Shown here: positions 1-64,000 of the stretch, in pieces
Layout of the letters: the number at the start of each line of letters is the position of its first letter
How positions within the stretch are numbered: position 1 is the first letter of the stretch
NCBI RefSeq assembly: GCF_003334315.1
Contig: NZ_QOWR01000003.1
Length of the DNA stretch: 64,000 nt
Direction: 5' to 3' (one strand)
DNA from: Escherichia coli
GTDB taxonomy: Bacteria > Pseudomonadota > Gammaproteobacteria > Enterobacterales > Enterobacteriaceae
Position numbers and translations under genes: made by a program
Notes under the pieces: generated by a model
What the model was told of the DNA's origin: nothing
Seen by the model: only the letters and a program-made list of their open reading frames with translations
Databases searched by the model: none

Positions 1-356
1 TCAATCACCGGAATTCGCCACATATAGAAAAGCAAACAGGCGAGAATTACCAGCAACATGATGCGCACCCATGGCATCTGGACGAACCACAGAGAAATGG
101 CAAACGTGAGCAAAATAAGCAAAATCGCCCGCGGTTTGACGCCGCGCGGCATCGCATGATGTTTCTGCCAGAAACGTAGATAGCTGCCAAACCATGAGCG
201 GTACAGCAACCAGGCGTGAAAGCGCGGGGAAGAACGGGCAAAGCACCAGGCCGCCAGCAGGATAAACGGCGTCGTCGGTAATACCGGTAATACCACGCCC
301 AGCGTACCCAGCACTACCGCCAGCCAGCCAATGATGATTAAAATGATTCGTTGCAT
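1..356 (-). CDS. ybaN: Inner membrane protein YbaN (DUF454), 3' end truncated by window edge
   Basis: Minus-strand ORF starting ATG at 356 (MQRIILIIIGWLAVVLGTLGVVLPVLPTTPFILLAAWCFARSS...) runs off position 1 without a stop, so it is absent from the ORF track; recognised from memory. Confidence 0.8.
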   Translation of the reverse strand, partial: MQRIILIIIGWLAVVLGTLGVVLPVLPTTPFILLAAWCFARSSPRFHAWLLYRSWFGSYLRFWQKHHAMPRGVKPRAILLILLTFAISLWFVQMPWVRIMLLVILACLLFYMWRIPVI

Positions 357-425
357 ATTGAGTGTTGTCAGCTTACAGAGTGGCTACTTTAGCATAACAA
401 TTATCATTTTCATTGAGGTCTTATC

Positions 426-953
426 GTGAAAACCGCCCTGCTGCTGGAAAAACTGGAAGGACAGCTCGCTACGCTGCGTCAGCGTTGTGCCCCGGTGTCA
501 CAGTTCGCCACGCTAAGTGCTCGTTTCGACAGGCATCTTTTTCAGACTCGTGCGACAACACTACAGGCTTGTCTCGACGAGGCGGGCGATAATCTGGCTG
601 CGCTTCGTCATGCAGTTGAGCAGCAACAGCTGCCGCAAGTGGCCTGGCTGGCGGAACATCTGGCGGCACAACTGGAAGCCATCGCGCGTGAAGCCTCCGC
701 CTGGTCATTGCGCGAGTGGGACAGTGCACCACCGAAAATTGCCCGCTGGCAGCGTAAACGTATTCAGCATCAGGATTTTGAGCGGCGGCTACGTGAGATG
801 GTTGCCGAACGCAGAGCCCGTCTGGCGCGGGTGACCGATCTCGTGGAACAGCAAACGCTGCATCGTGAAGTGGAAGCCTATGAAGCGCGCCTGGCACGCT
901 GCCGCCATGCGCTGGAAAAAATCGAAAACAGGTTAGCGCGTTTAACCCGCTAG
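426..953 (+). CDS. priC: Primosomal replication protein N'' (PriC), GTG start
   Basis: ORF track 426..953, 175 aa; start codon at 426 is GTG; sequence recognised as PriC. Confidence 0.9.
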
Positions 954-965
954 CAATGGAGAGAA

Positions 966-1127
966 TATGTCACTGGAAAATGCCCCTGACGATGTCAAAC
1001 TGGCTGTCGATTTGATTGTGCTGCTGGAGGAAAATCAGATCCCTGCCAGTACCGTGCTGCGCGCGCTGGATATTGTAAAGCGTGATTATGAAAAGAAATT
1101 AACGCGCGATGATGAGGCGGAAAAGTG
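966..1127 (+). CDS. ybaM: Small protein YbaM (53 aa)
   Basis: ATG at 966 to TGA at 1125-1127, translating [53 protein letters not shown]; below ORF-track size cut-off; position directly after priC matches K-12 synteny. Confidence 0.75.
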
Positions 1128-1181
1128 AGAAATAAATGGGGTCGCTAAATGTCCCCTAAGGTTGCGGGCAAACGCAAAACT

Positions 1182-1280
1182 GCCTGATGCGCTACGCTTA
1201 TCAGGCCTACACCGCTCCTGCAATATATTGAATTCTTGCGGTTTCGTAGGCCGGATAAGGCGGTCACGCCGCATCCGGCA
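1182..1280. repeat. REP/BIME cluster (two inverted REP units) between ybaM and the mscK 3' end
   Basis: gcctgatgcgctacgcttatcaggcctac ... gtaggccggataaggcggtcacgccgcatccggca; canonical REP palindromes. Confidence 0.85.
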
Positions 1281-1339
1281 TGAACAACGCGCACTTTGTT
1301 AGCAATCTCGGGGCAACTAAATGTTGCCCCCTTTCGTTT

Positions 1340-4300
1340 TTACCCTACCGCTGGCGTCGGGTCATCGCCTTTGTAGTCGCGTTTTACTTCCGTCACCTCA
1401 TCGCCCTTCTCGTTGTGCAGATGCACTTCAAGCTGGTTAAAGGCAATGTTGATGTCGTTTTCACGGCACAGCTGATCGATAGTACGGTTCAGCTCATCGA
1501 CAGTACGACTACGGTCACGCAGTTCACGCACATACAGACGCAGCTCATGATCCAACGTGCTGGCACCAAATGCCGTAAAGAAGACTTCCGGCATTGGTTC
1601 GTGCATCACCCTTGGGTGCTCAGTCGCCGCCTTCAGTAACACTTTACGCACTTTTTCCAGATCGGAGCCATAGGCCACGCCGAGACGGATCACCAGACGC
1701 GTAGTAGTGTCAGTCAACGACCAGTTGATCAGACGCTCGGTAACAAACGCTTTGTTCGGGATGATCACTTCTTTGCGATCGAAATCGGTAATCGTTGTCG
1801 CACGAATACGGATCTTACTTACCGTCCCCGAGAAGCTACCAATGGTTACCGTATCGCCAATACGCACCGGACGTTCGAATAGAATGATCAAACCGGAGAC
1901 GAAGTTACCGAAAATTTCTTGTAAACCAAAACCAAGACCTACGGATAATGCTGCGGCCAGCCACTGGAGTTTATCCCAAGAGACGCCCAGCGATCCGAAC
2001 ACCGTCATCGCGCCAACAGCAATAATGATGTAGTTAAGGATGGTAGTAATGGCATACGACGCGCCCTGGCGCATATTCAGTCGCGAGAGCACCAGCACTT
2101 CCAGTAAACCAGGCAGGTTGCGAATCAACGCCCAGGCCACCATTGAGGCGATAATCGCAAACAACAGACTGCCCATGGTGACGTTTTTCACCACCGCAGC
2201 GCCAGCTTCAGTGCCGTTGTAATGCCAGAGCGTGATGCTGTCGAGATAGCTGAACACGGTGATCAAATCGGACCAAATTGCCCAGAACATGACACCGAAC
2301 AGCGCAAACATCAGCAACATGGTAATACGCAGCGTCTGCTGGTTAACTTGCTCCAGTGCAATGGTGGGTTCTTCCGGCGGTTCAGCACCTTCTGCGCCCT
2401 CTTTCACCAGATTCTGCCGACGCGCCAGCGCACGACGCCAGGCGATACGCCGCGCCGCTACGCTTAAGCCACGCAGTACCGTCTGGTACAGCAGGTTCCA
2501 GATGATCACCAGATAAACGGTTTCAATCCAGCGTCCTGCCAGACGCAGCGTAGTGTAGAAGTAGCCTGTAGCAGTCAGCACCATCAGCGCAATCGGGATT
2601 ATCGACAGCACGGTAATGGTGACCAGTCGCATGGTGTGCGACTCTTTATCACGCCAGCTTTCGCGGCACATCGGCCATACCAGGAAGGCAATCAGCAGCA
2701 GGTTGAAGAAAATCATCGCTTGCCCCAGCACATCATCCATCAGATGCAGCGGGGAAAGTTCTGCCACCACAGACCAGAAATGGATAGGCAGCAATGCGAG
2801 ACTGATGCGGACAATTTGCCGACGCCAGTGGCTGGTCTGCTGTTCCGGCATGCCGAAGTGACGTACGGCAACGCCGTTTTTCTCCAGTACCTTCCAGCAC
2901 AGGCCAAACACCAGCCAGAATATCGCCAGTTTTTTGCTGAACGACCATAGCAGTTCGCTGATGTTGAGCTGCATGGTCAACAGAATCAGGCCAACCGCGA
3001 GAATAATCAGGCACACCGGCAGCGCACGGATCAGGTCGATAAGGATCGCTTTTGGTGTGTTGAGCTGGCTGTCGTTACGCAGGGAACCCACAGCGGAAGC
3101 CAGTTTTTGTTGATACGCTTTCAGCCAGCCCAGACGCCAGTGGATCAGCCCGGCAATCAACAGCAGCGGCAAACCAGCGAGGAAAGCGATAAAAACGGCG
3201 GGCCAGGCTTTTTGCCAGTTCACCGTGATTTTCATCGACTTAAATTCATCTTTCAGGCTTTGCGGGAACGCTTTGATCCAGTCCCAGTCCATTGGACGGT
3301 TACTGTTCACCCAAAAGATTTGCTGAGTCAGGATGGATTTCAGGTTTTTCGACACACTCATTAACTGCTGCTGGTTGATTTGCAGGTTAATGGCCATCAT
3401 CAGCTGGTTACCCAACTGTTTGTTGAGTTGATCCAGCAATTCGCGACGCATATCAACCACTTGCAATAACGCATCGTGAACTTCGCTGTTGACTTCGTTG
3501 GTGTGACCTTCTTCCAGTTTGTTGACGAACGCATCGCTCTGGAAGAGTGCATCACGCTGCTGGTTAACTTCAAACTGTTCGAGACGCAAATCCGCGATGC
3601 GGTTGGTCATGTTTTCCAGTTCATCCGCCGAGGGCAGCGTTTGTTGTTGCTGGTAAAGGATACGAGACAACAGCAGGCTGCCCTTCAGGACGGCAATCTG
3701 CTCTTTAATATTGCGTTCCGATTGCAGCGCCCGCTCCAGCCAGTTTTTGACTTTAATGTTTTGCTGCATCAACTGATTACCGTTTTCAGTCGCGGTAATC
3801 AGACGCTGACTTAACTGCTGGTTAATTTCCAGTTCCTGCTTCACCAGCGGATTAGCCTGAATACGCGCGGCTTCATCCGGGGAGACGGCTTCCTGCGCCG
3901 TTTTTTCGGTTAAAGTCAGGCGCTTGCTGTTTACCGCTTCTTGCAACAGTTGTAACTGGTGCTCCAGACGAGCGCTGTTCGCCGTCACGTAATCACGTTG
4001 CTTTTGCAAGGTATCCTGCAAGACGGTGTTCCCTTCCAGGCTTTTACGCTGCTGGTCAATCTCCGCATTCAGCAACGCCTGCTGGGCCTGCATTAACACT
4101 TTCTGGCTGGGACGTAAGGCTGTCTCGCCGACATCAGTCCCATCCAGACGACTGCGAATTTGTTGCAGCTGCTGCGAAGCGTTATACATCGCATTTTGCA
4201 CGCGTTCGGGCTGCGTCTGTAACGAAACCAGCTGGCTGTTATAAGACGCCAGATCGTTTTGTGCGTTTTGCAAATCGTCCAGCGCCTGGGCAACGCGAGT

Positions 4301-4702
4301 TTCCAGCTGGCGCAACGACAGCGTGCTCAGAATTTTGCGCGTTTCTTCGTCGTTATCGACATCGCTAAGTGCTGTTAACGCCGCGGTCGCCTGGCGCATT
4401 TTTTCCGGCGCTTCAGCGACTTTTTGCCGTAGCTGAACTGTCTCTTCTTTTATGCGATCGATTTTATCGAGGGTGGCTAATGTATCTGTCAGATCCTGCT
4501 GCACCAGTTTGTCCTGAGCAGAAAGATCTTTTTGTTTATTTAGTGAGTCAAGTTGCGCCTGCAGGTCCGCTTTTGTCGGCAGATCACCATTCGATGACGC
4601 CCGCGCAAACGCCGTGTTCTGGCATAACAAGACAAAAACAAAAGCAATAAATGCTGAAAAAACAAAATGCCGTGATCGTTTGTAATACTGGAACATAGTC
4701 AT
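1340..4702 (-). CDS. mscK: Potassium-dependent mechanosensitive channel MscK (KefA)
   Basis: ORF track 1340..4702, 1120 aa; N-terminal coiled-coil region and C-terminal MscS-like domain; length matches MscK. Confidence 0.95.
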   Translation of the reverse strand: MTMFQYYKRSRHFVFSAFIAFVFVLLCQNTAFARASSNGDLPTKADLQAQLDSLNKQKDLSAQDKLVQQDLTDTLATLDKIDRIKEETVQLRQKVAEAPEKMRQATAALTALSDVDNDEETRKILSTLSLRQLETRVAQALDDLQNAQNDLASYNSQLVSLQTQPERVQNAMYNASQQLQQIRSRLDGTDVGETALRPSQKVLMQAQQALLNAEIDQQRKSLEGNTVLQDTLQKQRDYVTANSARLEHQLQLLQEAVNSKRLTLTEKTAQEAVSPDEAARIQANPLVKQELEINQQLSQRLITATENGNQLMQQNIKVKNWLERALQSERNIKEQIAVLKGSLLLSRILYQQQQTLPSADELENMTNRIADLRLEQFEVNQQRDALFQSDAFVNKLEEGHTNEVNSEVHDALLQVVDMRRELLDQLNKQLGNQLMMAINLQINQQQLMSVSKNLKSILTQQIFWVNSNRPMDWDWIKAFPQSLKDEFKSMKITVNWQKAWPAVFIAFLAGLPLLLIAGLIHWRLGWLKAYQQKLASAVGSLRNDSQLNTPKAILIDLIRALPVCLIILAVGLILLTMQLNISELLWSFSKKLAIFWLVFGLCWKVLEKNGVAVRHFGMPEQQTSHWRRQIVRISLALLPIHFWSVVAELSPLHLMDDVLGQAMIFFNLLLIAFLVWPMCRESWRDKESHTMRLVTITVLSIIPIALMVLTATGYFYTTLRLAGRWIETVYLVIIWNLLYQTVLRGLSVAARRIAWRRALARRQNLVKEGAEGAEPPEEPTIALEQVNQQTLRITMLLMFALFGVMFWAIWSDLITVFSYLDSITLWHYNGTEAGAAVVKNVTMGSLLFAIIASMVAWALIRNLPGLLEVLVLSRLNMRQGASYAITTILNYIIIAVGAMTVFGSLGVSWDKLQWLAAALSVGLGFGLQEIFGNFVSGLIILFERPVRIGDTVTIGSFSGTVSKIRIRATTITDFDRKEVIIPNKAFVTERLINWSLTDTTTRLVIRLGVAYGSDLEKVRKVLLKAATEHPRVMHEPMPEVFFTAFGASTLDHELRLYVRELRDRSRTVDELNRTIDQLCRENDINIAFNQLEVHLHNEKGDEVTEVKRDYKGDDPTPAVG

Positions 4703-4829
4703 GATGAATGAAGGTTTCTGAACCTGAAGAACGACCTGAAAAAGTCAAACCGCAAGAATATCACGACGCAGTGAACCAGAATAGCAACGACGAAAATGTC
4801 CAGGAAAAATCCTGGAGTCAGATTCAGGG

Positions 4830-5477
4830 TTATTCGTTAGTGGCAGGATTACGAAGCGTGGGGCACAGGAGATACATCTCCAGTAAGATGGCAACGTAAT
4901 CGCGGGCTTCTTTTTTAAGATCAAAAGATTGCGGGGCAAAGAGCCAGTTTTCCATCAGGCCGGAAATATAGCCGCGCATAATAATTGCTGCGCGACGCGT
5001 CATTAAATCCGCAGGCAACATTTTCGCTTCAATACAATGTTTTAACGTTTGTTCTATACGGTCATAACTTTCCAGACAGAGATTACGTTGTGCCTGTTGC
5101 ACAACAGCCATTTCTCCGACAAATTCGCATTTGTGGAATATAATCTCCATCAATAATCGACGCCGTTCTTCTGTCACCGTGGATTCAAGAACATGAATTA
5201 ATATCTCTCTTAATACTGAGAGTGGATCGCCAGGGAATTTTGCCTGATACTCAAGCTCTAGTTCACCAATATTGGATTCTGACAGTTCCCAGATCTCACT
5301 GAACAAATCCGACTTGTCTTTAAAATGCCAGTAGATTGCACCGCGCGTAACGCCAGCTGCTTTTGCAATCTCGCCCAGCGAGGTGGATGATACCCCCTGC
5401 TGTGAGAAAAGACGTAGAGCCACATCGAGGATGTGTTGGCGCGTTTCTTGCGCTTCTTGTTTGGTTTTTCGTGCCAT
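4830..5477 (-). CDS. acrR: TetR-family repressor AcrR
   Basis: ORF track 4830..5477, 215 aa, [52 protein letters not shown] (TetR HTH); divergent from acrA. Confidence 0.95.
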
Positions 5478-5505
5478 ATGTTCGTGAATTTACAGGCGTT
5501 AGATT

Positions 5506-5529
5506 TACATACATTTGTGAATGTATGTA
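5506..5529. promoter_or_regulatory. AcrR operator: 24-bp palindrome in the acrR-acrA divergent promoter region
   Basis: tacatacatt-tgtg-aatgtatgta, perfect 10-bp inverted arms around a 4-bp centre, between acrR start (5477) and acrA start (5619). Confidence 0.85.
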
Positions 5530-5618
5530 CCATAGCACGACGATAATATAAACGCAGCAATGGGTTTATTAACTTTTGACCATTGACCAATTTGAAATCG
5601 GACACTCGAGGTTTACAT

Positions 5619-6812
5619 ATGAACAAAAACAGAGGGTTTACGCCTCTGGCGGTCGTTCTGATGCTCTCAGGCAGCTTAGCCCTAACAGGATGTGACGACA
5701 AACAGGCCCAACAAGGTGGCCAGCAGATGCCCGCCGTTGGCGTAGTAACAGTCAAAACTGAACCTCTGCAGATCACAACCGAGCTTCCGGGTCGCACCAG
5801 TGCCTACCGGATCGCAGAAGTTCGTCCTCAAGTTAGCGGGATTATCCTGAAGCGTAATTTCAAAGAAGGTAGCGACATCGAAGCAGGTGTCTCTCTCTAT
5901 CAGATTGATCCTGCGACCTATCAGGCGACATACGACAGTGCGAAAGGTGATCTGGCGAAAGCCCAGGCTGCAGCCAATATCGCGCAATTGACGGTGAATC
6001 GTTATCAGAAACTGCTCGGTACTCAGTACATCAGTAAGCAAGAGTACGATCAGGCTCTGGCTGATGCGCAACAGGCGAATGCTGCGGTAACTGCGGCGAA
6101 AGCTGCTGTTGAAACTGCGCGGATCAATCTGGCTTACACCAAAGTCACCTCTCCGATTAGCGGTCGCATTGGTAAGTCGAACGTGACGGAAGGCGCATTG
6201 GTACAGAACGGTCAGGCGACTGCACTGGCAACCGTGCAGCAACTTGATCCGATCTACGTTGATGTGACCCAGTCCAGCAACGACTTCCTGCGCCTGAAAC
6301 AGGAACTGGCGAATGGCACGCTGAAACAAGAGAACGGCAAAGCCAAAGTGTCGCTGATCACCAGTGACGGCATTAAGTTCCCACAGGACGGTACGCTGGA
6401 ATTCTCTGACGTTACCGTTGATCAGACCACTGGGTCTATCACTCTACGCGCTATCTTCCCGAACCCGGATCACACTCTGCTGCCGGGTATGTTCGTGCGC
6501 GCACGTCTGGAAGAAGGGCTTAATCCAAACGCTATTTTAGTCCCGCAACAGGGCGTAACCCGTACGCCGCGTGGCGATGCCACCGTACTGGTAGTTGGCG
6601 CGGATGACAAAGTGGAAACCCGTCCGATCGTTGCAAGTCAGGCTATTGGCGATAAGTGGCTGGTGACAGAAGGTCTGAAAGCAGGCGATCGCGTAGTAAT
6701 AAGTGGGCTGCAGAAAGTGCGTCCTGGTGTCCAGGTAAAAGCACAAGAAGTTACCGCTGATAATAACCAGCAAGCCGCAAGCGGTGCTCAGCCTGAACAG
6801 TCCAAGTCTTAA
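5619..6812 (+). CDS. acrA: Multidrug efflux periplasmic adaptor AcrA (lipoprotein)
   Basis: In-frame ATG at 5619 inside ORF-track entry 5583..6812; MNKNRGFTPLAVVLMLSGSLALTGC lipobox; 397 aa. Confidence 0.95.
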   Translation: MNKNRGFTPLAVVLMLSGSLALTGCDDKQAQQGGQQMPAVGVVTVKTEPLQITTELPGRTSAYRIAEVRPQVSGIILKRNFKEGSDIEAGVSLYQIDPATYQATYDSAKGDLAKAQAAANIAQLTVNRYQKLLGTQYISKQEYDQALADAQQANAAVTAAKAAVETARINLAYTKVTSPISGRIGKSNVTEGALVQNGQATALATVQQLDPIYVDVTQSSNDFLRLKQELANGTLKQENGKAKVSLITSDGIKFPQDGTLEFSDVTVDQTTGSITLRAIFPNPDHTLLPGMFVRARLEEGLNPNAILVPQQGVTRTPRGDATVLVVGADDKVETRPIVASQAIGDKWLVTEGLKAGDRVVISGLQKVRPGVQVKAQEVTADNNQQAASGAQPEQSKS

Positions 6813-6831
6813 CTTAAACAGGAGCCGTTAA

Positions 6832-9984
<3,153 letters not shown>

Positions 9985-10002
9985 TACAACGTGTAATCAC
10001 TA

Positions 10003-10026
10003 AGGCCGCGTAAGCGGCCTTTTTTA
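10003..10026 (+). terminator. Intrinsic terminator downstream of acrB
   Basis: aggccgc-gtaa-gcggcct stem-loop followed by ttttt. Confidence 0.7.
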
Positions 10027-10529
10027 TGCATAACCTACGAACATTAAGGAGTAATTGAACCACCAACTCAGGATCTCATACGAAAACCAGTATTAACCAC
10101 GGATAAAATTCATAAAAAATACTGATTGTTAGTTAATTTATATTAAGTAGCGCTAATAGATTTAATAATCCATAATCATTTAGAGGCTATTCTTAATTAT
10201 TTGCGGTAATTTTTTATTCATTCCTCGGTTATTACGTCATATTCAGAGCAATCCTGGTATTAGTGTCACCAATTTCATCTGGCGATAATCCTGAAATGTT
10301 ATGAATAGTTCGAGCAAACTGCTTTTACCTGCTGCGGGTTAGTGCTAGTATGAAAAAGTGAGTCCTGTCCCGCTTCCTTCCTAATTGTAATTTTTCGTAA
10401 TAATGCGATGAAAACCTGCAAAGAGTGGCTTATAGTTAAGCTAACAAACGAGAGGGCAAGTCCAGGTCAGTAAGTTTTTTCCATCCCGAAAGGTGTCCGT
10501 TAGTTCAACCGCTAAGAAGGGGACGCGTT

Positions 10530-10904
10530 ATGGATGAATACTCACCCAAAAGACATGATATCGCACAGCTTAAGTTTCTCTGTGAAACCCTGTATCATGA
10601 CTGCCTTGCAAACCTTGAAGAAAGCAATCATGGCTGGGTAAACGACCCAACCTCGGCGATCAACCTCCAGTTGAATGAACTGATTGAGCATATTGCGACC
10701 TTCGCACTTAATTACAAAATTAAGTATAATGAAGACAATAAGCTCATTGAGCAGATCGACGAATATCTGGATGACACCTTTATGTTGTTCAGTAGTTATG
10801 GTATTAATATGCAGGATCTTCAGAAATGGCGGAAGTCAGGTAATCGACTATTCCGTTGTTTTGTCAATGCGACGAAAGAGAATCCTGCGAGTTTATCTTG
10901 TTAG
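10530..10904 (+). CDS. tomB: Hha toxicity modulator TomB (YbaJ)
   Basis: ORF track 10530..10904, 124 aa, [32 protein letters not shown]; immediately upstream of hha. Confidence 0.9.
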
Positions 10905-10929
10905 AATTATTACAACCATGGGTAGAAGT

Positions 10930-11148
10930 ATGTCCGAAAAACCTTTAACGAAAACCGATTATTTAATGCGTTTACGTCGTTGCCAGACAATTGACACGCT
11001 GGAGCGTGTTATCGAGAAAAATAAATACGAATTATCAGATAATGAACTGGCGGTATTTTACTCAGCCGCAGATCACCGCCTCGCCGAATTGACCATGAAT
11101 AAACTGTACGACAAGATCCCTTCCTCAGTATGGAAATTTATTCGCTAA
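10930..11148 (+). CDS. hha: Haemolysin expression modulator Hha (H-NS co-regulator)
   Basis: ATG at 10930 inside ORF-track entry 10684..11148; [72 protein letters not shown], 72 aa. Confidence 0.9.
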
Positions 11149-11225
11149 TAAATAATTCGCTTTCGGAGCTATAACCGGCTGTTTATTAAGAATTTTATAC
11201 TTTTTCGCCATGAAGACATACCCTA

Positions 11226-11241
11226 TGTGATCTTTATCACA
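11226..11241. promoter_or_regulatory. Consensus CRP-type palindrome (TGTGA-N6-TCACA) upstream of maa
   Basis: tgtga-tcttta-tcaca, both half-sites perfect, about 80 bp upstream of the maa ATG. Confidence 0.45.
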
Positions 11242-11319
11242 CAGATGTAATGGGAACGTTCTCTTCACTGACTTTTCGTCTTACTGTGTTGCCGCATTTT
11301 CAGCAACCGGAGGTCAGTA

Positions 11320-11871
11320 ATGAGCACAGAAAAAGAAAAGATGATTGCTGGTGAGTTGTATCGCTCGGCAGATGAGACGTTATCTCGCGATCGCCTGCGC
11401 GCTCGTCAACTTATTCACCGATACAATCATTCCCTGGCGGAAGAGCACACATTACGCCAGCAAATTCTCGCTGATCTATTCGGTCAGGTGACAGAGGCTT
11501 ATATTGAGCCAACGTTTCGCTGTGACTATGGCTATAACATTTTTCTCGGTAATAATTTTTTCGCCAACTTCGATTGCGTGATGCTTGATGTCTGCCCTAT
11601 TCGCATCGGTGATAACTGTATGTTGGCACCAGGCGTTCATATCTACACGGCAACACATCCCATCGACCCTGTAGCACGTAATAGCGGTGCTGAACTGGGG
11701 AAACCCGTCACCATCGGTAATAACGTCTGGATTGGCGGACGCGCGGTCATTAACCCTGGTGTGACCATTGGTGATAACGTCGTGGTAGCCTCAGGTGCAG
11801 TTGTCACAAAAGATGTCCCGGACAACGTTGTCGTGGGCGGTAATCCAGCCAGAATAATTAAAAAATTGTAA
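11320..11871 (+). CDS. maa: Maltose O-acetyltransferase (hexapeptide-repeat acyltransferase)
   Basis: ORF track 11320..11871, 183 aa; left-handed beta-helix hexapeptide repeats ([14 protein letters not shown].., [13 protein letters not shown].., [13 protein letters not shown]). Confidence 0.9.
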
Positions 11872-11986
11872 TCGGTTTTTCGCAACTGTTATGCAAAATT
11901 GTGGTAGATCTGTTACTTCCCCTCTACTATTCCCACGTTAAAATAGGGTGTTCCCTGGAAAGTTGCAGATACCACGAAGGCAAACG

Positions 11987-12457
11987 ATGACCGAAATACA
12001 ACGCCTGCTGACCGAAACGATTGAGTCTCTGAATACCCGCGAAAAACGCGACAACAAACCCCGCTTTAGTATCAGTTTTATTCGTAAACATCCGGGGCTG
12101 TTTATCGGTATGTACGTTGCTTTTTTTGCCACCCTGGCGGTGATGTTGCAGTCCGAAACGCTGTCAGGCTCTGTCTGGCTACTGGTTGTATTATTTATCC
12201 TGCTTAATGGTTTCTTCTTTTTCGATGTCTACCCACGCTACCGCTATGAAGATATCGACGTGCTGGATTTCCGCGTTTGCTATAACGGCGAATGGTACAA
12301 CACGCGCTTTGTACCTGCCGCGCTGGTTGAAGCCATCTTGAACTCTCCGCGTGTCGCGGATGTTCATAAGGAACAACTGCAAAAAATGATCGTCCGTAAA
12401 GGTGAACTGTCTTTTTACGATATTTTTACCCTCGCTCGCGCCGAATCAACATCTTAA
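11987..12457 (+). CDS. ylaC: Inner membrane protein YlaC
   Basis: ATG at 11987 ([25 protein letters not shown]..) inside ORF-track entry 11948..12457; 156 aa with two hydrophobic helices. Confidence 0.8.
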
Positions 12458-12614
12458 GTTAGGGTTACATACCAGGCGTAAAGCTCTGCGCCTGGTCAAA
12501 TGACAATGATCGTTTCCACCCATCACTTCATGAAATACCAGCTCTACCTCCTTATCTCCAGCCAGCCTTTTTCCACAATCAGATATACTTTCCCTACACT
12601 GTGTTAATAAGGAT

Positions 12615-14171
12615 ATGCTGGTGAGAACACGACATCTGGTCGGCCTTATTTCGGGAGTACTGATTCTTTCAGTATTGCTGCCTGTCGGCTTAAGCATCTG
12701 GCTGGCCCATCAGCAGGTAGAAACATCGTTTATTGAAGAGCTGGATACCTATTCCTCCCGCGTCGCTATTCGAGCCAATAAGGTGGCGACACAAGGGAAA
12801 GATGCGCTGCAGGAGCTGGAAAGATGGCAAGGCGCTGCCTGTAGCGAAGCCCATCTCATGGAAATGCGTCGGGTATCTTACAGTTATCGCTATATTCAGG
12901 AAGTGGTTTATATCGATAACAACGTTCCCCAGTGTTCGTCTCTGGAGCATGAAAGTCCGCCCGATACCTTCCCCGAGCCAGGTAAAATTTCGAAAGATGG
13001 TTATCGTGTCTGGTTAACATCGCATAACGATTTAGGCATTATCCGTTACATGGTCGCCATGGGAACGGCACATTATGTCATCATGATCGACCCCGCTTCC
13101 TTTATTGATGTCATTCCCTATAGCTCATGGCAAATTGATGCCGCCATTATTGGCAATGCCCATAACGTTGTCATAACCAGCAGCGATGAAATTGCTCAGG
13201 GAATTATTACCAGGCTGCAAAAAACACCCGGTGAGCATATCGAAAATAATGGAATCATTTACGATATCCTGCCCTTCCCGGAGATGAATATTTCGATCAT
13301 CACCTGGGCTTCAACGAAAATGTTGCAGAAAGGCTGGCATCGGCAAGTCTTTATTTGGTTACCGCTCGGGTTGGTGATTGGCCTGCTGGCAGCGATGTTT
13401 GTGCTGCGTATTTTGCGCCGTATCCAGTCACCGCATCATCGGCTGCAGGATGCTATCGAAAATCGTGATATTTGCGTGCACTATCAGCCGATTGTCTCCT
13501 TAGCCAATGGCAAAATTGTCGGTGCTGAGGCACTGGCGCGCTGGCCGCAGACAGACGGCAGTTGGTTGTCACCAGATAGTTTTATTCCGCTGGCACAGCA
13601 AACGGGCCTTTCTGAGCCATTGACGCTACTGATTATAAGAAGCGTCTTTGAAGATATGGGCGACTGGCTGCGTCAGCATCCGCAGCAGCATATTTCGATC
13701 AATCTTGAATCCACCGTGCTCACCTCGGAAAAAATCCCGCAATTGCTGCGTGAAATGATCAATCACTATCAGGTTAATCCCAGACAGATCGCGCTTGAAC
13801 TCACTGAACGCGAGTTTGCCGATCCGAAAATCAGCGCCCCGATAATTTCTCGCTACCGGGAGGCGGGCCATGAAATTTATCTTGATGATTTTGGTACGGG
13901 GTATTCAAGTTTAAGTTATTTACAGGATCTGGATGTCGACATTCTGAAGATCGATAAATCTTTCGTTGATGCGCTGGAATATAAAAATGTCACGCCGCAT
14001 ATCATCGAAATGGCAAAAACACTGAAACTGAAAATGGTAGCGGAGGGAATCGAAACCAGTAAACAAGAAGAGTGGCTACGCCAGCATGGCGTGCACTACG
14101 GTCAGGGCTGGCTCTACAGCAAGGCATTACCGAAAGAAGATTTCTTACGCTGGGCCGAGCAACATTTGTGA
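12615..14171 (+). CDS. pdeB: c-di-GMP phosphodiesterase PdeB (YlaB), CSS-motif sensor + EAL domain
   Basis: ORF track 12615..14171, 518 aa; N-terminal TM/periplasmic CSS domain and C-terminal EAL domain (EALARW, DDFGTGYSSLSYL); true start may be the GTG two codons downstream. Confidence 0.9.
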   Translation: MLVRTRHLVGLISGVLILSVLLPVGLSIWLAHQQVETSFIEELDTYSSRVAIRANKVATQGKDALQELERWQGAACSEAHLMEMRRVSYSYRYIQEVVYIDNNVPQCSSLEHESPPDTFPEPGKISKDGYRVWLTSHNDLGIIRYMVAMGTAHYVIMIDPASFIDVIPYSSWQIDAAIIGNAHNVVITSSDEIAQGIITRLQKTPGEHIENNGIIYDILPFPEMNISIITWASTKMLQKGWHRQVFIWLPLGLVIGLLAAMFVLRILRRIQSPHHRLQDAIENRDICVHYQPIVSLANGKIVGAEALARWPQTDGSWLSPDSFIPLAQQTGLSEPLTLLIIRSVFEDMGDWLRQHPQQHISINLESTVLTSEKIPQLLREMINHYQVNPRQIALELTEREFADPKISAPIISRYREAGHEIYLDDFGTGYSSLSYLQDLDVDILKIDKSFVDALEYKNVTPHIIEMAKTLKLKMVAEGIETSKQEEWLRQHGVHYGQGWLYSKALPKEDFLRWAEQHL

Positions 14172-14212
14172 ATTGTAGGGCTGACGGCACGCCGCACAGC
14201 CCGTCACGCTAC

Positions 14213-14566
14213 CTATTCGTCGATGATTGACTCGAATCCGCCATAGATCATTCGCTTGCCGTCAAACGGCATGGACTCGCCGAACTCTTTCATCCGTGGG
14301 TCCGACATCATCTTTTGATTAGCAGCGTCGCGGACCTCTTTTGAAGGGTATTCAATCCAGCTAAAGACAACCTCTTCATTCTCTTCCGCTTTCACCGCCA
14401 TACGAAAATCGGTCACTTTGCCATCCGGTACATCGCTGGCCCAGCATTCGACAATACGAAGCGCGCCAAACTCTTTAAACAATGGCGCAGCCTTAGCGGC
14501 CATTTCCCGATAGGCATCCTTTTTATCGGCAGGAACGGCAACCACAAAACCATCAACATACTTCAT
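14213..14566 (-). CDS. ybaA: DUF1428 family protein YbaA
   Basis: ORF track 14213..14566, 117 aa, MKYVDGFVVAVPADKKDAYREMAAKAAPLFKEFGAL; convergent with pdeB. Confidence 0.85.
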   Translation of the reverse strand: MKYVDGFVVAVPADKKDAYREMAAKAAPLFKEFGALRIVECWASDVPDGKVTDFRMAVKAEENEEVVFSWIEYPSKEVRDAANQKMMSDPRMKEFGESMPFDGKRMIYGGFESIIDE

Positions 14567-14676
14567 CAGACATACCTCCGAAGCGTACTGCGCAGCCAGA
14601 CAATTCTTGCGACGTCAGTTGTGGTTAAAGTTTAGCCATATTGGGATTTTTTGACGAAACGGTGGGAGGCAGAAAT

Positions 14677-14790
14677 GGGTGGGGGCCCTGCCAGCTACAT
14701 CCCGGCACACGCGTCATCTGCCTTGGCTGCTTCCTTCCGGACCTGACCTGGTAAACAGAGTAGCGTTGCGGGAGAACCAACAGAGCCCCC
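14677..14790 (-). ncRNA. ffs: 4.5S RNA (SRP RNA, ffs)
   Basis: Reverse complement of 14677..14790 reads GGGGGCTCTGTTGGTTCTCCCGCAACGCTACTCTGTTTACCAGGTCAGGTCCGGAAGGAAGCAGCCAAGGCAGATGACGCGTGTGCCGGGATGTAGCTGGCAGGGCCCCCACC, the E. coli 4.5S RNA; ends are approximate to 1-2 nt. Confidence 0.93.
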
Positions 14791-14866
14791 ATTGAGAGCG
14801 TTGAGAACCAACGCGCAGGCGCATTATCACTGCTGCCCCGGCTAATTGCAACCCATCGCGTGCCAG

Positions 14867-15256
14867 ATGCTGGTTTCTTGCGCAATGCGACTTCACTCGG
14901 GCGTTTTTCCAGATTATGCTGAAAAATTACCTCAGGAAGAAAAGATGGAAAAAGAAGATTCATTTCCCCAACGCGTCTGGCAAATCGTCGCCGCTATTCC
15001 CGAAGGCTATGTCACCACTTACGGTGATGTGGCGAAACTGGCGGGATCGCCCCGCGCCGCGCGCCAGGTGGGCGGTGTGTTAAAGCGTCTCCCTGAAGGC
15101 AGCACCTTACCCTGGCACCGGGTGGTTAATCGCCACGGCACAATTTCGCTAACCGGACCGGATTTACAGCGTCAGCGACAGGCATTACTGGCAGAAGGTG
15201 TGATGGTATCGGGAAGCGGGCAAATCGACTTGCAGCGTTATCGCTGGAACTACTAA
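14867..15256 (+). CDS. atl: Alkyltransferase-like DNA repair protein Atl (YbaZ)
   Basis: ATG at 14867 inside ORF-track entry 14846..15256; 129 aa; MGMT-like C-terminal DNA-binding domain without the active-site cysteine. Confidence 0.85.
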   Translation: MLVSCAMRLHSGVFPDYAEKLPQEEKMEKEDSFPQRVWQIVAAIPEGYVTTYGDVAKLAGSPRAARQVGGVLKRLPEGSTLPWHRVVNRHGTISLTGPDLQRQRQALLAEGVMVSGSGQIDLQRYRWNY

Positions 15257-15276
15257 CCCTCTCCGGGCGGAGAGGG
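15257..15276. terminator. Hairpin between convergent atl and ybaY (possible bidirectional terminator)
   Basis: ccctctccg-gg-cggagaggg inverted repeat straddling both stop codons; no strong T-run. Confidence 0.4.
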
Positions 15277-15286
15277 TTAACGTCGC

Positions 15287-15859
15287 TTAATATTGCGTAG
15301 GAGCTGGAACTGCCGAAGACGGATTCACCTGAGTTGGTGAAGTCGAAGGTACGGTAGTCGTTGCGCCACCGCTGGCCTGAACCGGCACGGCGGTTTGCTG
15401 TACCGGCACCAATGTCAGGTCGGCTTTAGTTCCGCCCTGGTTGATCACCGGCTGAACGGTATCGGTGATAAATACCAGTTTGTCATTCACGGTAATCGCC
15501 GCACTCAACAGAATACGCGCGTTCGGCTGAACATCTGCCGGGTTAAATGGCAGAACAAAGCTGAATGGTGACTGTTTACCTTCAGTACGCACCGCTTTCT
15601 GCGCCAGCACTTTTGACGGTGCATCGGCTAACGACGCGTCAGAAAGTGTCACGGTCAGCACAACATCAGGCGGCAGTGCGACTTTCTGACGGATCCAGAC
15701 GGTACCGGAGACATTCGGTTGCTGGATAGCAGGTTGTTGTGTTGCTGAAATAGACGTATTTGCAGCCGGGGATGGCGTCTGAATATCCGCGCTTTTATCT
15801 GCGCAAGCCGCCAACGCAATCGCAACCGCTAAACCACTGGCCATGTGCACGAGTTTCAT
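15287..15859 (-). CDS. ybaY: Lipoprotein YbaY
   Basis: ORF track 15287..15859, 190 aa, MKLVHMASGLAVAIALAAC lipobox signal. Confidence 0.85.
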   Translation of the reverse strand: MKLVHMASGLAVAIALAACADKSADIQTPSPAANTSISATQQPAIQQPNVSGTVWIRQKVALPPDVVLTVTLSDASLADAPSKVLAQKAVRTEGKQSPFSFVLPFNPADVQPNARILLSAAITVNDKLVFITDTVQPVINQGGTKADLTLVPVQQTAVPVQASGGATTTVPSTSPTQVNPSSAVPAPTQY

Positions 15860-16076
15860 TCATTTCTCCTTATTATCAATGCACCAGCGGGCTAACTTTC
15901 CTCGCCGGAAGAGTGGTTAACAAAATAGTAACGTCAACAAGTGTGGCACACATCACGCATTTCTGCCTGTAATTAGCCCGTAATTCAGACCATTGCACCC
16001 ATCGGACCAGTAGCAAATTTGCGTTATACTCAACTCACTTTGGCTTGCTGCGGCAGCTTTGTTACTGGAGAGTTAT

Positions 16077-16937
16077 ATGAGTCAGGCGCTAAAAAATTTA
16101 CTGACATTGTTAAATCTGGAAAAAATTGAGGAAGGACTCTTTCGCGGCCAGAGTGAAGATTTAGGTTTACGCCAGGTGTTTGGCGGCCAGGTCGTGGGTC
16201 AGGCCTTGTATGCTGCAAAAGAGACCGTCCCTGAAGAGCGGCTGGTACATTCGTTTCACAGCTACTTTCTTCGCCCTGGCGATAGTAAGAAGCCGATTAT
16301 TTATGATGTCGAAACGCTGCGTGACGGTAACAGCTTCAGCGCCCGCCGGGTTGCTGCTATTCAAAACGGCAAACCGATTTTTTATATGACGGCCTCTTTC
16401 CAGGCACCAGAAGCGGGTTTCGAACATCAAAAAACAATGCCGTCCGCGCCAGCGCCTGATGGCCTGCCTTCGGAAACGCAAATCGCCCAATCGCTGGCGC
16501 ACCTGCTGCCGCCAGTGCTGAAAGATAAATTCATCTGCGATCGTCCGCTGGAAGTCCGTCCGGTGGAGTTTCATAACCCACTGAAAGGTCACGTCGCAGA
16601 ACCACATCGTCAGGTGTGGATCCGCGCAAATGGTAGCGTGCCGGATCATCTGCGCGTTCATCAGTATCTTCTCGGTTACGCTTCTGATCTTAACTTCCTG
16701 CCGGTAGCTCTACAGCCGCACGGCATCGGTTTTCTCGAACCGGGGATTCAGATTGCCACCATCGACCATTCCATGTGGTTCCATCGCCCGTTTAATTTGA
16801 ATGAATGGCTGCTGTATAGCGTGGAGAGCACCTCGGCGTCCAGCGCACGCGGCTTTGTGCGCGGTGAGTTTTATACCCAGGACGGCGTGCTGGTTGCCTC
16901 AACCGTTCAGGAAGGGGTAATGCGTAATCACAATTAA
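16077..16937 (+). CDS. tesB: Acyl-CoA thioesterase II
   Basis: ATG at 16077 ([30 protein letters not shown]) inside ORF-track entry 16059..16937; 286 aa. Confidence 0.93.
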
Positions 16938-16976
16938 AAAAATAGCCGGAGGTGAAAACCGTCCGGCTGTTTTTTG
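16936..16976. terminator. Bidirectional intrinsic terminator between tesB and amtB
   Basis: aaaaaa-agccgga-ggtgaaaaccg-tccggct-gttttttg: GC-rich stem flanked by A-run and T-run. Confidence 0.75.
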
Positions 16977-16985
16977 CAGTGCTTG

Positions 16986-18272
16986 TTACGCGTTATAGGC
17001 ATTCTCGCCGTGGCTGTTGACGTCCAGCCCTTCTCGCTCCTGTTCTTCAGGCACACGCAGGCCAACCGTCAGATCCGCCAGTTTGTAGCCAATAAATGCC
17101 ACCACACCGGACCAGACGATCGTAATGGCAATGCTTTCCAGCTGTACCAGCAACTGATGGCCCATCGTCACACCTTCAGCGAAGCCCACGCCGCCCAGCG
17201 AGCTGGCGGCAAAAATCCCGGTCATGATACAGCCGACAATGCCACAAACGCCGTGCACACCGAAGACATCGCAGGGATCATCCACCCGCAGCAAGCGTTT
17301 GAGCATGGTAACGCCCCACAAGCCCGCCAGACCAGCTACCACGCCGATAATCAACGCGCCGCCAACCCCAATGTAGCCGCAGGCTGGCGTCACGCCGACC
17401 AGACCGGCAATCGCGCCAGAACACGCCCCCAGCAGTGAAGGCTTACCACGCAGCGCCCATTCACCGAAGATCCAGCCAAGAATTGCCGCCGCCGTTGCGA
17501 CCACAGTATTCACAAAAGCCAGTGCCGCGATTTCATTCGCCGTGCCCGCTGACCCGGCGTTAAAGCCAAACCAACCGATATAGAGAATGGCAGTCCCGGT
17601 GAAGACCATCGGCAGGTTGTGCGGTTTAAACGCCTCTTTACCGAAGCCCACACGTTTTCCTATCAGATACGCGCCCACCAGACCGGCGATTGCGGCGTTA
17701 ATGTGCACCACTGTGCCCCCCGCGAAATCCAGTGCACCGTGAGAAGCCAGCAAACCACCGCCCCAGACCATATGCGCAATCGGAATGTAAGAGAGCGTCA
17801 GCCATACCACCACGAAAATCAACACAGCTGAGAAGCGGATTCGTTCCGCCAGCGCCCCAACTATCAAGCCTACGGTAATGCAGGCAAACGATCCCTGAAA
17901 CGCTACGTGGATATACTGATAAATGCTGCCCATCACCGCCGTCAGTTCGATGTTTTTCAGCATCAACCAGTTAATGTTGCCGAAGAAGTTGTTGCCCTCA
18001 CCAAACGCCAGCGAGTAACCGTAAACCACCCAGAGAATACAGACCAGTGCAAATGTCACCGTCACCTGCGTCAGCATCGACAGCACGTTTTTGCCGCGAA
18101 TCAACCCACCGTAAAACAGGGCAATCCCCGGAATAGTCATAAACAGCACCAGCGCAGTACAAATCATCATAAACGCATTGTCGGCTTTATCGGCCACCGC
18201 AGGTGCAGCCATTACCAGTCCCGGCAGCATCGCCAGTGAAGCAAGCCCAGTTTTTATCGTCGCTATCTTCAT
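16986..18272 (-). CDS. amtB: Ammonium transporter AmtB
   Basis: ORF track 16986..18272, 428 aa, signal peptide MKIATIKTGLASLAMLPGLVMA followed by 11 TM helices; downstream of glnK. Confidence 0.95.
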   Translation of the reverse strand: MKIATIKTGLASLAMLPGLVMAAPAVADKADNAFMMICTALVLFMTIPGIALFYGGLIRGKNVLSMLTQVTVTFALVCILWVVYGYSLAFGEGNNFFGNINWLMLKNIELTAVMGSIYQYIHVAFQGSFACITVGLIVGALAERIRFSAVLIFVVVWLTLSYIPIAHMVWGGGLLASHGALDFAGGTVVHINAAIAGLVGAYLIGKRVGFGKEAFKPHNLPMVFTGTAILYIGWFGFNAGSAGTANEIAALAFVNTVVATAAAILGWIFGEWALRGKPSLLGACSGAIAGLVGVTPACGYIGVGGALIIGVVAGLAGLWGVTMLKRLLRVDDPCDVFGVHGVCGIVGCIMTGIFAASSLGGVGFAEGVTMGHQLLVQLESIAITIVWSGVVAFIGYKLADLTVGLRVPEEQEREGLDVNSHGENAYNA

Positions 18273-18301
18273 TTTTCGTTCCTGTTGCTGTGTGCCAGAG
18301 A

Positions 18302-18640
18302 TTACAGCGCCGCTTCGTCGGCTTCGCCGGTACGAATACGAATGACGCGTTGCAATTCAGCGACGAAGATTTTGCCGTCGCCAATTTTTCCGGTGTAAGC
18401 CGCCTTACTGACGATATCGATCACTTCATCGAGTTGGTCATCAGCAATCGCCACATCAATTTTTACTTTTGGCAGGAAGTTGACGCTGTATTCCGCCCCC
18501 CGGTACAGCTCGGCATGCCCTTTCTGACGCCCGAAACCTTTCACTTCGGTGACGGTCAGGCCCTGAATACCAATGGAAGATAACGCTTCACGAACGTCTT
18601 CCAGCTTGAATGGTTTGATTATCACGGTCACCAGCTTCAT
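18302..18640 (-). CDS. glnK: PII nitrogen regulatory protein GlnK
   Basis: ATG at 18640 inside ORF-track entry 18302..18778; MKLVTVIIKPFKLEDVREALSSIGIQGLTVTEVKGFGRQKGH, 112 aa. Confidence 0.95.
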   Translation of the reverse strand: MKLVTVIIKPFKLEDVREALSSIGIQGLTVTEVKGFGRQKGHAELYRGAEYSVNFLPKVKIDVAIADDQLDEVIDIVSKAAYTGKIGDGKIFVAELQRVIRIRTGEADEAAL

Positions 18641-18691
18641 AGATCCCCTCCGGTCAGAATTCGGTAATGGTTCTGCTACACGAAGAAGGTA

Positions 18692-18709
18692 TTGCAAGCG
18701 GTGTGCCAG
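18692..18709 (-). promoter_or_regulatory. Sigma54 (-24/-12) promoter of glnK-amtB
   Basis: Minus strand reads cTGGCACaccgcTTGCAat, a perfect GG-N10-GC element about 50 nt upstream of the glnK ATG. Confidence 0.75.
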
Positions 18710-18760
18710 AAATGAAAAACGAGAAAGAGAGCAGGAAGTTAAGAAGTTTGAAAATGAAAA

Positions 18761-18801
18761 CGCACTATGACAGTGCACAGTGCGTTACATTTTTGCACCA
18801 A
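18761..18801 (-). promoter_or_regulatory. Putative NtrC enhancer-binding region upstream of the glnK sigma54 promoter
   Basis: cgcactatgacagtgcacagtgcg inverted repeats plus a tgcacca half-site, 60-100 bp upstream of the -24/-12 element. Confidence 0.4.
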
Positions 18802-18820
18802 CGATGAAATATTGCGCTAT

Positions 18821-22367
<3,547 letters not shown>

Positions 22368-22396
22368 GCGTTGTGTCCTGACCTGATTCTGGATAT

Positions 22397-22855
22397 TTAT
22401 TCGATGGGTAAAGAAGTGGTGTATTTAATCTGTTCCATCGCGAAGCTGGAAGTGACGTCCGACAGCCCCGGCACGCTGTTTACCAGACGCTTATAAAACT
22501 CGTCGTAGCGTTTCATGTCGGCAACCTGGACGCGCATCAGATAATCGTATTCACCAGCCATGCGCCAGAACCCCAGCACTTCTGGCATTTCGGTAACCAC
22601 CGTGACAAAGCGGCAATACCATTCGCTGCTGTGATGTTGCGTTTTTATCAGCACAAAAGCGGTCAGGCCGAGGCCTATTTTTTCCGGATCCAGCAGGGCG
22701 ACTTTGCCGATAAGGATACCGTCGTCCTCCAGCCGTTTCAGGCGCTTCCAGCAAGGGGTGGTTGTCAGATTAACGGCTTCAGCCAGTGCCTGCAAAGAGA
22801 GGGTGCAATCCTGCTGCAGTAAGGCCAGCAGCTTACGGTCAATTTTATCTAACAT
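22397..22855 (-). CDS. decR: Lrp/AsnC-family transcriptional regulator DecR (YbaO)
   Basis: ATG at 22855 ([48 protein letters not shown]) inside ORF-track entry 22397..23083; 152 aa. Confidence 0.85.
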
Positions 22856-23007
22856 AGCCCTTCCACAGAGAATTTTTTTCTCTTTTAATTTTATTTTAAA
22901 GGTGAAATCACGACAATTTATTCTGTGCGGTTTAAACACCACGGCACAAAATGACAAATTCAACGCAAAAAAAACCGGGCAATTGCCCGGTGCTGGAAGG
23001 GATCTCG

Positions 23008-23826
23008 TTATTCGGGGGAATAAGGTAGATGTGGATAGTCCAGCCAGTGCGTCAAATAGTGAGAGACAGCCTGATTTCGGCAATGTCCAATCACCGGTAA
23101 ATGCGGGAGCTCCGCGCGCAGTTGCGGCATCGCATTGCCCATAATAAATCCGCTACCGACGCTGACTAACATTTCGCGATCGTTCATCGCATCACCAAAG
23201 GCCATGCAATCGCGCAACGATAAACCTAAATGTTGGGTCAGCACCGTCAATGCAGCGCCTTTATTGCAGCCCACCGGCAGCACTTCGAGGCAATCCGTGG
23301 CGGAAAAACACAAATGTGCACGCTCGCCTAATGCTTCGTATAGCTGGATCTGCAAGCGTGTAAGATCGTCGTGATCGCCACAGAAGCAGATCTTGGTGAC
23401 GCTGCCGAGTGGCATTTTTTTGACATCGATTATCTGATAACGAAAACCGCTATAGACAAATGCCTGCAACAACGCAGGGATCTCTTTCCCGGTAAACCAA
23501 CCGTCGTCATTGAAGATATGCATGCTGGCTCGGGTATCCCATTGCTGATACAGCACCAGCTCCGCGACATCCGCAGGTAAATCATCACGATGTAAAAGTT
23601 CACCTTCCAGAGAATGCACGCGCGTTCCGTTGCCGGTAATCAAATACGCATCCAGCGATAGCGCCCCGAGAATATGCTGCATCTCCAGCGCATGACGCCC
23701 CGTGGCAAAAGTGAGGGTAATGTCGCGTTCACGCAGTCGCGCCAAAGTAGAGAGGGTTTTCTCACCTAAATGATGGTCAGGCATCAATAAAGTGCCATCC
23801 ATATCAAATGCTGCCAGACGAGCCAT
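23008..23826 (-). CDS. cof: HAD-family HMP-PP phosphatase Cof
   Basis: ATG at 23826 ([17 protein letters not shown] motif I) inside ORF-track entry 23008..23838; 272 aa. Confidence 0.9.
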
Positions 23827-23855
23827 TTCTTTCTCCACTCTGTGACACGGTTAAT

Positions 23856-23872
23856 GGTGATTGAGTATCACC
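23856..23872. promoter_or_regulatory. Inverted repeat in the cof-ybaE divergent intergenic region (candidate operator)
   Basis: ggtgat-tgagt-atcacc, perfect 6-bp arms, centred in the 99-bp divergent region. Confidence 0.3.
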
Positions 23873-23925
23873 TGATATATACGGAAGTAATAGTGAATAG
23901 TTAAATAATATTGTTCCGGGTTTAT

Positions 23926-25626
23926 ATGCGATTGCTCAACCGTCTTAACCAGTATCAACGTCTGTGGCAACCTTCCGCCGGAAAGCCGCAAACCGTCACC
24001 GTCAGCGAACTGGCCGAACGCTGTTTTTGCAGCGAACGCCATGTTCGTACGCTGTTGCGTCAGGCACAGGAGACGGGATGGCTGGAGTGGCAGGCGCAGT
24101 CAGGACGCGGAAAGCGCGGACAATTACGCTTTCTGGTCACGCCGGAATCGCTACGTAATGCGATGATGGAACAGGCACTGGAAACCGGAAAGCAGCAAGA
24201 TGTGCTGGAGCTGGCGCAACTGGCCCCAGGTGAGCTGCGCACTCTGTTACAGCCGTTTATGGGCGGACAATGGCAAAACGATACACCCACGTTGCGTATT
24301 CCCTACTATCGCCCGCTCGAACCGCTACAACCAGGCTTTTTGCCCGGCCGTGCCGAGCAGCATCTCGCCGGGCAGATATTTTCCGGCCTGACCCGCTTCG
24401 ATAATAATACTCAGCGCCCGATTGGCGATTTAGCGCATCACTGGGAAACCTCTACTGACGGGTTACGCTGGGACTTTTATCTTCGTTCAACCCTACACTG
24501 GCATAACGGCGATGCAGTAAAAGCCTCACACTTACACCAGCGATTATTGATGCTGTTACAACTGCCAGCACTGGATCAATTATTTATTAGCGTGAAGCGT
24601 ATTGAAGTCACCCATCCGCAGTGTCTGACCTTCTTTTTACATCGCCCTGATTACTGGCTTGCGCACCGGCTGGCGAGCTATTGCAGCCATCTGGCGCATC
24701 CGCAATTCCCACTGATCGGCACGGGTCCTTTTCGCTTAACACAATTCACAGCAGAGCTGGTGCGCCTGGAAAGCCATGATTATTACCATTTACGTCATCC
24801 GCTGCTTAAAGCGGTTGAGTACTGGATAACTCCGCCGCTTTTCGAAAAAGATTTGGGAACCAGTTGTCGGCATCCCGTGCAAATCACCATCGGCAAACCG
24901 GAGGAGCTGCAACGGGTCAGCCAGGTCAGTAGCGGCATCAGTTTAGGTTTTTGCTATTTGACGTTGCGCAAAAGTCCCCGACTCTCCCTCTGGCAGGCGC
25001 GAAAAGTGATCTCCATTATTCATCAATCCGGTTTATTACAAACGTTAGAAGTCGGAGAAAACCTGATCACCGCCAGTCATGCATTACTGCCAGGCTGGAC
25101 TATTCCGCATTGGCAGGTACCGGATGAAGTCAAACTACCGAAAACCTTGACGCTGGTTTATCACCTACCGATAGAACTTCATACCATGGCAGAACGCCTA
25201 CAGGCGACACTGGCAGCGGAAGGCTGTGAACTCACAATTATTTTTCATAACGCAAAAAACTGGGACGACACGACCCTACAGGCACACGCAGACCTCATGA
25301 TGGGCGACAGATTAATTGGCGAAGCACCGGAATATACTCTGGAGCAATGGCTGCGCTGCGATCCGCTGTGGCCACATGTTTTCGACGCTCCAGCATACGC
25401 ACATCTACAATCGACACTGGACGCGGTGCAAATAATGCCTGATGAAGAAAACCGATTTAATGCCCTGAAAGCGGTTTTTAGCCAGTTAATGACAGATGCG
25501 ACGCTGACGCCGCTGTTCAACTATCACTATCGCATTAGTGCCCCTCCCGGCGTGAACGGTGTGCGACTGACACCGCGCGGCTGGTTTGAATTTACCGAAG
25601 CCTGGCTTCCCGCGCCATCGCAATGA
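23926..25626 (+). CDS. ybaE: YbaE: N-terminal winged-helix domain fused to a solute-binding-protein-like domain (SgrR-like architecture)
   Basis: ATG at 23926 inside ORF-track entry 23911..25626; 566 aa; N-terminus TVSELAERCFCSERHVRTLLRQAQETGWLEW resembles an HTH. Confidence 0.85.
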   Translation: MRLLNRLNQYQRLWQPSAGKPQTVTVSELAERCFCSERHVRTLLRQAQETGWLEWQAQSGRGKRGQLRFLVTPESLRNAMMEQALETGKQQDVLELAQLAPGELRTLLQPFMGGQWQNDTPTLRIPYYRPLEPLQPGFLPGRAEQHLAGQIFSGLTRFDNNTQRPIGDLAHHWETSTDGLRWDFYLRSTLHWHNGDAVKASHLHQRLLMLLQLPALDQLFISVKRIEVTHPQCLTFFLHRPDYWLAHRLASYCSHLAHPQFPLIGTGPFRLTQFTAELVRLESHDYYHLRHPLLKAVEYWITPPLFEKDLGTSCRHPVQITIGKPEELQRVSQVSSGISLGFCYLTLRKSPRLSLWQARKVISIIHQSGLLQTLEVGENLITASHALLPGWTIPHWQVPDEVKLPKTLTLVYHLPIELHTMAERLQATLAAEGCELTIIFHNAKNWDDTTLQAHADLMMGDRLIGEAPEYTLEQWLRCDPLWPHVFDAPAYAHLQSTLDAVQIMPDEENRFNALKAVFSQLMTDATLTPLFNYHYRISAPPGVNGVRLTPRGWFEFTEAWLPAPSQ

Positions 25627-25690
25627 ATAGCTGGTCCGGGTTAATCGCAGGCGTTACCATAACGCTTTTATTGTTCAAGCAGGATTATCT

Positions 25691-26386
25691 ATGAAACGTG
25701 CTGTCGTTGTGTTCAGTGGAGGTCAGGATTCCACCACCTGTCTGGTGCAGGCATTACAACAATATGATGAAGTCCATTGCGTGACGTTCGATTACGGTCA
25801 GCGACATCGCGCAGAAATCGACGTGGCACGCGAACTGGCGCTGAAACTGGGAGCACGCGCGCATAAGGTTCTTGATGTAACGCTGCTCAACGAGCTGGCG
25901 GTCAGCAGCCTGACACGTGACAGCATTCCGGTGCCTGATTATGAACCTGAAGCCGATGGCATCCCGAATACGTTTGTCCCAGGGCGTAATATTTTGTTCC
26001 TGACGCTGGCGGCAATATATGCGTATCAGGTAAAAGCAGAAGCCGTAATTACCGGCGTCTGTGAAACGGATTTCTCCGGCTACCCGGATTGCCGCGATGA
26101 GTTTGTGAAAGCACTAAACCATGCCGTCAGTTTGGGCATGGCGAAAGATATTCGTTTTGAAACGCCGCTGATGTGGATTGATAAAGCGGAAACCTGGGCG
26201 CTGGCAGATTATTACGGCAAACTGGATTTAGTCCGTAACGAAACGTTGACCTGCTATAACGGCATTAAAGGCGACGGTTGCAGTCATTGTGCGGCATGTA
26301 ATTTACGCGCCAACGGTTTGAATCATTATCTGGCCGATAAACCGACGGTGATGGCAGCGATGAAGCAGAAAACCGGGTTGAGGTAA
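25691..26386 (+). CDS. queC: 7-cyano-7-deazaguanine synthase QueC
   Basis: ORF track 25691..26386, 231 aa, [20 protein letters not shown]-loop and C-terminal Zn-binding cysteines. Confidence 0.93.
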
Positions 26387-26400
26387 TTATTCCGGGTGTC

Positions 26401-26425
26401 GCCGGATGCGGCTTGAGCATCCGGC
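26401..26425. repeat. REP-like palindrome / bidirectional terminator between queC and fadM
   Basis: gccggatgc-ggcttga-gcatccggc perfect 9-bp arms. Confidence 0.6.
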
Positions 26426-26437
26426 ACCACAAAACGT

Positions 26438-26836
26438 TTACTTAACCATCTGCTCCAGCTTTTCGCGCAATTCCCCTTCCAGAGCTAATGCTTTCTGCGT
26501 TTTAAGATCAATACAAACAAACGTAATAAGCGCATCCGCTACCACCTGCCCTTCCGGCTCCAGTGTAATGACCTGGCTTAAGATGCCGCTTTTACCGTTT
26601 AATTGCTGCAACTGACTGGTAATAGTTAACAGGTCACTTAATACCGCTGGGCGACGATAGTTAATATTGATATTGACCACGACGAAGGCGATGTTATGGG
26701 CCGTCATCCACTGAAAACTGTCGCTATTTTCCAACCCATCCCAGCGGGCTTCTTCGAGAAATTCAAGGTAGCGGGCGTTGTTGACGTGCTGGTAAACGTC
26801 GAGATGATATCCACGAACTTTGATTTGTGTTTGCAT
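26438..26836 (-). CDS. fadM: Long-chain acyl-CoA thioesterase III FadM (YbaW)
   Basis: ORF track 26438..26836, 132 aa, hotdog-fold 4HBT-like (MQTQIKVRGYHLDVYQHVNNARYLEFLEEARW). Confidence 0.88.
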   Translation of the reverse strand: MQTQIKVRGYHLDVYQHVNNARYLEFLEEARWDGLENSDSFQWMTAHNIAFVVVNININYRRPAVLSDLLTITSQLQQLNGKSGILSQVITLEPEGQVVADALITFVCIDLKTQKALALEGELREKLEQMVK

Positions 26837-26877
26837 AGCGCAATAACCTTACGTTGTTGTTATAAGTACAGAGGTCA

Positions 26878-29323
<2,446 letters not shown>

Positions 29324-29451
29324 GGTGTAACAACACTCCGCTGTAGATGACTGTGTACCTCACGCAACGTATCGATGCGCGCAAAGGCCTATTGTGACAA
29401 GAAACGGGGGCAATTGTCAGCCCACAAGACGCAGAAAGTCACCGAATACAA

Positions 29452-29479
29452 ATAAAAAAGGCACATCAGTAGATGCGCC
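29452..29479 (-). terminator. Putative intrinsic terminator downstream of hupB
   Basis: Minus strand reads ggcgcatctactgatgtgcc followed by ttttttat. Confidence 0.55.
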
Positions 29480-29514
29480 CTTGAACTTCGTCACATCCCC
29501 ACTGGGGACAACGC

Positions 29515-29787
29515 TTAGTTTACCGCGTCTTTCAGTGCTTTACCTGCACGGAAGCTCGGTACTTTAGCAGCAGCGATGGTGATCTCTTTACCGGTCTGCG
29601 GGTTGCGGCCAGTACGGGCAGCACGCTCTTTAACGGCAAAAGTACCAAAACCTACCAGTGCTACATCATCCCCTTCTTTCAGAGATTCAGTTACGGAAGC
29701 AATAATAGCATCTAACGCACGGCCAGCCGCAGCTTTAGAGATATCAGCCCCTGCAGCAATCTTGTCGATCAATTGAGATTTATTCAC
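29515..29787 (-). CDS. hupB: DNA-binding protein HU-beta
   Basis: ORF track 29515..29787, 90 aa, [69 protein letters not shown]. Confidence 0.95.
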
Positions 29788-29925
29788 TCTTCTCTTCCTC
29801 TTTATAATTTATATCGCACTTGAATCCTTCAAGGTACGAACGCGCAGCAGTTATATCAGGCCAGCCATCCCCTTACAACACCCCTTAATAAGGGCAAGCC
29901 CGATCCGCCATCTAACTTAGCGAGA

Positions 29926-29964
29926 CAAAAAAAGGCTGGCAAGCCCGAATTAGCCTGCCAGCCC
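29926..29964 (-). terminator. Intrinsic terminator downstream of lon
   Basis: ggctggca / tgccagcc 8-bp stem with A-run and T-run on either side. Confidence 0.7.
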
Positions 29965-29995
29965 TGTTTTTATTAGTGCATTTTGCGCGAGGTCA

Positions 29996-32350
29996 CTATT
30001 TTGCAGTCACAACCTGCATACCAGACGGTTCATTTTGCAGCGCCAGAGTCAGAACTTCCTCAATGCGCTTCACAGGATGAATGTCCAGATCGGCAATTAC
30101 GTTGTCAGGAATCTCTTCCAGATCGCGTTTATTTTCGAACGGAATTAGCACTGTTTTAATCCCGCCGCGATGCGCTGCCAGGAGTTTTTCTTTCAAACCA
30201 CCGATCGGCAGTACCTGACCACGCAGAGTGATCTCACCGGTCATTGCCACATCGGCACGAACCGGGTTACCGGTCAGGCAAGAAACCAGCGCGGTGCACA
30301 TAGCAATACCGGCACTCGGACCATCTTTCGGCGTCGCACCTTCCGGTACGTGGACGTGGATGTCACGTTTTTCGTAAAAATCAGGGTTGATCCCCAGTTT
30401 TTCCGCACGCGCACGAACCACCGTTAACGCCGCCTGAATGGACTCCTGCATCACTTCGCCGAGCGAACCGGTATAGGTCAGTTTGCCTTTACCCGGAACA
30501 CATGCGGTTTCAATGGTCAGCAAGTCACCGCCCACTTCCGTCCACGCCAGACCGGTTACCTGACCGACACGGTTTTCGTTATCAGCGCGACCATAGTCGA
30601 AACGCTGAACACCGAGGTAGTCATGCAGGTTATCGCCGTTAATTTCGATATGTTTTAATGACTTATCGAGCAGTAACTGCTTAACCGCTTTGCGGCACAG
30701 TTTGGAGATTTCACGCTCCAGACCACGCACGCCCGCCTCACGGGTGTAGTAACGAATAATGCCGATAATGGCGCTATCGTCGACGGTCAGCTCACCTTTT
30801 TTCAGTGCATTACGTTCAATCTGCTTCGGCAGCAGGTGACGTTTGGCGATGTTCAGTTTTTCATCTTCGGTATAACCGGAGAGGCGAATCACTTCCATAC
30901 GATCCAGCAGCGGTGCCGGAATGTTCATGGAGTTCGACGTCGCGACAAACATCACGTCGCTGAGATCGTAATCCACTTCCAGGTAGTGGTCGCTGAACGC
31001 TACGTTCTGCTCTGGATCCAGCACTTCAAGCAGTGCGGAGGCCGGATCGCCACGCATGTCAGAAGACATTTTGTCGATCTCATCGAGCAGGAACAGTGGG
31101 TTTTTCACGCCCACTTTCGCCATTTTCTGGATCAGTTTACCCGGCATAGAACCGATGTAAGTACGGCGGTGACCACGGATTTCCGCTTCATCACGCACGC
31201 CGCCCAGCGCCATACGGACATATTTACGCCCGGTGGCTTTGGCAATGGACTGACCAAGAGAGGTTTTACCTACCCCCGGCGGCCCTACCAGGCAGAGGAT
31301 CGGTCCCTTGATTTTGTTGACACGGCTTTGAACCGCAAGATACTCAAGGATTCGATCTTTCACGCGCTCCAGACCATAATGGTCGGTATCAAGGATTTCC
31401 TGCGCCTGACGCAGGTCTTTTTTGACCTTGCTGCGCGCATTCCACGGTACCTGTACCATCCAGTCGATATAACCACGCACTACGGTCGCTTCTGCCGACA
31501 TCGGAGACATCATTTTCAGCTTCTGCAACTCTGCTTCCGCTTTCTCTTTTGCCTCTTTCGGCATCTTCGCCGCGTCGATTTTGCGCTTCAGGGCTTCGTT
31601 TTCGTCCGGCGCGTCGTCCATTTCACCGAGTTCTTTCTGAATAGCTTTCATTTGCTCGTTCAGATAGTACTCACGCTGGGATTTCTCCATCTGCTTTTTA
31701 ACGCGGTTGCGAATGCGTTTCTCAACCTGCAGCAGATCGATTTCCGATTCCATCATTGCCATCAGATATTCCAGACGTTCGTTAACGTCGGACATCTCCA
31801 GAACGGACTGTTTGTCAGCCAGTTTCAGCGGCATATGTGCAGCAATGGTATCCGCCAGACGCGCCGGATCGTCGATGCTATTCAGCGACGTCAGCACTTC
31901 TGGTGGGATTTTTTTGTTCAGCTTGATGTAGCCTTCGAACTGGCTGATTGCAGTACGCACCAGCACTTCCTGTTCCCGCTCATCAATGGTCGGCGACTCC
32001 AGATACTCCGCCTTCGCAGAAAAGTGTTCGCCATTGTCAGAGAGCGCAGAAATACGCGCGCGCTGTAACCCCTCGACCAGCACTTTGACGGTGCCGTCAG
32101 GCAGCTTCAGCATCTGCAATATAGAGGCCACGGTCCCGACGGTGAAAAGATCGTTTACACCCGGCTCATCCGTTGAAGCTTCTTTCTGCGCGACCAGCAT
32201 AATTTTTTTATCATGGTCCATCGCCGCTTCCAGACAACGGATAGATTTTTCCCGCCCGACAAATAAGGGGATGACCATGTGCGGATAAACCACCACATCG
32301 CGCAGCGGCAATACGGGGATTTCAATGCGTTCAGAACGCTCAGGATTCAT
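29996..32350 (-). CDS. lon: ATP-dependent protease Lon
   Basis: ATG at 32350 ([33 protein letters not shown]) inside ORF-track entry 29996..32395; 784 aa; Walker [10 protein letters not shown]; catalytic Ser in PKDGPSAG. Confidence 0.97.
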
Positions 32351-32430
32351 AGAGCTCTCTCTTAGTTTAATTTCCGCCAGGTAATCAGATGACACGATTG
32401 TGCTTCACGCCATCTATTAACATGTACGTC

Positions 32431-32462
32431 AGTATATGGGGATGTTTCCCCCACATTCAACG
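32431..32462 (-). promoter_or_regulatory. Heat-shock (sigma32-type) promoter of lon
   Basis: Minus strand reads cgTTGAAtgtgggggaaacatCCCCATATAct, matching the sigma32 -35 (TTGAA) and -10 (CCCCATnT) consensus, about 80 nt upstream of the lon ATG. Confidence 0.6.
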
Positions 32463-32537
32463 CCGAGAATAGAGGAAAAATTAAAGGGGAGATAAAATCC
32501 CCCCTTTTTGGTTAACTAATTGTATGGGAATGGTTAA

Positions 32538-33812
32538 TTATTCACCAGATGCCTGTTGCGCTTCCGGCTTGCCATAAATCAGCAACGGTTTGCTTTGACC
32601 ATCAATTACCGACTCGTCTATAACCACTTTTTCGACATCTTCCATGGACGGCAGATCGTACATGGTATCGAGCAGTGCGGCTTCTACGATGGAACGCAGG
32701 CCACGGGCACCGGTTTTACGCGCCATCGCTTTCTTAGCGATAGCATCCAGCGCCTCGTCACGGAATTCCAGATCCACGCCTTCCAGATTAAACAGCGCCT
32801 GATACTGCTTGGTCAGGGCGTTTTTCGGCTCTTTGAGGATCTGAATCAGAGCTTCTTCGCTCAGTTCATTCAACGTTGCGACAACCGGCAGACGACCAAT
32901 GAACTCAGGGATCAGACCAAACTTGATTAGATCTTCCGGTTCAACCTGCGCCAGCAGCTCGCCTTCGCTTGCTTTGTCGGACTTCGCTTTTACCGTCGCG
33001 CCAAAACCAATGCCGGAGCCGGTTTCTACACGGTGGGAAATCACTTTATCCAGACCGGCAAACGCACCGCCACAAATAAACAGGATCTTAGAGGTATCAA
33101 CCTGCAAGAATTCCTGCTGCGGATGTTTACGCCCACCTTGCGGTGGAACAGCAGCTACCGTACCTTCGATCAGTTTCAACAGTGCCTGCTGTACGCCTTC
33201 ACCGGAAACGTCTCGGGTAATGGACGGGTTGTCTGACTTACGAGAAATCTTGTCGATTTCATCGATGTAGACAATACCACGCTGTGCTTTCTGGACATCG
33301 TAGTCGCATTTCTGCAACAGCTTCTGAATGATGTTTTCAACGTCTTCACCCACATAACCGGCTTCGGTCAGTGTAGTCGCGTCGGCCATGGTGAACGGAA
33401 CATCCAGCAGGCGCGCCAGCGTTTCAGCCAGCAGCGTTTTACCGGAACCGGTCGGACCGATCAGCAGAATGTTACTTTTGCCCAACTCGACGCCATTGCT
33501 GGTATCGCCGTTGCGCAGACGTTTGTAATGGTTGTATACCGCGACCGCCAGCACTTTTTTCGCCTGTTCCTGGCCGATAACGTAATCGTCCAGGTGGTTG
33601 CGAATTTCATGCGGCGTCGGTAGCGCACTGCGTTCACGATGCGGTGCAACTTCTTTAATCTCTTCGCGAATGATGTCGTTACATAAATCAACACATTCGT
33701 CGCAGATATACACGGATGGACCGGCAATCAGCTTGCGCACTTCATGCTGGCTTTTGCCGCAAAAAGAGCAATACAGCAATTTGCCTGAGCCATCTTTGCG
33801 TTTATCTGTCAT
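32538..33812 (-). CDS. clpX: ATP-dependent Clp protease ATPase subunit ClpX
   Basis: ORF track 32538..33812, 424 aa, zinc-finger [27 protein letters not shown], Walker A GPTGSGKT. Confidence 0.97.
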
Positions 33813-33937
33813 GGGTCAAAACCTCTTCTTTGTTCTTTGTGCCGCACACGACGACGCAAATGCCATTCTCAGGCGCAAGCCGCTTACAGCGTTGTGCCGC
33901 CCTGGATAAGTATAGCGGCACAGTTGCGCCTCTGGCA

Positions 33938-34561
33938 TCAATTACGATGGGTCAGAATCGAATCGACCAGACCGTATTCCACCGCTTCAGGGGCGGAAAG
34001 GAAGCGATCGCGCTCGGTATCACGTTCAATCTGTTCTAATGATTGACCCGTATGAAGCGCCATAAGTTCATTCATGCGCCCTTTAACTTTCAGAATTTCA
34101 CGGGCATGAATTTCGATATCGGTCGCCTGGCCCTGGTAGCCGCCCAACGGTTGGTGAATCATCACGCGCGAATTCGGCAGGCAAAAACGTTTACCTTTTG
34201 CCCCTGCGGTCAGCAAGAAAGCGCCCATCGAGGCCGCCTGGCCCATACAGATGGTGCTGACATCAGGCTTGATAAACTGCATGGTGTCATAGATAGACAT
34301 CCCGGCAGTGATCACCCCGCCTGGGGAGTTAATGTACAGATAGATATCTTTTTCTGGGTTTTCCGCTTCCAGGAACAGCATCTGCGCCACAATCAGGTTA
34401 GCCATGTGGTCTTCAACCTGGCCAGTCAGAAAAATGACGCGTTCCTTAAGTAGACGAGAATAGATATCAAAAGAGCGCTCACCGCGTGAGGTCTGTTCAA
34501 TGACCATCGGCACCAGCGCCATATGGGGTGCAAAGTTATCTCGTTCGCCGCTGTATGACAT
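33938..34561 (-). CDS. clpP: ATP-dependent Clp protease proteolytic subunit ClpP
   Basis: ORF track 33938..34561, 207 aa, active-site region [11 protein letters not shown]. Confidence 0.97.
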
Positions 34562-34740
34562 TTCCGTCTCCTGGATAAAATTGAAAAAACCTGCTGTACC
34601 GATTGTAACCTTATGGACGGATTATCAGCTAGTCCCTGTGTTATGGGTACGGCATCACCATATTTCAAGCATAACAATCTTTTGTTGTTACGCTAACACC
34701 GAAAGAGGCTTTTCGCACGGTTCCATGCAAAATTCATGAC

Positions 34741-34772
34741 AAAAAAAAGCCCACCACCTGGCGGTGACGGGC
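34741..34772 (-). terminator. Intrinsic terminator downstream of tig
   Basis: Minus strand reads gcccgtcaccgccaggtggtgggc (10-bp stem with two G-U pairs) followed by tttttttt. Confidence 0.7.
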
Positions 34773-34806
34773 CTTTGTGCGAATTTAGCGCGTTATGCTG
34801 CGTAAA

Positions 34807-36114
<1,308 letters not shown>

Positions 36115-36373
36115 TCAAAAAATCACAGTGCTCGGTCAACTCTTACCCCGCAAGCACAGGTTGTTGGCTTCGCGGAACCGGGATGTTCTTATAATCAATC
36201 ACATTCCCTGTTACCAGAATCATCCCGAAAGCATTCAAATAGGACGCGGCATTATAGCGGCATCACTTTTATGAGTCGAGAACGGTTATTGCGCGCTGTC
36301 GCGTATTTTTTCACAATTCCCGGGCAATTTTCGTCTGAATGCTGGGCAAAAAGCGCAAAATCCAGACAAAACA

Positions 36374-36396
36374 AAACGGCCCGCAGGCCGTTTTTC
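36374..36396 (-). terminator. Intrinsic terminator downstream of bolA
   Basis: acggcc-cgca-ggccgt stem flanked by A-run and T-run. Confidence 0.65.
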
Positions 36397-36448
36397 ATAA
36401 AATCTTTAGCAACATACTGGAAAAGCGCCGACAGTTGCAAATGCGTTT

Positions 36449-36766
36449 TTACGCGATGCTTCCTGCTCCACGACAGGGAGGAGAGGCAAAGACGGTGTCC
36501 TGCAACCCTTCCCACTCCTTAATAGTGTAAGTATGCAGAGCCAGCGCATGAACGGTAGTAGAGAGTTCCTCCGCTAAAGTACTGTAAATCATTCGATGAC
36601 GATTCAGAAAACGTTCACCCGTAAAACGATCGCTGACCAGCACAACTTTAAAATGGCTTTCAGAGCCGGCTGGGACATTGTGACGATAGCTTTCATCCAC
36701 TACTTCGAGGAATACGGGTTGGAACGCCGCCCTTAATTTTTCTTCTATCCGCTCACGTATCATCAT
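36449..36766 (-). CDS. bolA: Stress/morphogene transcriptional regulator BolA
   Basis: ATG at 36766 ([30 protein letters not shown]) inside ORF-track entry 36449..36799; 105 aa. Confidence 0.9.
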
Positions 36767-37070
36767 GAAATATCTCCTCCGACAACGCTGAGATGTCATC
36801 CATCCCTTTAAATACTAGCCGCTTTTACCGTTTCCATTGCAGCTTAACAACAAATATTTAGGTTTCGTCCTGGTTTTTCCGTCAAGCGTATGAAGTTTAC
36901 TGATTTAAAGATTGAAACACAGGCCTCGCATCAGTGTTTCTTTTACCAGGGGCGATTATTTCGTCAACATGATGAATTTACATGCCTTACCCACTTCCCC
37001 TCGCCGTTGGCAATGTTATGATGGCGGGAATTTTTACCAAACACGCTTAAGAGTCTCTGAGAGCCCGAAC

Positions 37071-37649
37071 ATGTTCAAAAAAATCCTCTTCCCGTTAGTT
37101 GCTCTGTTTATGCTTGCAGGATGCGCAAAACCGCCAACAACTATTGAAGTTTCCCCGACGATTACACTGCCACAGCAGGATCCAAGCCTGATGGGCGTCA
37201 CCGTAAGCATTAATGGTGCCGATCAGCGTACCGATCAGGCGCTGGCAAAAGTCACCCGCGATAATCAAATCGTTACCCTGACCGCCTCCCGCGATCTGCG
37301 TTTCCTGCTGCAAGAAGTGCTGGAAAAACAGATGACCGCGCGTGGTTACATGGTTGGTCCGAATGGCCCGGTTAATCTGCAAATCATCGTTAGCCAACTG
37401 TATGCTGACGTGTCCCAGGGCAACGTGCGCTACAACATCGCGACCAAAGCGGATATCGCCATCATCGCTACCGCGCAGAATGGCAACAAAATGACCAAAA
37501 ACTATCGTGCCAGCTACAACGTTGAAGGTGCGTTCCAGGCCTCCAACAAAAATATCGCCGATGCGGTTAACAGTGTGCTGACCGATACCATCGCTGATAT
37601 GTCTCAGGACACCAGCATCCACGAATTCATCAAGCAGAACGCGCGTTAA
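37071..37649 (+). CDS. yajG: Lipoprotein YajG
   Basis: ATG at 37071 (MFKKILFPLVALFMLAGC lipobox) inside ORF-track entry 36912..37649; 192 aa. Confidence 0.85.
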   Translation: MFKKILFPLVALFMLAGCAKPPTTIEVSPTITLPQQDPSLMGVTVSINGADQRTDQALAKVTRDNQIVTLTASRDLRFLLQEVLEKQMTARGYMVGPNGPVNLQIIVSQLYADVSQGNVRYNIATKADIAIIATAQNGNKMTKNYRASYNVEGAFQASNKNIADAVNSVLTDTIADMSQDTSIHEFIKQNAR

Positions 37650-37692
37650 TTTCTGCCCTCTGGCCCGGTGCAAGCCGGGCCTGTAGACGCCC

Positions 37693-39168
37693 ATGTCCAG
37701 TCAATATTTACGTATTTTTCAACAGCCGCGTTCAGCCATATTGCTGATCCTGGGTTTTGCTTCCGGGCTACCGCTCGCCCTGACATCCGGTACCTTACAG
37801 GCCTGGATGACGGTCGAGAATATTGATCTCAAAACCATTGGTTTCTTCTCTCTGGTAGGCCAGGCTTACGTTTTTAAATTCCTCTGGTCACCGCTGATGG
37901 ACCGCTACACGCCTCCATTTTTTGGGCGGCGACGCGGTTGGCTGCTCGCCACGCAAATCCTGTTATTAGTCGCCATTGCGGCGATGGGTTTTCTCGAACC
38001 AGGCACCCAACTCCGCTGGATGGCGGCGCTGGCGGTGGTGATCGCTTTTTGCTCTGCCTCCCAGGATATTGTCTTCGATGCGTGGAAAACCGATGTGCTC
38101 CCGGCAGAAGAACGTGGTGCGGGCGCGGCAATCAGCGTTCTGGGTTACCGTTTAGGGATGCTGGTTTCCGGCGGCCTAGCCCTGTGGCTGGCAGATAAAT
38201 GGCTGGGCTGGCAGGGCATGTACTGGTTGATGGCGGCGCTGTTGATCCCCTGTATTATCGCGACGTTGCTTGCACCAGAACCGACCGACACCATTCCTGT
38301 GCCAAAAACGCTGGAACAAGCGGTTGTTGCACCTCTGCGAGATTTCTTTGGTCGCAATAATGCCTGGCTTATTTTGCTTCTTATCGTGCTGTATAAGCTG
38401 GGCGACGCATTCGCCATGAGCCTGACAACCACGTTTTTGATTCGCGGCGTCGGGTTTGATGCGGGTGAAGTAGGCGTGGTTAACAAAACGCTTGGCTTAC
38501 TAGCGACCATTGTTGGCGCATTGTACGGTGGGATTTTGATGCAGCGCCTGTCACTGTTCCGGGCACTGCTGATTTTCGGCATTTTACAAGGTGCGTCTAA
38601 CGCCGGTTACTGGCTGCTGTCGATTACTGATAAGCATCTCTACAGCATGGGCGCAGCCGTCTTTTTCGAAAACCTCTGTGGCGGGATGGGCACATCAGCC
38701 TTTGTCGCGCTGTTAATGACGCTATGTAATAAGTCATTTTCCGCTACTCAATTTGCCCTGCTCTCAGCGCTTTCTGCTGTAGGGCGAGTTTATGTCGGCC
38801 CCGTGGCGGGTTGGTTTGTTGAAGCACACGGCTGGTCGACATTCTATCTATTCTCCGTCGCCGCTGCCGTACCAGGGCTTATTTTGCTGCTGGTTTGCCG
38901 CCAGACGCTTGAATATACACGAGTAAATGACAACTTTATCTCCCGTACCGCATATCCGGCAGGTTATGCCTTTGCCATGTGGACACTGGCGGCGGGCGTC
39001 AGCCTGTTGGCCGTGTGGTTACTGCTATTGACGATGGACGCGCTGGATTTGACGCACTTCTCTTTCCTGCCTGCTCTGCTGGAAGTCGGGGTTTTAGTCG
39101 CCCTTTCTGGCGTCGTGCTTGGTGGTTTGCTGGATTATCTGGCGCTACGAAAAACGCATCTGACGTAA
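37693..39168 (+). CDS. ampG: Muropeptide permease AmpG (MFS)
   Basis: ORF track 37693..39168, 491 aa, polytopic membrane protein; 43 bp after yajG. Confidence 0.93.
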   Translation: MSSQYLRIFQQPRSAILLILGFASGLPLALTSGTLQAWMTVENIDLKTIGFFSLVGQAYVFKFLWSPLMDRYTPPFFGRRRGWLLATQILLLVAIAAMGFLEPGTQLRWMAALAVVIAFCSASQDIVFDAWKTDVLPAEERGAGAAISVLGYRLGMLVSGGLALWLADKWLGWQGMYWLMAALLIPCIIATLLAPEPTDTIPVPKTLEQAVVAPLRDFFGRNNAWLILLLIVLYKLGDAFAMSLTTTFLIRGVGFDAGEVGVVNKTLGLLATIVGALYGGILMQRLSLFRALLIFGILQGASNAGYWLLSITDKHLYSMGAAVFFENLCGGMGTSAFVALLMTLCNKSFSATQFALLSALSAVGRVYVGPVAGWFVEAHGWSTFYLFSVAAAVPGLILLLVCRQTLEYTRVNDNFISRTAYPAGYAFAMWTLAAGVSLLAVWLLLLTMDALDLTHFSFLPALLEVGVLVALSGVVLGGLLDYLALRKTHLT

Positions 39169-39624
39169 TCTGTAAATATTATTTAGCTGTAGTAATCACT
39201 CGCCGTAATTATTACGGCTAAATAAACATCAGTATCGCTTATTAATATTTGTTCTTTTGTGCGGCTTAGCGTTTGGAAATTATTGGCGCCATTTATAAAT
39301 TCTATTTTTCTTACACGATTCAGCTAATGAGTCTTTATTTTCTCATCACCCAGTTGTCACTCTAATGATAATTATTTGTTAAATAATTGTTTTATTTCAC
39401 ATTGGTTATACCAATTGCCCGCCCAGACTCCTTCAGCACTCCCCTTTTGTTATAACGCCCTTTTGCAACAGCTTCTTAAAATCAACCTGATATGTTTTGC
39501 AACATATGTGACCTGGCAGCCAAATCCAAGTAACAGGAATTTAATCATGTTTACAGTAATGTAACCTTCCCGTAAAATGCCCACACACTTTAAACGCCAC
39601 CAGATCCCGTGGAATTGAGGTCGT

Positions 39625-40575
<951 letters not shown>

Positions 40576-40584
40576 AGGGGTTGA

Positions 40585-43521
<2,937 letters not shown>

Positions 43522-43532
43522 GAGCGGCGGTT

Positions 43533-44423
43533 ATGATGTTTAAGCAATACCTGCAAGTAACGAAACCAGGCATCATCTTTGGCAACCTGATCTCGGTGAT
43601 TGGGGGATTCCTGCTGGCCTCAAAGGGCAGCATTGATTATCCCCTGTTTATCTACACGCTGGTTGGGGTGTCACTGGTTGTGGCGTCGGGTTGTGTGTTT
43701 AACAACTACATCGACAGGGATATCGACAGAAAGATGGAAAGGACGAAGAATCGGGTGCTGGTGAAAGGCCTGATCTCTCCTGCTGTCTCGCTGGTGTACG
43801 CCACGTTGCTGGGTATTGCTGGCTTTATGCTGCTGTGGTTTGGCGCGAATCCGCTGGCCTGCTGGCTGGGGGTGATGGGCTTTGTGGTTTATGTCGGCGT
43901 TTATAGCCTGTACATGAAACGCCACTCTGTCTACGGCACGTTGATTGGTTCGCTCTCCGGCGCTGCGCCGCCGGTGATCGGCTACTGTGCGGTAACCGGT
44001 GAGTTCGATAGCGGCGCAGCGATCCTGCTGGCTATCTTCAGCCTGTGGCAGATGCCTCACTCCTATGCCATCGCCATTTTCCGCTTTAAGGATTACCAGG
44101 CGGCAAACATTCCGGTATTGCCAGTGGTAAAAGGCATTTCGGTGGCGAAGAATCACATCACGCTGTATATCATCGCCTTTGCCGTTGCCACGCTGATGCT
44201 CTCTCTTGGCGGTTACGCTGGGTATAAATATCTGGTGGTCGCCGCGGCGGTTAGCGTCTGGTGGTTAGGTATGGCTCTGCGCGGTTATAAAGTTGCTGAT
44301 GACAGAATCTGGGCGCGCAAGCTGTTCGGCTTCTCTATCATCGCCATCACTGCCCTCTCGGTGATGATGTCCGTTGATTTTATGGTACCGGACTCGCATA
44401 CGCTGCTGGCTGCTGTGTGGTAA
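43533..44423 (+). CDS. cyoE: Heme O synthase (protoheme IX farnesyltransferase) CyoE
   Basis: ATG at 43533 ([29 protein letters not shown]) inside ORF-track entry 43488..44423; 296 aa. Confidence 0.93.
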
Positions 44424-44440
44424 CAAAACCTCTCTATTAA

Positions 44441-44464
44441 AAAGGTGCTACGGCACCTTTTTTC
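44441..44464 (+). terminator. Intrinsic terminator of the cyo operon
   Basis: aaaggtgc-tacg-gcaccttt stem followed by tttt. Confidence 0.75.
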
Positions 44465-44571
44465 TTAGCATTAGAAACATATCCCTCTCGAAATATTTAC
44501 TAAAAAATCCGCATGTTTACCCCATTCGTTTGCCGCTTTACACTAGTCGCGAATTTAAAACAGAGGTGGTA

Positions 44572-45936
44572 ATGAACGATTATAAAATGACGCCAGGTGA
44601 GAGGCGCGCGACCTGGGGTTTAGGGACCGTATTCTCGTTGCGCATGCTGGGCATGTTTATGGTTCTGCCGGTTCTGACCACGTACGGCATGGCTCTGCAA
44701 GGTGCCAGCGAAGCATTAATCGGTATTGCCATTGGTATTTATGGTCTGACTCAGGCCGTTTTTCAGATTCCGTTTGGCCTGCTTTCCGACCGCATTGGTC
44801 GCAAACCATTAATTGTCGGTGGGCTGGCGGTGTTTGCCGCCGGTAGCGTTATCGCTGCGCTTTCCGACTCCATCTGGGGAATTATTCTGGGCCGGGCGCT
44901 ACAAGGCTCTGGAGCAATTGCCGCCGCCGTTATGGCGCTGCTTTCCGATCTCACGCGCGAACAAAACCGCACCAAAGCGATGGCGTTTATCGGCGTGAGC
45001 TTTGGCATTACCTTTGCCATTGCGATGGTGCTTGGCCCGATCATCACTCACAAACTTGGGCTGCACGCGCTGTTCTGGATGATCGCTATTCTGGCAACGA
45101 CCGGCATTGCGTTGACCATTTGGGTTGTGCCCAACAGTAGCACTCACGTACTTAATCGTGAGTCCGGAATGGTGAAAGGCAGTTTCAGTAAAGTGCTGGC
45201 GGAACCGCGGCTGCTGAAACTCAACTTTGGCATTATGTGTCTGCATATTTTGCTGATGTCGACGTTTGTTGCCCTGCCCGGACAACTGGCTGATGCAGGG
45301 TTCCCGGCGGCTGAACACTGGAAGGTCTATCTGGCGACAATGCTAATCGCCTTTGGCTCGGTCGTGCCTTTCATTATCTACGCTGAAGTTAAGCGCAAAA
45401 TGAAGCAAGTCTTTGTCTTCTGCGTCGGGTTGATCGTGGTTGCGGAAATTGTGTTGTGGAACGCGCAAACGCAGTTCTGGCAACTGGTGGTCGGCGTGCA
45501 GCTTTTCTTTGTGGCGTTTAATTTGATGGAAGCCCTCCTGCCCTCACTTATCAGTAAAGAGTCGCCAGCAGGTTACAAAGGTACGGCGATGGGTGTTTAC
45601 TCCACCAGCCAGTTTCTTGGCGTGGCGATTGGCGGTTCGCTGGGCGGCTGGATTAACGGCATGTTTGACGGTCAGGGGGTATTTCTCGCTGGCGCAATGC
45701 TGGCCGCAGTGTGGCTGACAGTCGCCAGTACCATGAAAGAACCGCCGTATGTCAGCAGTTTGCGCATTGAAATCCCGGCGAACATTGCCGCAAACGAGGC
45801 GTTAAAAGTGCGTTTGCTAGAAACTGAAGGCATCAAAGAAGTGTTGATTGCAGAAGAAGAACATTCAGCTTATGTGAAAATCGACAGCAAAGTGACGAAT
45901 CGCTTTGAGATAGAACAGGCAATTCGTCAGGCATAA
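44572..45936 (+). CDS. yajR: MFS transporter YajR
   Basis: ATG at 44572 (MNDYKMTPGERRATWGLGTVFSLRMLGMFMVLPVL) inside ORF-track entry 44374..45936; 454 aa. Confidence 0.88.
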   Translation: MNDYKMTPGERRATWGLGTVFSLRMLGMFMVLPVLTTYGMALQGASEALIGIAIGIYGLTQAVFQIPFGLLSDRIGRKPLIVGGLAVFAAGSVIAALSDSIWGIILGRALQGSGAIAAAVMALLSDLTREQNRTKAMAFIGVSFGITFAIAMVLGPIITHKLGLHALFWMIAILATTGIALTIWVVPNSSTHVLNRESGMVKGSFSKVLAEPRLLKLNFGIMCLHILLMSTFVALPGQLADAGFPAAEHWKVYLATMLIAFGSVVPFIIYAEVKRKMKQVFVFCVGLIVVAEIVLWNAQTQFWQLVVGVQLFFVAFNLMEALLPSLISKESPAGYKGTAMGVYSTSQFLGVAIGGSLGGWINGMFDGQGVFLAGAMLAAVWLTVASTMKEPPYVSSLRIEIPANIAANEALKVRLLETEGIKEVLIAEEEHSAYVKIDSKVTNRFEIEQAIRQA

Positions 45937-45950
45937 AAAACGCGGCGAAT

Positions 45951-46041
45951 TGCCTGCTGCGCTACGCTTATCAGGCCTACAAAGTTTCTGAATTACAAAC
46001 CTTTGTAGGCCGAATCAGGCGTTCATGCCGCATCTGACATG
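45951..46041. repeat. REP/BIME cluster between convergent yajR and yajQ
   Basis: tgcctgctgcgctacgcttatcaggcctac ... gtaggccgaatcaggcgttcatgccgcatctgacatg. Confidence 0.85.
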
Positions 46042-46063
46042 AACAAAACGCACATAGTCGCGA

Positions 46064-46555
46064 TTAATCGCGGAAGTTTTTGAACTGGAACGGCTGACCG
46101 AGATCGCCACCACGTACCATCGCCATGACAGCCTGCAAATCATCACGAGATTTGCCCGTTACGCGGATTTCATCGCCCTGAATTTGCGCCTGCACTTTCA
46201 GTTTGCTGTCTTTGATCATCTTGACGATTTTCTTCTGGGTCGCGCTCTCAATGCCCTGTTTCAGTTTCGCTTCCACAAACCAGGTTTTACCGCTATGAAC
46301 GATATTCTCCGGTACATCCAGCGAACTGCCTTCAATGCCGCGCTTCAGCAGCTTGGCACGCAGAATATCCAGCAACTGATTGACCTGGAAATCGGACTCG
46401 CTCAACACTTTGATGGTTTTGCTGGCGTCGTTCAGCTCAAATGAGGCTTCAACGTTACGGAAGTCAAAACGGGACTCCACTTCGCGGCTCGCGTTATCGA
46501 CCGCGTTACGTGCTTCCTGAAGATCAACTTCAGAGACAATATCGAAAGATGGCAT
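46064..46555 (-). CDS. yajQ: Nucleotide-binding protein YajQ (UPF0234)
   Basis: ATG at 46555 ([34 protein letters not shown]) inside ORF-track entry 46064..46723; 163 aa. Confidence 0.88.
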
Positions 46556-46722
46556 CTTTTCCTCTCCCTTCATTTTTGATGCGAAGCATAATACCCGCAA
46601 AGTTAAATAACCGACAGTCCTGCACCAGGACGTATCCCTTAATTGTGCATAGTCGCAACAGCATGCACAATTAAGGGATAGCCTTATTGAACACCCGGAG
46701 TGGTTGCGGGTGAGGAGGAACA

Positions 46723-48187
<1,465 letters not shown>

Positions 48188-48189
48188 TG

Positions 48190-48232
48190 TCGGATGCGGC
48201 AAACGTCGCATCTGACCAGATGCGACGTAAAA
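48190..48232. repeat. REP-like overlapping hairpins between convergent yajL and thiI
   Basis: cggatgcggcaaacgtcgcatctgaccagatgcgacg: gatgcg/cgcatc and gcatctg/cagatgc inverted repeats. Confidence 0.5.
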
Positions 48233-48240
48233 ACCACAAA

Positions 48241-49689
48241 TTACGGGCGATATACCTTCACATTGTTAAAGCCCTGCTCGCGCAGATAGAGCGCCTGCAG
48301 ACGGCTCATCACCCCGCGCTCACACCACAGCAGCCAGGTTTTGTTCTGGTCGAGATCGCCAAATTTGGTGCTCAGTTTATAGAACGGCAGAGAAACCACA
48401 TCAATCCCTTCGACTTTCAGTGGCTTATCTTCCTGTTCATCGATAGAACGGATATCGAGGATCACGTCGTTCGGGCCGAAGCCATTGACGGTTTCCACTT
48501 CCACCACTTCCTGCTCGGTCTGCTGGGCGATTTCGCGGATATCAACGTTATTCGCTTCCTCAACCACTTTATCGAGAATGCTGAAGTCGAACTTCTCTTC
48601 TTCCGCTTCAATCTTCGATTTAACTGCTTTCACCGTCGGGCTTTTGGAGATCACACCACAATATTCCGGCATCGTGCGAGCAAAGTCTTCGGTGCCAATC
48701 TGGCGGGCCAGGTTGATGATGTGCTCTTTGTCGTAAGAGATCAGCGGACGCAGGATCAGCGTGTCGGAGACGTTATCAATCAGGCGCAGGTTGGTCAGCG
48801 TCTGGCTGGACACCTGGCCGAGCGCTTCGCCGGTGACCAGCGCCTGTACGCCGTAACGTTCAGCCACTTTAGATGCGGCACGCACCATCATACGTTTGAG
48901 GATAACGCCCATCTGACCGTCGTCGATTTTCTCGAGAATTTCCCCGACGACCGGTTCGAAATTAATAGCGACAAAACGCACGCGGTGGGAGCTGCCAAAG
49001 CGGTTCCACAGATAATGCGCCACCTGACGCACGCCAATTTCATGCGCCGCGCCGCCGAGGTTAAAGAAGCAGTAATGCACGCGGCAGCCGCGACGCATCA
49101 ACATATAACTGGAAACACCGGAGTCGAAACCACCGGAAATGAGCGACAGCACATCTTCCTGGGTGCCGATCGGGAAACCGCCAATACCTTCGTAGCGGCC
49201 TTTAATCAGCAGGAGACGATCGTCTTCCACTTCCAGATGGACAGTCACATCCGGATTGGTCAGCTTCACGCGCGCGGATTCAATATGCTGATTTAAACCG
49301 CCGCCGACGTAACGTTCCACATCAATCGAGCTAAAATCATGTTTGCCACGGCGCTTCACGCGTACGCAGAAGGTTTTGCCTTCCAGCTGATCGCGATACT
49401 GAACCAACGCTTTCTCGAAAATATCGTGCATGTCGGTAAACGGCACGTCTTCGACTTCGAGAATATGGTGGATACCCGGAATACGGGTCAGAGCGTCGCG
49501 AATAGCCAGACGCTGGTTTTCATCTTTTGCGCGAACTTCGATGTTATCCCAGTGGCGGACGACAGCGAGCGTCTCATCATAGTGCTTTAAAACGTTACGA
49601 ATGTTCCCGGTAAGGATTTTTATAAAGCGCAAGCGCACAGATTGGCTTTTGATGGTGATTTCCGGGAACAATTTAATGATAAACTTCAT
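48241..49689 (-). CDS. thiI: tRNA 4-thiouridine synthase / thiazole sulfur-carrier transferase ThiI
   Basis: ORF track 48241..49689, 482 aa, N-terminal THUMP, PP-loop SGGFDS, C-terminal rhodanese domain. Confidence 0.95.
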
Positions 49690-49894
49690 GGCGGCAATGC
49701 TTCGTTGGCAAGCCTTAAGCGACTTGTATAGGGAAAAATACAGCAGCCCACACCTGCGGCTGCATCCAGGCGCGGAAGTATACCACTAACATCGCTTTGC
49801 TGTGCACATCACCTTACCATTGCGCGTTATTTGCTATTTGCCCTGAGTCCGTTACCATGACGGGGCGAAAAATATTGAGAGTCAGACATTCATT

Positions 49895-50137
49895 ATGCCG
49901 AAGAAAAATGAGGCGCCCGCCAGCTTTGAAAAGGCGCTGAGCGAGCTGGAACAGATTGTAACCCGTCTGGAAAGTGGCGACCTGCCGCTGGAAGAGGCGC
50001 TGAACGAGTTCGAACGCGGCGTGCAGCTGGCACGTCAGGGGCAGGCCAAATTACAACAAGCCGAACAGCGCGTACAAATTCTGCTGTCTGACAATGAAGA
50101 CGCCTCTCTAACCCCTTTTACACCGGACAATGAGTAA
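49895..50137 (+). CDS. xseB: Exodeoxyribonuclease VII small subunit
   Basis: ORF track 49895..50137, 80 aa, [36 protein letters not shown]. Confidence 0.9.
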
Positions 50138-51036
50138 TGGACTTTCCGCAGCAACTCGAAGCCTGCGTTAAGCAGGCCAACCAGGCGCTGAGCCGTTTTA
50201 TCGCCCCACTGCCCTTTCAGAACACTCCCGTGGTCGAAACCATGCAGTATGGCGCATTATTAGGTGGTAAGCGCCTGCGACCTTTCCTGGTTTATGCCAC
50301 CGGTCATATGTTCGGCGTTAGCACAAACACGCTGGACGCACCCGCTGCCGCCGTTGAGTGTATCCACGCTTACTCATTAATTCATGATGATTTACCGGCA
50401 ATGGATGATGACGATCTGCGTCGCGGTTTGCCAACCTGCCATGTGAAGTTTGGCGAAGCAAACGCGATTCTCGCTGGCGACGCTTTACAAACGCTGGCGT
50501 TCTCGATTTTAAGCGATGCCGATATGCCGGAAGTGTCGGACCGCGACAGAATTTCGATGATTTCTGAACTGGCGAGCGCCAGTGGTATTGCCGGAATGTG
50601 CGGTGGTCAGGCATTAGATTTAGACGCGGAAGGCAAACACGTACCTCTGGACGCGCTTGAGCGTATTCATCGTCATAAAACCGGCGCATTGATTCGCGCC
50701 GCCGTTCGCCTTGGTGCATTAAGCGCCGGAGATAAAGGACGTCGTGCTCTGCCGGTACTCGACAAGTATGCAGAGAGCATCGGCCTTGCCTTCCAGGTTC
50801 AGGATGACATCCTGGATGTGGTGGGAGATACTGCAACGTTGGGAAAACGCCAGGGTGCCGACCAGCAACTTGGTAAAAGTACCTACCCTGCACTTCTGGG
50901 TCTTGAGCAAGCCCGGAAGAAAGCCCGGGATCTGATCGACGATGCCCGTCAGTCGCTGAAACAACTGGCTGAACAGTCACTCGATACCTCGGCACTGGAA
51001 GCGCTAGCGGACTACATCATCCAGCGTAATAAATAA
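50137..51036 (+). CDS. ispA: Farnesyl diphosphate synthase IspA
   Basis: ORF track 50137..51036, 299 aa, DDxxD motifs (IHDDLPAMDDDDLRRG and FQVQDDILD); start overlaps xseB stop by 1 nt. Confidence 0.95.
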   Translation: MDFPQQLEACVKQANQALSRFIAPLPFQNTPVVETMQYGALLGGKRLRPFLVYATGHMFGVSTNTLDAPAAAVECIHAYSLIHDDLPAMDDDDLRRGLPTCHVKFGEANAILAGDALQTLAFSILSDADMPEVSDRDRISMISELASASGIAGMCGGQALDLDAEGKHVPLDALERIHRHKTGALIRAAVRLGALSAGDKGRRALPVLDKYAESIGLAFQVQDDILDVVGDTATLGKRQGADQQLGKSTYPALLGLEQARKKARDLIDDARQSLKQLAEQSLDTSALEALADYIIQRNK

Positions 51037-51060
51037 ACAATAAGTATTAATAGGCCCCTG

Positions 51061-52923
51061 ATGAGTTTTGATATTGCCAAATACCCGACCCTGGCACTGG
51101 TCGACTCCACCCAGGAGTTACGACTGTTGCCGAAAGAGAGTTTACCGAAACTCTGCGACGAACTGCGCCGCTATTTACTCGACAGCGTGAGCCGTTCCAG
51201 CGGGCACTTCGCCTCCGGGCTGGGCACGGTCGAACTGACCGTGGCGCTGCACTATGTCTACAACACCCCGTTTGACCAATTGATTTGGGATGTGGGGCAT
51301 CAGGCTTATCCGCATAAAATTTTGACCGGACGCCGCGACAAAATCGGCACCATCCGTCAGAAAGGCGGTCTGCACCCGTTCCCGTGGCGCGGCGAAAGCG
51401 AATATGACGTATTAAGCGTCGGGCATTCATCAACCTCCATCAGTGCCGGAATTGGTATTGCGGTTGCTGCCGAGAAAGAAGGCAAAAATCGCCGCACCGT
51501 CTGTGTAATCGGCGATGGTGCGATTACCGCAGGCATGGCGTTTGAAGCGATGAATCACGCGGGCGATATCCGTCCTGATATGCTGGTGGTTCTCAACGAC
51601 AATGAAATGTCGATTTCCGAAAATGTCGGCGCGCTCAACAACCATCTGGCGCAGCTGCTTTCCGGTAAGCTTTACTCTTCACTGCGCGAAGGCGGGAAAA
51701 AAGTTTTCTCTGGCGTTCCGCCAATTAAAGAGCTGCTCAAACGCACCGAAGAACATATTAAAGGCATGGTAGTGCCTGGCACGTTGTTTGAAGAGCTGGG
51801 CTTTAACTACATCGGCCCGGTTGACGGTCACGATGTGCTGGGGCTTATCACCACGCTTAAGAACATGCGCGACCTGAAAGGCCCGCAGTTCCTGCATATC
51901 ATGACCAAAAAAGGTCGTGGTTATGAACCGGCAGAAAAAGACCCAATCACTTTCCACGCCGTGCCTAAATTTGATCCCTCCAGCGGTTGTTTGCCGAAAA
52001 GTAGCGGCGGTTTGCCGAGCTATTCAAAAATCTTTGGCGACTGGTTGTGCGAAACGGCAGCGAAAGACAACAAGCTGATGGCGATTACTCCGGCGATGCG
52101 TGAAGGTTCCGGCATGGTCGAGTTTTCACGTAAATTCCCGGATCGCTACTTCGACGTGGCAATTGCCGAGCAACACGCGGTGACCTTTGCTGCGGGTCTG
52201 GCGATTGGTGGGTACAAACCCATTGTCGCGATTTACTCCACTTTCCTGCAACGCGCCTATGATCAGGTGCTGCATGACGTGGCGATTCAAAAGCTTCCGG
52301 TCCTGTTCGCCATCGACCGCGCGGGCATTGTTGGTGCTGACGGTCAAACCCATCAGGGTGCTTTTGATCTCTCTTACCTGCGCTGCATACCGGAAATGGT
52401 CATTATGACCCCGAGCGATGAAAACGAATGTCGCCAGATGCTCTATACCGGCTATCACTATAACGATGGCCCGTCAGCGGTGCGCTACCCGCGTGGCAAC
52501 GCGGTCGGCGTGGAACTGACGCCGCTGGAAAAACTACCAATTGGCAAAGGCATTGTGAAGCGTCGTGGCGAGAAACTGGCGATCCTTAACTTTGGTACGC
52601 TGATGCCAGAAGCGGCGAAAGTCGCCGAATCGCTGAACGCCACGCTGGTCGATATGCGTTTTGTGAAACCGCTTGATGAAGCGTTAATTCTGGAAATGGC
52701 CGCCAGCCATGAAGCGCTGGTCACCGTAGAAGAAAACGCCATTATGGGCGGCGCAGGCAGCGGCGTGAACGAAGTGCTGATGGCCCATCGTAAACCAGTA
52801 CCCGTGCTGAACATTGGCCTGCCGGACTTCTTTATTCCGCAAGGAACTCAGGAAGAAATGCGCGCCGAACTCGGCCTCGATGCCGCTGGTATGGAAGCCA
52901 AAATCAAGGCCTGGCTGGCATAA
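51061..52923 (+). CDS. dxs: 1-deoxy-D-xylulose-5-phosphate synthase
   Basis: ORF track 51061..52923, 620 aa, TPP-binding [18 protein letters not shown]. Confidence 0.97.
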
Positions 52924-52924
52924 T

Positions 52925-53099
52925 CCCTACTCCACTCCTGCTATGCTTAAGAAATTATTCATAGACTCTAAATAATTCGAGTTGCAGGAAGGCGGCAAAC
53001 GAGTGAAGCCCCAGGAGCTTACATAAGTAAGTGACTGGGGTGAACGAATGCAGCCGCAGCACATGCAACTTGAAGTATGACGAGTATAGCAGGAGTGGC
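52925..53099. repeat. ERIC/IRU (enterobacterial repetitive intergenic consensus) element between dxs and yajO
   Basis: Core gtgaagccccaggagcttacataagtaagtgactggggtgaacg matches the two ERIC PCR primer sites (ERIC1R reverse complement and ERIC2) with 1-2 mismatches; flanked by a perfect 13-bp inverted repeat ccactcctgctat (52932-52944) / atagcaggagtgg (53086-53098). Confidence 0.8.
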
Positions 53100-53102
53100 A
53101 GC

Positions 53103-54077
53103 ATGCAATACAACCCCTTAGGAAAAACCGACCTTCGCGTTTCCCGACTTTGCCTCGGCTGTATGACCTTTGGCGAGCCAGATCGCGGTAATCACGCATG
53201 GACACTGCCGGAAGAAAGCAGCCGTCCCATAATTAAACGTGCACTGGAAGGCGGCATAAATTTCTTTGATACCGCCAACAGTTATTCTGACGGCAGCAGC
53301 GAAGAGATCGTCGGTCGCGCACTGCGGGATTTCGCCCGTCGTGAAGACGTGGTCGTTGCGACCAAAGTGTTCCATCGCGTTGGTGATTTACCGGAAGGAT
53401 TATCCCGTGCGCAAATTTTGCGCTCTATCGACGACAGCCTGCGACGTCTCGGCATGGATTATGTCGATATCCTGCAAATTCATCGCTGGGATTACAACAC
53501 GCCGATCGAAGAGACGCTGGAAGCCCTCAACGACGTGGTAAAAGCCGGGAAAGCGCGTTATATCGGCGCGTCATCAATGCACGCTTCGCAGTTTGCTCAG
53601 GCACTGGAACTCCAAAAACAGCACGGCTGGGCGCAGTTTGTCAGTATGCAGGATCACTACAATCTGATTTATCGTGAAGAAGAGCGCGAGATGCTACCAC
53701 TGTGTTATCAGGAGGGCGTGGCGGTAATTCCATGGAGCCCGCTGGCAAGGGGCCGTCTGACGCGTCCGTGGGGAGAAACTACCGCACGACTGGTGTCTGA
53801 TGAGGTGGGGAAAAATCTCTATAAAGAAAGCGATGAAAATGACGCGCAGATCGCAGAGCGGTTAACAGGCGTCAGTGAAGAACTGGGGGCGACACGAGCA
53901 CAAGTTGCGCTGGCCTGGTTGTTGAATAAACCGGGCATTGCCGCACCGATTATCGGAACTTCGCGCGAAGAACAGCTTGATGAGCTATTGAACGCGGTGG
54001 ATATCACTTTGAAGCCGGAACAGATTGCCGAACTGGAAACGCCGTATAAACCGCATCCTGTCGTAGGATTTAAATAA
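53103..54077 (+). CDS. yajO: Aldo-keto reductase YajO
   Basis: ATG at 53103 (MQYNPLGKTDLRVSRLCLGCMTFG) inside ORF-track entry 53031..54077; 324 aa. Confidence 0.9.
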   Translation: MQYNPLGKTDLRVSRLCLGCMTFGEPDRGNHAWTLPEESSRPIIKRALEGGINFFDTANSYSDGSSEEIVGRALRDFARREDVVVATKVFHRVGDLPEGLSRAQILRSIDDSLRRLGMDYVDILQIHRWDYNTPIEETLEALNDVVKAGKARYIGASSMHASQFAQALELQKQHGWAQFVSMQDHYNLIYREEEREMLPLCYQEGVAVIPWSPLARGRLTRPWGETTARLVSDEVGKNLYKESDENDAQIAERLTGVSEELGATRAQVALAWLLNKPGIAAPIIGTSREEQLDELLNAVDITLKPEQIAELETPYKPHPVVGFK

Positions 54078-54085
54078 GAGTCCAG

Positions 54086-54118
54086 GCCTGATGAGACGTG
54101 ACAAGCGTCACATCAGGC
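54086..54118. repeat. REP-like palindrome / bidirectional terminator between convergent yajO and pgpA
   Basis: gcctgatg-agacgtgacaagcgtcac-atcaggc, nested inverted repeats. Confidence 0.55.
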
Positions 54119-54130
54119 ATCGGTGCACAA

Positions 54131-54649
54131 CTACGACAGAATACCCAGCGGCCAGTGATGACCGATAAAATACAGGATGCCTGCGGAAATCACCCCGGCG
54201 ACAATATCGTCGATCATGATCCCCATGCCGCCATGCACATTGCGATCAAACCAGCGGATCGGCCACGGCTTCCACATATCCAGAATACGGAAAATCACAA
54301 ACCCGGCGGCAACCCACTGCCAGTCATTGGTCGGCAGCGCCATGAGCGTGATCCACATACCAATAAATTCGTCCCAGACAATGCTGCCATGATCGTGCAC
54401 ACCCATGTCTTTCGCCGTTTGATGACAAAGATAGACGCCGATACAGATCCCCAGCATCACCACCAGCGAATAGAGCTGCCAGGGCAAAAAGGTCATCAGA
54501 TACCAGAACGGAATCGCTGCCAGCGATCCCATCGTCCCAGGAATGATCGGGCTTAATCCACTTCCGAATCCGACAGCAAGCAGATGCCACGGATTACTCA
54601 TCTTCAGGCGACTTTTCGCGACATCTTTATGGCGTGGCAAAATGGTCAT
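54131..54649 (-). CDS. pgpA: Phosphatidylglycerophosphatase A
   Basis: ORF track 54131..54649, 172 aa, membrane protein; overlaps thiL 3' end by 23 nt. Confidence 0.9.
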
Positions 54650-55604
54650 ATCCTTTCCAGTCTAACGTGACAGGTTCGCCGTCACGAACAAAACAGAGTC
54701 CTTCTATATCGGCGGTCATTTGCCCGATACAGGTAAATGGTACGCCCAGATGTCCCAAAGCGACATCCAGCGCGCCACGGTTCAGTTCCGGCACCGTGAA
54801 ACACAACTCGTAATCTTCGCCACCAGAGAGCGCCCAGCGCAGCGCCTGTTCCGGTTCAACGTGGCGAGAAAGTGCGTCAGAAAACGGCAGCAATGCCAGG
54901 CCAATACGTGCGCCGCAGTCGCTGGCTTTCACGATATGCCCGAGATCGGAAATCAAACCGTCAGAGAGATCGATGGCTGAATTTGCCAGATCGCGCAGTG
55001 CCTGCCCCTGTAAAATACGCGGCGATGGACGGAGATGACGTTTGATCAAGTAGTCCGCATCTTTAGCATCGGCAACCTGCAAACGGTTTTGCAAAATCGC
55101 CAGCCCGGCGGCGCTATCGCCCGGTGTACCGGTCACATAGATCCAGTCACCCGGTTTCGCCCCAGAGCGCGTTAAGGCTCGTCCCATCGGAACAAAGCCG
55201 TGGATACCCAACGTCATTGATAATGGCCCACGCGTGGTATCGCCGCCAATGAGTTGCATATCGTAATAATTGAGAAGATCAAACAAACTGTCGCTGAAGG
55301 ACTCAAGCCACGCTTCGTCTACGTCCGGTAAGGTTAATGCCAGCGTCAGCCAGGCCGGATCGGCCCCCATCGCTGCCAGATCGCTTAGGTTCACCGCCAG
55401 TGCTTTATAAGCCAGATCAGCAGGATCGATATCAGGGAGGAAGTGGTTGCCCGCCACCAGCGTATCAGTGCTGATCGCCAGGGTCTGTTTCTCGGGGATA
55501 TTGAGAAGAGCGCAATCGTCGCCGATGCCCAGTTCGACATCAAGACGAGAACTTCTTACACGGTCAAAATAACGGGCAATCAGGGAGAACTCGCCACATG
55601 CCAT
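54627..55604 (-). CDS. thiL: Thiamine-monophosphate kinase
   Basis: ORF track 54627..55604, 325 aa, [34 protein letters not shown]. Confidence 0.93.
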
Positions 55605-55681
55605 ACGTTATGCCTCAGCAGGTAAAAAAGAAAAGGCCGGCGATCATGGAACAGTCTTCCGTGAATCTACCGGCCTGGATA

Positions 55682-56101
55682 TTACTTTTTGTTAGGGCGA
55701 ATCACAGGTGCTGCTTTATCGAGTACGCCGTTGACGAACTTATGGCTGTCTTCTGCGCCGAACGATTTCGCCAGTTCGATCGCTTCGTTAATGGCCACTT
55801 TGTATGGCACATCGCTACGTTTAGACAGTTCGTACAGCGCAATGCGCAGTACTGCTTTTTCTACCTGTCCCAGTTCTTCCAGCAGGCGGGACAGGTATGG
55901 CTTCATCAGTCCGTCGAGGTATGCGGTATTAGTCGCCACCCCGGCCAGCAGCTCACGGAAGTACAGGACGTCAACGTCTTTTACATCCTGTTCAGCCAGG
56001 AACTGGTATTCAACATCAGCGATGTCGTTCTGGGACAACTGCCAGGAGTAGAGCGCCTGGACGGCACACTCACGAGCGCGGCGACGAGCAGCAGGTTTCA
56101 C
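55682..56101 (-). CDS. nusB: Transcription antitermination factor NusB
   Basis: ORF track 55682..56101, 139 aa, [34 protein letters not shown]. Confidence 0.95.
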
Positions 56102-56120
56102 GGATTTCCCCTTACTAATT

Positions 56121-56591
56121 TCAGGCCTTGATGGCTTTCAATACATTAATCATTTCAAGCGCGGTCAGTGCAGCTTCTGCACCTTTGTTGCCAGCTTTGG
56201 TGCCAGCACGTTCGATCGCTTGTTCAATGCTTTCAGTGGTCAGAACCCCAAAAGCAACCGGAATTTCGCTGTCCTGGGCAACATGCGCCAGGCCGTTGCT
56301 TGCACCACCAGCGACATATTCAAAATGGGCAGTGCCACCACGAATAACCGTACCCAGCGCAATCACCGCGTCGTATTTACCGGTTTTAGCCAGTGCACCC
56401 GCCGCCAGCGGCAGCTCATAGGCACCAGGCACCCAAACAACGGTAATGTTTTCATCTTTTACCTGACCGATACGTTTCAGTGCATCAATTGCACCTTCCA
56501 GCAGGCTGTCATTGATAAAGTTGTTGAAACGCGCGATGGTGATGGCGACGCGAGCGTCCGGGGTAGCAACGTTAGCTTCAATAATGTTCAT
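56121..56591 (-). CDS. ribH: 6,7-dimethyl-8-ribityllumazine synthase
   Basis: ATG at 56591 ([38 protein letters not shown]) inside ORF-track entry 56121..56687; 156 aa. Confidence 0.95.
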
Positions 56592-56679
56592 TTTCTTCCT
56601 TCGGGTTCGAGTATGGCCCCGCAGGGGGGCGGATTTTAGCATAATATTTTGTGCGCTGCTTCCCTTTCGAGCCGGGAGA

Positions 56680-57783
56680 TCATGCACCCACTAAATGCAG
56701 GCAAACATCCGGGCCTACATGACGTATCTCTTTGAATTTAAATTGGGGGGCGTCGGCTAATTTCTCAAGCCCTGGCAGCGAGCATAATCCACGGGCGTCG
56801 CTGCCTAATAGTTTAGGTGCGATATAGACAATCAGCTCATCGACTAAACCCGCCTGCAGCAATGCGCCAGCGAGCGTTGGCCCCGCTTCCACCCAGATGC
56901 TGTTAATTTGCTGTTTACCCAGTTGCATCATCAGTACAACCAGATCCAGATGACCTTTATGCGCTGGAATCAGCAAGGTACGCACCGTTTCCGGCCACTC
57001 ACGAGAATCTTCCTGCGTACGCGCGAACCAGGTTTCGCCGGGCTGCTGCACAATGCGATGTACCGGCGTCACGCGATTTTGGCTATCAATCACAATACGT
57101 ATCGGCTGACGGAGATTTTGTTGCGGATAGAGCGCCTGAGTTTGTTCATCCAGTTCAGACCAACGCACCGTTAAGGCAGGATCATCCGCCAGCACCGTGG
57201 CGCTGCTGGTTAAAATGGCATGACTTTGCGCGCGCAGTAGTTGTACATCACGCCGCGCCTGGGGCGAAGTGATCCACTGGCTTTCGCCGCTCGCCATCGC
57301 CGTGCGACCATCAAGCGATGCGCCAAGTTTTAACTGAATATAAGGAAAGCCGGTGCGCATCCGCTTGAGAAAGCCTTTATTCAATTGCTCGGCTTCACTC
57401 ATCATCAGGCCGTGGCTGACGTCAATGCCAGCCTGTTGCAGACGGTAAAGTCCACGCCCAGCGACCTGCGGGTTAGGATCCTGCATCGAGGCAACCACGC
57501 GCGCTACGCCAGCGGCGATGAGTGCGTCACAGCACGGTGGCGTACGACCATGATGGCTACAGGGTTCGAGTGTGACATAGGCGGTCGCACCTTTGGCTTT
57601 TTCACCCGCCATACGCAACGCGTGTACTTCGGCATGTGGTTCACCCGCACGTTGGTGGTAACCTTCACCGACAATTTCGCCATCTTTGACAATGACGCAC
57701 CCGACATTCGGGTTGGGATGCGTGGTAAAACGTCCTCGTTGCGCCAGCTTTAGCGCCCGCGCCATGTAATACTCGTCCTGCAC
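56680..57783 (-). CDS. ribD: Bifunctional riboflavin biosynthesis deaminase/reductase RibD
   Basis: ORF track 56680..57783, 367 aa, cytidine-deaminase zinc motif (HAEVHAL ... [11 protein letters not shown]). Confidence 0.95.
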
Positions 57784-57786
57784 GGC

Positions 57787-58272
<486 letters not shown>

Positions 58273-58386
58273 TTACCCTGAACTGACGATACAACAAAGG
58301 CGCAACGCTTTTGAGATAAAGGATCGATGCTTTCGCTGCTTTTACCCTCTACCATTAGGCTAATTGCGACGAGAAAGGGACGACCT

Positions 58387-58926
58387 ATGAATACTAACGT
58401 TTTTCGACTGCTCCTGCTGGGAAGCCTGTTCAGCCTTAGCGCCTGTGTGCAGCAAAGTGAAGTGCGACAGATGAAACACAGCGTCAGCACGCTGAACCAG
58501 GAGATGACGCAACTCAATCAAGAAACAGTCAAAATCACTCAGCAAAACAGGCTGAATGCAAAATCCAGCAGTGGGGTTTACCTTCTGCCTGGAGCGAAAA
58601 CACCGGCAAGACTGGAAAGCCAGATCGGTACTTTACGTATGTCGCTGGTGAATATTACGCCTGATACAGATGGCACCACCCTGACGCTACGTATTCAGGG
58701 CGAGTCGAATGATCCCTTGCCCGCATTCAGCGGAACTGTTGAATATGGGCAAATTCAGGGAACAATAGACAACTTTCAGGAAATCAATGTGCAGAATCAA
58801 TTGATTAATGCCCCTGCCAGCGTCCTTGCCCCCAGCGATGTTGATATTCCGTTACAGTTAAAGGGGATTTCTGTGGATCAATTAGGCTTTGTACGTATCC
58901 ACGACATTCAACCTGTTATGCATTAA
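58387..58926 (+). CDS. yajI: Lipoprotein YajI
   Basis: ATG at 58387 (MNTNVFRLLLLGSLFSLSAC lipobox) inside ORF-track entry 58327..58926; 179 aa. Confidence 0.85.
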   Translation: MNTNVFRLLLLGSLFSLSACVQQSEVRQMKHSVSTLNQEMTQLNQETVKITQQNRLNAKSSSGVYLLPGAKTPARLESQIGTLRMSLVNITPDTDGTTLTLRIQGESNDPLPAFSGTVEYGQIQGTIDNFQEINVQNQLINAPASVLAPSDVDIPLQLKGISVDQLGFVRIHDIQPVMH

Positions 58927-59094
58927 ACGTATTGCGGGGCAATTTTGTGCGTCCCGCAACATCTTTCCCCGTCATTTTGTTACTCCGCTTACATCACCCA
59001 GATTGATAGTAAAAGTTTGCAACAAGGGTGAAAGTCAGTACAATCCCTGCCCGAATGTGTGTAAACGTGAACGCAATCGATTACGTAAATGATA

Positions 59095-59127
59095 GAACTG
59101 TGAAACGAAACATATTTTTGTGAGCAA
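59095..59127 (+). promoter_or_regulatory. tsx promoter region with tandem TGTGA (CRP/CytR-type) half-sites
   Basis: aactgTGTGAaacgaaacatatttttgTGTGAgcaatg, two TGTGA motifs 20 bp apart, about 100 bp upstream of the tsx ATG. Confidence 0.5.
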
Positions 59128-59224
59128 TGATTTTTATAATAGGCTCCTCTGTATACGAAATATTTAGAAACGCAATTTGCGCCTTTTTCACTCCCGCAAG
59201 GGATTTTCAAACAGTGGCATACAT

Positions 59225-60109
59225 ATGAAAAAAACATTACTGGCAGCCGGTGCGGTACTGGCGCTCTCTTCGTCTTTTACTGTCAACGCAGCTGAAAACG
59301 ACAAACCGCAGTATCTTTCCGACTGGTGGCACCAGAGCGTTAACGTTGTCGGAAGCTATCACACCCGTTTCGGACCGCAGATCCGCAACGATACCTACCT
59401 TGAGTACGAAGCATTCGCTAAAAAAGACTGGTTCGACTTCTATGGTTATGCGGATGCGCCGGTATTCTTCGGCGGTAACTCCGATGCAAAAGGTATCTGG
59501 AACCACGGTTCTCCGCTGTTTATGGAAATCGAACCACGTTTCTCCATCGACAAGCTGACCAATACTGACCTTAGCTTCGGTCCGTTCAAAGAGTGGTACT
59601 TCGCGAACAACTACATTTACGACATGGGTCGTAATAAAGATGGTCGCCAGAGCACCTGGTACATGGGTCTGGGTACCGATATCGACACTGGCCTGCCGAT
59701 GAGCCTGTCCATGAACGTCTATGCGAAATACCAGTGGCAGAACTATGGCGCAGCGAACGAAAACGAGTGGGACGGTTACCGTTTCAAAATTAAATACTTT
59801 GTGCCGATTACCGATCTGTGGGGCGGTCAGCTGAGCTACATCGGCTTCACCAACTTCGACTGGGGTTCCGATTTAGGGGATGACAGCGGTAACGCAATCA
59901 ACGGTATTAAGACCCGTACTAATAACTCTATCGCTTCCAGCCATATTCTGGCTCTGAACTACGATCACTGGCACTACTCTGTCGTAGCTCGTTACTGGCA
60001 CGACGGTGGTCAGTGGAACGACGATGCAGAACTGAACTTCGGCAACGGCAACTTCAACGTTCGCTCTACCGGCTGGGGTGGTTACCTGGTAGTAGGTTAC
60101 AACTTCTGA
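59225..60109 (+). CDS. tsx: Nucleoside-specific outer membrane channel Tsx
   Basis: ATG at 59225 ([22 protein letters not shown] signal peptide) inside ORF-track entry 59177..60109; 294 aa; C-terminal ...GYNF. Confidence 0.93.
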
Positions 60110-60117
60110 TTATGAAA

Positions 60118-60148
60118 ATGCCGGGATTTATTCCCGGCATTTCTGATT
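60118..60148 (+). terminator. Intrinsic terminator downstream of tsx
   Basis: atgccggga-ttta-ttcccggcat stem followed by ttctgatt. Confidence 0.7.
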
Positions 60149-60169
60149 GTTAACAACGTGTGCTTTGTT

Positions 60170-64000: not shown

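What the first reader, a model, noticed from the sequence alone, without database searches (positions are those of the whole stretch)
5478..5618. acrR-acrA divergent region with a 24-bp perfect-arm palindrome
The palindrome tacatacatt-tgtg-aatgtatgta lies between the divergent acrR and acrAB start codons, consistent with the TetR-family AcrR operator that controls both promoters. It is included as the clearest operator in the window.
Basis: partly seen in the sequence, partly recalled or inferred. Interest (0 to 1): 0.2.

Follow-up and report, generated by a model that had tools for sequence, protein, structure and literature searches.

The report
Known AcrR operator of E. coli
The 24-bp palindrome between acrR and acrAB is real and is exactly the published binding site of the AcrR repressor, which controls the main multidrug efflux pump of E. 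coli, so it is a textbook element, not a discovery.

Summary
TACATACATT-TGTG-AATGTATGTA lies at 5506-5529, inside the 141-bp acrR/acrA intergenic region (5478-5618) of an E. coli chromosome segment that is base-for-base identical to K-12 here.

[quoted passage not shown] 2007, cited in PMC9769551 and PMC10597343), and acrAB promoter DNA is the positive control in AcrR gel-shift assays.

- 120 loci from about 50 genera of Enterobacterales, plus one betaproteobacterium, were fetched with a probe that does not include the palindrome. In 119 of them the arms have 0-2 mismatches out of 20. Three of the four spacer bases vary freely.
- AcrR protein identity falls to about 55-60% in the same loci.
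- Published transcription-start data put the acrR start inside the right arm (5522). They put the acrAB start at 5539.
- The operator therefore fills the gap between the -35 (TTTACA) and -10 (TACCAT) of the acrAB promoter. It also covers -7 to +17 of an overlapping, oppositely oriented acrR promoter (extended -10, TGcTATGGT). One bound repressor complex can block both.

Novelty: already known. Interest is low.

The parts
4830..5477 (-). acrR coding sequence: TetR-family repressor, 215 aa, stop codon included
   Evidence: ORF list. NCBIfam equivalog NF007949 AcrR scores 419 bits against a cut-off of 271. RefSeq annotation under the match. PDB 2QOP/3BCG hold the same protein, E 1.6e-141.
5458..5477 (.). 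marbox: the MarA/SoxS/Rob activator site. It coincides with the first 20 nt of acrR and lies upstream of the acrAB -35.
   Evidence: PMC11642870 states that the first 20 nt of the acrR coding region contain the marbox. The 20-mer ATGGCACGAAAAACCAAACA was found exactly in at least 120 genomes of Enterobacterales.
5478..5618 (.). 141-bp acrR-acrA divergent intergenic region (the range given in the finding)
   Evidence: '141 bp upstream ... divergently transcribed' in PMC9769551.
5504..5509 (+). acrAB promoter -35 hexamer TTTACA. Its last four bases are the first four of the left arm.
   Evidence: Consensus scan found TTTACA-18 nt-TACCAT. Positions 5505-5509 are invariant in 104 unique sequences. 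PMC4403819 notes that the AcrR motif overlaps the -35 of acrAB in Yersinia.
5506..5515 (.). left arm of the AcrR operator, TACATACATT
   Evidence: Mean column identity 0.995 across 104 unique sequences. Published site.
5516..5519 (.). 4-nt spacer TGTG. The first three positions vary between genera; G5519 is invariant.
   Evidence: Spacer variants seen: TGTG, TATG, CGCG, CACG, TGCG, TTTG, GATG, CAAG, TTCG, CGAG. Column counts.
5520..5529 (.). right arm of the AcrR operator, AATGTATGTA
   Evidence: Mean column identity 0.976.
5522..5522 (-). acrR transcription start (an A on the minus strand), inside the right arm
   Evidence: Cappable-seq TSS at U00096.2 position 484,940 (+), score 59.3, 45 nt upstream of the acrR ATG (PMC4782308 supplement). 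The coordinate frame was checked against acrR 484985-485632. K-12 context is tgcTATGGTacatacA.
5528..5533 (+). acrAB promoter -10 hexamer TACCAT. Its first two bases are the last two of the right arm.
   Evidence: Positions 5528, 5529, 5532 and 5533 are invariant. It lies 6-11 nt upstream of the orthologous mapped TSS.
5529..5537 (-). acrR promoter extended -10, TGcTATGGT read on the minus strand. It overlaps the acrAB -10 on the opposite strand.
   Evidence: Inferred from the TSS at 5522 and the sequence. Columns 5529-5537 have the window base in 83-100% of the 104 unique sequences, and in at least 90% at every position except 5530. This promoter was not picked up by the simple -35/-10 scan.
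5539..5539 (+). acrAB transcription start, placed by orthology with Klebsiella pneumoniae
   Evidence: The K. pneumoniae acrA TSS (284 reads) is 81 nt upstream of acrA. Its listed 51-nt upstream sequence, TTTACAGAGGTTACGTTTACATACATTTGTGAATGTATGTACCATAGCATG, ends at the base aligned with window 5539 (PMC3415461 supplement). No E. coli TSS for this promoter could be retrieved.
5540..5618 (+). acrAB 5' untranslated leader with Shine-Dalgarno GAGG at 5608-5611
   Evidence: Sequence. Highly conserved across genera, especially 5551-5567 and 5580-5618.
5619..6812 (+). acrA: periplasmic adaptor, 397 aa
   Evidence: NCBIfam NF011604 scores 885 bits against a cut-off of 765. RefSeq annotation.
6835..9984 (+). 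acrB: RND permease, 1049 aa, co-transcribed target of the operator
   Evidence: NCBIfam NF011706 scores 2422 bits against a cut-off of 2150.

Best explanation
The palindrome at 5506-5529 is the operator of the TetR-family repressor AcrR in the E. coli acrR-acrAB divergent control region. AcrR dimers (suggested in the literature to be two dimers per site) bind the two 10-bp arms through their N-terminal helix-turn-helix domains.

The operator occupies -33 to -10 of the acrAB promoter: -35 TTTACA at 5504-5509, -10 TACCAT at 5528-5533, start near 5539. It also occupies -7 to +17 of the oppositely oriented acrR promoter: extended -10 TGcTATGGT at 5537-5529, start at 5522. The two -10 elements overlap on opposite strands. 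Bound AcrR therefore blocks RNA polymerase from both promoters. That represses the AcrAB efflux pump and autoregulates acrR.

Binding of ligands (rhodamine 6G, ethidium, proflavine, some cellular metabolites) to the C-terminal domain releases AcrR from the DNA. MarA/SoxS/Rob, bound at the marbox (5458-5477) upstream of the -35, activate the freed promoter.

What is shown and by what:
- Shown by others: AcrR binds this sequence and represses acrAB and acrR.
- Shown here: position, conservation pattern, and geometry relative to mapped transcription starts.
- Inferred: steric occlusion as the mechanism, simultaneous control of both promoters through one site, and the stoichiometry.
For: (1) The exact 24-mer is the published AcrR site, and AcrR shifts acrAB promoter DNA but not gapA DNA (PMC9769551; PMC10597343).

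(2) The flanking genes are acrR and acrAB by curated models and annotation. The region is identical to K-12.

(3) Phylogenetic footprint. In 120 loci fetched with the neighbouring marbox 20-mer, not with the palindrome, 119 carry the arms with 0-2 of 20 mismatches. Most sit at a fixed 27-28 nt from the acrR ATG. AcrR identity drops to 55-60% and AcrA identity to 58-70% in the same loci.

(4) Column identity is 0.995 and 0.976 for the arms, 0.75 for the spacer and 0.68 for 5478-5505. The 14 arm positions lying in the promoter spacer, where sigma-70 imposes little sequence constraint, are 89-100% conserved, all but two of them (5520, 5525) at 98% or more. The three central bases vary. This is the signature of a symmetric dimeric protein contact.

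(5) The AcrR recognition-helix segment [13 protein letters not shown] (residues 40-52) is conserved in at least 90% of the sequences at every position across the same genomes. The N-terminal domain averages 0.83 identity and the ligand-binding domain 0.67.

(6) The acrR TSS lies inside the right arm. The orthologous acrA TSS lies 10 nt past the right arm. The consensus -35/-10 brackets the operator.

(7) AcrR autoregulation and ligand release are reported.
Against: - The primary binding paper (Su et al. 2007) and the structure paper (Li et al. 2007) were not available. The site and the dimer-of-dimers model are taken second-hand from papers citing them.
- No AcrR-DNA complex is in the PDB, only apo or ligand forms. 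Contacts and stoichiometry are therefore unproven.
- The E. coli acrAB start was not retrieved. It is placed by orthology with K. pneumoniae. The one E. coli data set read lists only two upstream starts inside acrR.
- Part of the arm conservation could come from the overlapping promoter elements and the acrR initial transcribed region rather than from AcrR alone.
- The comparative set is biased towards loci that keep the adjacent marbox exactly, and it was capped at 120 loci.
- Conservation within E. coli is uninformative, because the whole 141 bp is >=99% identical in 5420 of 5424 genomes.
Confidence: 0.97

Rival explanations
1. The palindrome acts as a nucleic-acid hairpin: an RNA stem-loop in the acrR or acrAB leader, or a DNA cruciform. 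It would affect termination, stability or translation, and would not be a protein operator.
For: Transcribed from the minus strand, 5540-5478 folds with the 10-bp stem at -12.9 kcal/mol, z = -2.6 against shuffles.
Against: The mapped starts exclude both arms from the two main transcripts. acrR RNA starts at 5522 and so contains only 3 nt of the right arm. acrAB RNA starts near 5539, downstream of the palindrome.

The stem is AT-rich with no following T-run, and the terminator scan did not call it.

Single-arm substitutions seen in other genera are never compensated in the partner column: A5525T in 11 unique sequences and changes at 5520 in 13.
Confidence: 0.02
2. The site is chiefly the target of another regulator and AcrR is secondary. 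One candidate is the AcrR paralogue EnvR/AcrS, reported to repress acrAB. Another is OmpR, proposed in Yersinia to overlap the AcrR motif.
For: Reviews list AcrS/EnvR as a repressor of acrAB (Hirakawa et al. 2008, cited in PMC4462101, and PMC6790063). PMC4403819 proposes an OmpR site overlapping the AcrR motif in Y. enterocolitica.
Against: Direct AcrR binding to this DNA is documented. The operator always accompanies acrR at a fixed distance in 119 of 120 loci. The AcrR recognition helix is co-conserved with it. Shared use by EnvR would add to the AcrR-operator reading and would not replace it. The Hirakawa paper could not be read.
Confidence: 0.05
3. The palindrome is a by-product of two overlapping divergent promoters, or simple chance, with no repressor function of its own.
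For: A perfect palindrome with arms of 10 nt or more appears in 38% of simulated 64-kb windows. The arms contribute bases to the -35 and -10 hexamers of acrAB and to the acrR start region.
Against: Promoter hexamers overlap only 6 of the 20 arm positions. The other 14 are 89-100% conserved, all but two of them (5520, 5525) at 98% or more, and in a mirror-symmetric pattern, while the centre varies. The same palindrome recurs in a betaproteobacterial TetR/RND locus with a different -10, TAAAAT. Published EMSA shows AcrR binding.
Confidence: 0.01

Closest known systems
AcrR operator of the E. coli K-12 acrAB promoter (Su, Rutherford & Yu 2007; Ma et al. 1996)
   Same: Identical sequence, position and flanking genes. 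The intergenic region with its flanks (window 5441-5660) matches K-12 MG1655 base for base. The 24-mer is the one quoted in the literature.
   Different: Nothing. This is the same element in another E. coli strain.
QacR-IR1 operator of Staphylococcus aureus qacA (TetR family, two dimers on a long inverted repeat)
   Same: A long inverted repeat (24-28 bp). A TetR-family multidrug-binding repressor of an efflux gene. A dimer-of-dimers binding mode has been suggested for AcrR (PMC10597343). The operator overlaps the core promoter or start region. The details of QacR are from general knowledge, not tested here.
   Different: Unrelated operator sequence. QacR regulates an MFS pump and does not autoregulate through a shared divergent operator in the same way. 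No AcrR-DNA structure exists to confirm the stoichiometry.
TetR-tetO (Tn10), the type I divergent TetR paradigm
   Same: A divergent regulator/efflux-gene pair. A palindromic operator in the intergenic region overlaps both promoters. A ligand releases the repressor (general family description in PMC6790063 and PMC8277102).
   Different: tetO sites are 15-bp palindromes, present in two copies, and each binds one dimer (general knowledge). Here there is a single 24-bp site. AcrR matches the TetR model only weakly (E 1.9e-6).
MtrR and TtgR operators (closest solved relatives of AcrR: PDB 7JU3/7JNP family and 7K1A/7KD8 family)
   Same: MtrR and TtgR are the nearest AcrR homologues with solved structures (E 2e-32 and 2e-44; the NCBIfam MtrR model gives E 5e-49). 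Both repress RND pump operons from promoter-overlapping pseudo-palindromes.
   Different: Different operator sequences and spacing (from memory, not tested). Whether the listed PDB entries contain DNA was not checked here.

Membership tests
AcrR operator of the enterobacterial acrR-acrAB locus | Sequence equals the published 24-bp site 5'-TACATACATTTGTGAATGTATGTA-3' | tested here: met
   Exact match at 5506-5529. Sequence quoted in PMC9769551 and PMC10597343.
AcrR operator of the enterobacterial acrR-acrAB locus | Lies between divergently transcribed acrR and acrAB | tested here: met
   acrR 4830-5477 (-), acrA 5619-6812 (+), acrB 6835-9984 (+). All score above the cut-offs of the NCBIfam equivalog models. 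RefSeq annotation agrees.
AcrR operator of the enterobacterial acrR-acrAB locus | Direct, specific binding by purified AcrR | not testable with these tools
   Taken from the literature. EMSA with acrAB promoter DNA is positive and the gapA control is negative (PMC9769551; PMC10597343). The primary paper, Su et al. 2007, was not available.
AcrR operator of the enterobacterial acrR-acrAB locus | Conserved with the regulator across orthologous loci | tested here: met
   119 of 120 loci keep the arms with 2 or fewer mismatches. The spacer varies. The recognition helix is near-invariant.
TetR-family type I operator (divergent regulator/target, promoter-overlapping palindrome) | Inverted repeat with dyad symmetry suited to a dimeric helix-turn-helix protein | tested here: met
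   10+4+10 arrangement, 100% complementary arms.
TetR-family type I operator (divergent regulator/target, promoter-overlapping palindrome) | Overlaps the core promoter or transcription start of the target gene | tested here: met
   The operator spans the gap between TTTACA and TACCAT. The orthologous K. pneumoniae acrA TSS maps to 5539. Caveat: the E. coli TSS itself was not retrieved.
TetR-family type I operator (divergent regulator/target, promoter-overlapping palindrome) | Overlaps the regulator's own promoter (autoregulation) | tested here: met
   The Cappable-seq acrR TSS at window 5522 lies inside the right arm. Autoregulation is stated in PMC9769551, citing Ma et al. 1996.
TetR-family type I operator (divergent regulator/target, promoter-overlapping palindrome) | Ligand binding to the regulator releases it from the operator | not testable with these tools
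   Literature only. Rhodamine 6G and other ligands prevent DNA binding (PMC8277102; PMC11642870).
QacR-like 'two dimers per long inverted repeat' binding mode | Stoichiometry of two dimers per operator | not testable with these tools
   Only 'has been suggested' in PMC10597343. No AcrR-DNA complex is in the PDB.

The most novel reading that the evidence does not exclude
The palindrome may carry more constraints than AcrR binding alone. The arms are essentially invariant from Escherichia to Edwardsiella, Dickeya and even a betaproteobacterium. The two divergent promoters share an overlapping -10 region, and the acrR start lies inside the right arm. The spacer base G5519 is invariant in 104 of 104 unique sequences, while its symmetry partner 5516 varies freely. 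That asymmetry is unexpected for a symmetric repressor site. It could reflect an undescribed contact, for example with RNA polymerase at one of the two promoters, with an asymmetrically bound second AcrR dimer, or with EnvR.
Probability: 0.25. Interest if true: 0.2.

Novelty: already known. Interest (0 to 1): 0.06.

Why it matters
AcrAB-TolC is the principal intrinsic multidrug efflux pump of E. coli and its relatives, and this operator is the local switch that limits its expression. Mutations in acrR contribute to clinical multidrug resistance. The site has been characterised since 1996-2007, so confirming it adds nothing new. Its value is as a positive control showing that the first-stage reader can recognise a genuine operator. 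The promoter geometry and the cross-genus footprint compiled here are modest refinements.

Tried and rejected
- **Papers not held.** Su et al. 2007 (PMC2104644), Li et al. 2007 (PMC2254304), the TetR review (PMC3811609), Hirakawa et al. 2008 (PMC2546796) and Thomason et al. 2015 (PMC4288677) were requested but not held. The binding data are therefore cited second-hand.
- **E. coli acrAB transcription start not retrieved.** The stored part of the Cappable-seq GTF holds only plus-strand starts. Romero et al. 2014 supplements gave nothing. The Kim et al. 2012 E. coli table lists only two starts inside acrR for acrA. I used the K. pneumoniae orthologue instead.
- **Conservation within E. coli** was rejected as evidence for function, because the whole intergenic region is >=99% identical in nearly all genomes.
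- **The palindrome statistic alone** is not significant at window scale.
- **The sigma-70 scan's minus-strand candidates** (TTAATA...TATATT/TATTAT) were rejected as the acrR promoter. The mapped start (5522) fits an extended -10, TGcTATGGT, and the TTAATA hexamer is poorly conserved.
- **The RNA hairpin reading** was rejected on the transcription-start positions.
- **Weak direct repeats** D2 (5475-5492 / 5508-5525) and D4 (5501-5511 / 5609-5619) were considered as extra half-sites and set aside as probably chance.

Full report
**Observation.** The sequence at window 5506-5529 is TACATACATT-TGTG-AATGTATGTA. It has two 10-nt arms that are 100% complementary, separated by 4 nt. It occurs once in the 64-kb window even with three mismatches allowed, and never in 100 shuffles. 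A 215-aa ORF on the minus strand has its start codon at 5475-5477, and a 397-aa ORF on the plus strand starts at 5619. A perfect palindrome of this size is not statistically remarkable in 64 kb. Markov simulations give 0.58 counts per window, and 38% of simulated windows have at least one. The real window has several others, mostly GC-rich hairpins between convergent genes. For this particular 141-bp region the expectation is about 1e-3. The strength of the finding comes from context and conservation.

**Identity of the locus.** The flanking proteins exceed the curated cut-offs of the NCBIfam equivalog models for AcrR (419 bits against 271), AcrA (885 against 765), AcrB (2422 against 2150) and MscK. 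Window 4700-7000 is 100% identical to many complete E. coli chromosomes and is found in 5424 of 5426 genomes, annotated acrR/acrA/acrB/mscK. The intergenic region and its flanks are identical base for base to K-12 MG1655. A window position p corresponds to NC_000913.3 position 491,238 - p.

**What is known about this sequence.** A full-text search for the 24-mer found three papers. [quoted passage not shown] They describe it as two 10-bp inverted repeats separated by 4 bp, citing Su, Rutherford & Yu 2007. Both use acrAB promoter DNA as the positive control in AcrR gel shifts, with gapA as the negative control (PMC9769551; PMC10597343). The same sources report the following:
- acrR lies 141 bp upstream of acrAB and is divergently transcribed.
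- AcrR regulates its own expression (Ma et al. 1996).
- Ligands such as rhodamine 6G release AcrR from DNA (PMC8277102).
- The first 20 nt of acrR (window 5458-5477) form the marbox bound by MarA/SoxS/Rob (PMC11642870).

The primary papers were not available to me, so these statements are second-hand. The PDB holds AcrR only without DNA (2QOP, 3BCG, Salmonella 3LHQ). The nearest relatives with structures are TtgR and MtrR.

**Comparative evidence gathered here.** To avoid circularity I fetched related loci with the marbox 20-mer ATGGCACGAAAAACCAAACA, not with the palindrome. They come from about 50 genera of Enterobacterales, including Escherichia, Salmonella, Citrobacter, Klebsiella, Enterobacter, Serratia, Yersinia, Erwinia, Pantoea, Dickeya, Brenneria and Edwardsiella, plus one betaproteobacterium.
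- **Arms.** In 119 of 120 loci the arms carry 0-2 mismatches out of 20, nearly always 27-28 nt from the acrR start codon.
- **Proteins.** In the same loci AcrR identity to E. coli falls to 55-60% and AcrA identity to 58-70%.
- **Spacer.** The first three spacer bases vary (TGTG, TATG, CGCG, CACG, TGCG, TTTG, GATG, CAAG and others).
- **Column identity.** Over 104 unique sequences it is 0.995 for the left arm, 0.976 for the right arm, 0.75 for the spacer and 0.68 for 5478-5505.
- **Promoter overlap.** Only six arm positions overlap promoter hexamers. The other fourteen lie in the promoter spacer, where sigma-70 imposes little sequence constraint. They are nevertheless 89-100% conserved, all but two of them (5520, 5525) at 98% or more, in a mirror-symmetric pattern.
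- **Co-conservation.** The recognition-helix segment of AcrR ([13 protein letters not shown], residues 40-52) is conserved in at least 90% of the sequences at every position. The N-terminal domain averages 0.83 identity and the ligand-binding domain 0.67.

Caveats: the set is biased towards loci that keep the adjacent marbox, and it is capped. Within E. coli the whole intergenic region is >=99% identical in 5420 of 5424 genomes, so population data do not discriminate.

**Promoter geometry.** A consensus scan finds TTTACA (5504-5509), 18 nt, then TACCAT (5528-5533) on the plus strand. In K. pneumoniae the mapped acrA start (284 reads, 81 nt upstream of acrA) has the listed upstream sequence ...TTTACATACATTTGTGAATGTATGTACCATAGCATG. 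This places the orthologous start at window 5539 (Kim et al. 2012 supplement). The operator is therefore at -33 to -10 of the acrAB promoter.

For acrR, Cappable-seq gives a strong start at U00096.2 position 484,940, 45 nt upstream of the ATG. That is window 5522 on the minus strand, an A preceded by TGcTATGGTacatac. So acrR has an extended -10 promoter whose -10 (5534-5529) overlaps the acrAB -10 on the opposite strand. Its start lies inside the right arm, and the operator covers -7 to +17. The bases of both -10 elements and the TG extension are conserved across genera. One AcrR complex on one site can thus occlude both promoters, which fits the reported repression of acrAB and autoregulation. 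The occlusion mechanism itself is inference.

**Rivals.**
- **RNA hairpin.** The fold is possible on paper (-12.9 kcal/mol, z = -2.6). However, neither main transcript contains both arms, there is no T-run, and single-arm substitutions are never compensated.
- **Other regulators.** Use of the site by EnvR/AcrS or OmpR would add to the AcrR-operator reading and would not replace it.
- **Promoter by-product or chance.** This is contradicted by the symmetric conservation pattern, by the recurrence of the palindrome in a betaproteobacterial TetR/RND locus with a different -10, and by the published binding data.

**Verdict.** The element is the already-characterised AcrR operator, so novelty is nil and interest is low. 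The only mildly unexplained detail is the invariance of the spacer base G5519 against a variable symmetry partner.

Noticed in passing
window 5519 (spacer) versus 5516: The last spacer base, G5519, is invariant in all 104 unique sequences from about 50 genera. Its dyad partner 5516 varies (T 76, C 24, G 3, A 1). This asymmetry is unexpected for a symmetric repressor site.
   Followed up: partly
window 5260 and 5398, + strand (inside acrR, antisense to it): Kim et al. 2012 list transcription starts in the acrA direction 359 and 221 nt upstream of acrA in E. coli, and 361 nt upstream in K. pneumoniae, with similar upstream sequence. This looks like a conserved promoter inside acrR that reads through the marbox and the operator towards acrAB.
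   Followed up: partly
window 5540-5618: The acrAB 5' leader is very strongly conserved across Enterobacterales, for example 5551-5567 AACGCAGCAATGGGTTT and 5580-5618 including GGA motifs near the Shine-Dalgarno sequence. This is more than expected for an untranslated leader. From memory, CsrA has been reported to bind this leader; I did not verify that.
   Followed up: no
window 5458-5477: The marbox coincides with the first 20 nt of acrR and is conserved exactly at the DNA level in at least 120 genomes, including synonymous positions. This is a dual coding/regulatory constraint.
   Followed up: partly
window 26870-26894: A second perfect 10-nt-arm palindrome, AGAGGTCATA-ACTGG-TATGACCTCT, lies 35-59 nt upstream of the fadM start codon, between ybaV and fadM. 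From memory it resembles a FadR box (AACTGGT..GACC). It competes with the AcrR site for the title of 'clearest operator in the window'.
   Followed up: partly
window 22974-22991: A perfect 18-bp palindrome with no spacer, ACCGGGCAATTGCCCGGT, lies between cof and decR. It could be a terminator or an operator; undetermined.
   Followed up: no
window 15254-15279, 48203-48228, 44439-44462, 36373-36394, 26401-26425, 60116-60142: These are other perfect palindromes. Most are GC-rich and all but 60116 map to 3' gene ends or between convergent genes (ybaY/ybaZ, thiI/yajL, cyoE end, bolA end, fadM/queC). They look like intrinsic terminators. 60116 lies outside the K-12 stretch I annotated.
   Followed up: partly
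L110 (Candidatus Symbiopectobacterium endolongispinus), region after the acrR start: This is the only locus of the 120 without the palindrome. A deletion of about 45 bp removes the operator and the core acrAB promoter but keeps the leader, and acrR aligns only partially. That is consistent with gene decay in an endosymbiont.
   Followed up: partly
L076 (Craterilacuibacter sp. RT1T, Betaproteobacteria): The same palindrome (TACATACATG-CATG-AATGTATGTA) sits between TTTACA and TAAAAT, 91 nt from a TetR gene that starts with the same 20-mer. It lies next to an adaptor only 40% identical to AcrA. The operator motif therefore extends beyond Enterobacterales, or was transferred.
   Followed up: partly
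L101 (467-bp contig labelled Prolixibacteraceae bacterium JC049): A tiny contig in a Bacteroidota assembly carries an Enterobacter-like acrR start and operator. This is probably contamination of that assembly.
   Followed up: no
E. coli genomes: hit H40 (NZ_CP148461.1) and two plasmid places: In strain Z1323CEC0008 the match to the intergenic region stops at window 5498/5499, next to an IS481-family transposase. That is between the marbox and the -35. Separately, two E. coli plasmids carry a copy of the acrR-acrA region.
   Followed up: no
window 5506-5529 in the E. coli population: 5424 complete genomes hold the locus, but only 5389 match the 32-mer 5502-5533 through an exact 28-base word. 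Such a word is lost whenever a change falls inside 5506-5529. About 35 genomes (0.65%) therefore probably carry an operator variant, for example the TATG spacer seen in L038 and L056.
   Followed up: partly

Follow-up and report, generated by a model that had tools for sequence, protein, structure and literature searches.

Virulence genes and genes gained by horizontal transfer are silenced by Hha together with H-NS. TomB opposes Hha, and control of the tomB-hha operon is therefore relevant to the regulation of biofilms and virulence. The closest described system is the operon itself in Escherichia coli K-12 (tomB-hha, or ybaJ-hha), for which RegulonDB, EcoCyc and genomic-SELEX studies already hold a mapped promoter, a short leader, CpxR and PdhR as listed regulators, and an H-NS site. 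A second is the orthologous ymoB-ymoA operon of Yersinia pseudotuberculosis: EMSA and reporter assays demonstrated that CpxR~P binds the motif-bearing ymoBA promoter fragment and raises its activity, with the CpxR motif situated 56 bp upstream of TSS2, and the level of YmoA protein was unchanged by Cpx activation. More general points of comparison are Cpx-regulated promoters such as cpxP, which carry tandem pentamers with 5-bp spacing less than 100 bp upstream of the transcription start site (TSS), and AT-rich DNA bound by H-NS upstream of core genes.

We analyzed the DNA between acrB and tomB within a 64,000-nucleotide stretch of E. coli sequence, hereafter the window; w denotes a position in the window, and the corresponding NC_000913.3 coordinate is g = 491238 - w. 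The window is collinear with the K-12 MG1655 chromosome (26 SNPs in 8 kb), and the spacer itself differs from MG1655 by one SNP (w10212). The locus is the already catalogued tomB-hha promoter region: its promoter hexamers, TSS, CpxR and PdhR listing, and H-NS site all agree with the K-12 records. The acrB stop codon ends at w9984 and the tomB ATG lies at w10530, which leaves an intergenic spacer of 545 bp (9985–10529; 37.6% G+C). It serves an operon on the + strand (10530–11148) composed of tomB (10530–10904) and hha (10930–11148), and the MG1655 RefSeq record carries no annotation between acrB and tomB.

An earlier note on this DNA, made from its letters, had described a long AT-rich gap, a terminator after acrB and no convincing ORF, and all three observations hold. 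The spacer has a G+C fraction of 0.376, below those of acrB (0.54) and of the window (0.515), and only 0.46% of the 545-bp windows across the 64 kb are equally AT-rich. Six A/T runs of 5–6 nt lie within it, and none of the approximately 46 intergenic gaps annotated over 50 kb of MG1655 is longer, the runner-up measuring 459 bp. The acrB intrinsic terminator (10002–10029, + strand) consists of an 8-bp G+C-rich stem closed by a GTAA loop (10002–10021) and followed by a T run. No + strand ORF in the spacer exceeds 21 aa, and none is conserved.

The same organization recurs in related species. A TomB-based scan with one genome per species yielded 80 loci, 76 of which had acrB upstream. In 76 other Enterobacteriaceae species the spacer measured 435–559 bp (median 509) with a G+C fraction of 0.35–0.40; this conservation of length and AT-richness indicates that the feature is genuine and no accident of a single strain. 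We consider it highly probable that the spacer comprises the acrAB terminator, a long and mostly untranscribed regulatory region, and the sigma-70 promoter of tomB-hha; that is, control DNA ahead of an already mapped promoter with a short leader. The earlier note had offered three readings, namely nucleoid-protein binding, a long structured 5' leader and an unannotated small RNA. The first has in vitro support; the two RNA readings find no support, since the data show a single TSS near tomB, no independent transcript and no conserved structure, the very findings that the note had named as refuting them.

The tomB-hha promoter, its start site and the CpxR-type box

The promoter, P1 (10408–10436, + strand), is composed of a -35 hexamer ATGAAA (10408–10413), a 17-bp spacer and a -10 hexamer TATAGT (10431–10436); in a promoter scan these hexamers gave 9 of 12 matches at sigma-70 spacing. 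The -10 TATAGT was found in all 77 species aligned, and the -35 reads ATGAAA or GTGAAA in 73 of them. Identical hexamers are given for tomB-hha at an RpoD-holoenzyme genomic-SELEX peak (Shimada et al. 2014, PMC3946193), and a published sigma-S ChIP peak maps to w10347–10542.

The TSS is an A at 10443 on the + strand. The supplement of Kim 2012 (PMC3415461) lists a single tomB TSS (NC_000913.2 position 480019, minus strand; 53 reads) with a 5'UTR of 87 nt, and the upstream sequence printed for tomB, which ends ...GGCTTATAGTTAAGCTA, places this TSS at w10443, 7 nt past the -10. The next TSS upstream in the same list is that of acrA. In K. pneumoniae the same source records the same promoter with one TSS 97 nt upstream of ybaJ (151 reads). 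With 53 reads the E. coli set is shallow and may have missed starts that are weak or confined to certain conditions. The in vitro tomB/hha transcript of an RNase E study ran from -89, and the SMRT-Cappable-seq supplements contain no tomB entry.

With the mapped TSS 87 nt before tomB, the leader is 87 nt and not approximately 500 nt; transcription starts at w10443 and produces a leader of ordinary length. The 5' UTR (10443–10529, + strand) contains a CCAUCCC motif (10481–10487) and a Shine-Dalgarno sequence GGGGA (10519–10523), and predicted leaders of other species measure 81–101 nt. The long structured leader proposed in the earlier note found no counterpart in folding tests: the segment 10030–10560 (531 nt) folded no better than shuffled sequences (z = -0.43), the actual short leader gave z values of 0.02 to 1.05 across six species with no energy excess, and RNAalifold on 49 leaders returned only a 4-bp UCCC/GGGG pairing with 0 compensatory changes and hence no covariation. 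A long leader or riboswitch was therefore rejected on the 87-nt leader, the lack of an upstream TSS in E. coli or Klebsiella and the lack of conserved structure. Within the short leader, base pairing is possible between the conserved CCAUCCC and the Shine-Dalgarno region GGGGAUG; it appeared in single-sequence folds in the centroid structure of four of six species and in the minimum free energy structure of three of six. Since both sides are invariant, the pairing is unproven, and the folding models make it a suggestive candidate.

A CpxR-type box, GTAAT-TTTTC-GTAAT, occupies 10387–10401 on the + strand, corresponding to -56 to -42 relative to the TSS at w10443. It is the single match to GTAAW-N5-GTAAW in the 64-kb window. 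Its core, TGTAATTTTTC, is present in 77/77 species and the exact 15-mer in 64/77, and the distance from the box to the -10 is 44 bp in 76 of the 77 species (range 44–45 bp). The box belongs to an almost invariant block, 10382–10438, that holds TTGTAATTTTTCGTAAT, the -35 and the -10 TATAGT. Recognizable versions also occur in Cronobacter, Erwinia, Pantoea and Yersinia, so that promoter and CpxR box keep a fixed layout from Escherichia as far as Yersinia and Erwinia.

This arrangement corresponds to that of known Cpx-regulated promoters, with tandem pentamers at 5-bp spacing less than 100 bp upstream of the TSS. The canonical GTAAA-N5-GTAAA was read in the cpxR-cpxP spacer; compared with it, both tomB pentamers end in T instead of A, and 8 of 10 consensus positions match. 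The Yersinia locus carries the motif GTAAGATTAAGTAAT and a -10 TATATT in the same geometry as E. coli: the box starts 56 bp before the proximal TSS in both organisms, and 45 bp separate box and -10 in ymoB-ymoA, versus 44 bp in E. coli. The two loci differ in other respects, in that ymoB-ymoA has a 117-aa ORF as its upstream neighbor, a spacer of only 158 bp and two mapped TSSs, and no RcsB-type box was found there.

Published sources give a mixed picture of CpxR at tomB. This gene is a member of the CpxR iModulon, and RegulonDB lists CpxR as a regulator of both tomB and hha; in E. coli CpxR ChIP-exo, tomB is absent from the direct targets. Judging by the motif and where it stands, by the database entry and by the experiment on the orthologous Yersinia operon, CpxR most likely activates tomB-hha through the tandem repeat. 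The repeat stands just upstream of a weak -35, from where the Cpx regulator would activate P1.

Reported in vitro H-NS binding and conserved elements upstream of the promoter

Conservation along the spacer is patchy in the alignment of 77 species mapped onto the window. The acrB terminator stem and T run are at least 90% conserved across the 77 species. Downstream lies an Escherichia-specific segment of approximately 70 bp (10030–10100) with an alignment gap fraction of 0.86–0.95, which other genera lack. As a 79-nt query, this Escherichia-only segment occurred in one place per genome in 5,424 genomes; a mobile or repeated element was ruled out on this single-copy occurrence, and a repeat search of the spacer returned only short matches at chance level. 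The AT-rich core (10101–10240; 24.3% G+C) follows, with partly conserved blocks cTTATTGt, GTTTATTT and a tATAAT-like sequence, conservation being moderate over 10105–10175. Two short conserved islands, 10243–10256 and 10290–10312, separate the core from the almost invariant promoter block.

The nucleoid-protein idea survives because an H-NS genomic-SELEX site, overlapping the RNA polymerase-binding site, is reported in the spacer (PMC3946193). The spacer shares this in vitro H-NS site, the overlap with the polymerase site and its AT-richness with the H-NS-bound upstream regions of other core genes. The reported binding is most likely seated in the AT-rich core, whose G+C fraction of 0.243 is far below that of the spacer as a whole. 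Searched with TCGATAAATT, which we take to be the high-affinity H-NS motif, at up to 2 mismatches, the spacer gave one hit and no enrichment. In the mechanism that we favor, H-NS, possibly together with Hha itself, would coat the AT-rich part and damp the promoter.

A stronger version of this idea would make the spacer mainly a platform on which H-NS and Hha nucleate and spread, silencing or autoregulating tomB-hha, with the boxes secondary. We regard this as possible rather than probable. The 24%-G+C core with its A/T runs and the genomic-SELEX site argue for such a platform, and so does the finding of IS1 inserted in the spacer of several natural isolates. IS1 prefers AT-rich targets. However, conservation is only moderate in the most AT-rich part of the spacer, the invariant sequences being short boxes that contain G+C, and the tomB-hha locus is core and not horizontally acquired. 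The platform is also compatible with, rather than exclusive of, our main explanation of the spacer as terminator, regulatory region and sigma-70 promoter.

On that main explanation, envelope-stress regulators (CpxR, perhaps RcsB) and PdhR would modulate the tomB-hha promoter. The candidate site for RcsB is the first of the two islands, an RcsB/RcsAB-type box TCAGAGCAATCCTG at 10243–10256, approximately 194 bp upstream of the TSS. Its family consensus across the 77 species is TAAGAATATTCCTR, which we take to be the consensus of the RcsAB box. GA (10246–7) and TC (10252–3) are invariant in 77/77 species and the flanks vary; the E. coli copy matches the RcsAB box TaAGaatatTCctA at 9 of 14 positions and the family consensus does so at 13–14 of 14. 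The E. coli copy also fits the same pattern as the element 36–49 nt upstream of rprA, presumably the RcsB box of that gene. The two differ in placement: the rprA element lies 36–49 nt before the RNA start, compared with approximately 194 bp between the tomB candidate and P1, an unusually long distance. The string TAAGAATATTCCTR itself occurs in two publications that, by their titles, deal with RcsB or the Rcs phosphorelay.

The case for this box rests on its conservation, because the E. coli RcsB-like sequence taken alone is not above chance, with 3 matches in the 64 kb where 1.9 would be expected. The same RcsB pattern had no match in 3 kb upstream of wza, and across the 77 species no conserved -10 stands at a fixed distance (26–30 nt) downstream of the box. 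A literature search returned no relevant report on RcsB control of tomB. Treatment with a LolCDE inhibitor induced tomB approximately 6-fold alongside Rcs and Cpx markers, a response in which Rcs and Cpx are not told apart.

We tentatively propose that the spacer could be a conserved site at which two envelope-stress pathways converge, with an RcsAB-type operator, the CpxR box and possibly two promoters jointly setting the Hha level. If this were true, envelope stress would be coupled to the silencing of horizontally acquired and virulence genes by H-NS and Hha, because Hha is an H-NS co-repressor.

The second island carries the conserved element gCTAAC-n3-rATGAA-n4-TAAGG, seen in 69 of the 77 species at 197–257 nt (mostly 229–257) before the ATG. 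The pattern script did not match it in the E. coli window, and the E. coli copy was positioned at 10290–10312 by the alignment. Between the two islands lies a PdhR-like box, ATTAGTGTCACCAAT (10259–10273), which matches 11 of 12 specified positions, is restricted to Escherichia and is poorly conserved outside that genus. The pattern ATTGGT-N3-ACCAAT at up to 2 mismatches was found 2 times in the 64 kb, against 2.56 expected. tomB-hha is a reported PdhR target; the published PdhR SELEX peak is centered inside acrB (approximately w9692), with a weak 8/14 box at w9514–9530, and both are off the better-matching candidate.

A further reading concerns an upstream promoter, P2, that would give a leader of approximately 170 nt under some conditions, spanning the CpxR box and P1, and that the RcsAB-type box, approximately 108 bp upstream of the P2 start, would control. 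The candidate (10343–10351, + strand) is an extended -10-like sequence, TGcTAGTAT, read as TGCTAGTAT and placed 41 nt ahead of the CpxR box; its counterpart in Citrobacter is TGcTATAAT, and TATAAT-like hexamers occur in Klebsiella and Raoultella. The Yersinia operon offers a parallel: its two mapped TSSs lie at -188 and -106 from ymoB, TSS1 being 82 nt upstream of TSS2, and TSS1 falls 8 nt past TGATATAAT, a perfect extended -10 standing 39 nt ahead of the CpxR box. No such TSS is recorded in E. coli or K. pneumoniae, however, and conservation of the element does not extend to Enterobacter, Kosakonia, Kluyvera and other genera. Even a real P2 would yield a leader of approximately 170 nt and not approximately 500 nt, in which no conserved structure was found. 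On balance we judge a functional P2 to be unlikely.

The searchable literature yielded no description of the RcsAB-type box, the gCTAAC-type conserved element or the candidate P2, which are the only possibly new items at this locus. The conserved RcsAB-type box, as a sequence-based candidate, may be undescribed so far, the same may hold for a second promoter, and the gCTAAC-n3-rATGAA-n4-TAAGG element is possibly new. The value added by the comparative work is modest and consists of the fixed promoter and CpxR architecture together with pointers to the RcsAB-type box and P2.

Neighboring genes and the search for hidden ones

In Yersinia, Serratia, Erwinia and Pantoea, a conserved 117-aa ORF immediately precedes tomB, and the CpxR box starts with the final codons of this ORF, GAA TTG TAA. 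In Pectobacterium and Dickeya, genes for L31/L36 paralogues stand between acrB and a spacer of 500–600 bp.

The 117-aa ORF raises the question of whether an ancestral gene decayed to leave the E. coli spacer. A relic would fit the synteny and the common ...AATTGTAA end, and also the length of the E. coli stretch from terminator to CpxR box, which at approximately 357 nt is the size of a 117-aa gene. Against this, when four 117-aa proteins were compared with 81 spacers by tblastn, the best E was 0.22 and the hits fell at random positions and strands, and the conserved islands resemble protein-binding sites and not codons. We consider a relic very improbable, and it was rejected on the tblastn result.

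A small RNA or small protein gene concealed in the spacer is the least credible reading, and we give it almost no weight. The length without annotation would fit such a gene, and so would two 13-codon ORFs: one starts with TTG at w10056, behind an SD-like AAGGAG in the Escherichia-only segment, and the other starts with ATG at w10301. On the other side, P1 is the only TSS on the tomB strand, the part of the Cappable-seq TSS list that covers the opposite strand has none in the spacer, Rfam gave nothing credible in the window at E up to 10 and nothing at the gathering threshold in nine related loci, a terminator search of the spacer recovered only that of acrB, each short ORF either falls where the sequence is not conserved or has no ribosome-binding site, and the 21-aa ORF, the longest on the + strand, begins upstream of the TSS.

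The IS1 insertions seen in the spacer of several E. coli genomes include three mapped cases, all of which strike the promoter. One lies between the -35 and the -10 with a duplication of 10422–10430, another interrupts the 3' half of the CpxR box with a duplication of 10398–10405, and the third combines an insertion with a deletion of 10093–10472.

IS1 insertions at the tomB-hha promoter

The tomB-hha promoter was disrupted by IS1 in all three mapped natural E. coli isolates (tomB loci L082, L083 and L084), with the sites corresponding to window 10398-10430 and 10093-10472. One isolate carried the element between the -35 and -10 hexamers and another within the CpxR-type box upstream of tomB, while in the remaining one the insertion was accompanied by a deletion removing nearly the entire tomB-hha regulatory region. 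That all three cases hit the promoter suggests either that IS1 has a target hot spot here or that hha/tomB expression is under selection.

Conserved and variable segments of the acrB-tomB spacer and leader

An element of the form gCTAAC-n3-rATGAA-n4-TAAGG was discernible in 69 of the 77 species of the Enterobacteriaceae spacer alignment, mostly 229-257 nt upstream of the tomB ATG (range 197-257). A script search for this pattern found no match in the E. coli copy, and its position there, window 10290-10312, was taken from the alignment. The element corresponded to no known motif. Window 10030-10100 is an Escherichia-specific, single-copy segment that varies more within E. coli than the remaining spacer; in this segment a 13-codon TTG ORF begins 3 nt after an SD-like AAGGAG, an arrangement probably due to chance.

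Within the 87-nt tomB leader, the conserved CCAUCCC (window 10481-10487) could base-pair with the Shine-Dalgarno region GGGGAUG, its partner being the Shine-Dalgarno segment at window 10519-10523. This pairing, for which covariation gave no support, is a possible translational occlusion element. The E. coli leader has C in place of the SD-flanking U and GUGUCCG in place of the nearby GUGUUCGG, which shifts the predicted pairing partner.

Gene neighbourhood and possible separate transcription of hha

Yersinia, Serratia, Erwinia and Pantoea share a conserved 117-aa ORF, ending in ...A(D/N)EL*, directly upstream of tomB (L093 989-1342, L094 791-1144, L085 1004-1357 and L086 995-1348, in each locus's own coordinates), and its stop codon falls inside the CpxR-type box. 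A Pfam search of this ORF from the four genera returned no match; the tomB-hha cluster may include it as a third gene. In Pectobacterium and Dickeya, acrB is followed by genes for paralogues of ribosomal proteins L31 and L36 (L095 495-904; L096 582-992) and then by a 500-600-bp spacer upstream of tomB.

The Kim 2012 list (PMC3415461) assigns two additional TSSs to hha, giving 5' UTR lengths of 115 and 16 nt; they map to about window 10815, inside tomB, and about 10914, just after it, so hha may also be transcribed independently of tomB. Several predicted proteins of ~205 aa (P0005, P0008, P0010, P0026 and others) carry both YbaJ/TomB and Hha Pfam domains, which would require a change of reading frame over the 25 nt between tomB and hha; these are either real fusions or sequencing/gene-calling artefacts.

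A PdhR box in the cyoA-ampG spacer

Within the window, only the cyoA-ampG spacer, at 459 bp the second longest gap, matches the acrB-tomB spacer in AT-richness. The cyoABCDE operon is under PdhR control, and the perfect sequence match to the PdhR box in this spacer, ATTGGTTATACCAAT at window 39401-39415, is consistent with that regulation.

Follow-up and report, generated by a model that had tools for sequence, protein, structure and literature searches.

The AT-rich tomB-hha locus of Escherichia coli: a conserved core operon with a disputed toxin-antitoxin classification

Hha and its operon partner TomB (YbaJ) are a textbook pair of Escherichia coli K-12, well studied by genetic, structural and biochemical means. 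The pair was proposed to be a toxin-antitoxin (TA) module on the grounds of a shared operon, a gap of 25 bp, the small size of both proteins, autoregulation by Hha and toxicity of Hha (PMC2408971). In the same work over-produced Hha was toxic, and as routes of this toxicity it was reported that rare tRNA genes are repressed, the lysis genes of cryptic prophages activated and ClpP, ClpX and Lon induced; YbaJ attenuated this toxicity, tomB and hha were stated to be co-transcribed, and Hha was reported as a repressor of the tomB-hha operon in E. coli (PMC2408971). Hha binds the N-terminal domain of H-NS and StpA, is associated with the chromosome only through them and is needed to repress part of their regulon (PMC3686432), and Asp48 of Hha is reported as essential for H-NS binding (PMC4519777). 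As for the antitoxin, its activity needs oxygen: YmoB or TomB makes a transient contact with Hha, Cys18 is oxidised to -SOxH and Hha is destabilised (Marimon et al. 2016, PMC5155140). Cysteine-free YmoB retained some antitoxin activity (PMC5155140), which leaves part of the chemistry in doubt. In addition, deletion or over-expression of hha or tomB in Salmonella left growth unchanged in LB and in minimal medium (PMC5133643), so the word "toxin" may overstate the physiological role.

The assignment of the pair to type II or type VII is disputed. Hha-TomB was later called type VII (PMC7641770), while a Salmonella study from the same month as PMC5155140 calls the pair type II, having described a stable complex of Hha with TomB, lability of TomB and its binding to the promoter (PMC5133643). 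The type VII systems HepT/MntA and TglT/TakA are like TomB-Hha in that the antitoxin modifies the toxin chemically and does not sequester it (PMC7641770). However, TomB cannot be recognised as an enzyme and does no more than enhance an oxidation that O2 brings about spontaneously, Hha acts as a nucleoid-associated co-repressor and is neither an RNase nor a nucleotidyltransferase, and the locus is a core gene pair. With the type II systems MazEF and RelBE, tomB-hha shares the order (antitoxin first, toxin a few bases downstream), the small proteins and the reported negative autoregulation, but TomB carries no recognisable DNA-binding domain, its contact with Hha is reported to be transient, the toxicity is indirect and the chromosomal position is fixed throughout the family. 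The YmoB-YmoA pair of Yersinia belongs to the same two protein families, and in E. coli the antitoxin role of TomB can be taken over by YmoB (PMC5155140). Of the two antitoxins, TomB contains four cysteines (18, 25, 110 and 124) and YmoB two; the C18-type site of TomB is described as duplicated, and the C-terminal tail is the most variable part of the family (PMC5155140).

The DNA analysed here (the window, 64 kb) aligns in one piece, in reverse orientation, to positions 427,237-491,237 of K-12 MG1655 with 99.65% identity. TomB and Hha are 100% identical to K-12 b0461 and b0460, respectively, and the region has the same order as in K-12 (acrA-acrB-tomB-hha-maa-ylaC-pdeB), the same 25-bp spacer and the same 545-bp upstream region; from 9985 to 11319 only two bases differ from K-12, T for C at 10212 and G for A at 10920. 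In the ORF listing of 9800..11900, a 1049-aa ORF, acrB, ends at 9984 upstream of tomB, and hha is followed by maa (183 aa, 11320..11871), ylaC (a 169-aa ORF) and pdeB (a 518-aa ORF). TomB matches the NCBIfam equivalog NF007948 ("Hha toxicity modulator TomB") with 234 bits against a cut-off of 108 over residues 1-121, and the Pfam family YbaJ (PF10757) with E=1.1e-65 over residues 1-117. Hha matches NF008191 ("hemolysin expression modulator Hha") with 169 bits against a cut-off of 90, and the Pfam family HHA (PF05321) with E=9.5e-40. Because of these matches, tomB and hha are genuine genes and not chance ORFs. The original prediction, made from the letters alone, had named a tomB-hha bicistron of 124 and 72 aa with a gap of 25 bp; the identification is right, and the coordinates and sizes are exact on reading the ORFs. 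It had also regarded the locus as known and TA-like, which holds; the original TA proposal (PMC2408971) rests on the same arguments. It had further called it the only TA-like locus in the window, in line with the K-12 annotation: for the colinear part between yajC and ybaN, a non-exhaustive reading gave no other annotated toxin or antitoxin. The features are collected in Table 1.

Table 1. Features, coordinates and base composition of the tomB-hha region
Feature	Coordinates	Strand	Description	GC (%)	Basis
Whole window				51.5
acrB				54.0
AT-rich block	9985..11319			39.0
acrB-tomB intergenic region	9985..10529	+	545 bp, variable AT-rich middle	37.6
Intrinsic terminator of acrB	10002..10026	+	8-bp GC-rich hairpin AAGGCCGC-GTAA-GCGGCCTT, then T-run		terminator scan
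Conserved promoter block	10385..10436	+	-35 ATGAAA 10408..10413, 17-nt spacer, -10 TATAGT 10431..10436		consensus scan
Inferred tomB leader	10443..10529	+	~87 nt (start +/- few nt)		position of -10 hexamer
tomB (ybaJ)	10530..10904	+	Hha toxicity modulator, 124 aa	40.5	ORF; TAG stop 10902..10904
Candidate internal promoter in tomB	10701..10730	+	TTCGCA-18-TATAAT, 10/12 matches; ~200 nt upstream of hha		best-scoring site of scan
tomB-hha spacer	10905..10929	+	25 bp, with hha RBS AGAAG (10924..10928)	32
hha	10930..11148	+	72 aa, H-NS-binding co-silencer, Hha/YmoA family	40.6	ATG at 10930, stop codon end at 11148
hha-maa gap				39.2

The reading preferred here, with a probability of about 0.88, is that the locus is the chromosomal core-genome tomB-hha operon, in which one sigma-70 promoter most likely gives a bicistronic mRNA, Hha is a co-silencer and TomB neutralises it via oxidation of Cys18. 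In this scheme, the hexamers ATGAAA-17-TATAGT, some 90-120 bp ahead of tomB, would form the single promoter of the tomB-hha mRNA, and hha would be translated from its own ribosome-binding site within the 25-bp spacer. Hha, for which no sequence-specific DNA binding has been demonstrated, attaches to H-NS/StpA filaments and strengthens the silencing of AT-rich, mostly horizontally acquired genes. When over-produced, Hha is toxic, reportedly by indirect routes, in which rare tRNA genes are repressed while prophage lysis genes, ClpXP and Lon are induced, and TomB would touch Hha transiently and accelerate the oxidation of Cys18 by molecular oxygen, by which Hha would unfold. The partnership with H-NS, the toxicity and the oxidation mechanism are taken from the literature. 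Since the pair is so well known, the locus is of little weight as a discovery; the value of the check lies in its corrections, namely that the AT-richness is ancestral, that the promoter is near tomB, that the TA label is based on over-expression phenotypes and that the TA class is disputed.

The proteins contain what the oxidation mechanism requires. In TomB, residues K15, L17, C18, E19, C25, N49, E53, A56, E78, D81, D82, F84, F108, C110, F111 and C124 are present. Accordingly the setting of Cys18 (K/R15-L17-C18-E/D19), the aromatic residues 108 and 111 and the Hha-contact residues of PMC5155140 are all there; position 77 is D where that paper gives E. Cys18 of Hha is kept in 79/79 loci and C18 and C25 of TomB in 80/80 (among the best 80 of 331 loci, see below). 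The required residues are therefore present and conserved, the activity itself being known from PMC5155140 and PMC7641770. TomB matches the NMR structure of YmoB, 2MN2, with E=2e-50, YmoB being aligned to TomB residues 1-112, from which a four-helix bundle may be inferred for TomB. Hha has the same length as the Hha structures 1JW2/2MW2 (E=1e-44), and 4ICG is a further solved structure of Hha; the match to YmoA (2K5S) gives E=4e-34, and YdgT/Cnu, solved as 2JQT and named "H-NS/StpA-binding protein 2", is among the structural relatives of Hha. Cys18 and Asp48 are both present in Hha and are invariant in the alignment with the plasmid paralogues.

No other feature of the window stands out as strongly in base composition as the block from the end of acrB to maa. 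Among 1254 sliding stretches of 1335 bp it has the third lowest GC content; the minimum (38.8%, start 9951) overlaps it, and all 12 stretches below 42% GC fall on it. The AT-rich block of the original prediction is thus borne out by comparison with both the window and acrB (Table 1). Its age was judged from other species. A scan with one genome per species gave 331 loci with TomB relatives, of which the best 80 were fetched; all of these are from Enterobacteriaceae, with a TomB identity of 89-100%. In 79 of these 80 loci hha follows tomB on the same strand within 60 nt, and the exception (L060), in which the matches of every gene are fragmented, is apparently an error-rich assembly. Upstream, acrB lies on the same strand in each of the 72 loci that include its 3' end, and maa and ylaC come next in most. 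The tomB-hha spacer is 23-28 bp in 71 of the 72 complete loci (8 bp in one), TomB is 124 aa long in 71/72, and the acrB-tomB gap is 435-559 bp across 72 species. The GC content across these species is also uniform in its contrast, being 34.6-40.4% for the intergenic region, 39-46% for tomB and 37-45% for hha, against 51-58% for acrB. Consequently, the synteny comparison confirms that the order acrB-tomB-hha, the spacer and the low GC are kept in 72 species of Enterobacteriaceae. In Providencia (Morganellaceae), tomB and hha are adjacent after a gap of about 525 bp, but mltD is upstream instead of acrB. Of the complete E. coli genomes, 5425 of 5426 carry the 1335-bp block, at a median of one copy per genome and under the annotation tomB/hha.

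Because order, low GC and gap length are conserved family-wide, the AT-richness is ancestral, an old and fixed feature of a core operon, and not a recent import; any acquisition of the block is therefore older than the family Enterobacteriaceae. Among the best 80 of 331 loci, TomB and Hha have median protein identities to the window of 93% and 94%, respectively, while Maa reaches 78% and YlaC 77%, which from sequence comparison indicates strong purifying selection on the pair. The tomB-hha locus is thus a fixed, strongly conserved regulatory module and not a mobile addiction element. One minor variant was met in E. coli 2017.04.03CC (L090, 1515..2212), where a copy of IS1A lies between hha and maa and parts hha from maa and from the CRP-like site described below.

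The hairpin and T-run of the acrB terminator are conserved at 82-97% among 73 distinct intergenic sequences of Enterobacteriaceae, and this terminator separates acrAB from the tomB-hha unit. After the terminator, a segment of about 70 nt (10035..10104) occurs in fewer than 10% of the 73 aligned sequences and is essentially restricted to Escherichia. In the same alignment the strongly conserved stretch runs from 10385 to the start of tomB: an invariant TTGTAATTTT at 10385..10394 precedes the promoter hexamers, and the conservation of the promoter block is 0.79-1.00. ATGAAA-17-TATAGT has been given as the constitutive sigma-70 promoter of tomB-hha by genomic SELEX, and the acrB-tomB spacer is flagged as H-NS-associated in a genomic SELEX table of the same paper (PMC3946193). 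Moreover, the RNA polymerase ChIP-seq peak assigned to tomB corresponds to 10345..10540 of the window (PMC4447067; coordinates converted here from older K-12 numbering), and of the 1000 bp that precede tomB in Salmonella, only the final ~80 bp contain an active promoter, "p922" (PMC5133643). In a study of RNase E the tomB/hha substrate starts at -89, the authors remarking that substrate ends need not match the ends in vivo (PMC4191395). The tomB leader is therefore most likely about 87-89 nt long, the transcription start being deduced from the position of the -10 hexamer; direct data on the 5' end or transcript length of tomB-hha were not found in the literature, and PMC4681348, PMC11092163 and PMC4782308 give nothing on tomB in their supplements. 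The original prediction had spoken of a long leader. The intergenic region is indeed long (545 bp), but because the conserved promoter (10408..10436) is close to tomB, near the 3' end of this region, a leader of about 87 nt and not of 545 nt is implied.

A permissive Rfam scan (E<=1) of both strands of 9700..12200 found no RNA family, so the long intergenic region contains no known sRNA or riboswitch. Within the leader, the Shine-Dalgarno sequence of tomB is GAAGGGG at 10516..10522, and a near-invariant motif CCATCCC (10481..10487) is complementary to the Shine-Dalgarno/start-codon region 10516..10533 (GGGGAYG...ATGG). CCATCCC could, as a matter of speculation, be an anti-Shine-Dalgarno element. 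The fold of 10441..10545 has z=-0.13 against shuffled sequences, and an alignment of the leader from 17 genera shows no compensatory change in seven predicted pairs, the motif columns being invariant and thus giving no covariation; because neither fold nor covariation lends statistical support, the idea stays speculative.

The single bicistronic transcript is in turn inferred: tomB and hha are adjacent on the same strand, and the terminator scan gave no terminator-like site between them. The alternative that the two genes are expressed largely independently, with an hha promoter inside tomB that sets the TomB:Hha ratio at transcription, is unlikely, although several observations speak for it. 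The site at 10701..10730 is the top promoter-like match of the region, a separate RNA polymerase SELEX entry "hha", for which hexamers are not given, is placed between tomB and hha (PMC3946193), and RNase E cleavage sites reported at the tomB-hha junction region (PMC4191395), together with the prophage sRNA HnrS, which pairs with the hha RBS AGAAG and represses Hha ten-fold (bioRxiv 10.1101/2025.11.27.690950), show that post-transcriptional uncoupling of the cistrons is possible. However, the region holds four promoter-like sites against a shuffle expectation of 4.8 +/- 1.9, and the candidate lies within conserved coding sequence, which makes its conservation unusable as evidence. Furthermore, the literature treats the pair as co-transcribed (PMC5133643, PMC2408971), and deletion of the upstream promoter in Salmonella mimicked both hha and tomB mutants (PMC5133643). 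The base at 10920 noted above, G in the window and A in K-12, is 4 nt upstream of the RBS that constitutes the published HnrS pairing site.

The operon reading, with Hha as co-silencer, was further compared with the distribution of both families on plasmids, in which tblastn was run against 72,556 plasmid records. Hha relatives occur on at least 5000 records; among the matches listed these are mostly conjugative plasmids, with identities of 54-68%. TomB gave matches on only 14 of the 72,556 records, and seven of the 14 are megabase-sized. The two small enterobacterial records that were opened are chromosomal fragments with acrA-acrB-tomB-hha-maa-ylaC, and thus no inspected TomB match (two of 14) proved to sit on a real plasmid. 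As a remark on the database, some "plasmid" records of PLSDB (NZ_CP137697.1, NZ_CP149222.1 and the megabase-sized ones) are chromosomal fragments. The plasmid paralogues of Hha (IncI1, IncI2, IncF and others) and the chromosomal YdgT/Cnu have the HHA domain in common with Hha but, unlike chromosomal hha, no adjoining tomB gene. Of the three plasmid copies inspected (L002, L003, L004), one is preceded by a topoisomerase gene, another by excA and the third by an ORF of 122 aa that is unrelated. The three plasmid proteins were aligned and all keep Cys18 and Asp48. The 122-aa ORF, which is upstream of hha on a Klebsiella IncF plasmid, was considered as a hidden relative of TomB and rejected, as it gave no BLASTP alignment with TomB and no NCBIfam family.

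Because Hha is found on thousands of plasmids without the antidote, it does not behave as an obligate TA toxin, and plasmid Hha without TomB argues against an obligate toxin-antitoxin pair. The numbers, at least 5000 Hha plasmids and no genuine TomB one, make a simple comparative argument for the co-silencer role, and they fit the description of Hha as primarily an H-NS co-silencer and of TomB as a chromosome-only modulator. The argument could be carried further, to the point that there is no TA relation at all: TomB would, for every member of the Hha family, be a redox "off switch" confined to the chromosome, the plasmid paralogues would be governed in trans by the single TomB of the host, and the TomB:Hha ratio would be tuned by CCATCCC and the possible hha promoter inside tomB. 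Such a role would start from the plasmid-borne paralogues, thousands in number, which keep Cys18 (in the three aligned) and have no TomB; this extension is likewise improbable.

Somewhat less probable again is a classical type II module, in which labile TomB would sequester Hha in a stable complex and repress its own promoter via palindromes. The layout (antitoxin first, short spacer, two small proteins) agrees with type II, and in S. Typhimurium co-precipitation, decay of TomB within 60 min and a gel shift with the p922 fragment were described (PMC5133643). On the other hand, NMR detected only a transient contact, and oxygen is required (PMC5155140). Pfam finds only YbaJ in TomB and no HTH, RHH or AbrB-type DNA-binding domain; moreover, the locus is a fixed core pair in nearly all of the complete E. 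coli genomes (the 5425/5426 above), syntenic across the family, and the plasmid records with Hha relatives, at least 5000, are without a TomB partner. Type II modules, by contrast, tend to be mobile and to have a patchy distribution. The term "type II-like" in the original prediction accordingly stands for the gene layout, whereas the mechanism is contested between PMC7641770 (type VII) and PMC5133643 (type II). In summary of the class, the pair is TA-like in layout and over-expression behaviour only and is currently filed as type VII.

That the AT-rich block is a recent foreign island or a mobile TA cassette inserted beside acrB, as its low GC content, which falls short of the window mean by 12 points and ranks with the three lowest values in 1254 stretches, together with the abundance of Hha relatives on conjugative plasmids, might suggest, is effectively refuted, because the same order, low GC and similar intergenic length in 72 species of Enterobacteriaceae speak for an old block, the annotated flanks contain no IS, integrase or tRNA gene, and the inspected "plasmid" matches of TomB are chromosomal fragments with acrAB...maa.

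Some other features of the window deserve mention. A perfect CRP-consensus palindrome, TGTGATCTTTATCACA, is found at 11226..11241, in the gap from the stop of hha (11148) to the start of maa (11320), and is the only TGTGA-N6-TCACA in the 64 kb. Its half-sites are retained without mismatch in 40 of the 79 Enterobacteriaceae loci, where the 6 nt between them vary, and the palindrome was also scored as a minus-strand hairpin in the terminator scan; it probably serves maa as a CRP site. For tomB-hha itself no canonical terminator was found. The genes clpP, clpX and lon are in the same window, at about 29996..34561 on the minus strand (converted from K-12 456,677-461,242); Hha toxicity was reported to act through these proteases (PMC2408971), and their presence in the window is taken as a coincidence of the map and not as linkage. 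Finally, two segments of about 140 bp, 1170..1307 and 60145..60282, are each 83% identical to the K-12 position matching the other, and this points to a dispersed repeat close to two intergenic regions, mscK/ybaM and yajD/tsx.

Follow-up and report, generated by a model that had tools for sequence, protein, structure and literature searches.

Promoters combining CRP with a LacI-family repressor

The lac P1 promoter is the paradigm of class I activation, with CRP bound at -61.5, a poor -35 element, and a LacI-family repressor that provides the sugar specificity. One of the proteins expressed under this joint control by CRP and LacI, LacA, is a hexapeptide-repeat sugar O-acetyltransferase and a paralogue of Maa. 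At another set of promoters the repressor CytR sits between two CRP dimers, binding cooperatively. The treB promoter is reportedly, according to work of Horlacher and Boos from 1997, under the control of CRP and of the LacI-family repressor TreR. Regarding Maa itself, the structure has been solved and the chemistry is known, and the enzyme is not known to have a clear physiological role or a mutant phenotype.

The maa gene considered here lies in the E. coli locus acrB-tomB-hha-maa-ylaC-pdeB, with gene identities as given by the RefSeq annotation. All positions refer to the window, that is, the whole 64-kb stretch of DNA that was analysed. Its orientation is the reverse complement of MG1655, where the locus is found at ~479–480 kb, and window position x equals 491238 minus the NC_000913.3 coordinate. 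The hha–maa spacer is 171 bp long and contains a CRP box, a palindrome of the LacI-family type, and the core elements of a promoter. These features and their neighbours are arranged as follows:

10530-10904, plus strand: tomB (RefSeq annotation)
10930-11148, plus strand: hha, co-directional and upstream of the box (sequence and RefSeq annotation)
11226-11241, no strand: CRP box TGTGATCTTTATCACA, -68 to -53, centre 11233.5, which is -60.5 from the published start
11242-11251, plus strand: 10-bp linker cagatgtaat, -52 to -43, its sequence varying between genera
11252-11263, no strand: palindrome GGGAACGTTCTC, LacI-family type, -42 to -31, overlapping the -35 region
11259-11264, plus strand: weak -35-like TTCTCT, 3 of 6 positions as in TTGACA, 17 bp upstream of the -10
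11282-11287, plus strand: -10 element TACTGT, -12 to -7, conserved as TTA..T and properly placed before the published start
11294, plus strand: maa transcription start (G), as entered in Table S1 of Kim 2012 with 3 reads
11309-11313, plus strand: Shine-Dalgarno sequence GGAGG of maa, read from the sequence
11320-11871, plus strand: maa, maltose O-acetyltransferase of 183 aa, the gene served by the promoter (RefSeq annotation)

The arrangement resembles that of treB (treBC). In both promoters the order is CRP box, short linker, palindrome, about 20 bp, and -10, and from the CRP centre it takes 46 bp in treB, and 47–48 bp in maa, to reach the first base of the -10. The treB CRP box has one good half-site, TGTGATCTTCGCTGCG, followed by a 4-bp linker, whereas the E. 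coli maa box is perfect and its linker is 10 bp long. As a result of this longer linker, the maa palindrome extends over the -35 and is nearer to the -10 by 6 bp. The palindromes themselves differ by one mismatch in E. coli, when that of maa is compared with GGGAACGTTCCC of treB. The positions of the two genes relative to treR are also different, as treB adjoins treR and maa is located about 4 Mb away on the chromosome. The lac P1 promoter is like that of maa in having CRP about 61 bp upstream of the start, a poor -35, and an acetyltransferase among its products. However, its operator O1 lies downstream of the start (+11), in contrast to the maa palindrome over the -35; its CRP site is imperfect (TGTGAGTTAGCTCACT), unlike the perfect maa box; and lacA is part of the catabolic operon lacZYA, whereas maa is a single gene. 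The CytR/CRP promoters (deoP2, cdd, udp) have a LacI-family repressor adjoining promoter-bound CRP, as is proposed for maa. Unlike there, CRP has a single site at maa and the putative operator is a complete palindrome, an arrangement that points to simple occlusion of the -35.

The CRP box at maa is a published binding site

An original prediction, made from the sequence of the window, pointed to a perfect CRP core in the hha–maa intergenic region, and the exact match is indeed found at 11226-11241, where TGTGATCTTTATCACA agrees with TGTGA-N6-TCACA in 10 of 10 core positions and has twofold symmetry. The box starts 77 bp past the hha stop codon (11148); its end is 78 bp and its centre 86.5 bp upstream of the maa ATG (11320), in line with the predicted distance of about 80 bp. 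Both 6-bp halves, TGTGAT and ATCACA, are optimal, and 15 of the 22 positions agree, as counted by eye, with the extended consensus AAATGTGATCTAGATCACATTT. When both strands of the 64-kb window were searched for TGTGANNNNNNTCACA, a single exact match was obtained, namely TGTGATCTTTATCACA. Dinucleotide-preserving shuffles (n = 100) gave a mean of 0.05 matches per window, with one match in 5 of the 100 shuffles.

Two published studies, one in vitro and the other in living cells, describe binding of CRP to this sequence. Genomic SELEX-chip with cAMP-CRP places maa among the "newly identified targets", and the entry of the supplementary table for the spacer "maa< <hha" gives TGTGATAAAGATCACA, the reverse complement of the box (Shimada 2011; PMC3105977). 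For the same SELEX peak the table also gives another, weak box, AGCGATACAACTCACC, equivalent to GGTGAGTTGTATCGCT at window positions 11350-11365. This second CRP-like box is situated inside the maa coding sequence, at +31 to +46 from the ATG, and its half-sites are poor. In vivo, ChIP-seq in the enterotoxigenic strain ETEC H10407 lists TGTGATCTTTATCACA, assigned to ETEC_0511 (maa), among 111 high-confidence CRP sites (Haycocks 2015; PMC4287617, Table 1). By our own count, 8 of these 111 sites, that of maa included, have a perfect core. The remaining ones, at caiT, ycfQ/bhsA, ygcW, galP, yibI, mtlA, and fdoG, combine a perfect core with in vivo occupancy just as maa does, and as a binding site maa shows no difference from such members of the CRP regulon. 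It is set apart from mtlA or galP in that a published expression study was not found for maa.

Documentation of the site, left unconfirmed in the prediction, is available for both binding in vitro and occupancy in vivo, and the ChIP peak that had been suggested as a check exists at the identical 16-mer. Because occupancy has been published, a combined absence of occupancy and of any expression change can no longer arise. It is virtually certain that TGTGATCTTTATCACA is a real CRP site. Since two genome-wide studies list the exact 16-mer for maa, the box adds nothing new as a CRP site; it is an already known, published one. The predicted core is confirmed, and its reading as a CRP site that puts maa under catabolite control is supported, but the conserved palindrome that adjoins the box had been missed. 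Full-text searches combining maa and CRP returned only PMC3105977 and PMC4287617 as relevant papers, and searches for CRP-dependent expression of maa (in crp or cya mutants) returned none. In the accessible part of Shimada 2011, maa is not named among the promoters fused to lacZ as reporters. It is also absent from the accessible supplements of the ChIP-exo study of Latif 2018, which are uninformative on this point, as they cover sigma-70 promoters and not CRP peaks.

Geometry of the promoter

A transcription start of maa at NC_000913.2 479168 (minus strand, 3 reads), giving a 26-nt 5′ UTR, is entered in Table S1 of Kim 2012 (PMC3415461). Since the upstream sequence of this entry, GATGTAATGGGAACGTTCTCTTCACTGACTTTTCGTCTTACTGTGTTGCCG, equals window 11244-11294, the +1 position is window 11294, or 479944 in NC_000913.3. 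The accessible entries of this table contain no start for K. pneumoniae maa or for E. coli treB. The prediction had proposed that the box should be placed relative to the start; with the box centre at 11233.5 and this published start, the distance is -60.5, a value which fits the class I positions (CRP near -61.5, -71.5, -82.5, or -92.5) and rests on a start mapped with 3 reads. The hexamer TGTAAT (11246-11251) was considered as an alternative -10 and rejected, because CRP would then be at about -24 and the published start supports TACTGT.

A scan of the hha–maa spacer for consensus sigma-70 promoters found none, which fits an activator-dependent promoter. The table of constitutive promoters obtained with RNA polymerase alone (Shimada 2014) has, in its accessible entries, peaks at the ylaC/maa, hha/tomB, and tomB/acrB spacers, and no holoenzyme-only SELEX peak at the maa/hha spacer. 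A second start assigned to maa in the same Kim 2012 table is located at window 11085, inside hha and 235 nt before the ATG, with 7 reads. The terminator scan revealed no terminator-like site on the plus strand after hha. Together with the start inside hha, this means that some maa transcription may be CRP-independent. An RNA element was also considered for the region; no Rfam match was obtained in window 10400-12000 at E-values up to 1.

Conservation in Enterobacteriaceae

Maa-encoding loci were compared with one genome per species, and the matches listed contained 13 other enterobacterial genomes; six further species (E. cloacae, Kluyvera, E. ruysiae, S. enterica, Raoultella, and Klebsiella) were picked via the Maa protein. 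A CRP box with at most one core mismatch is present in 10 of the 13 genomes among the matches listed, 79–102 bp before the maa ATG. When two core mismatches are allowed, the number rises to 12 of the 13, the two additional genomes being Cedecea and Enterobacter sp. Ag1, and Siccibacter is the sole genome of these 13 in which no CRP box was found at maa. In five of the six further species the box has at most one mismatch: it is perfect in E. cloacae, Kluyvera, and E. ruysiae and has one mismatch each in S. enterica and Raoultella. A convincing CRP box was not found in the maa promoter of Klebsiella. The N6 and the flanks of the box differ freely among species and the half-sites are mostly kept. 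The spacer upstream of the box is poorly conserved, in contrast to the conserved distance from the box to the -10 and to the maa ATG.

Twelve maa promoters selected via the protein and sharing the 10-bp linker were aligned in search of conserved islands. Only three stretches reach at least 90% identity, namely GTGA..TCAC, GGGAACGTTC.C, and, at the -10, TTA..T, and T11287 is invariant across an alignment of 14 sequences. The linker is exactly 10 bp long in most promoters that have both boxes, including 6 of 6 among the metagenome maa promoters listed. In S. enterica it is longer by one base (11 bp), whereas it measures 4 bp in Cedecea and in the Enterobacter strains sp. R1 and sp. Ag1. Within E. 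coli, the 86-bp promoter stretch was found in 5425 of 5426 complete genomes. The 38-mer that runs from the box through the linker to the end of the palindrome is unchanged in 4031 E. coli genomes and has one mismatch in 1092; all three variants inspected carry the same T>C within the N6, which is the sole common E. coli polymorphism seen. By comparison of sequences, the maa CRP box is footprinted across species in the textbook manner of a functional site, and the alignment indicates that box, palindrome, and -10 are under purifying selection.

Some observations concern the locus as a whole. Two of the ~5400 E. coli matches to the hha–maa region are on plasmid-labelled records, which may be mis-assigned replicons. 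In NZ_AP025205.2 (3372729-3374506, equivalent to window 10900-11900), the 1001-bp hha–maa query matches as two pieces over 1778 bp and an IS1A transposase is annotated under the match, so that one E. coli strain has an IS1 insertion within the hha–maa region. Outside Enterobacteriaceae, the closest Maa relatives among the best 80 loci are from Bacillota, with 61–72% identity, and not from other Proteobacteria; in the species-representative genomes they belong to Paenibacillus, Bacillus, and relatives. The pattern may be a sign of ancient horizontal transfer of maa.

A palindrome shared with the treR–treB spacer

The sequence GGGAACGTTCTC starts 10 bases downstream of the CRP box and matches GGGAACGTTCCC in 11 of 12 positions. 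The latter is the palindrome present in every treR–treB spacer sampled; in E. coli K-12 this spacer reads TGTGATCTTCGCTGCG tttc GGGAACGTTCCC, with the palindrome 4 bp past the CRP half-site. The comparative evidence, in three independent lines (treB promoters picked by the TreR protein, a metagenome scan, and second palindromes in distant treB promoters), together with what Horlacher and Boos (1997) reportedly found, makes GGGAACGTTCCC the presumed TreR operator. In treB promoters picked by means of the TreR protein it is perfect in 4 of 4 cases (Salmonella, Enterobacter, a Pantoea-labelled contig, and Kosakonia).

A metagenome scan for TGTGA-N(10-30)-GGGAACGTTCCC gave at least 120 loci. Among the matches listed, at least 31 are treR–treB spacers, in which the match is 32 bp long in 30 cases and 33 bp in one, and they include contigs whose TreR is only 44–55% identical to that of E. 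coli. At least six of the listed matches are hha–maa spacers, all with a match length of 38 and all with a perfect CRP box. These two, treB (at least 31) and maa (at least 6), are the only large recurrent classes among the matches listed, each with near-fixed spacing. A third class combining a CRP half-site with the palindrome was sought among the remaining 83 listed matches and rejected, as these are scattered in spacing and GC content. Their downstream ORFs form clusters of only 4, 2, 2, and 2, and chance or unrelated boxes of the LacI type probably account for these matches.

At maa, the perfect GGGAACGTTCCC occurs in 9 of 20 promoters picked by means of the Maa protein, specifically in four Citrobacter, three Enterobacter (a MAG, E. 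cloacae, and sp. R1), Kluyvera, and S. enterica. One mismatch is found in Pluralibacter, E. coli, and E. ruysiae, and two in Cedecea and Enterobacter sp. Ag1. E. albertii has three, as does a divergent Escherichia strain; the palindrome was not found at maa in Escherichia sp. ESNIH1, Siccibacter, Klebsiella, and Raoultella. All 12 palindrome bases are common to E. coli and E. ruysiae, and the flanks have diverged. The mismatch of E. coli, a T in place of C at window 11262, affects one half-site, in contrast to all sampled treB operators, which are perfect. Immediately past the -10, two distant metagenome treB promoters contain a further palindrome that is imperfect, either GGGAACGTTACC or GGGAACGATACC. 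The same two sequences are the palindrome variants found at maa in Pluralibacter and Cedecea. Judging by these second palindromes, some TreR-controlled promoters appear to have two operators.

The palindrome at maa spans -42 to -31, where it overlaps the -35 hexamer and abuts the zone of CRP and the alpha C-terminal domain (alpha-CTD), a position from which RNA polymerase or the activator could be interfered with. A full-text literature search found no published link between TreR and maa, no co-regulation of maa with trehalose genes, and no relevant report of the 12-mer; a report of a TreR-type operator at maa was accordingly not found. A paper on the trehalose PTS contains neither a TreR operator sequence nor a transcriptome. 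The RegPrecise summary of the TreR regulog in Enterobacteriales (PMC4052901, supplement) counts 8 regulators and 8 sites, one per genome, so the maa site is apparently uncounted in that summary. A Genomic SELEX table for FlhDC (PMC9962212) has peaks at both the maa/hha and the treB/treR spacers, and the FlhDC motifs proposed there are located elsewhere.

In the hha–maa spacers of Klebsiella and Raoultella, the place of the TreR-type palindrome is taken by TGAAACCGGTTTC (TGAAACCGGTTTCg/t), just upstream of a -10 of the sequence TATACT. The ascG–ascF spacer of E. coli has the near-identical TGAAACCGGTTTCT. This resemblance suggests that the LacI-family operator at the maa promoter may have been swapped between genera, a lead that was not found published.

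Proposed regulation of maa

Considering the geometry of the box, it is likely that CRP activates maa from a class I site. In the absence of glucose and at high cAMP, CRP would bind at -60.5, and its AR1 would contact the alpha C-terminal domain of RNA polymerase, seated on the 10-bp linker. The polymerase would thereby be recruited to this promoter, in which the -10 (TACTGT) is usable but the -35 (TTCTCT) is poor, and would start transcription at window 11294. We infer these steps from the box geometry and the known class I mechanism. Putative TreR bound to GGGAACGTTCTC (-42 to -31) would occlude the -35 and the alpha-CTD region, and full expression of maa would then need cAMP-CRP together with the TreR inducer, trehalose-6-phosphate. 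Inside the cell, cleavage of trehalose-6-phosphate by TreC yields glucose-6-phosphate along with free glucose, and the latter is, like maltose, a substrate that Maa acetylates. The acetyltransferase would in this way be coupled to the hydrolysis of trehalose-6-phosphate, a source of intracellular free glucose.

The proposal is not equally firm in its parts. Taken generally, maa is probably under both CRP and TreR control. For the genera with a perfect palindrome, the shared operator sequence inclines us moderately towards control of maa by TreR. That TreR still controls maa effectively in E. coli is a tentative suggestion, and somewhat doubtful; given the three mismatches of E. albertii and the divergent strain, Escherichia may have only weak control of this kind or be in the course of losing it. 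As to the complete picture, in which maa would be an unrecognised second TreR target in Enterobacteriaceae, with a class I CRP promoter gated by an operator over the -35, we regard the case for and against it as evenly balanced. The putative TreR gate appears evolutionarily exchangeable, being perfect, changed by one mismatch, decayed (E. albertii), or replaced, depending on the species or genus.

Alternative explanations

The most serious alternative concerns the palindrome. It might serve another LacI-family regulator, or simply belong to the architecture of the -35 and the alpha-CTD region, in which case CRP would be all that maa and treB have in common. The 8 TreR sites in 8 enterobacterial genomes of the RegPrecise summary agree with this, as does the different palindrome of Klebsiella and Raoultella. 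Moreover, LacI-family operators are alike, and a Streptomyces paper that does not deal with TreR contains the identical 12-mer. However, the 12-mer is the one palindrome conserved in treR–treB spacers, even where TreR is very divergent, and an ordinary -35 is not expected to take the form, in 9 genomes, of a flawless 12-bp palindrome centred on CG. The recurrence of the maa variants GGGAACGTTACC and GGGAACGATACC as second palindromes in distant treB promoters also argues against it, and we consider a palindrome without TreR rather unlikely. Another debatable issue is the effect of CRP once it is bound. The site could be occupied and transcriptionally silent, without any regulatory effect, given that CRP-dependent maa expression data were not found in the literature and that many CRP sites lie inside genes and have no known function (34% of targets; PMC4287617). 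This seems improbable, since the box is intergenic, at a canonical class I distance from the mapped start, and its half-sites and their distance to the -10 and the ATG are kept across genera while neighbouring bases diverge; neutral sites would not be footprinted in such a manner.

It could also be argued that CRP bound here acts on another transcript, either read-through from tomB-hha or the product of an antisense promoter directed into hha. The lack of a plus-strand terminator-like site after hha would permit the former, and a TATAAAAT stretch on the minus strand (11199-11192) could be taken as a -10 of the latter. Yet such a -10 would place the box at about -46.5, where CRP is not in a position to activate, the promoter scan has no promoter-like site there, and the Kim 2012 table, searched under the labels maa and hha and under a single coordinate prefix, shows no start nearby. 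In addition, it is towards the downstream -10 and the maa ATG that spacing is conserved, and the upstream spacer is poorly conserved. Action on a different transcript is therefore very improbable. Least credible of all, and hardly conceivable, is a box that arose as a palindrome by chance or serves hha as a terminator hairpin. The terminator scan does report the box as a stem-loop, but only on the minus strand; this match reflects the self-folding of a palindrome, on the wrong strand and with only 3 G-C pairs. No Rfam family matches it, and chance accounts for 0.05 such sites per window. With CRP occupancy published, this explanation is effectively refuted. Activation of maa by CRP from a class I site, with a putative TreR operator over the -35, is thus the interpretation followed below.

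What the maa promoter would mean for trehalose metabolism

As a CRP site, the maa box is a tidy and well-supported example, as its core is perfect, its geometry is that of class I, and its phylogenetic footprint is strong. The wider meaning depends on TreR. If the proposal is true, the TreR regulon, now thought to be a single operon, grows by maa, and the combination of maa with TreR parallels in its design that of LacA in the lac operon. The requirement for cAMP-CRP and trehalose-6-phosphate would then hint at when Maa is needed, that is, when internal free glucose arises from trehalose. It would also mean that a housekeeping detoxification gene has been re-wired to different sugar-specific LacI-family repressors among the genera.

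Follow-up and report, generated by a model that had tools for sequence, protein, structure and literature searches.

A putative mdlAB terminator hairpin overlapping the NtrC site upstream of Escherichia coli glnK-amtB

Introduction

The operon coding for the PII-type signal protein GlnK and the ammonium channel AmtB in E. coli, which is silent until nitrogen starvation, lies directly behind the constitutive mdlAB operon and is read in the same direction. This arrangement raises the question of how one short intergenic spacer can both carry the control elements of the downstream operon and keep it from being expressed by its neighbour, and what part the palindromes found in this spacer play. 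Some of the answer is established. Expression of glnK depends on rpoN, and NtrB phosphorylates NtrC under nitrogen limitation.

The reading of the spacer as a glnK-amtB control region is known biology: it is a textbook sigma-54/NtrC promoter, mapped by ChIP-seq, genomic SELEX (gSELEX) and genetics on identical DNA. The promoter reading itself adds nothing new and shows that such elements are recognisable from sequence. Two further features, namely, the overlap of a terminator-like hairpin with the enhancer and the quantised spacing between enhancer and promoter, are modest additions, tentative or confirmatory in nature.

The glnK-amtB locus and its identity with that of K-12

The stretch of DNA analysed here (the window) comprises 64,000 nucleotides, and all positions refer to it unless stated otherwise. 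Its match to E. coli is 100%, the RefSeq annotation of the matching chromosome gives the order mdlA-mdlB-glnK-amtB, and this locus is carried by 5424 of 5426 complete E. coli genomes. The genes and signals framing the spacer are as follows.

18821..20602, minus strand: mdlB, coding sequence of an SmdB-family ABC exporter (ORF list, RefSeq annotation, NCBIfam NF008056)
180 nt between the mdlB stop codon and glnK, read on the minus strand: mdlB-glnK spacer
18645..18651, minus strand: Shine-Dalgarno sequence of glnK, GGAGGGG (sequence)
18302..18640, minus strand: glnK, coding sequence of the PII-2 signal protein, 112 aa (ORF list, RefSeq annotation)
16986..18272, minus strand: amtB, coding sequence of the ammonium channel (ORF list, RefSeq annotation, NCBIfam NF007947)

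The mdlB gene stands upstream of glnK in the same orientation and ends with the TGA at 18823-18821; its product scores 1184.9 bits against the NCBIfam equivalog NF008056 (SmdB/MdlB, cut-off 746). The glnK gene starts with the ATG at 18640-18638, behind a Shine-Dalgarno sequence that is kept as GGAGGGGATCT in relatives. Its product possesses Tyr51 and reaches 236.8 bits against the GlnK equivalog NF007946 (cut-off 181), the GlnB equivalog remaining below its own cut-off. The amtB gene begins 29 nt after glnK in the same operon, and AmtB scores 880.5 bits against NF007947 (cut-off 657). A GlnK-type PII protein is thus followed by an AmtB ammonium channel, the arrangement that characterises a glnK-amtB operon.

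The 200 bp around the mdlB-glnK spacer are base-for-base identical to E. coli K-12 MG1655, so that published K-12 experiments apply directly and without adjustment. Compared with K-12 glnKp, the spacer, the sigma-54 motif, the 42-nt leader and the NtrC dependence are all the same and nothing differs, this being the same element in another E. coli strain. For a window position w, K-12 coordinates were obtained as U00096.3 = 472598 + (18640 - w) and U00096.2 = 471822 + (18640 - w). The locus is almost certainly the E. coli glnK-amtB control region, with a sigma-54 promoter driven by NtrC; this region is already known and is the same DNA as in K-12. Elsewhere in the window, Rfam matches were obtained for the sRNA sraA (32422-32517, plus strand, 106.7 bits) and for the signal recognition particle RNA ffs (14686-14782, minus strand, 68.1 bits), both as expected for that part of the E. 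coli chromosome.

A sigma-54 promoter upstream of glnK

18693..18709, minus strand: sigma-54 promoter glnKp, CTGGCACACCGCTTGCA, with the -24 GG and the -12 GC (unique perfect match)

A preliminary description of this DNA had placed a TGGCAC-N5-TTGCA element about 50 nt upstream of glnK. It is indeed found on the minus strand at 18708-18693 (TGGCAC at 18708-18703, N5 being ACCGC, and TTGCA at 18697-18693), with its end 52 nt from the ATG at 18640. The element harbours the GG at -24 and the GC at -12 in the fixed spacing of sigma-54 promoters (TGGCAC-N5-TTGCW). Taking C18694 as -12, transcription is predicted to start at about 18682, 42 nt before the glnK ATG, in agreement with the 42-nt distance given in PMC4591121. 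A consensus scan of the mdlB-glnK spacer revealed no sigma-70 promoter.

The exact TGGCAC-N5-TTGCA sequence is unique in the 64 kb whichever strand is read, the expectation being 0.06 matches per window. When one mismatch was allowed, only one further, unrelated site appeared. This sigma-54-like element, TGGCACGTTGTTTGAA (51777-51792, plus strand), is at chance level, with two sites found for 3.5 expected.

At least one perfect match was present in 5 of 100 dinucleotide shuffles of the window, a frequency at which the element upstream of glnK might be taken for a chance match without function. Published binding data on the identical sequence refute this explanation, which we regard as improbable in the extreme. 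In the sigma-54 ChIP-seq study of Bonocora et al. (PMC4591121), peak OS03 is assigned the motif CTGGCACACCGCTTGCA, whose centre has the plus-strand coordinate 471761 and whose predicted start is 42 nt away from glnK; the centre of the 17-mer at 18709-18693 maps to exactly 471761. The same 17-mer, CTGGCACACCGCTTGCA, was recovered by Shimada et al. (PMC8743547) in gSELEX with the RpoN holoenzyme alone, the peak falling in the mdlB>glnK spacer. Binding of the sigma-54 holoenzyme to the identical 17-mer is therefore documented by both ChIP-seq and gSELEX. Furthermore, the element and its distance from glnK are conserved in every relative examined; throughout Enterobacteriaceae it is found 64-71 nt before the ATG.

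Another sigma-54 ChIP-seq motif of PMC4591121 is present in the window. The sequence TTGTCATGAATTTTGCA (34726-34742, minus strand) is identical to OS02, an intergenic motif located upstream of clpP, and lacks a perfect -24 GG.

Palindromes upstream of the promoter

18761..18777, minus strand: candidate main NtrC box, TGCACTGTCATAGTGCG (TGCACT-N5-AGTGCG; core GCAC-N7-GTGC, conservation, consensus)
18781..18810, minus strand: weaker NtrC-like elements further from the promoter, among them the perfect half-site TGGTGCA at 18800-18794 (consensus match, conservation)

The preliminary description also reported dyad repeats 60-100 bp further upstream, with a cgcact...agtgcg pair and a tgcacca half-site. 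Both are present, CGCACT at 18784-18779 and AGTGCG at 18766-18761 on the minus strand, and TGCACCA at 18794-18800 on the plus strand; the distance was roughly right, the elements lying 53-92 bp upstream of the -24 hexamer. The dyad as an NtrC site holds in part: its sequence is there, but the pairing CGCACT-N12-AGTGCG does not have the NtrC spacing. It forms part of a longer inverted repeat (18786-18776 and 18769-18759) with arms of 11 nt that are 91% complementary. The box with NtrC spacing uses the inner left arm instead, reading TGCACT-N5-AGTGCG at 18777-18761, with its centre near -87 relative to the predicted start.

The NtrC consensus TGCACCAnnnTGGTGCA consists of hexamers 5 nt apart (as cited in PMC8743547). 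The candidate box TGCACTGTCATAGTGCG matches it at 10 of the 14 specified positions, with an intact GCAC-N7-GTGC core. A strict search of the 64-kb window for the NtrC 17-mer with at most three mismatches gave five matches, which is chance level, and none in the spacer; it missed the main box because this box has four mismatches. The core GCAC-N7-GTGC was found twice in the window for 1.75 expected, and the gSELEX NtrC core with at most one mismatch 42 times for 40 expected, both at chance frequency. The significance of the NtrC motifs comes from their position, their conservation in relatives and the published binding data, and not from counts alone. The only other GCAC-N7-GTGC in the window, GCACTTTGACGGTGC (32080-32094), is consistent with chance and, by K-12 mapping, is probably located inside a coding region near lon.

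Two overlapping candidates lie further upstream than the main box. The first, ATTTCATCGTTGGTGCA (18810-18794), is centred at about -120, matches the consensus at 8 of 14 positions and contains the TGGTGCA half-site; the second, TGCAAAAATGTAACGCA (18797-18781), is centred at about -107 and matches at 9 of 14. Among 75 distinct orthologous upstream regions, the mean match to TGCACCAnnnTGGTGCA peaks at offsets of -33, -20 and -62 from the main box. A second box, such as would let NtrC assemble into oligomers, may be sought at -20 or -33, where the match in E. coli is weak (9/14 and 8/14, respectively) and includes the perfect half-site, and the register of these NtrC-like elements appears ambiguous between ATTTCATCGTTGGTGCA and TGCAAAAATGTAACGCA. 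The block TGGTGCAA...AACGCA is conserved when loci found through the GlnK protein alone are considered. Full-text literature searches returned no NtrC footprint coordinates for the DNA upstream of glnK, and the exact boxes are for this reason deduced from consensus and conservation. Read in this way, the enhancer would comprise one canonical box at 18777-18761 and weaker elements within 18781-18810.

A close known counterpart, the E. coli glnAp2 enhancer, likewise serves a sigma-54 promoter, which phosphorylated NtrC activates from upstream boxes that share one helical face. Its NtrC sites are centred at -108 and -140 (PMC1865078), i.e., 32 bp apart, a distance resembling the 33 bp by which the element containing TGGTGCA is offset from the main glnK box. 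In contrast to glnAp2, glnK has one good box, the others being weak, and this box lies about two turns closer to the start (-87). Neither the overlapping sigma-70 promoter nor the governor sites described for glnAp2 are present, and the glnK promoter has been called 'simpler' (PMC3870243).

Other arrangements were noticed among the relatives. A third NtrC-like site (e.g., TGCACCAAAATCAGGCG) occurs 62 bp upstream of the main box, directly behind the mdlB stop codon, in Enterobacter, Yersinia and Rahnella (loci L004, L005, L009, L011 and L012). In E. coli, a degenerate palindrome, AGCGCCTGAATAGCGCA (18829-18813, minus strand), is located 52 bp upstream of the main box and overlaps the mdlB stop codon; with 9 of 14 consensus positions by hand count, it is recorded here as a possible third weak box. 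The locus of Klebsiella sp. BIGb0407 (L013) lacks the TGGTGCAA block upstream of glnK, and carries TGCACCGGACTGGATAT 32 bp upstream of the main box, which is the three-turn spacing of the two strong glnAp2 sites.

Dependence of glnK expression on NtrC

That glnK-amtB is activated by NtrC and expressed under nitrogen limitation, as the preliminary description proposed, is supported by published K-12 binding data and genetics on the identical spacer. Comparison with NtrC data sets places NtrC at this locus both in vivo and in vitro: glnK-amtB is peak 1 in the NtrC ChIP-seq of Brown et al. (PMC4066584), and an NtrC gSELEX peak lies inside the mdlB>glnK spacer (Shimada et al., PMC8743547). The reported ChIP-seq interval, 471741-471821, maps to 18721-18641, over the promoter and not over the boxes, and so confirms the locus and not the exact NtrC site. 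In a strain deleted for glnG, glnK mRNA was not detected, and it was back on complementation (PMC4066584). Schumacher et al. (PMC3870243) used glnKp as a reporter depending exclusively on phosphorylated NtrC, and the NtrC-specific activity at this promoter (glnK transcript per NtrC molecule) was about 400-fold higher under ammonium starvation. Occupancy by NtrC and glnG-dependent expression are thus both on record for this very sequence.

It might be argued that the upstream palindromes are not NtrC sites, and that another sigma-54 activator, or no specific upstream site at all, drives the promoter. The chance frequency of NtrC-type motifs in the window and the four mismatches of the main box from the strict consensus would be in line with such a view. 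Against it stand the loss of glnK mRNA on deletion of glnG and its restoration by complementation, the binding of NtrC to the spacer in vivo and in vitro, and the preservation of the box in sequence and helical phase across dozens of lineages. We consider this alternative highly unlikely, and retain NtrC as the activator acting through the upstream boxes.

At this promoter, sigma-54 RNA polymerase waits as a closed complex on CTGGCACACCGCTTGCA (18709-18693), being unable to start on its own. Phosphorylated NtrC assembles on the upstream enhancer, loops to the promoter and opens it with ATP, and transcription from the predicted start at about 18682, 42 nt before glnK, then yields GlnK and AmtB. 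With so short a loop, enhancer and promoter would have to share one helical face.

Conservation of the arrangement and helical phasing

18709..18760, minus strand: pyrimidine-rich spacer of 52 nt separating the main NtrC box from the -24 element (sequence)

With the GlnK protein as query, 79 loci were obtained from reference genomes; they are cited in this text by their L numbers. Among the Enterobacterales loci (L002-L018), L014, from Orbaceae, gave no mdlB match, and in each of the others mdlB is the gene upstream of glnK. A -24/-12 element is present 59-104 nt before the ATG in every Enterobacterales locus, L014 included, and a GCAC-N7-GTGC box stands upstream of it in L002-L018, again except for the Orbaceae locus. 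The same arrangement of box and promoter is encountered in many more distant gamma- and betaproteobacteria.

The phasing of the two elements was analysed in 78 distinct spacers, some supplied by the genome loci and the others by a metagenome scan with the enhancer pattern (L002-L013 and L082 onward), with the distance measured between the first base of the main box and that of TGGCA. The distances fall into six classes, namely, 68-69, 78-79, 89-90, 100-101, 110-112 and 122-124 bp, the shortest of which is that of E. coli and a few non-Escherichia variants. Their best period is 10.8 bp (R = 0.95), and random sets as periodic as the observed one were obtained 0 times in 5000 with 14 distances and once in 5000 with six distances. 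The spacer sequences themselves diverge freely among relatives. The length between enhancer and promoter has therefore changed only by whole helical turns. Such quantised spacing fits an activator held on one face of the helix for short-loop reach, and the six classes with their 10.8-bp period are what a constraint on helical face at short range predicts. Seen in natural enhancer-promoter pairs, it is clean evolutionary evidence in favour of the face-of-the-helix rule, which engineered constructs had made known.

In the E. coli spacer, the 9-mer TTTTCATTT occurs twice on the minus strand, at 18710-18718 and 18752-18760, 42 bp or four helical turns apart. The phased T tracts of the two TTTTCATTT copies, which flank the spacer, could give intrinsic curvature for a tight 87-bp activation loop.

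A terminator-like hairpin sharing an arm with the main NtrC box

18759..18786, minus strand: hairpin AACGCACUGUG-CACUGU-CAUAGUGCGUU, 11 pairs and a 6-nt loop (consensus scan, fold, covariation)
18751..18760, minus strand: T tract TTTTCATTTT, U tract of the putative mdlAB terminator (directly 3' of the hairpin)

The longer inverted repeat invites a second reading. On the sense strand, a consensus scan flagged a terminator-like hairpin that starts 35 nt after the mdlB TGA; it reads AACGCACUGUG-CACUGU-CAUAGUGCGUU and is followed by UUCAUUUUC. The hairpin (18786-18759) contains the CGCACT/AGTGCG dyad and takes its right arm from the right half of the main NtrC box. Directly 3' of it is the T tract TTTTCATTTT, the first two T's of which (18760-18759) double as the last two bases of the stem. 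Folded alone, the hairpin has an energy of -14.9 kcal/mol (z = -4.0), and none of 200 shuffles was as stable. The region thus has a stable, GC-containing sense-strand hairpin past a stop codon, together with a U tract that is interrupted in E. coli and forms a run of eight T's in many relatives.

These observations led us to consider that the dyad (CGCACT...AGTGCG, within AACGCACTGTG / CATAGTGCGTT) might mainly be the intrinsic terminator of mdlAB, overlapping the proximal NtrC box. We lean towards this explanation, as rather probable; it adds to the NtrC reading without replacing it. Besides the position of the hairpin past the mdlB stop and its stability, the presence of mdlB ahead of glnK in every Enterobacterales locus but L014 speaks for a terminator. 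So does the pattern of substitutions in alignment A2, which holds 44 distinct enterobacterial variants: 93% of its cells are paired at the hairpin positions, compared with 25-66% when the partners are slid by 1-3 columns. One pair switches from C-G (34 sequences) to U-A (6 sequences), with one U-G and three broken pairs, and the remaining left-arm changes are for the most part transitions under which G-U pairing is retained. The change from CGCAC to CGCAU (11 sequences) keeps a G-U pair while breaking the GCAC core expected of a protein half-site. This support has its limits, since a single evolutionary event (Escherichia and Citrobacter versus the rest) may lie behind the one covarying pair, and the right arm and TTTT were fixed by the search pattern for metagenome matches.

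The T tract is likewise informative in the loci found through the protein, as 4-8 T's directly follow GTGCG in every such Enterobacteriaceae locus (L002-L008 and L013). The orthologous hairpin of Enterobacter was called by the same terminator scan. Outside the family, the T tract is absent in Yersinia, Rahnella, Acerihabitans and Photorhabdus, and the Yersinia mdlB-glnK spacer has no terminator-like site anywhere, which counts against the terminator reading. Photorhabdus, without the T tract, has its own hairpin after the box, which can be read in its favour: a separate GGGAGAG...CTCTCCT hairpin (L015, 2351-2375) is located directly downstream of the NtrC box, so that terminator-like and activator elements are adjacent there and not merged.

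Several other points weigh on the opposite side. In E. coli the U tract is interrupted (UUUUCAUUUU), and the T tract could instead serve to bend DNA for the short activation loop. RNAalifold, applied to the 44-sequence alignment, favours two small hairpins in place of the 11-bp hairpin, with no covariation. The latter was tentatively preferred here because it is the minimum-energy fold of the region in E. coli and includes the sole covarying pair. No entry for a 3' end of mdlB was found in the searched supplements of PMC7815308, PMC12207403 and PMC6131387, which report E. coli 3' ends or full-length RNA; this is a weak negative, as mdlAB is weakly expressed. A search of the full-text literature gave nothing relevant on a terminator between mdlB and glnK. 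With typical intrinsic terminators, the element shares a GC-containing stem of 11 pairs, a 6-nt loop, a T-rich tail and a location on the sense strand past a stop codon, while it differs from them in that its right arm is also half of an activator site and in the interruption of the E. coli U tract.

Taking hairpin and phasing together, there is an even chance, in our estimation, that one 28-bp palindrome acts both as RNA, in the form of the mdlAB terminator hairpin with its U tract, and as DNA, in the form of the glnK NtrC site, that this dual element is conserved across Enterobacteriaceae, and that the distance between enhancer and promoter has evolved only in whole turns (six classes, about 10.8 bp).

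A CT-rich stretch and the possible shielding of glnK from mdlAB transcription

18682..18689, minus strand: CT-rich stretch CCTTCTTC, 3' of the -12 element and reaching the predicted start (sequence, bioRxiv 10.1101/086108)

A second element that may separate the two operons has been described for glnKp. Levy et al. (bioRxiv 10.1101/086108) observed that glnKp silences a downstream reporter on read-through transcripts, independently of rpoN, and attributed this to an insulator, a 7-nt CT-rich anti-Shine-Dalgarno region centred at -4. The corresponding 7-nt CT-rich stretch, CCTTCTT, is found at 18689-18683, immediately before the predicted start (18682). When the read-through RNA is folded by computation, CCUUCUUC is paired to the Shine-Dalgarno sequence of glnK (GGAGGGG, 18651-18645), and in the fold of an RNA starting at 18682 the Shine-Dalgarno sequence is largely open. 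Over the whole leader, neither the read-through RNA nor the native one exceeds its shuffles in stability (z = 0.4 and 1.3, respectively). These modelled folds are consistent with the anti-Shine-Dalgarno model and are not proof of it.

Two layers of protection can therefore be envisaged. The hairpin and T tract (18786-18751), overlapping the main NtrC box, probably end mdlAB transcripts, as far as can be judged from their features, and the CT-rich anti-Shine-Dalgarno stretch (18689-18682) blocks translation of read-through RNA, an effect demonstrated in published reporter constructs. Together, they appear to keep mdlAB transcription from expressing glnK. If this is true, a hairpin sharing an arm with the activator site and an anti-Shine-Dalgarno insulator would explain how a silent nitrogen-starvation operon is shielded from a constitutive operon upstream.

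Among CT-rich insulators, glnKp is the founding example, and the present sequence has the same CCTTCTT stretch (18689-18683). The work of Levy et al. relied on synthetic read-through constructs and mentions neither a terminator nor mdlB; the hairpin and T tract upstream would add to their insulator a first, transcriptional layer of shielding.

Follow-up and report, generated by a model that had tools for sequence, protein, structure and literature searches.

The inverted repeat in the Escherichia coli lon promoter: very probably an IS186 target made of the sigma-32 -10 element and an Escherichia-specific G-run

Introduction

The lon promoter of Escherichia coli carries an inverted repeat between its recognition hexamers, and the question that this raises is whether the repeat constitutes a second protein-binding site superimposed on a heat-shock promoter and, if so, for which protein. 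An initial annotation of the locus, which was made from the sequence alone, had described sigma-32-like elements flanking a near-palindromic spacer and had proposed that an additional factor might bind there. We investigated this proposal in a stretch of 64,000 nucleotides of E. coli DNA (hereafter the window, in whose coordinates all positions are given), combining promoter, RNA-structure and orthologue comparisons with a survey of 5,426 complete E. coli genomes. The promoter is the known lon promoter, and we hold with high confidence that the dyad in it is no separate operator and is instead the target site of the insertion sequence IS186, composed of the sigma-32 -10 element together with a run of G specific to Escherichia.

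The lon locus and its promoter

The minus strand of the window encodes, in order, tig, clpP (33938-34561), clpX (32538-33812), lon (ATG at 32350) and hupB. The 206-bp clpX-lon intergenic region is matched in 5,425 of the 5,426 complete E. coli genomes, with at least 99% identity in 5,412 records, and its promoter region is that of MG1655 except for a single base in the 5′ UTR. This base, at 32398 (+26 from the transcription start site, TSS), is an A in the window and a G in MG1655, BL21(DE3) and FAHZZU7007; since the best matches among the 5,426 genomes are all 99.5% identical over the intergenic region, the A seems to be rare or absent in that set. The following features make up the gene and its promoter:

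29996..32350, minus strand: lon coding sequence, which E. coli genome annotations give as lon / endopeptidase La.
32351..32423, minus strand: lon 5′ UTR of 73 nt, with the mapped start at A 32423.
32431..32436, minus strand: sigma-70-type -10 hexamer TATACT, called by the promoter scan, overlapping the sigma-32 -10 and lying at -13..-8 relative to the mapped TSS.
32434..32441, minus strand: sigma-32 -10 element CCCCATAT, whose first two C form the "extended -10".
32455..32460, minus strand: -35 element TTGAAT, from the promoter scan and orthologue conservation.

A program-made list of open reading frames runs lon back to an in-frame GTG at 32395, i.e., through a segment (32351-32395, minus strand) of the mapped 5′ UTR. 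The true start of lon is the ATG at 32350, which has an AGAGAG purine run ahead of it.

Comparison with the mapped lon TSS, which had been put forward as a check on the initial annotation, places the start of transcription at 32423, consistent with a lon promoter: the published start at position 458039 of NC_000913.2, with a 73-nt UTR and the upstream sequence ...CCCCATATACTGACGTACA, corresponds to this base (Kim et al. 2012, supplement). The TSS of Klebsiella pneumoniae lon falls on the equivalent base. Sigma-32 promoters are characterized by CTTGAA at -35 and by CCCC at -15..-12 followed by ATNT, with K130 of sigma-32 contacting the CC at -15/-14 that makes up the "extended -10" (PMC10216364). 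In the lon promoter, TTGAAT agrees with the (C)TTGAA of this -35 consensus (PMC10216364), CCCCATAT conforms to CCCCATNT inclusive of the CC of the "extended -10", and the 14 nt separating TTGAA from CCCC lie within the 13-15 nt typical of sigma-32 promoters. The same region is called as sigma-70-like by the promoter scan, in the form TTGAAT-18-TATACT with an 18-bp spacer. As expected of a sigma-32 promoter, the TSS is just downstream of the -10, 8 nt past TATACT and 11 nt past the final T of CCCCATAT; we infer that these distances agree slightly better with use of the sigma-70 hexamer during non-stress growth than with the sigma-32 -10. The TSS data set presumably stems from non-stress conditions, and heat- and rpoH-dependent transcription of lon has reportedly been described by Goff et al. 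in 1984 and Chin et al. in 1988. We take the promoter to be read by the sigma-32 RNA polymerase via TTGAA-N14-CCCCATAT and probably also by sigma-70 via the overlapping hexamers, TTGAAT-N18-TATACT.

To place these elements in a comparative framework, species-representative genomes were scanned with the first 150 residues of Lon, yielding 80 gammaproteobacterial lon loci that range from Escherichia to Vibrio, Shewanella, Pseudoalteromonas and Colwellia. The pattern TTGA-N(13-15)-CCC[C/A]AT.T is found upstream of lon in 73 of the 80 loci, and an exact 27-nt frame with the 14-nt spacing in 66 of them. Across these 66 promoters TTGAA and CCCCATAT reach about 2 bits per column; within the -35, all 66 have TTGA and 64 have A as the fifth base. 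The A28, C29 and T30 that come right after CCCCATAT (window 32431-32433, minus strand) are conserved in 61, 48 and 57 of the 66, respectively, which supports an overlapping sigma-70-type TATACT hexamer. Judging from this alignment, dual recognition of the lon promoter by sigma-32 and sigma-70 may well be ancient, as the conservation suggests. Thus, the assignment of 32431-32462 to the lon heat-shock promoter is borne out by identity with MG1655, by a spacing like that of dnaK P1, by a TSS 73 nt before the ATG and by conservation in 66-73 of the 80 loci.

Geometry of the dyad and its expectation by chance

Read in the direction of lon, and upstream of its ATG at 32350, the promoter has the order TTGAAT-G-TGGGG-GAAACAT-CCCCA-TATACT (32460..32431, minus strand). 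The string tgggggaaacatcccca at 32453..32437 on this strand, between TTGAAT (32460-32455) and TATACT (32436-32431), is an interrupted inverted repeat with perfect 5-bp arms and a 7-nt center, and not a full palindrome; extended outward as ATgTGGGG/CCCCAtAT, it matches at 7 of 8 positions. Its parts are:

32449..32453, minus strand: left arm of the dyad, TGGGG, which contains the essentially unconserved G-run columns.
32442..32448, minus strand: center of the dyad, GAAACAT (7 nt), which is the core of the IS186 target.
32437..32441, minus strand: right arm of the dyad, CCCCA, inside the sigma-32 -10.

Hence, of the earlier description of a dyad within the spacer between the -35 and -10, the inverted repeat stands, while the flanking elements turn out to be the sigma-70-style hexamers: only between these does the dyad count as spacer, and the sigma-32 register puts its right arm within the -10 itself.

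The dyad is real and statistically unremarkable. The pattern TGGGG-N7-CCCCA occurs once in the 64-kb window against 0.01 occurrences expected, for a pattern that was chosen post hoc; a perfect stem of at least 5 bp arises in about 9% of random 13-nt spacers when TTGAAT and CCCCATAT are held fixed, and such a stem is present in 10 of the 73 orthologous promoters. No other TTGAA...CCCCAT sites were found for comparison in the 64-kb window. As a single-stranded DNA hairpin the dyad folds with -4.9 kcal/mol (z = -1.4), and 14 of 200 shuffled sequences fold as well. These values bear on the idea that the repeat extrudes as a cruciform, or otherwise renders promoter melting sensitive to supercoiling or temperature, and so acts as a DNA-structural thermosensor. 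The GC-rich arms do border the melting region and the single strand can form the hairpin; yet, given the unexceptional z-score, the frequency of equal stems in random spacers and the fact that 5 bp per arm, around a 7-nt loop, is too little for stable cruciform extrusion, we rejected an exceptional hairpin or cruciform. The dyad is, moreover, not conserved in other species whose lon promoters retain the same sigma-32 elements, and we accord a thermosensor hardly any credence.

Conservation of the spacer and the case for an operator

The spacer departs sharply from the elements that bound it: its five G-run columns carry only 0.01-0.12 bits across the 66 promoters, and the full motif, with GGGG at the right distance, is found among the orthologous promoters only in the window and in E. 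albertii. In Citrobacter and Enterobacter the corresponding stretch reads GTGTGGG (GTGTGGGAAACAT), with a single-base difference at 32451 (T vs the G of Escherichia). In Klebsiella, K. pneumoniae included, and Kluyvera the spacer is GTGTGGAATACAT, with the K. pneumoniae TSS at the same place, and genera further off have unrelated spacers. With no G-run in the orthologues, the dyad was also rejected as a general property of sigma-32 promoters. Within E. coli, at least 98.7% of genomes share the same 67-nt sequence surrounding the dyad; this may simply fit the shallow divergence of the species, and it is compatible with selection too.

This pattern of conservation weighs directly on the most obvious interpretation, namely that a host regulator binds the dyad as a dimer, with the dyad as its operator, and thereby adds a further level of control of lon. 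In favor of such a site, the inverted repeat between the hexamers is perfect over 5+5 bp around a 7-bp center, and it is invariant within E. coli. On the other hand, one of its arms is the sigma-32 -10 itself, whereas the other is shared only with E. albertii and differs in Citrobacter, Enterobacter and Klebsiella, which otherwise share the promoter and TSS. A regulator would be expected to keep both half-sites, and as the dyad does not, the operator is unsupported; the comparison of promoters from the 80 gammaproteobacterial lon loci led us to reject a conserved one. Further, a dyad of this size is common enough among random spacers, and our literature searches found no paper describing a host factor that binds it at the lon promoter. 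Hence, we regard an operator as very unlikely, while noting that the G-run may have a modest effect on promoter strength or sigma selectivity. The earlier suggestion of an extra protein-binding site accordingly fails for a host regulator, with the right arm being the -10 and the left arm unconserved, and survives in an unintended form, with the IS186 transposase as the binding protein.

A possible RNA on the opposite strand

A different function for the dyad could be sought in RNA, in light of two features of the strand opposite to lon:

32422..32517, plus strand: match to the Rfam family sraA (RF02029), antisense to the whole lon promoter, with 106.7 bits against a gathering score of 56.
32483..32507, both strands: clpX terminator hairpin, with T-runs on both strands (bidirectional), from the promoter/terminator scan.

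The lon -35 lies 23 nt downstream of the end of the terminator hairpin. One study counts SraA among the sRNAs of E. coli and places it between clpX and lon (PMC3384567); in the consensus structure of the family, the dyad forms stem-loop 1, with UGGGG pairing with CCCCA, and the clpX terminator forms stem-loop 2. Thus, the repeat might act as the 5′ stem-loop of an antisense SraA, where it would stabilize the RNA or contribute to antisense or transcriptional interference with lon. Several observations are in line with this: the model pairs exactly the two arms and matches 17 of 20 Enterobacterales loci; in the predicted fold of the whole 96 nt (z = -2.4), these G and C runs again pair as a hairpin, slightly out of register with the model (GGGGA with UCCCC and a 4-nt loop); on the plus strand, GGGGAGATAAAATCCCC followed by a T-run at 32486-32502 provides an intrinsic terminator; and SraA was detected in all conditions tested (PMC12266141).

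The alignment of 18 Enterobacterales tells against a selected RNA stem. The terminator helix has four pairs with compensatory changes, whereas in stem-loop 1 none of the five pairs shows a two-sided change, pairs vary on one side only, and in 10 of the 18 the two bases of the central pair do not match. The outer helix of the sraA model is invariant across the 18 species, as its strands are complementary to the lon -35 and -10 hexamers; to a large extent, the signal of the family may hence derive from the lon promoter and clpX terminator of the opposite strand. The promoter scan yielded no plus-strand sigma-70-like promoter for SraA at its threshold, with only poor candidates visible by eye, and sraA is unannotated in the RefSeq MG1655 record (NC_000913.3), while ChiX and other sRNAs are annotated there. 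Published ends of the SraA transcript were not found in the literature searched. The EcoCyc coordinates of sraA reportedly start just 3′ of the dyad, which would leave the repeat outside the RNA. One screen, finally, found no phenotype upon SraA over-expression (PMC4606813). For the dyad, an RNA role is conceivable but unsupported; it would depend on where the SraA transcript starts, and we regard it as unlikely. These observations also serve as a caution that much of the signal of the Rfam family may come from the lon promoter and clpX terminator elements.

The dyad as an IS186 target

A protein that does recognize such a sequence is the IS186 transposase: the target motif of IS186 is 5′-GGGG(N6/N7)CCCC-3′, of which the K-12 genome has 19 + 35 = 54 sites, and the element inserts in either orientation on account of the palindromic flanks (PMC5009759). 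The lon promoter holds the only GGGG(N6/N7)CCCC site of the 64-kb window, where it is empty, with the lon promoter intact and no IS186 within the 64 kb. The site and the segment duplicated upon insertion are:

32438..32452, either strand: IS186 target GGGG-GAAACAT-CCCC, from the motif count; it can also be read as GGGG-N6-CCCC from 32451.
32440..32450, either strand: the 11 bp GGGAAACATCC, comprising the core and adjoining G and C, duplicated on both sides of the inserted IS186, from the junctions in two genomes.

We searched all complete E. coli genomes with a junction query consisting of the upstream flank ending in ...GGGGGAAACATCC joined to the IS186 end taken from the MG1655 copy IS186A. 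This recovered IS186 at the lon promoter site in 56 of the 5,426 genomes and in both orientations: 7 genomes match the predicted junction of orientation A at 100%, and 49 that of orientation B (45 full and 4 partial matches). Every B/BL21/REL606 derivative is included, as are K-12 derivatives (two MG1655 lines and JM109), HB101, and the host- or environment-derived isolates FAHZZU7007, H32, 2020N08-094, NDM6, DX6, B-1109 and XH2172. The genomes that lack an intact promoter likewise number 56 (5,426 minus 5,370, or 5,425 minus 5,369), which implies that IS186 accounts for all disruptions. In both BL21(DE3) and the clinical isolate FAHZZU7007, the junctions read TTGAATGTGGGGGAAACATCC on the left and GGGAAACATCCCCATATACTG on the right of a 1339-bp IS186, with an 11-bp duplication, and the transposase gene lies on opposite strands in the two. 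The insertion separates the lon -35 from the -10.

Two side observations concern the assemblies themselves. In BL21(RP), Rosetta2-DE3, BL21-RIPL and BL21(DE3) CP081489, the lon::IS186 junction is matched over only 154 of 201 nt, which suggests that the IS186 copy at the lon promoter of these four B-derived assemblies is rearranged or truncated. The 128.8-kb replicon NZ_CP137697.1 carries the lon-proximal 40 nt of the promoter and, by its adjacent accession number, apparently belongs to the same assembly as the chromosome CP137696, which has lon::IS186; this hints at an IS186-associated rearrangement or at an assembly split at the insertion.

Both the target motif and the hot spot are already in the literature. 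SaiSree et al. are said by later authors to have identified, in 2001, the lon promoter as an IS186 hot spot and the insertion as the reason why E. coli B is deficient in Lon. The hot spot has been described repeatedly since (PMC3045373; PMC4618355; PMC3861542; PMC11251521). Insertions at lon recur spontaneously in either orientation (PMC3045373), strongly reduce Lon protein (PMC4618355) and can be lost by precise excision, with raised IS mobility in the mutant (PMC3861542); the last of these studies places the insertion at clpX +88 / lon -100, which corresponds to window 32450.

Origin of the target and its consequences

The two arms of the dyad thus differ in kind. The right arm, CCCC(A), is the sigma-32 -10 with its extended -10, fixed by recognition by RNA polymerase. 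The left arm is a run of five G in an otherwise free spacer, specific to Escherichia and one base (G 32451) away from the state in Citrobacter and Enterobacter. Together, the arms happen to form a perfect GGGG-N7-CCCC, the preferred target of the IS186 transposase, and it is because of this that IS186 inserts there recurrently and in either orientation. Every sigma-32 promoter provides the CCCC half of an IS186 target; a random spacer completes the motif with a probability of 0.4-0.8%, and in lon, starting from the ancestral-looking GTGTGGG, one T-to-G change would have been enough. Thus, the simplest reading is that the target is an incidental, lineage-specific creation with large phenotypic consequences and not a designed regulatory site, and we infer that no function of the G-run itself is under selection.

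The practical consequences are well established: this 15-bp site explains the absence of Lon in E. coli B and BL21, as well as the frequent emergence of lon-minus mucoid or drug-tolerant mutants in evolution experiments. One might ask if G 32451 is kept by second-order selection as a contingency switch. If this were the case, IS186 insertion would turn Lon off, leading to mucoidy, to the stabilization of substrates of the MarA/SulA type and of transposases, and to more IS movement; precise excision would turn Lon on again, and the lineage would have a fast and reversible route to the lon-minus state under antibiotic, macrophage or proteostasis stress. We consider such a switch improbable relative to the incidental origin of the target.

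Comparison with known systems

The lon promoter shares with the sigma-32 scaffold of dnaK P1 the same spacing, TTGAA-N14-CCCCATAT (PMC10216364). With respect to the E. coli lon (capR) sigma-32 heat-shock promoter, the window is identical to K-12 throughout the promoter, and the 5′ UTR differs by one SNP, the A instead of G at 32398. The CIRCE/HrcA operators offer a superficial likeness, in that there too an inverted repeat is associated with a heat-shock promoter. The CIRCE consensus is TTAGCACTC-N9-GAGTGCTAA, which the lon dyad does not resemble: the latter has arms of only 5 bp, one being the -10, and is unconserved; E. coli is not known to have HrcA. For SraA (psrA/t15; RF02029), the window has a full-length match on the plus strand, in which the dyad corresponds to stem-loop 1 and the clpX terminator to stem-loop 2; here stem-loop 1 is without covariation support, and the invariant parts coincide with elements of the lon promoter. 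Finally, the known IS186 hot spot is a system to which the locus directly conforms: the site, which is unoccupied in the window, fits GGGG(N6/N7)CCCC and is the place where IS186 resides in every genome of the B lineage as well as in several K-12 and clinical ones.

Follow-up and report, generated by a model that had tools for sequence, protein, structure and literature searches.

An ERIC element within a conserved stem-loop between dxs and yajO of Escherichia coli, with a candidate antisense promoter at its junction

The spacer between dxs and yajO of Escherichia coli contains a full-length ERIC/IRU element that lies inside a conserved host stem-loop. In the window studied here (a 64,000-nucleotide stretch of an E. 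coli genome, to whose positions all five-digit coordinates refer), this element of 127 bp occupies 52962-53088 and consists of a 123-bp body with a TA on either side. We consider it probable that a single joint explanation covers the locus: an ERIC copy was inserted into a pre-existing host structure that would combine an anti-Shine-Dalgarno hairpin with a sigma-S-type -10 element, and the junction of element and host forms an antisense promoter whose transcript would give rise to double-stranded RNA (dsRNA).

Identity and limits of the ERIC element

The dxs-yajO spacer measures 179 bp (52924-53102) and is identical to that of K-12 MG1655. It is bounded and occupied by the following features.

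51061..52923, plus strand: dxs coding sequence, 620 aa (ORF list and RefSeq annotation of identical sequence), with its stop codon TAA at 52921-52923
52927..53205, minus strand: spurious 92-aa open reading frame through the ERIC, beginning at a GTG antisense to yajO
52962..52963: left-hand TA of the target duplication (filled versus empty alleles; TA flanks of five other copies)
52964..53086, plus strand: ERIC/IRU body, 123 bp (end-to-end alignment with the five other loci; inverted repeats I1 and I3 within the body)
53003..53046, plus strand: ERIC central core with the ERIC1R and ERIC2 primer sites (primer matches)
53087..53088: right copy of the duplicated TA target (filled versus empty alleles)
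53103..54077, plus strand: yajO coding sequence, 324 aa, with its ATG at 53103

An ERIC repeat had been recognised at this place in the initial annotation, and the identification is upheld by the core with its primer sites, the length, the palindromic fold, the TA termini and their duplication, the alignment to other copies and the presence/absence polymorphism, with an empty site in other strains. The adjacent matches to both standard primers, whose strings were confirmed from the literature, were found as described: ERIC1R at 53003-53024 on the minus strand and ERIC2 at 53025-53046 on the plus strand stand back to back with one mismatch each, and the ERIC2 sequence is on the sense strand of dxs and yajO. 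The complete 44-nt ERIC1R/ERIC2 core matched the plus strand at 53003-53046 with two mismatches, while 100 shuffled sequences gave no match. The alignment to other ERIC copies that had been suggested as a check was also run. Five other E. coli copies (yafP-rtcB, pgk-fbaA, ybhJ-ybhI, yeiS-preT and yehK-yehL, taken from empty-site genomes) align end to end with the dxs-yajO copy, with 103 invariant columns over seven rows. Their termini read TA-TACTC...GAGTA-TA, against TA-GACTC...GAGTA-TA in the dxs-yajO copy, whose first body base is G where the other copies have T.

ERICs are MITEs with 7-bp terminal repeats, a target duplication and a TA at both ends (PMC2229807; PMC3184786). The dxs-yajO copy shares with the ERIC/IRU family the length of 127 bp counting both TA flanks, the core, the imperfect palindrome, the 7-bp terminal repeats and the TA duplication. 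It is also like other members of the family (1991; Wilson and Sharp 2006) in being intergenic, in probably lying within a transcription unit and in having a longer variant, into which some 78 bp are inserted internally; apart from the G for T at the first body base, no essential difference from the family was found. The internal inverted repeats I1 and I3 form the imperfect palindrome, which gives a long predicted hairpin in RNA (plus-strand RNA 52915-53125, -81.5 kcal/mol, z = -7.3; minus strand, z = -4.8). An E. coli genome holds ERICs at a median of 6 places (megablast). To our knowledge, no transposase for ERIC has been described; the only trace of mobilisation at this site is the TA footprint. 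The element is thus a catalogued copy present in E. coli K-12, correctly recognised and in itself textbook material.

Searching the spacer against Rfam gave no match at gathering thresholds. With an E-value threshold, model positions 1-129 of RF02818 (V_AS5, Vibrio antisense RNA AS5) aligned full-length to 52961-53084 with a like hairpin architecture, at a sub-threshold 52.5 bits (E = 5e-11). Since the gathering score is 96, the dxs-yajO ERIC is not a member of V_AS5 by Rfam's criterion. This alignment suggests that the Vibrio family and ERIC are related.

The position given in the initial annotation needs adjustment. The ERIC is indeed there, but 52925-53099 covers nearly the whole 179-bp spacer including host sequence, while the element itself is confined to 52962-53088. 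Its placement in the dxs 3' UTR and/or the yajO 5' UTR is reasonable, as no intrinsic terminator-like site was found in the spacer between the two genes. The start of yajO is the ATG at 53103; the GTG at 53031 in the ORF list falls within the ERIC. The minus-strand reading frame at 52927-53205 had been called spurious, and we likewise do not accept it as a gene: 92 aa long with the ERIC, it is 41 aa at the empty site and 118 aa in the long allele, so that its length simply follows the insertion.

The host stem-loop and the start of yajO

Around the element lies a perfect 13-bp inverted repeat (I2), the 5' arm of which overlaps a promoter-like motif.

52932..52944, plus strand: 5' arm of the host hairpin, CCACTCCTGCTAT, with the anti-Shine-Dalgarno CTCCT (inverted repeat I2)
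52940..52950, plus strand: GCTATGCTTAA, match to the sigma-S extended -10 element with the hexamer TATGCT at 52942-52947 (pattern search)
53086..53098, plus strand: 3' arm of the host hairpin, ATAGCAGGAGTGG, with the yajO Shine-Dalgarno AGGAG at 53091-53095 (inverted repeat I2)

The initial annotation had noted this repeat and taken it to bound the ERIC. The repeat is real, but it belongs to a host stem-loop and not to the ERIC. It starts 8 nt after the dxs stop codon, its AGGAG lies 7 nt 5' of the yajO ATG, and within the 3' arm 53089-53098 is strictly host sequence. In empty-site E. coli the region reads CCACTCCTGCTATG-cttaagaaattatt-CATGGCAGGAGTGG-cagc-ATG, so that the stem is there without an ERIC. 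The arms do flank the element symmetrically, as an extended terminal repeat would; yet the flanks of other ERIC copies are unrelated to them, and 75 other species, like ~2,580 E. coli genomes, have the repeat without the ERIC. These empty sites refute its reading as an extended terminal repeat of the dxs-yajO ERIC, to which we assign a practically negligible probability.

A YajO-based scan recovered the spacers of 80 Enterobacteriaceae species, and the hairpin was found in every one of them: CTCCTGCTATGCTTAA is followed 14-35 nt on by GCAGGAG, with the start codon 7-8 nt later. RNAalifold, run on the 77 ERIC-free spacers, found the same helix independently. Over its 10 bp, 97.9% of cells are paired, and its covariation score was reached by none of 500 shuffles and was far lower in slid controls. 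Compensatory changes occur in the three outer pairs (23-76, 24-75 and 25-74), as CCAC/GTGG, TCGC/GCGA, TCTC/GAGA and CGGC/GCTG; the other seven of the ten pairs never vary, so the covariation is confined to these three. The stem is kept although the spacing of the arms ranges from ~14 to 35 nt among ERIC-free spacers and is 125-203 nt longer with an ERIC.

By thermodynamic prediction, read-through RNA leaves the Shine-Dalgarno sequence unpaired with a probability of 0.000, whichever the allele, against 0.5-0.7 in RNA from a predicted start at ~52954. Together with the covariation, this suggests that the conserved stem hides the yajO Shine-Dalgarno in mRNA reading through from dxs. The structure resembles known Shine-Dalgarno-sequestering stem-loops in its 10-14-bp stem, its CTCCT-AGGAG pairing 7 nt before the start codon and its compensatory changes. 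It differs from them in that no ligand, temperature or protein trigger is evident, and in that the 5' arm overlaps a promoter-like element, so that one stretch of DNA would at once keep read-through mRNA silent and give rise to an mRNA that can be translated. In the literature we found no published description of the yajO stem-loop or of the host context of this ERIC.

It could be argued that the stem instead protects or processes the 3' end of dxs mRNA, or that it is a palindromic binding site for a protein on DNA. Its start only 8 nt after the dxs stop codon agrees with the former, and the seven invariant pairs suggest that the sequence, and not only the pairing, may matter. However, the 3' arm coincides exactly with the yajO Shine-Dalgarno, 7 nt from the start codon, in every species; no U-tract follows the stem; and arm spacings that vary from ~14 to 35 nt, and by 125-203 nt more with an ERIC, suit an RNA stem rather than a dimeric DNA-binding site. 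We therefore regard both readings as improbable.

The promoter-like motif GCTATGCTTAA sits in the 5' arm and the loop. It agrees at 11 of 11 positions with the sigma-S extended -10 consensus KCTAYRCTTAA (PMC5650638; PMC3367168), a pattern that has two matches in the window where 0.09 are expected. Its columns are invariant or nearly so among the 77 spacers, and this includes TATGCTTAA, which is not part of the stem. The predicted start at ~52954, some 7 nt past the hexamer, would yield an mRNA without the 5' arm. As is typical of sigma-S extended -10 promoters (KCTAYRCTTAA / TCTATACTTAA), there is no recognisable -35, and yajO has been reported as sigma-S regulated (Peano 2015, citing Weber 2005). 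In that part of a chemostat table that contains yajO (PMC4512719), the gene is given as 3.7-fold with cAMP in glucose-limited cultures, with no value in the RpoS column, and dxs is absent from these rows. Sense reads amount to 104.9 RPM for yajO and 71.1 RPM for dxs, the yajO gene being half as long. The data of Mendoza-Vargas 2009 hold no sense start for yajO, only an antisense one, and yajO is not mentioned in the SMRT-Cappable-seq supplements. We put a yajO-specific sigma-S promoter at GCTATGCTTAA, for which the literature gives indirect support, at roughly even odds.

Read-through mRNA from dxs would then, according to in silico folding and covariation, fold the stem and hide the yajO Shine-Dalgarno, whereas transcripts from the embedded promoter at ~52954, lacking the 5' arm, would be translatable. 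In this way yajO would be uncoupled from the essential xseB-ispA-dxs operon and placed under a stationary-phase promoter of its own. The ERIC was inserted at the TA that joins the loop to the 3' arm, 3' of the -10 element and the predicted start and 5' of the Shine-Dalgarno. In silico, the insertion spares the promoter, the anti-Shine-Dalgarno and the Shine-Dalgarno and turns the hairpin into a rod of ~170 nt. As these elements are spared and the hairpin is merely lengthened, the ERIC would be nearly neutral for the proposed yajO switch. This is in concordance with the predicted Shine-Dalgarno accessibility, which is alike for the empty, short and long alleles.

Antisense transcription and a probable promoter at the ERIC-host junction

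On the opposite strand, the right end of the element forms a second promoter-like sequence.

53083..53091, minus strand: antisense extended -10, TGcTATACT (sequence; Mendoza-Vargas 2009 -10 box tcctGCTATACTcgtc)
53076, minus strand: antisense transcription start, at U00096.2 437386 on the plus strand of K-12 (published TSS maps)

Read on the minus strand, the right junction is CCACTCCTGC-TA-TACTCGT. TGcTATACT is composed of TGC from the host arm, the TA of the duplication and TACT from the terminal repeat of the ERIC, and it would mirror the sense element. Because the two arms are inverted copies of one another, the host 3' arm supplies on the minus strand what the 5' arm supplies to the sense motif, and the TACT of the ERIC can complete a mirror-image promoter. 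The same stretch reads TGCCATGAAT in empty sites, and in none of the five other ERIC copies examined is a TG found at the right place.

A start at 53076, 7 nt after the hexamer, was predicted from the sequence before any comparison with TSS data. Coordinates were converted with v2 = 437359 + (53103 - w) and checked against gene coordinates. The predicted start equals the mapped start in four data sets: the antisense TSS of Thomason, 437386 (+), and the antisense unit of Conway, 437387-437951, both listed for cluster 43 in Table S1 of Huang 2020; a Cappable-seq TSS at 437386 (+) with a score of 38.7; and the entry of Mendoza-Vargas 2009 for yajO at -27, classed as new antisense and intergenic, with tcctGCTATACTcgtc as its -10 box. 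The resulting transcript of ~564 nt extends to ~52511 and crosses the ERIC and the last ~410 nt of dxs. The sequence and the four TSS maps together indicate that TGcTATACT probably fires this antisense RNA through the ERIC into the 3' end of dxs. That the end of the ERIC helps to form the promoter is supported, its start being found in four published maps and its dependence on the ERIC being predicted from the sequence composition of the junction.

The strength of this -10 element would differ between strains. With A at position 53088 the junction reads TGCTATACT; G-type filled alleles read TGCCATACT, which by its sequence is expected to weaken the antisense -10. Among E. coli genomes, ~31% have the perfect TGcTATACT, ~21% the weakened form and ~48% none.

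The antisense start also bears on the binding data for sigma-S. An E-sigma-S ChIP peak at 437329-437469 with its centre at 437399 (Peano 2015) corresponds to 52993-53133 in the window. A gap of 43 bp separates it from the sense motif (437512-437522), while the antisense -10 (437374-437379) lies within it, and its centre is 13 nt from the antisense start. As the mapped coordinates fit the antisense mirror element better, a point in which yajO departs from other sigma-S extended -10 promoters, we downgraded the peak as support for the sense promoter; it may report the antisense promoter, not that of yajO.

The region downstream of the antisense start coincides with a published RNase III hot spot. 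Cluster S-43, a p19-captured, RNase III-dependent dsRNA at 437393-437579, is the fourth most abundant among the clusters overlapping coding genes and was classed as 'New AS' (Huang 2020, which makes no mention of an ERIC). It corresponds to 52883-53069 in the window, and the duplex reads listed for it (437394-437484) all lie within the ERIC. Antisense reads for dxs reach 52.8 RPM, against ~1-5 for most neighbouring genes. In Table S1 of Huang 2020 each sense 21-22-mer of S-43 is matched with an antisense one whose coordinates are the same but for a 2-nt offset, and this arrangement favours pairing of sense with antisense RNA. Reinterpreting these published data, we propose that the pairing, perhaps with a contribution from the ERIC hairpin, would produce this abundant K-12 cluster.

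RNase III could alternatively cut an intramolecular hairpin, formed by the ERIC and the host arms in the sense RNA. The long, nearly continuous predicted stem would make a suitable substrate, the p19 system is known to capture products of exogenous hairpin RNA (Huang 2020), and at 437438-437462 the reads are asymmetric, with 79,229 sense against 882 antisense. Against such a source stand the paired 21-22-mers with their 2-nt offset, which are as expected for intermolecular duplexes, the reach of S-43 41 nt into dxs and past the hairpin, the strong antisense start at the edge of the cluster and the imperfection of the ERIC stem. An intramolecular origin is for these reasons unlikely, and the evidence favours the antisense RNA from 437386 as the basis of the S-43 hot spot, perhaps assisted by the hairpin.

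Insertion history and the role of the element

Comparison of a 901-nt query with 5,426 complete E. coli genomes revealed three spacer lengths. The ERIC is present at dxs-yajO in 2,844 genomes, 123 of which have a long form with a net internal insert of 78 bp, while ~2,580 genomes (for instance O157:H7) have an empty spacer of 54 bp. At the right TA, 1,159 of the ERIC-bearing genomes have G instead of A at position 53088 and read ...GAGTATGGCAGG; by subtraction, ~1,685 filled genomes have the window-like ...GAGTATAGCAGG. The comparison across E. coli and Salmonella that had been proposed in the initial annotation accordingly yielded both filled and empty E. coli, and an empty site in Salmonella enterica subsp. 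diarizonae; E. whittamii and Citrobacter are empty as well. In E. albertii this TA is likewise occupied, by the long form, and the first body base has changed from T to G as in E. coli.

A single genome, that of strain Z1323PEC0010 (GCF_037529465.1), has the empty site TTCATAGCAGG, with a single-copy TTCA-TA-GCAGG. Its flanks are identical to the window over 400 bp on each side (800 bp), whereas the other empty alleles compared (O157:H7 and MS20653) differ in their flanks at 18-21 sites. Owing to this identity, the site is most simply explained by a K-12-type allele having lost its ERIC precisely. A derived G is found in the common empty allele, TTCATGGCAGG, which may be ancestral or may descend by loss from a filled allele of the G type. 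The flanking haplotypes of empty and filled alleles are mosaic. From the distribution of these alleles, the dxs-yajO ERIC appears to have been both gained and lost.

The junction has also been hit more than once. Phytobacter diazotrophicus, P. ursingii and Kosakonia sp. S29 contain a diverged ERIC-family element, which is oriented alike and sits at a TA 1 nt away; P. massiliensis is empty at this insertion site, and in a metagenome-assembled genome only the two ends of such an element are left. Judging from these sequences, at least two independent ERIC-family insertions have taken place at one junction. The likely target was TTCA-TA-GCAGG, since other genera usually read A-GCAGGAG at the insertion position. 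Repeated insertion could reflect a preference for this target, or else the survival of only those insertions that leave everything essential intact.

The element may be a neutral passenger at one of the few harmless insertion points in a 54-nt spacer, with the antisense RNA and dsRNA as noise, a possibility whose chances we place only slightly below even. About half of the E. coli genomes do without the ERIC, the predicted Shine-Dalgarno accessibility is equal with and without it, a natural isolate appears to have lost it precisely, and the 1,159 filled genomes with TGCCATACT have a weakened antisense -10. Against this reading stand the strong start of the antisense RNA (Cappable-seq score 38.7) and the rank of its dsRNA cluster, fourth among those of coding genes. 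Moreover, between the long copies of E. albertii and E. coli 5 of 205 positions differ, whereas the flanking genes show 44 differences in 267 third-codon positions. Conservation of the element thus far exceeds that of neutral sites, which is not what neutral decay predicts; selection is one possible cause, and gene conversion or recent transfer could also explain it.

Another view is that the ERIC acts in cis as an RNA element of the sense transcript, where its hairpin, or the unfolding of the hairpin by ribosomes terminating at the dxs stop codon, would make a site accessible to an endonuclease and give dxs and yajO different stabilities. De Gregorio et al. reportedly proposed such a cis role for Yersinia ERICs in 2005. 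The location between two co-oriented genes without a terminator and the strong predicted hairpin are in agreement with this view, as is the higher read density of yajO relative to dxs. In Yersinia, ERICs destabilise upstream transcripts through RNase E in an orientation-dependent manner (PMC2229807; PMC3184786). At dxs-yajO, however, the dxs stop codon lies 39 nt 5' of the ERIC with the host arm in between, and the difference in read density is explained equally well by a yajO promoter. We consider a cis role rather doubtful.

The antisense junction promoter that we favour is a known kind of effect, given that the termini of Yersinia ERICs can carry partial promoters (PMC3488235). Like the Yersinia ERICs and the Correia/CREE elements of Neisseria, the dxs-yajO copy is a MITE that would be co-transcribed with its flanking genes and form hairpins in RNA. 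It is distinguished from them in that the host supplies the TG of the extended -10, the host arm being an inverted promoter-like copy, and in that it yields antisense RNA to the essential dxs gene, not activation of a downstream gene. In its fullest form, our reading is tentative and held at somewhat less than even confidence: the spacer would be a dual-purpose switch, in which ~20 nt serve as both anti-Shine-Dalgarno arm and sigma-S -10, and in Escherichia a MITE in the loop would have created a mirror promoter that makes a strain-specific dxs antisense RNA and a major source of dsRNA in K-12.

The junction would explain from its sequence how a published orphan antisense RNA arises, would be a natural case of a promoter completed by a bacterial MITE, and may account for an RNase III dsRNA cluster that is among the most abundant in K-12. 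The empty site in Z1323PEC0010 would provide direct evidence for exact ERIC loss, and the locus as a whole offers a natural allelic series (empty, short, long, A or G at the -10, precise loss) for effects of a MITE on its neighbours. The host hairpin, in turn, offers a concrete model, open to testing, of the way in which yajO, the gene of a non-essential aldo-keto reductase, may be insulated from the essential isoprenoid operon that precedes it.

Apparent loss and length variation of the dxs-yajO ERIC

The dxs-yajO spacers compared here are those with (filled) and without (empty) the ERIC element, which lies at window positions 52962-53088. The loci concerned are the following.

NZ_CP148282.1 3641925-3643166 (locus L091, E. 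coli Z1323PEC0010): empty site TTCATAGCAGG
L002:546-790 (E. coli GPEC464), L093, L012 (E. albertii), also L008 and L009: long ERIC variant
L035 (Phytobacter diazotrophicus), L040 (P. ursingii), L047 (Kosakonia sp. S29): diverged ERIC-family element

The empty site TTCATAGCAGG was found in only one of the 5,426 complete E. coli genomes, that of Z1323PEC0010, whose flanks are identical to those of the K-12-type filled allele across 800 bp. Judged from these sequences, the element has apparently been lost precisely from this strain, with one TA remaining.

The long variant, present at the dxs-yajO site in 123 E. coli genomes, carries an 80-nt hairpin-rich segment in place of the AT that follows GGGGTGAACGA, a net gain of 78 bp. 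The ERIC copies at yeiS-preT and yehK-yehL have this segment at the identical place inside the element, and it looks like either a nested insert or the mark of a second ERIC subfamily. The orthologous copies of E. albertii (L012) and E. coli (L002) differ at 2.4% of positions, compared with 16.5% of the third-codon positions in the flanking dxs and yajO. The dxs-yajO ERIC either changes far more slowly than neutral sites or has been homogenised or transferred.

ERIC-family sequences in the same hairpin and on plasmid-classed records

In P. diazotrophicus, P. ursingii and Kosakonia sp. S29 the diverged element is oriented as in Escherichia and occupies the same host hairpin, inserted at a TA 1 nt away from the Escherichia site. 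Just its two ends, about 28 nt, are left in UBA3516 (L048). Separately, positions 28476-28511 of NZ_CP114132.1, a large (438,722-bp) record classed as plasmid, hold 36 bp that match part of the ERIC right arm (window 53055-53090) without a difference. The ERIC/yajO junction of the G-type allele (G instead of A at 53088) is also present on one plasmid-classed record.

Promoter-like and other RNA matches in the window

52947-52976 (+): sigma-70-like promoter match, TTAAGA-18 nt-AATAAT
2457-2467 (+): GCTACGCTTAA, match to the sigma-S extended -10 consensus KCTAYRCTTAA
32422-32517 (+): sraA (Rfam RF02029, gathering level, 106.7 bits)
14686-14782 (-): small SRP RNA (Rfam RF00169, gathering level, 68.1 bits)

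The sigma-70-like match takes its -35 from the host loop and its -10 from the ERIC left end, and may act as an ERIC-dependent promoter on the sense strand. Published antisense starts close to it, both weak, are at U00096.2 437489 and 437493 (minus strand of the window, ~52969-52973). Besides the KCTAYRCTTAA match at 52940-52950, the sole further exact match in the window, GCTACGCTTAA, lies antisense within a 1,120-aa minus-strand ORF (1340-4702).

Annotation of the yajO start

The start used here for yajO is the ATG at 53103. The longest-ORF start, the GTG at 53031 (348 aa), lies inside the ERIC and is missing in empty-site strains. A gene caller with a preference for the longest ORF would mis-extend YajO by 24 extra ERIC-encoded residues (window 53031-53102, plus strand).
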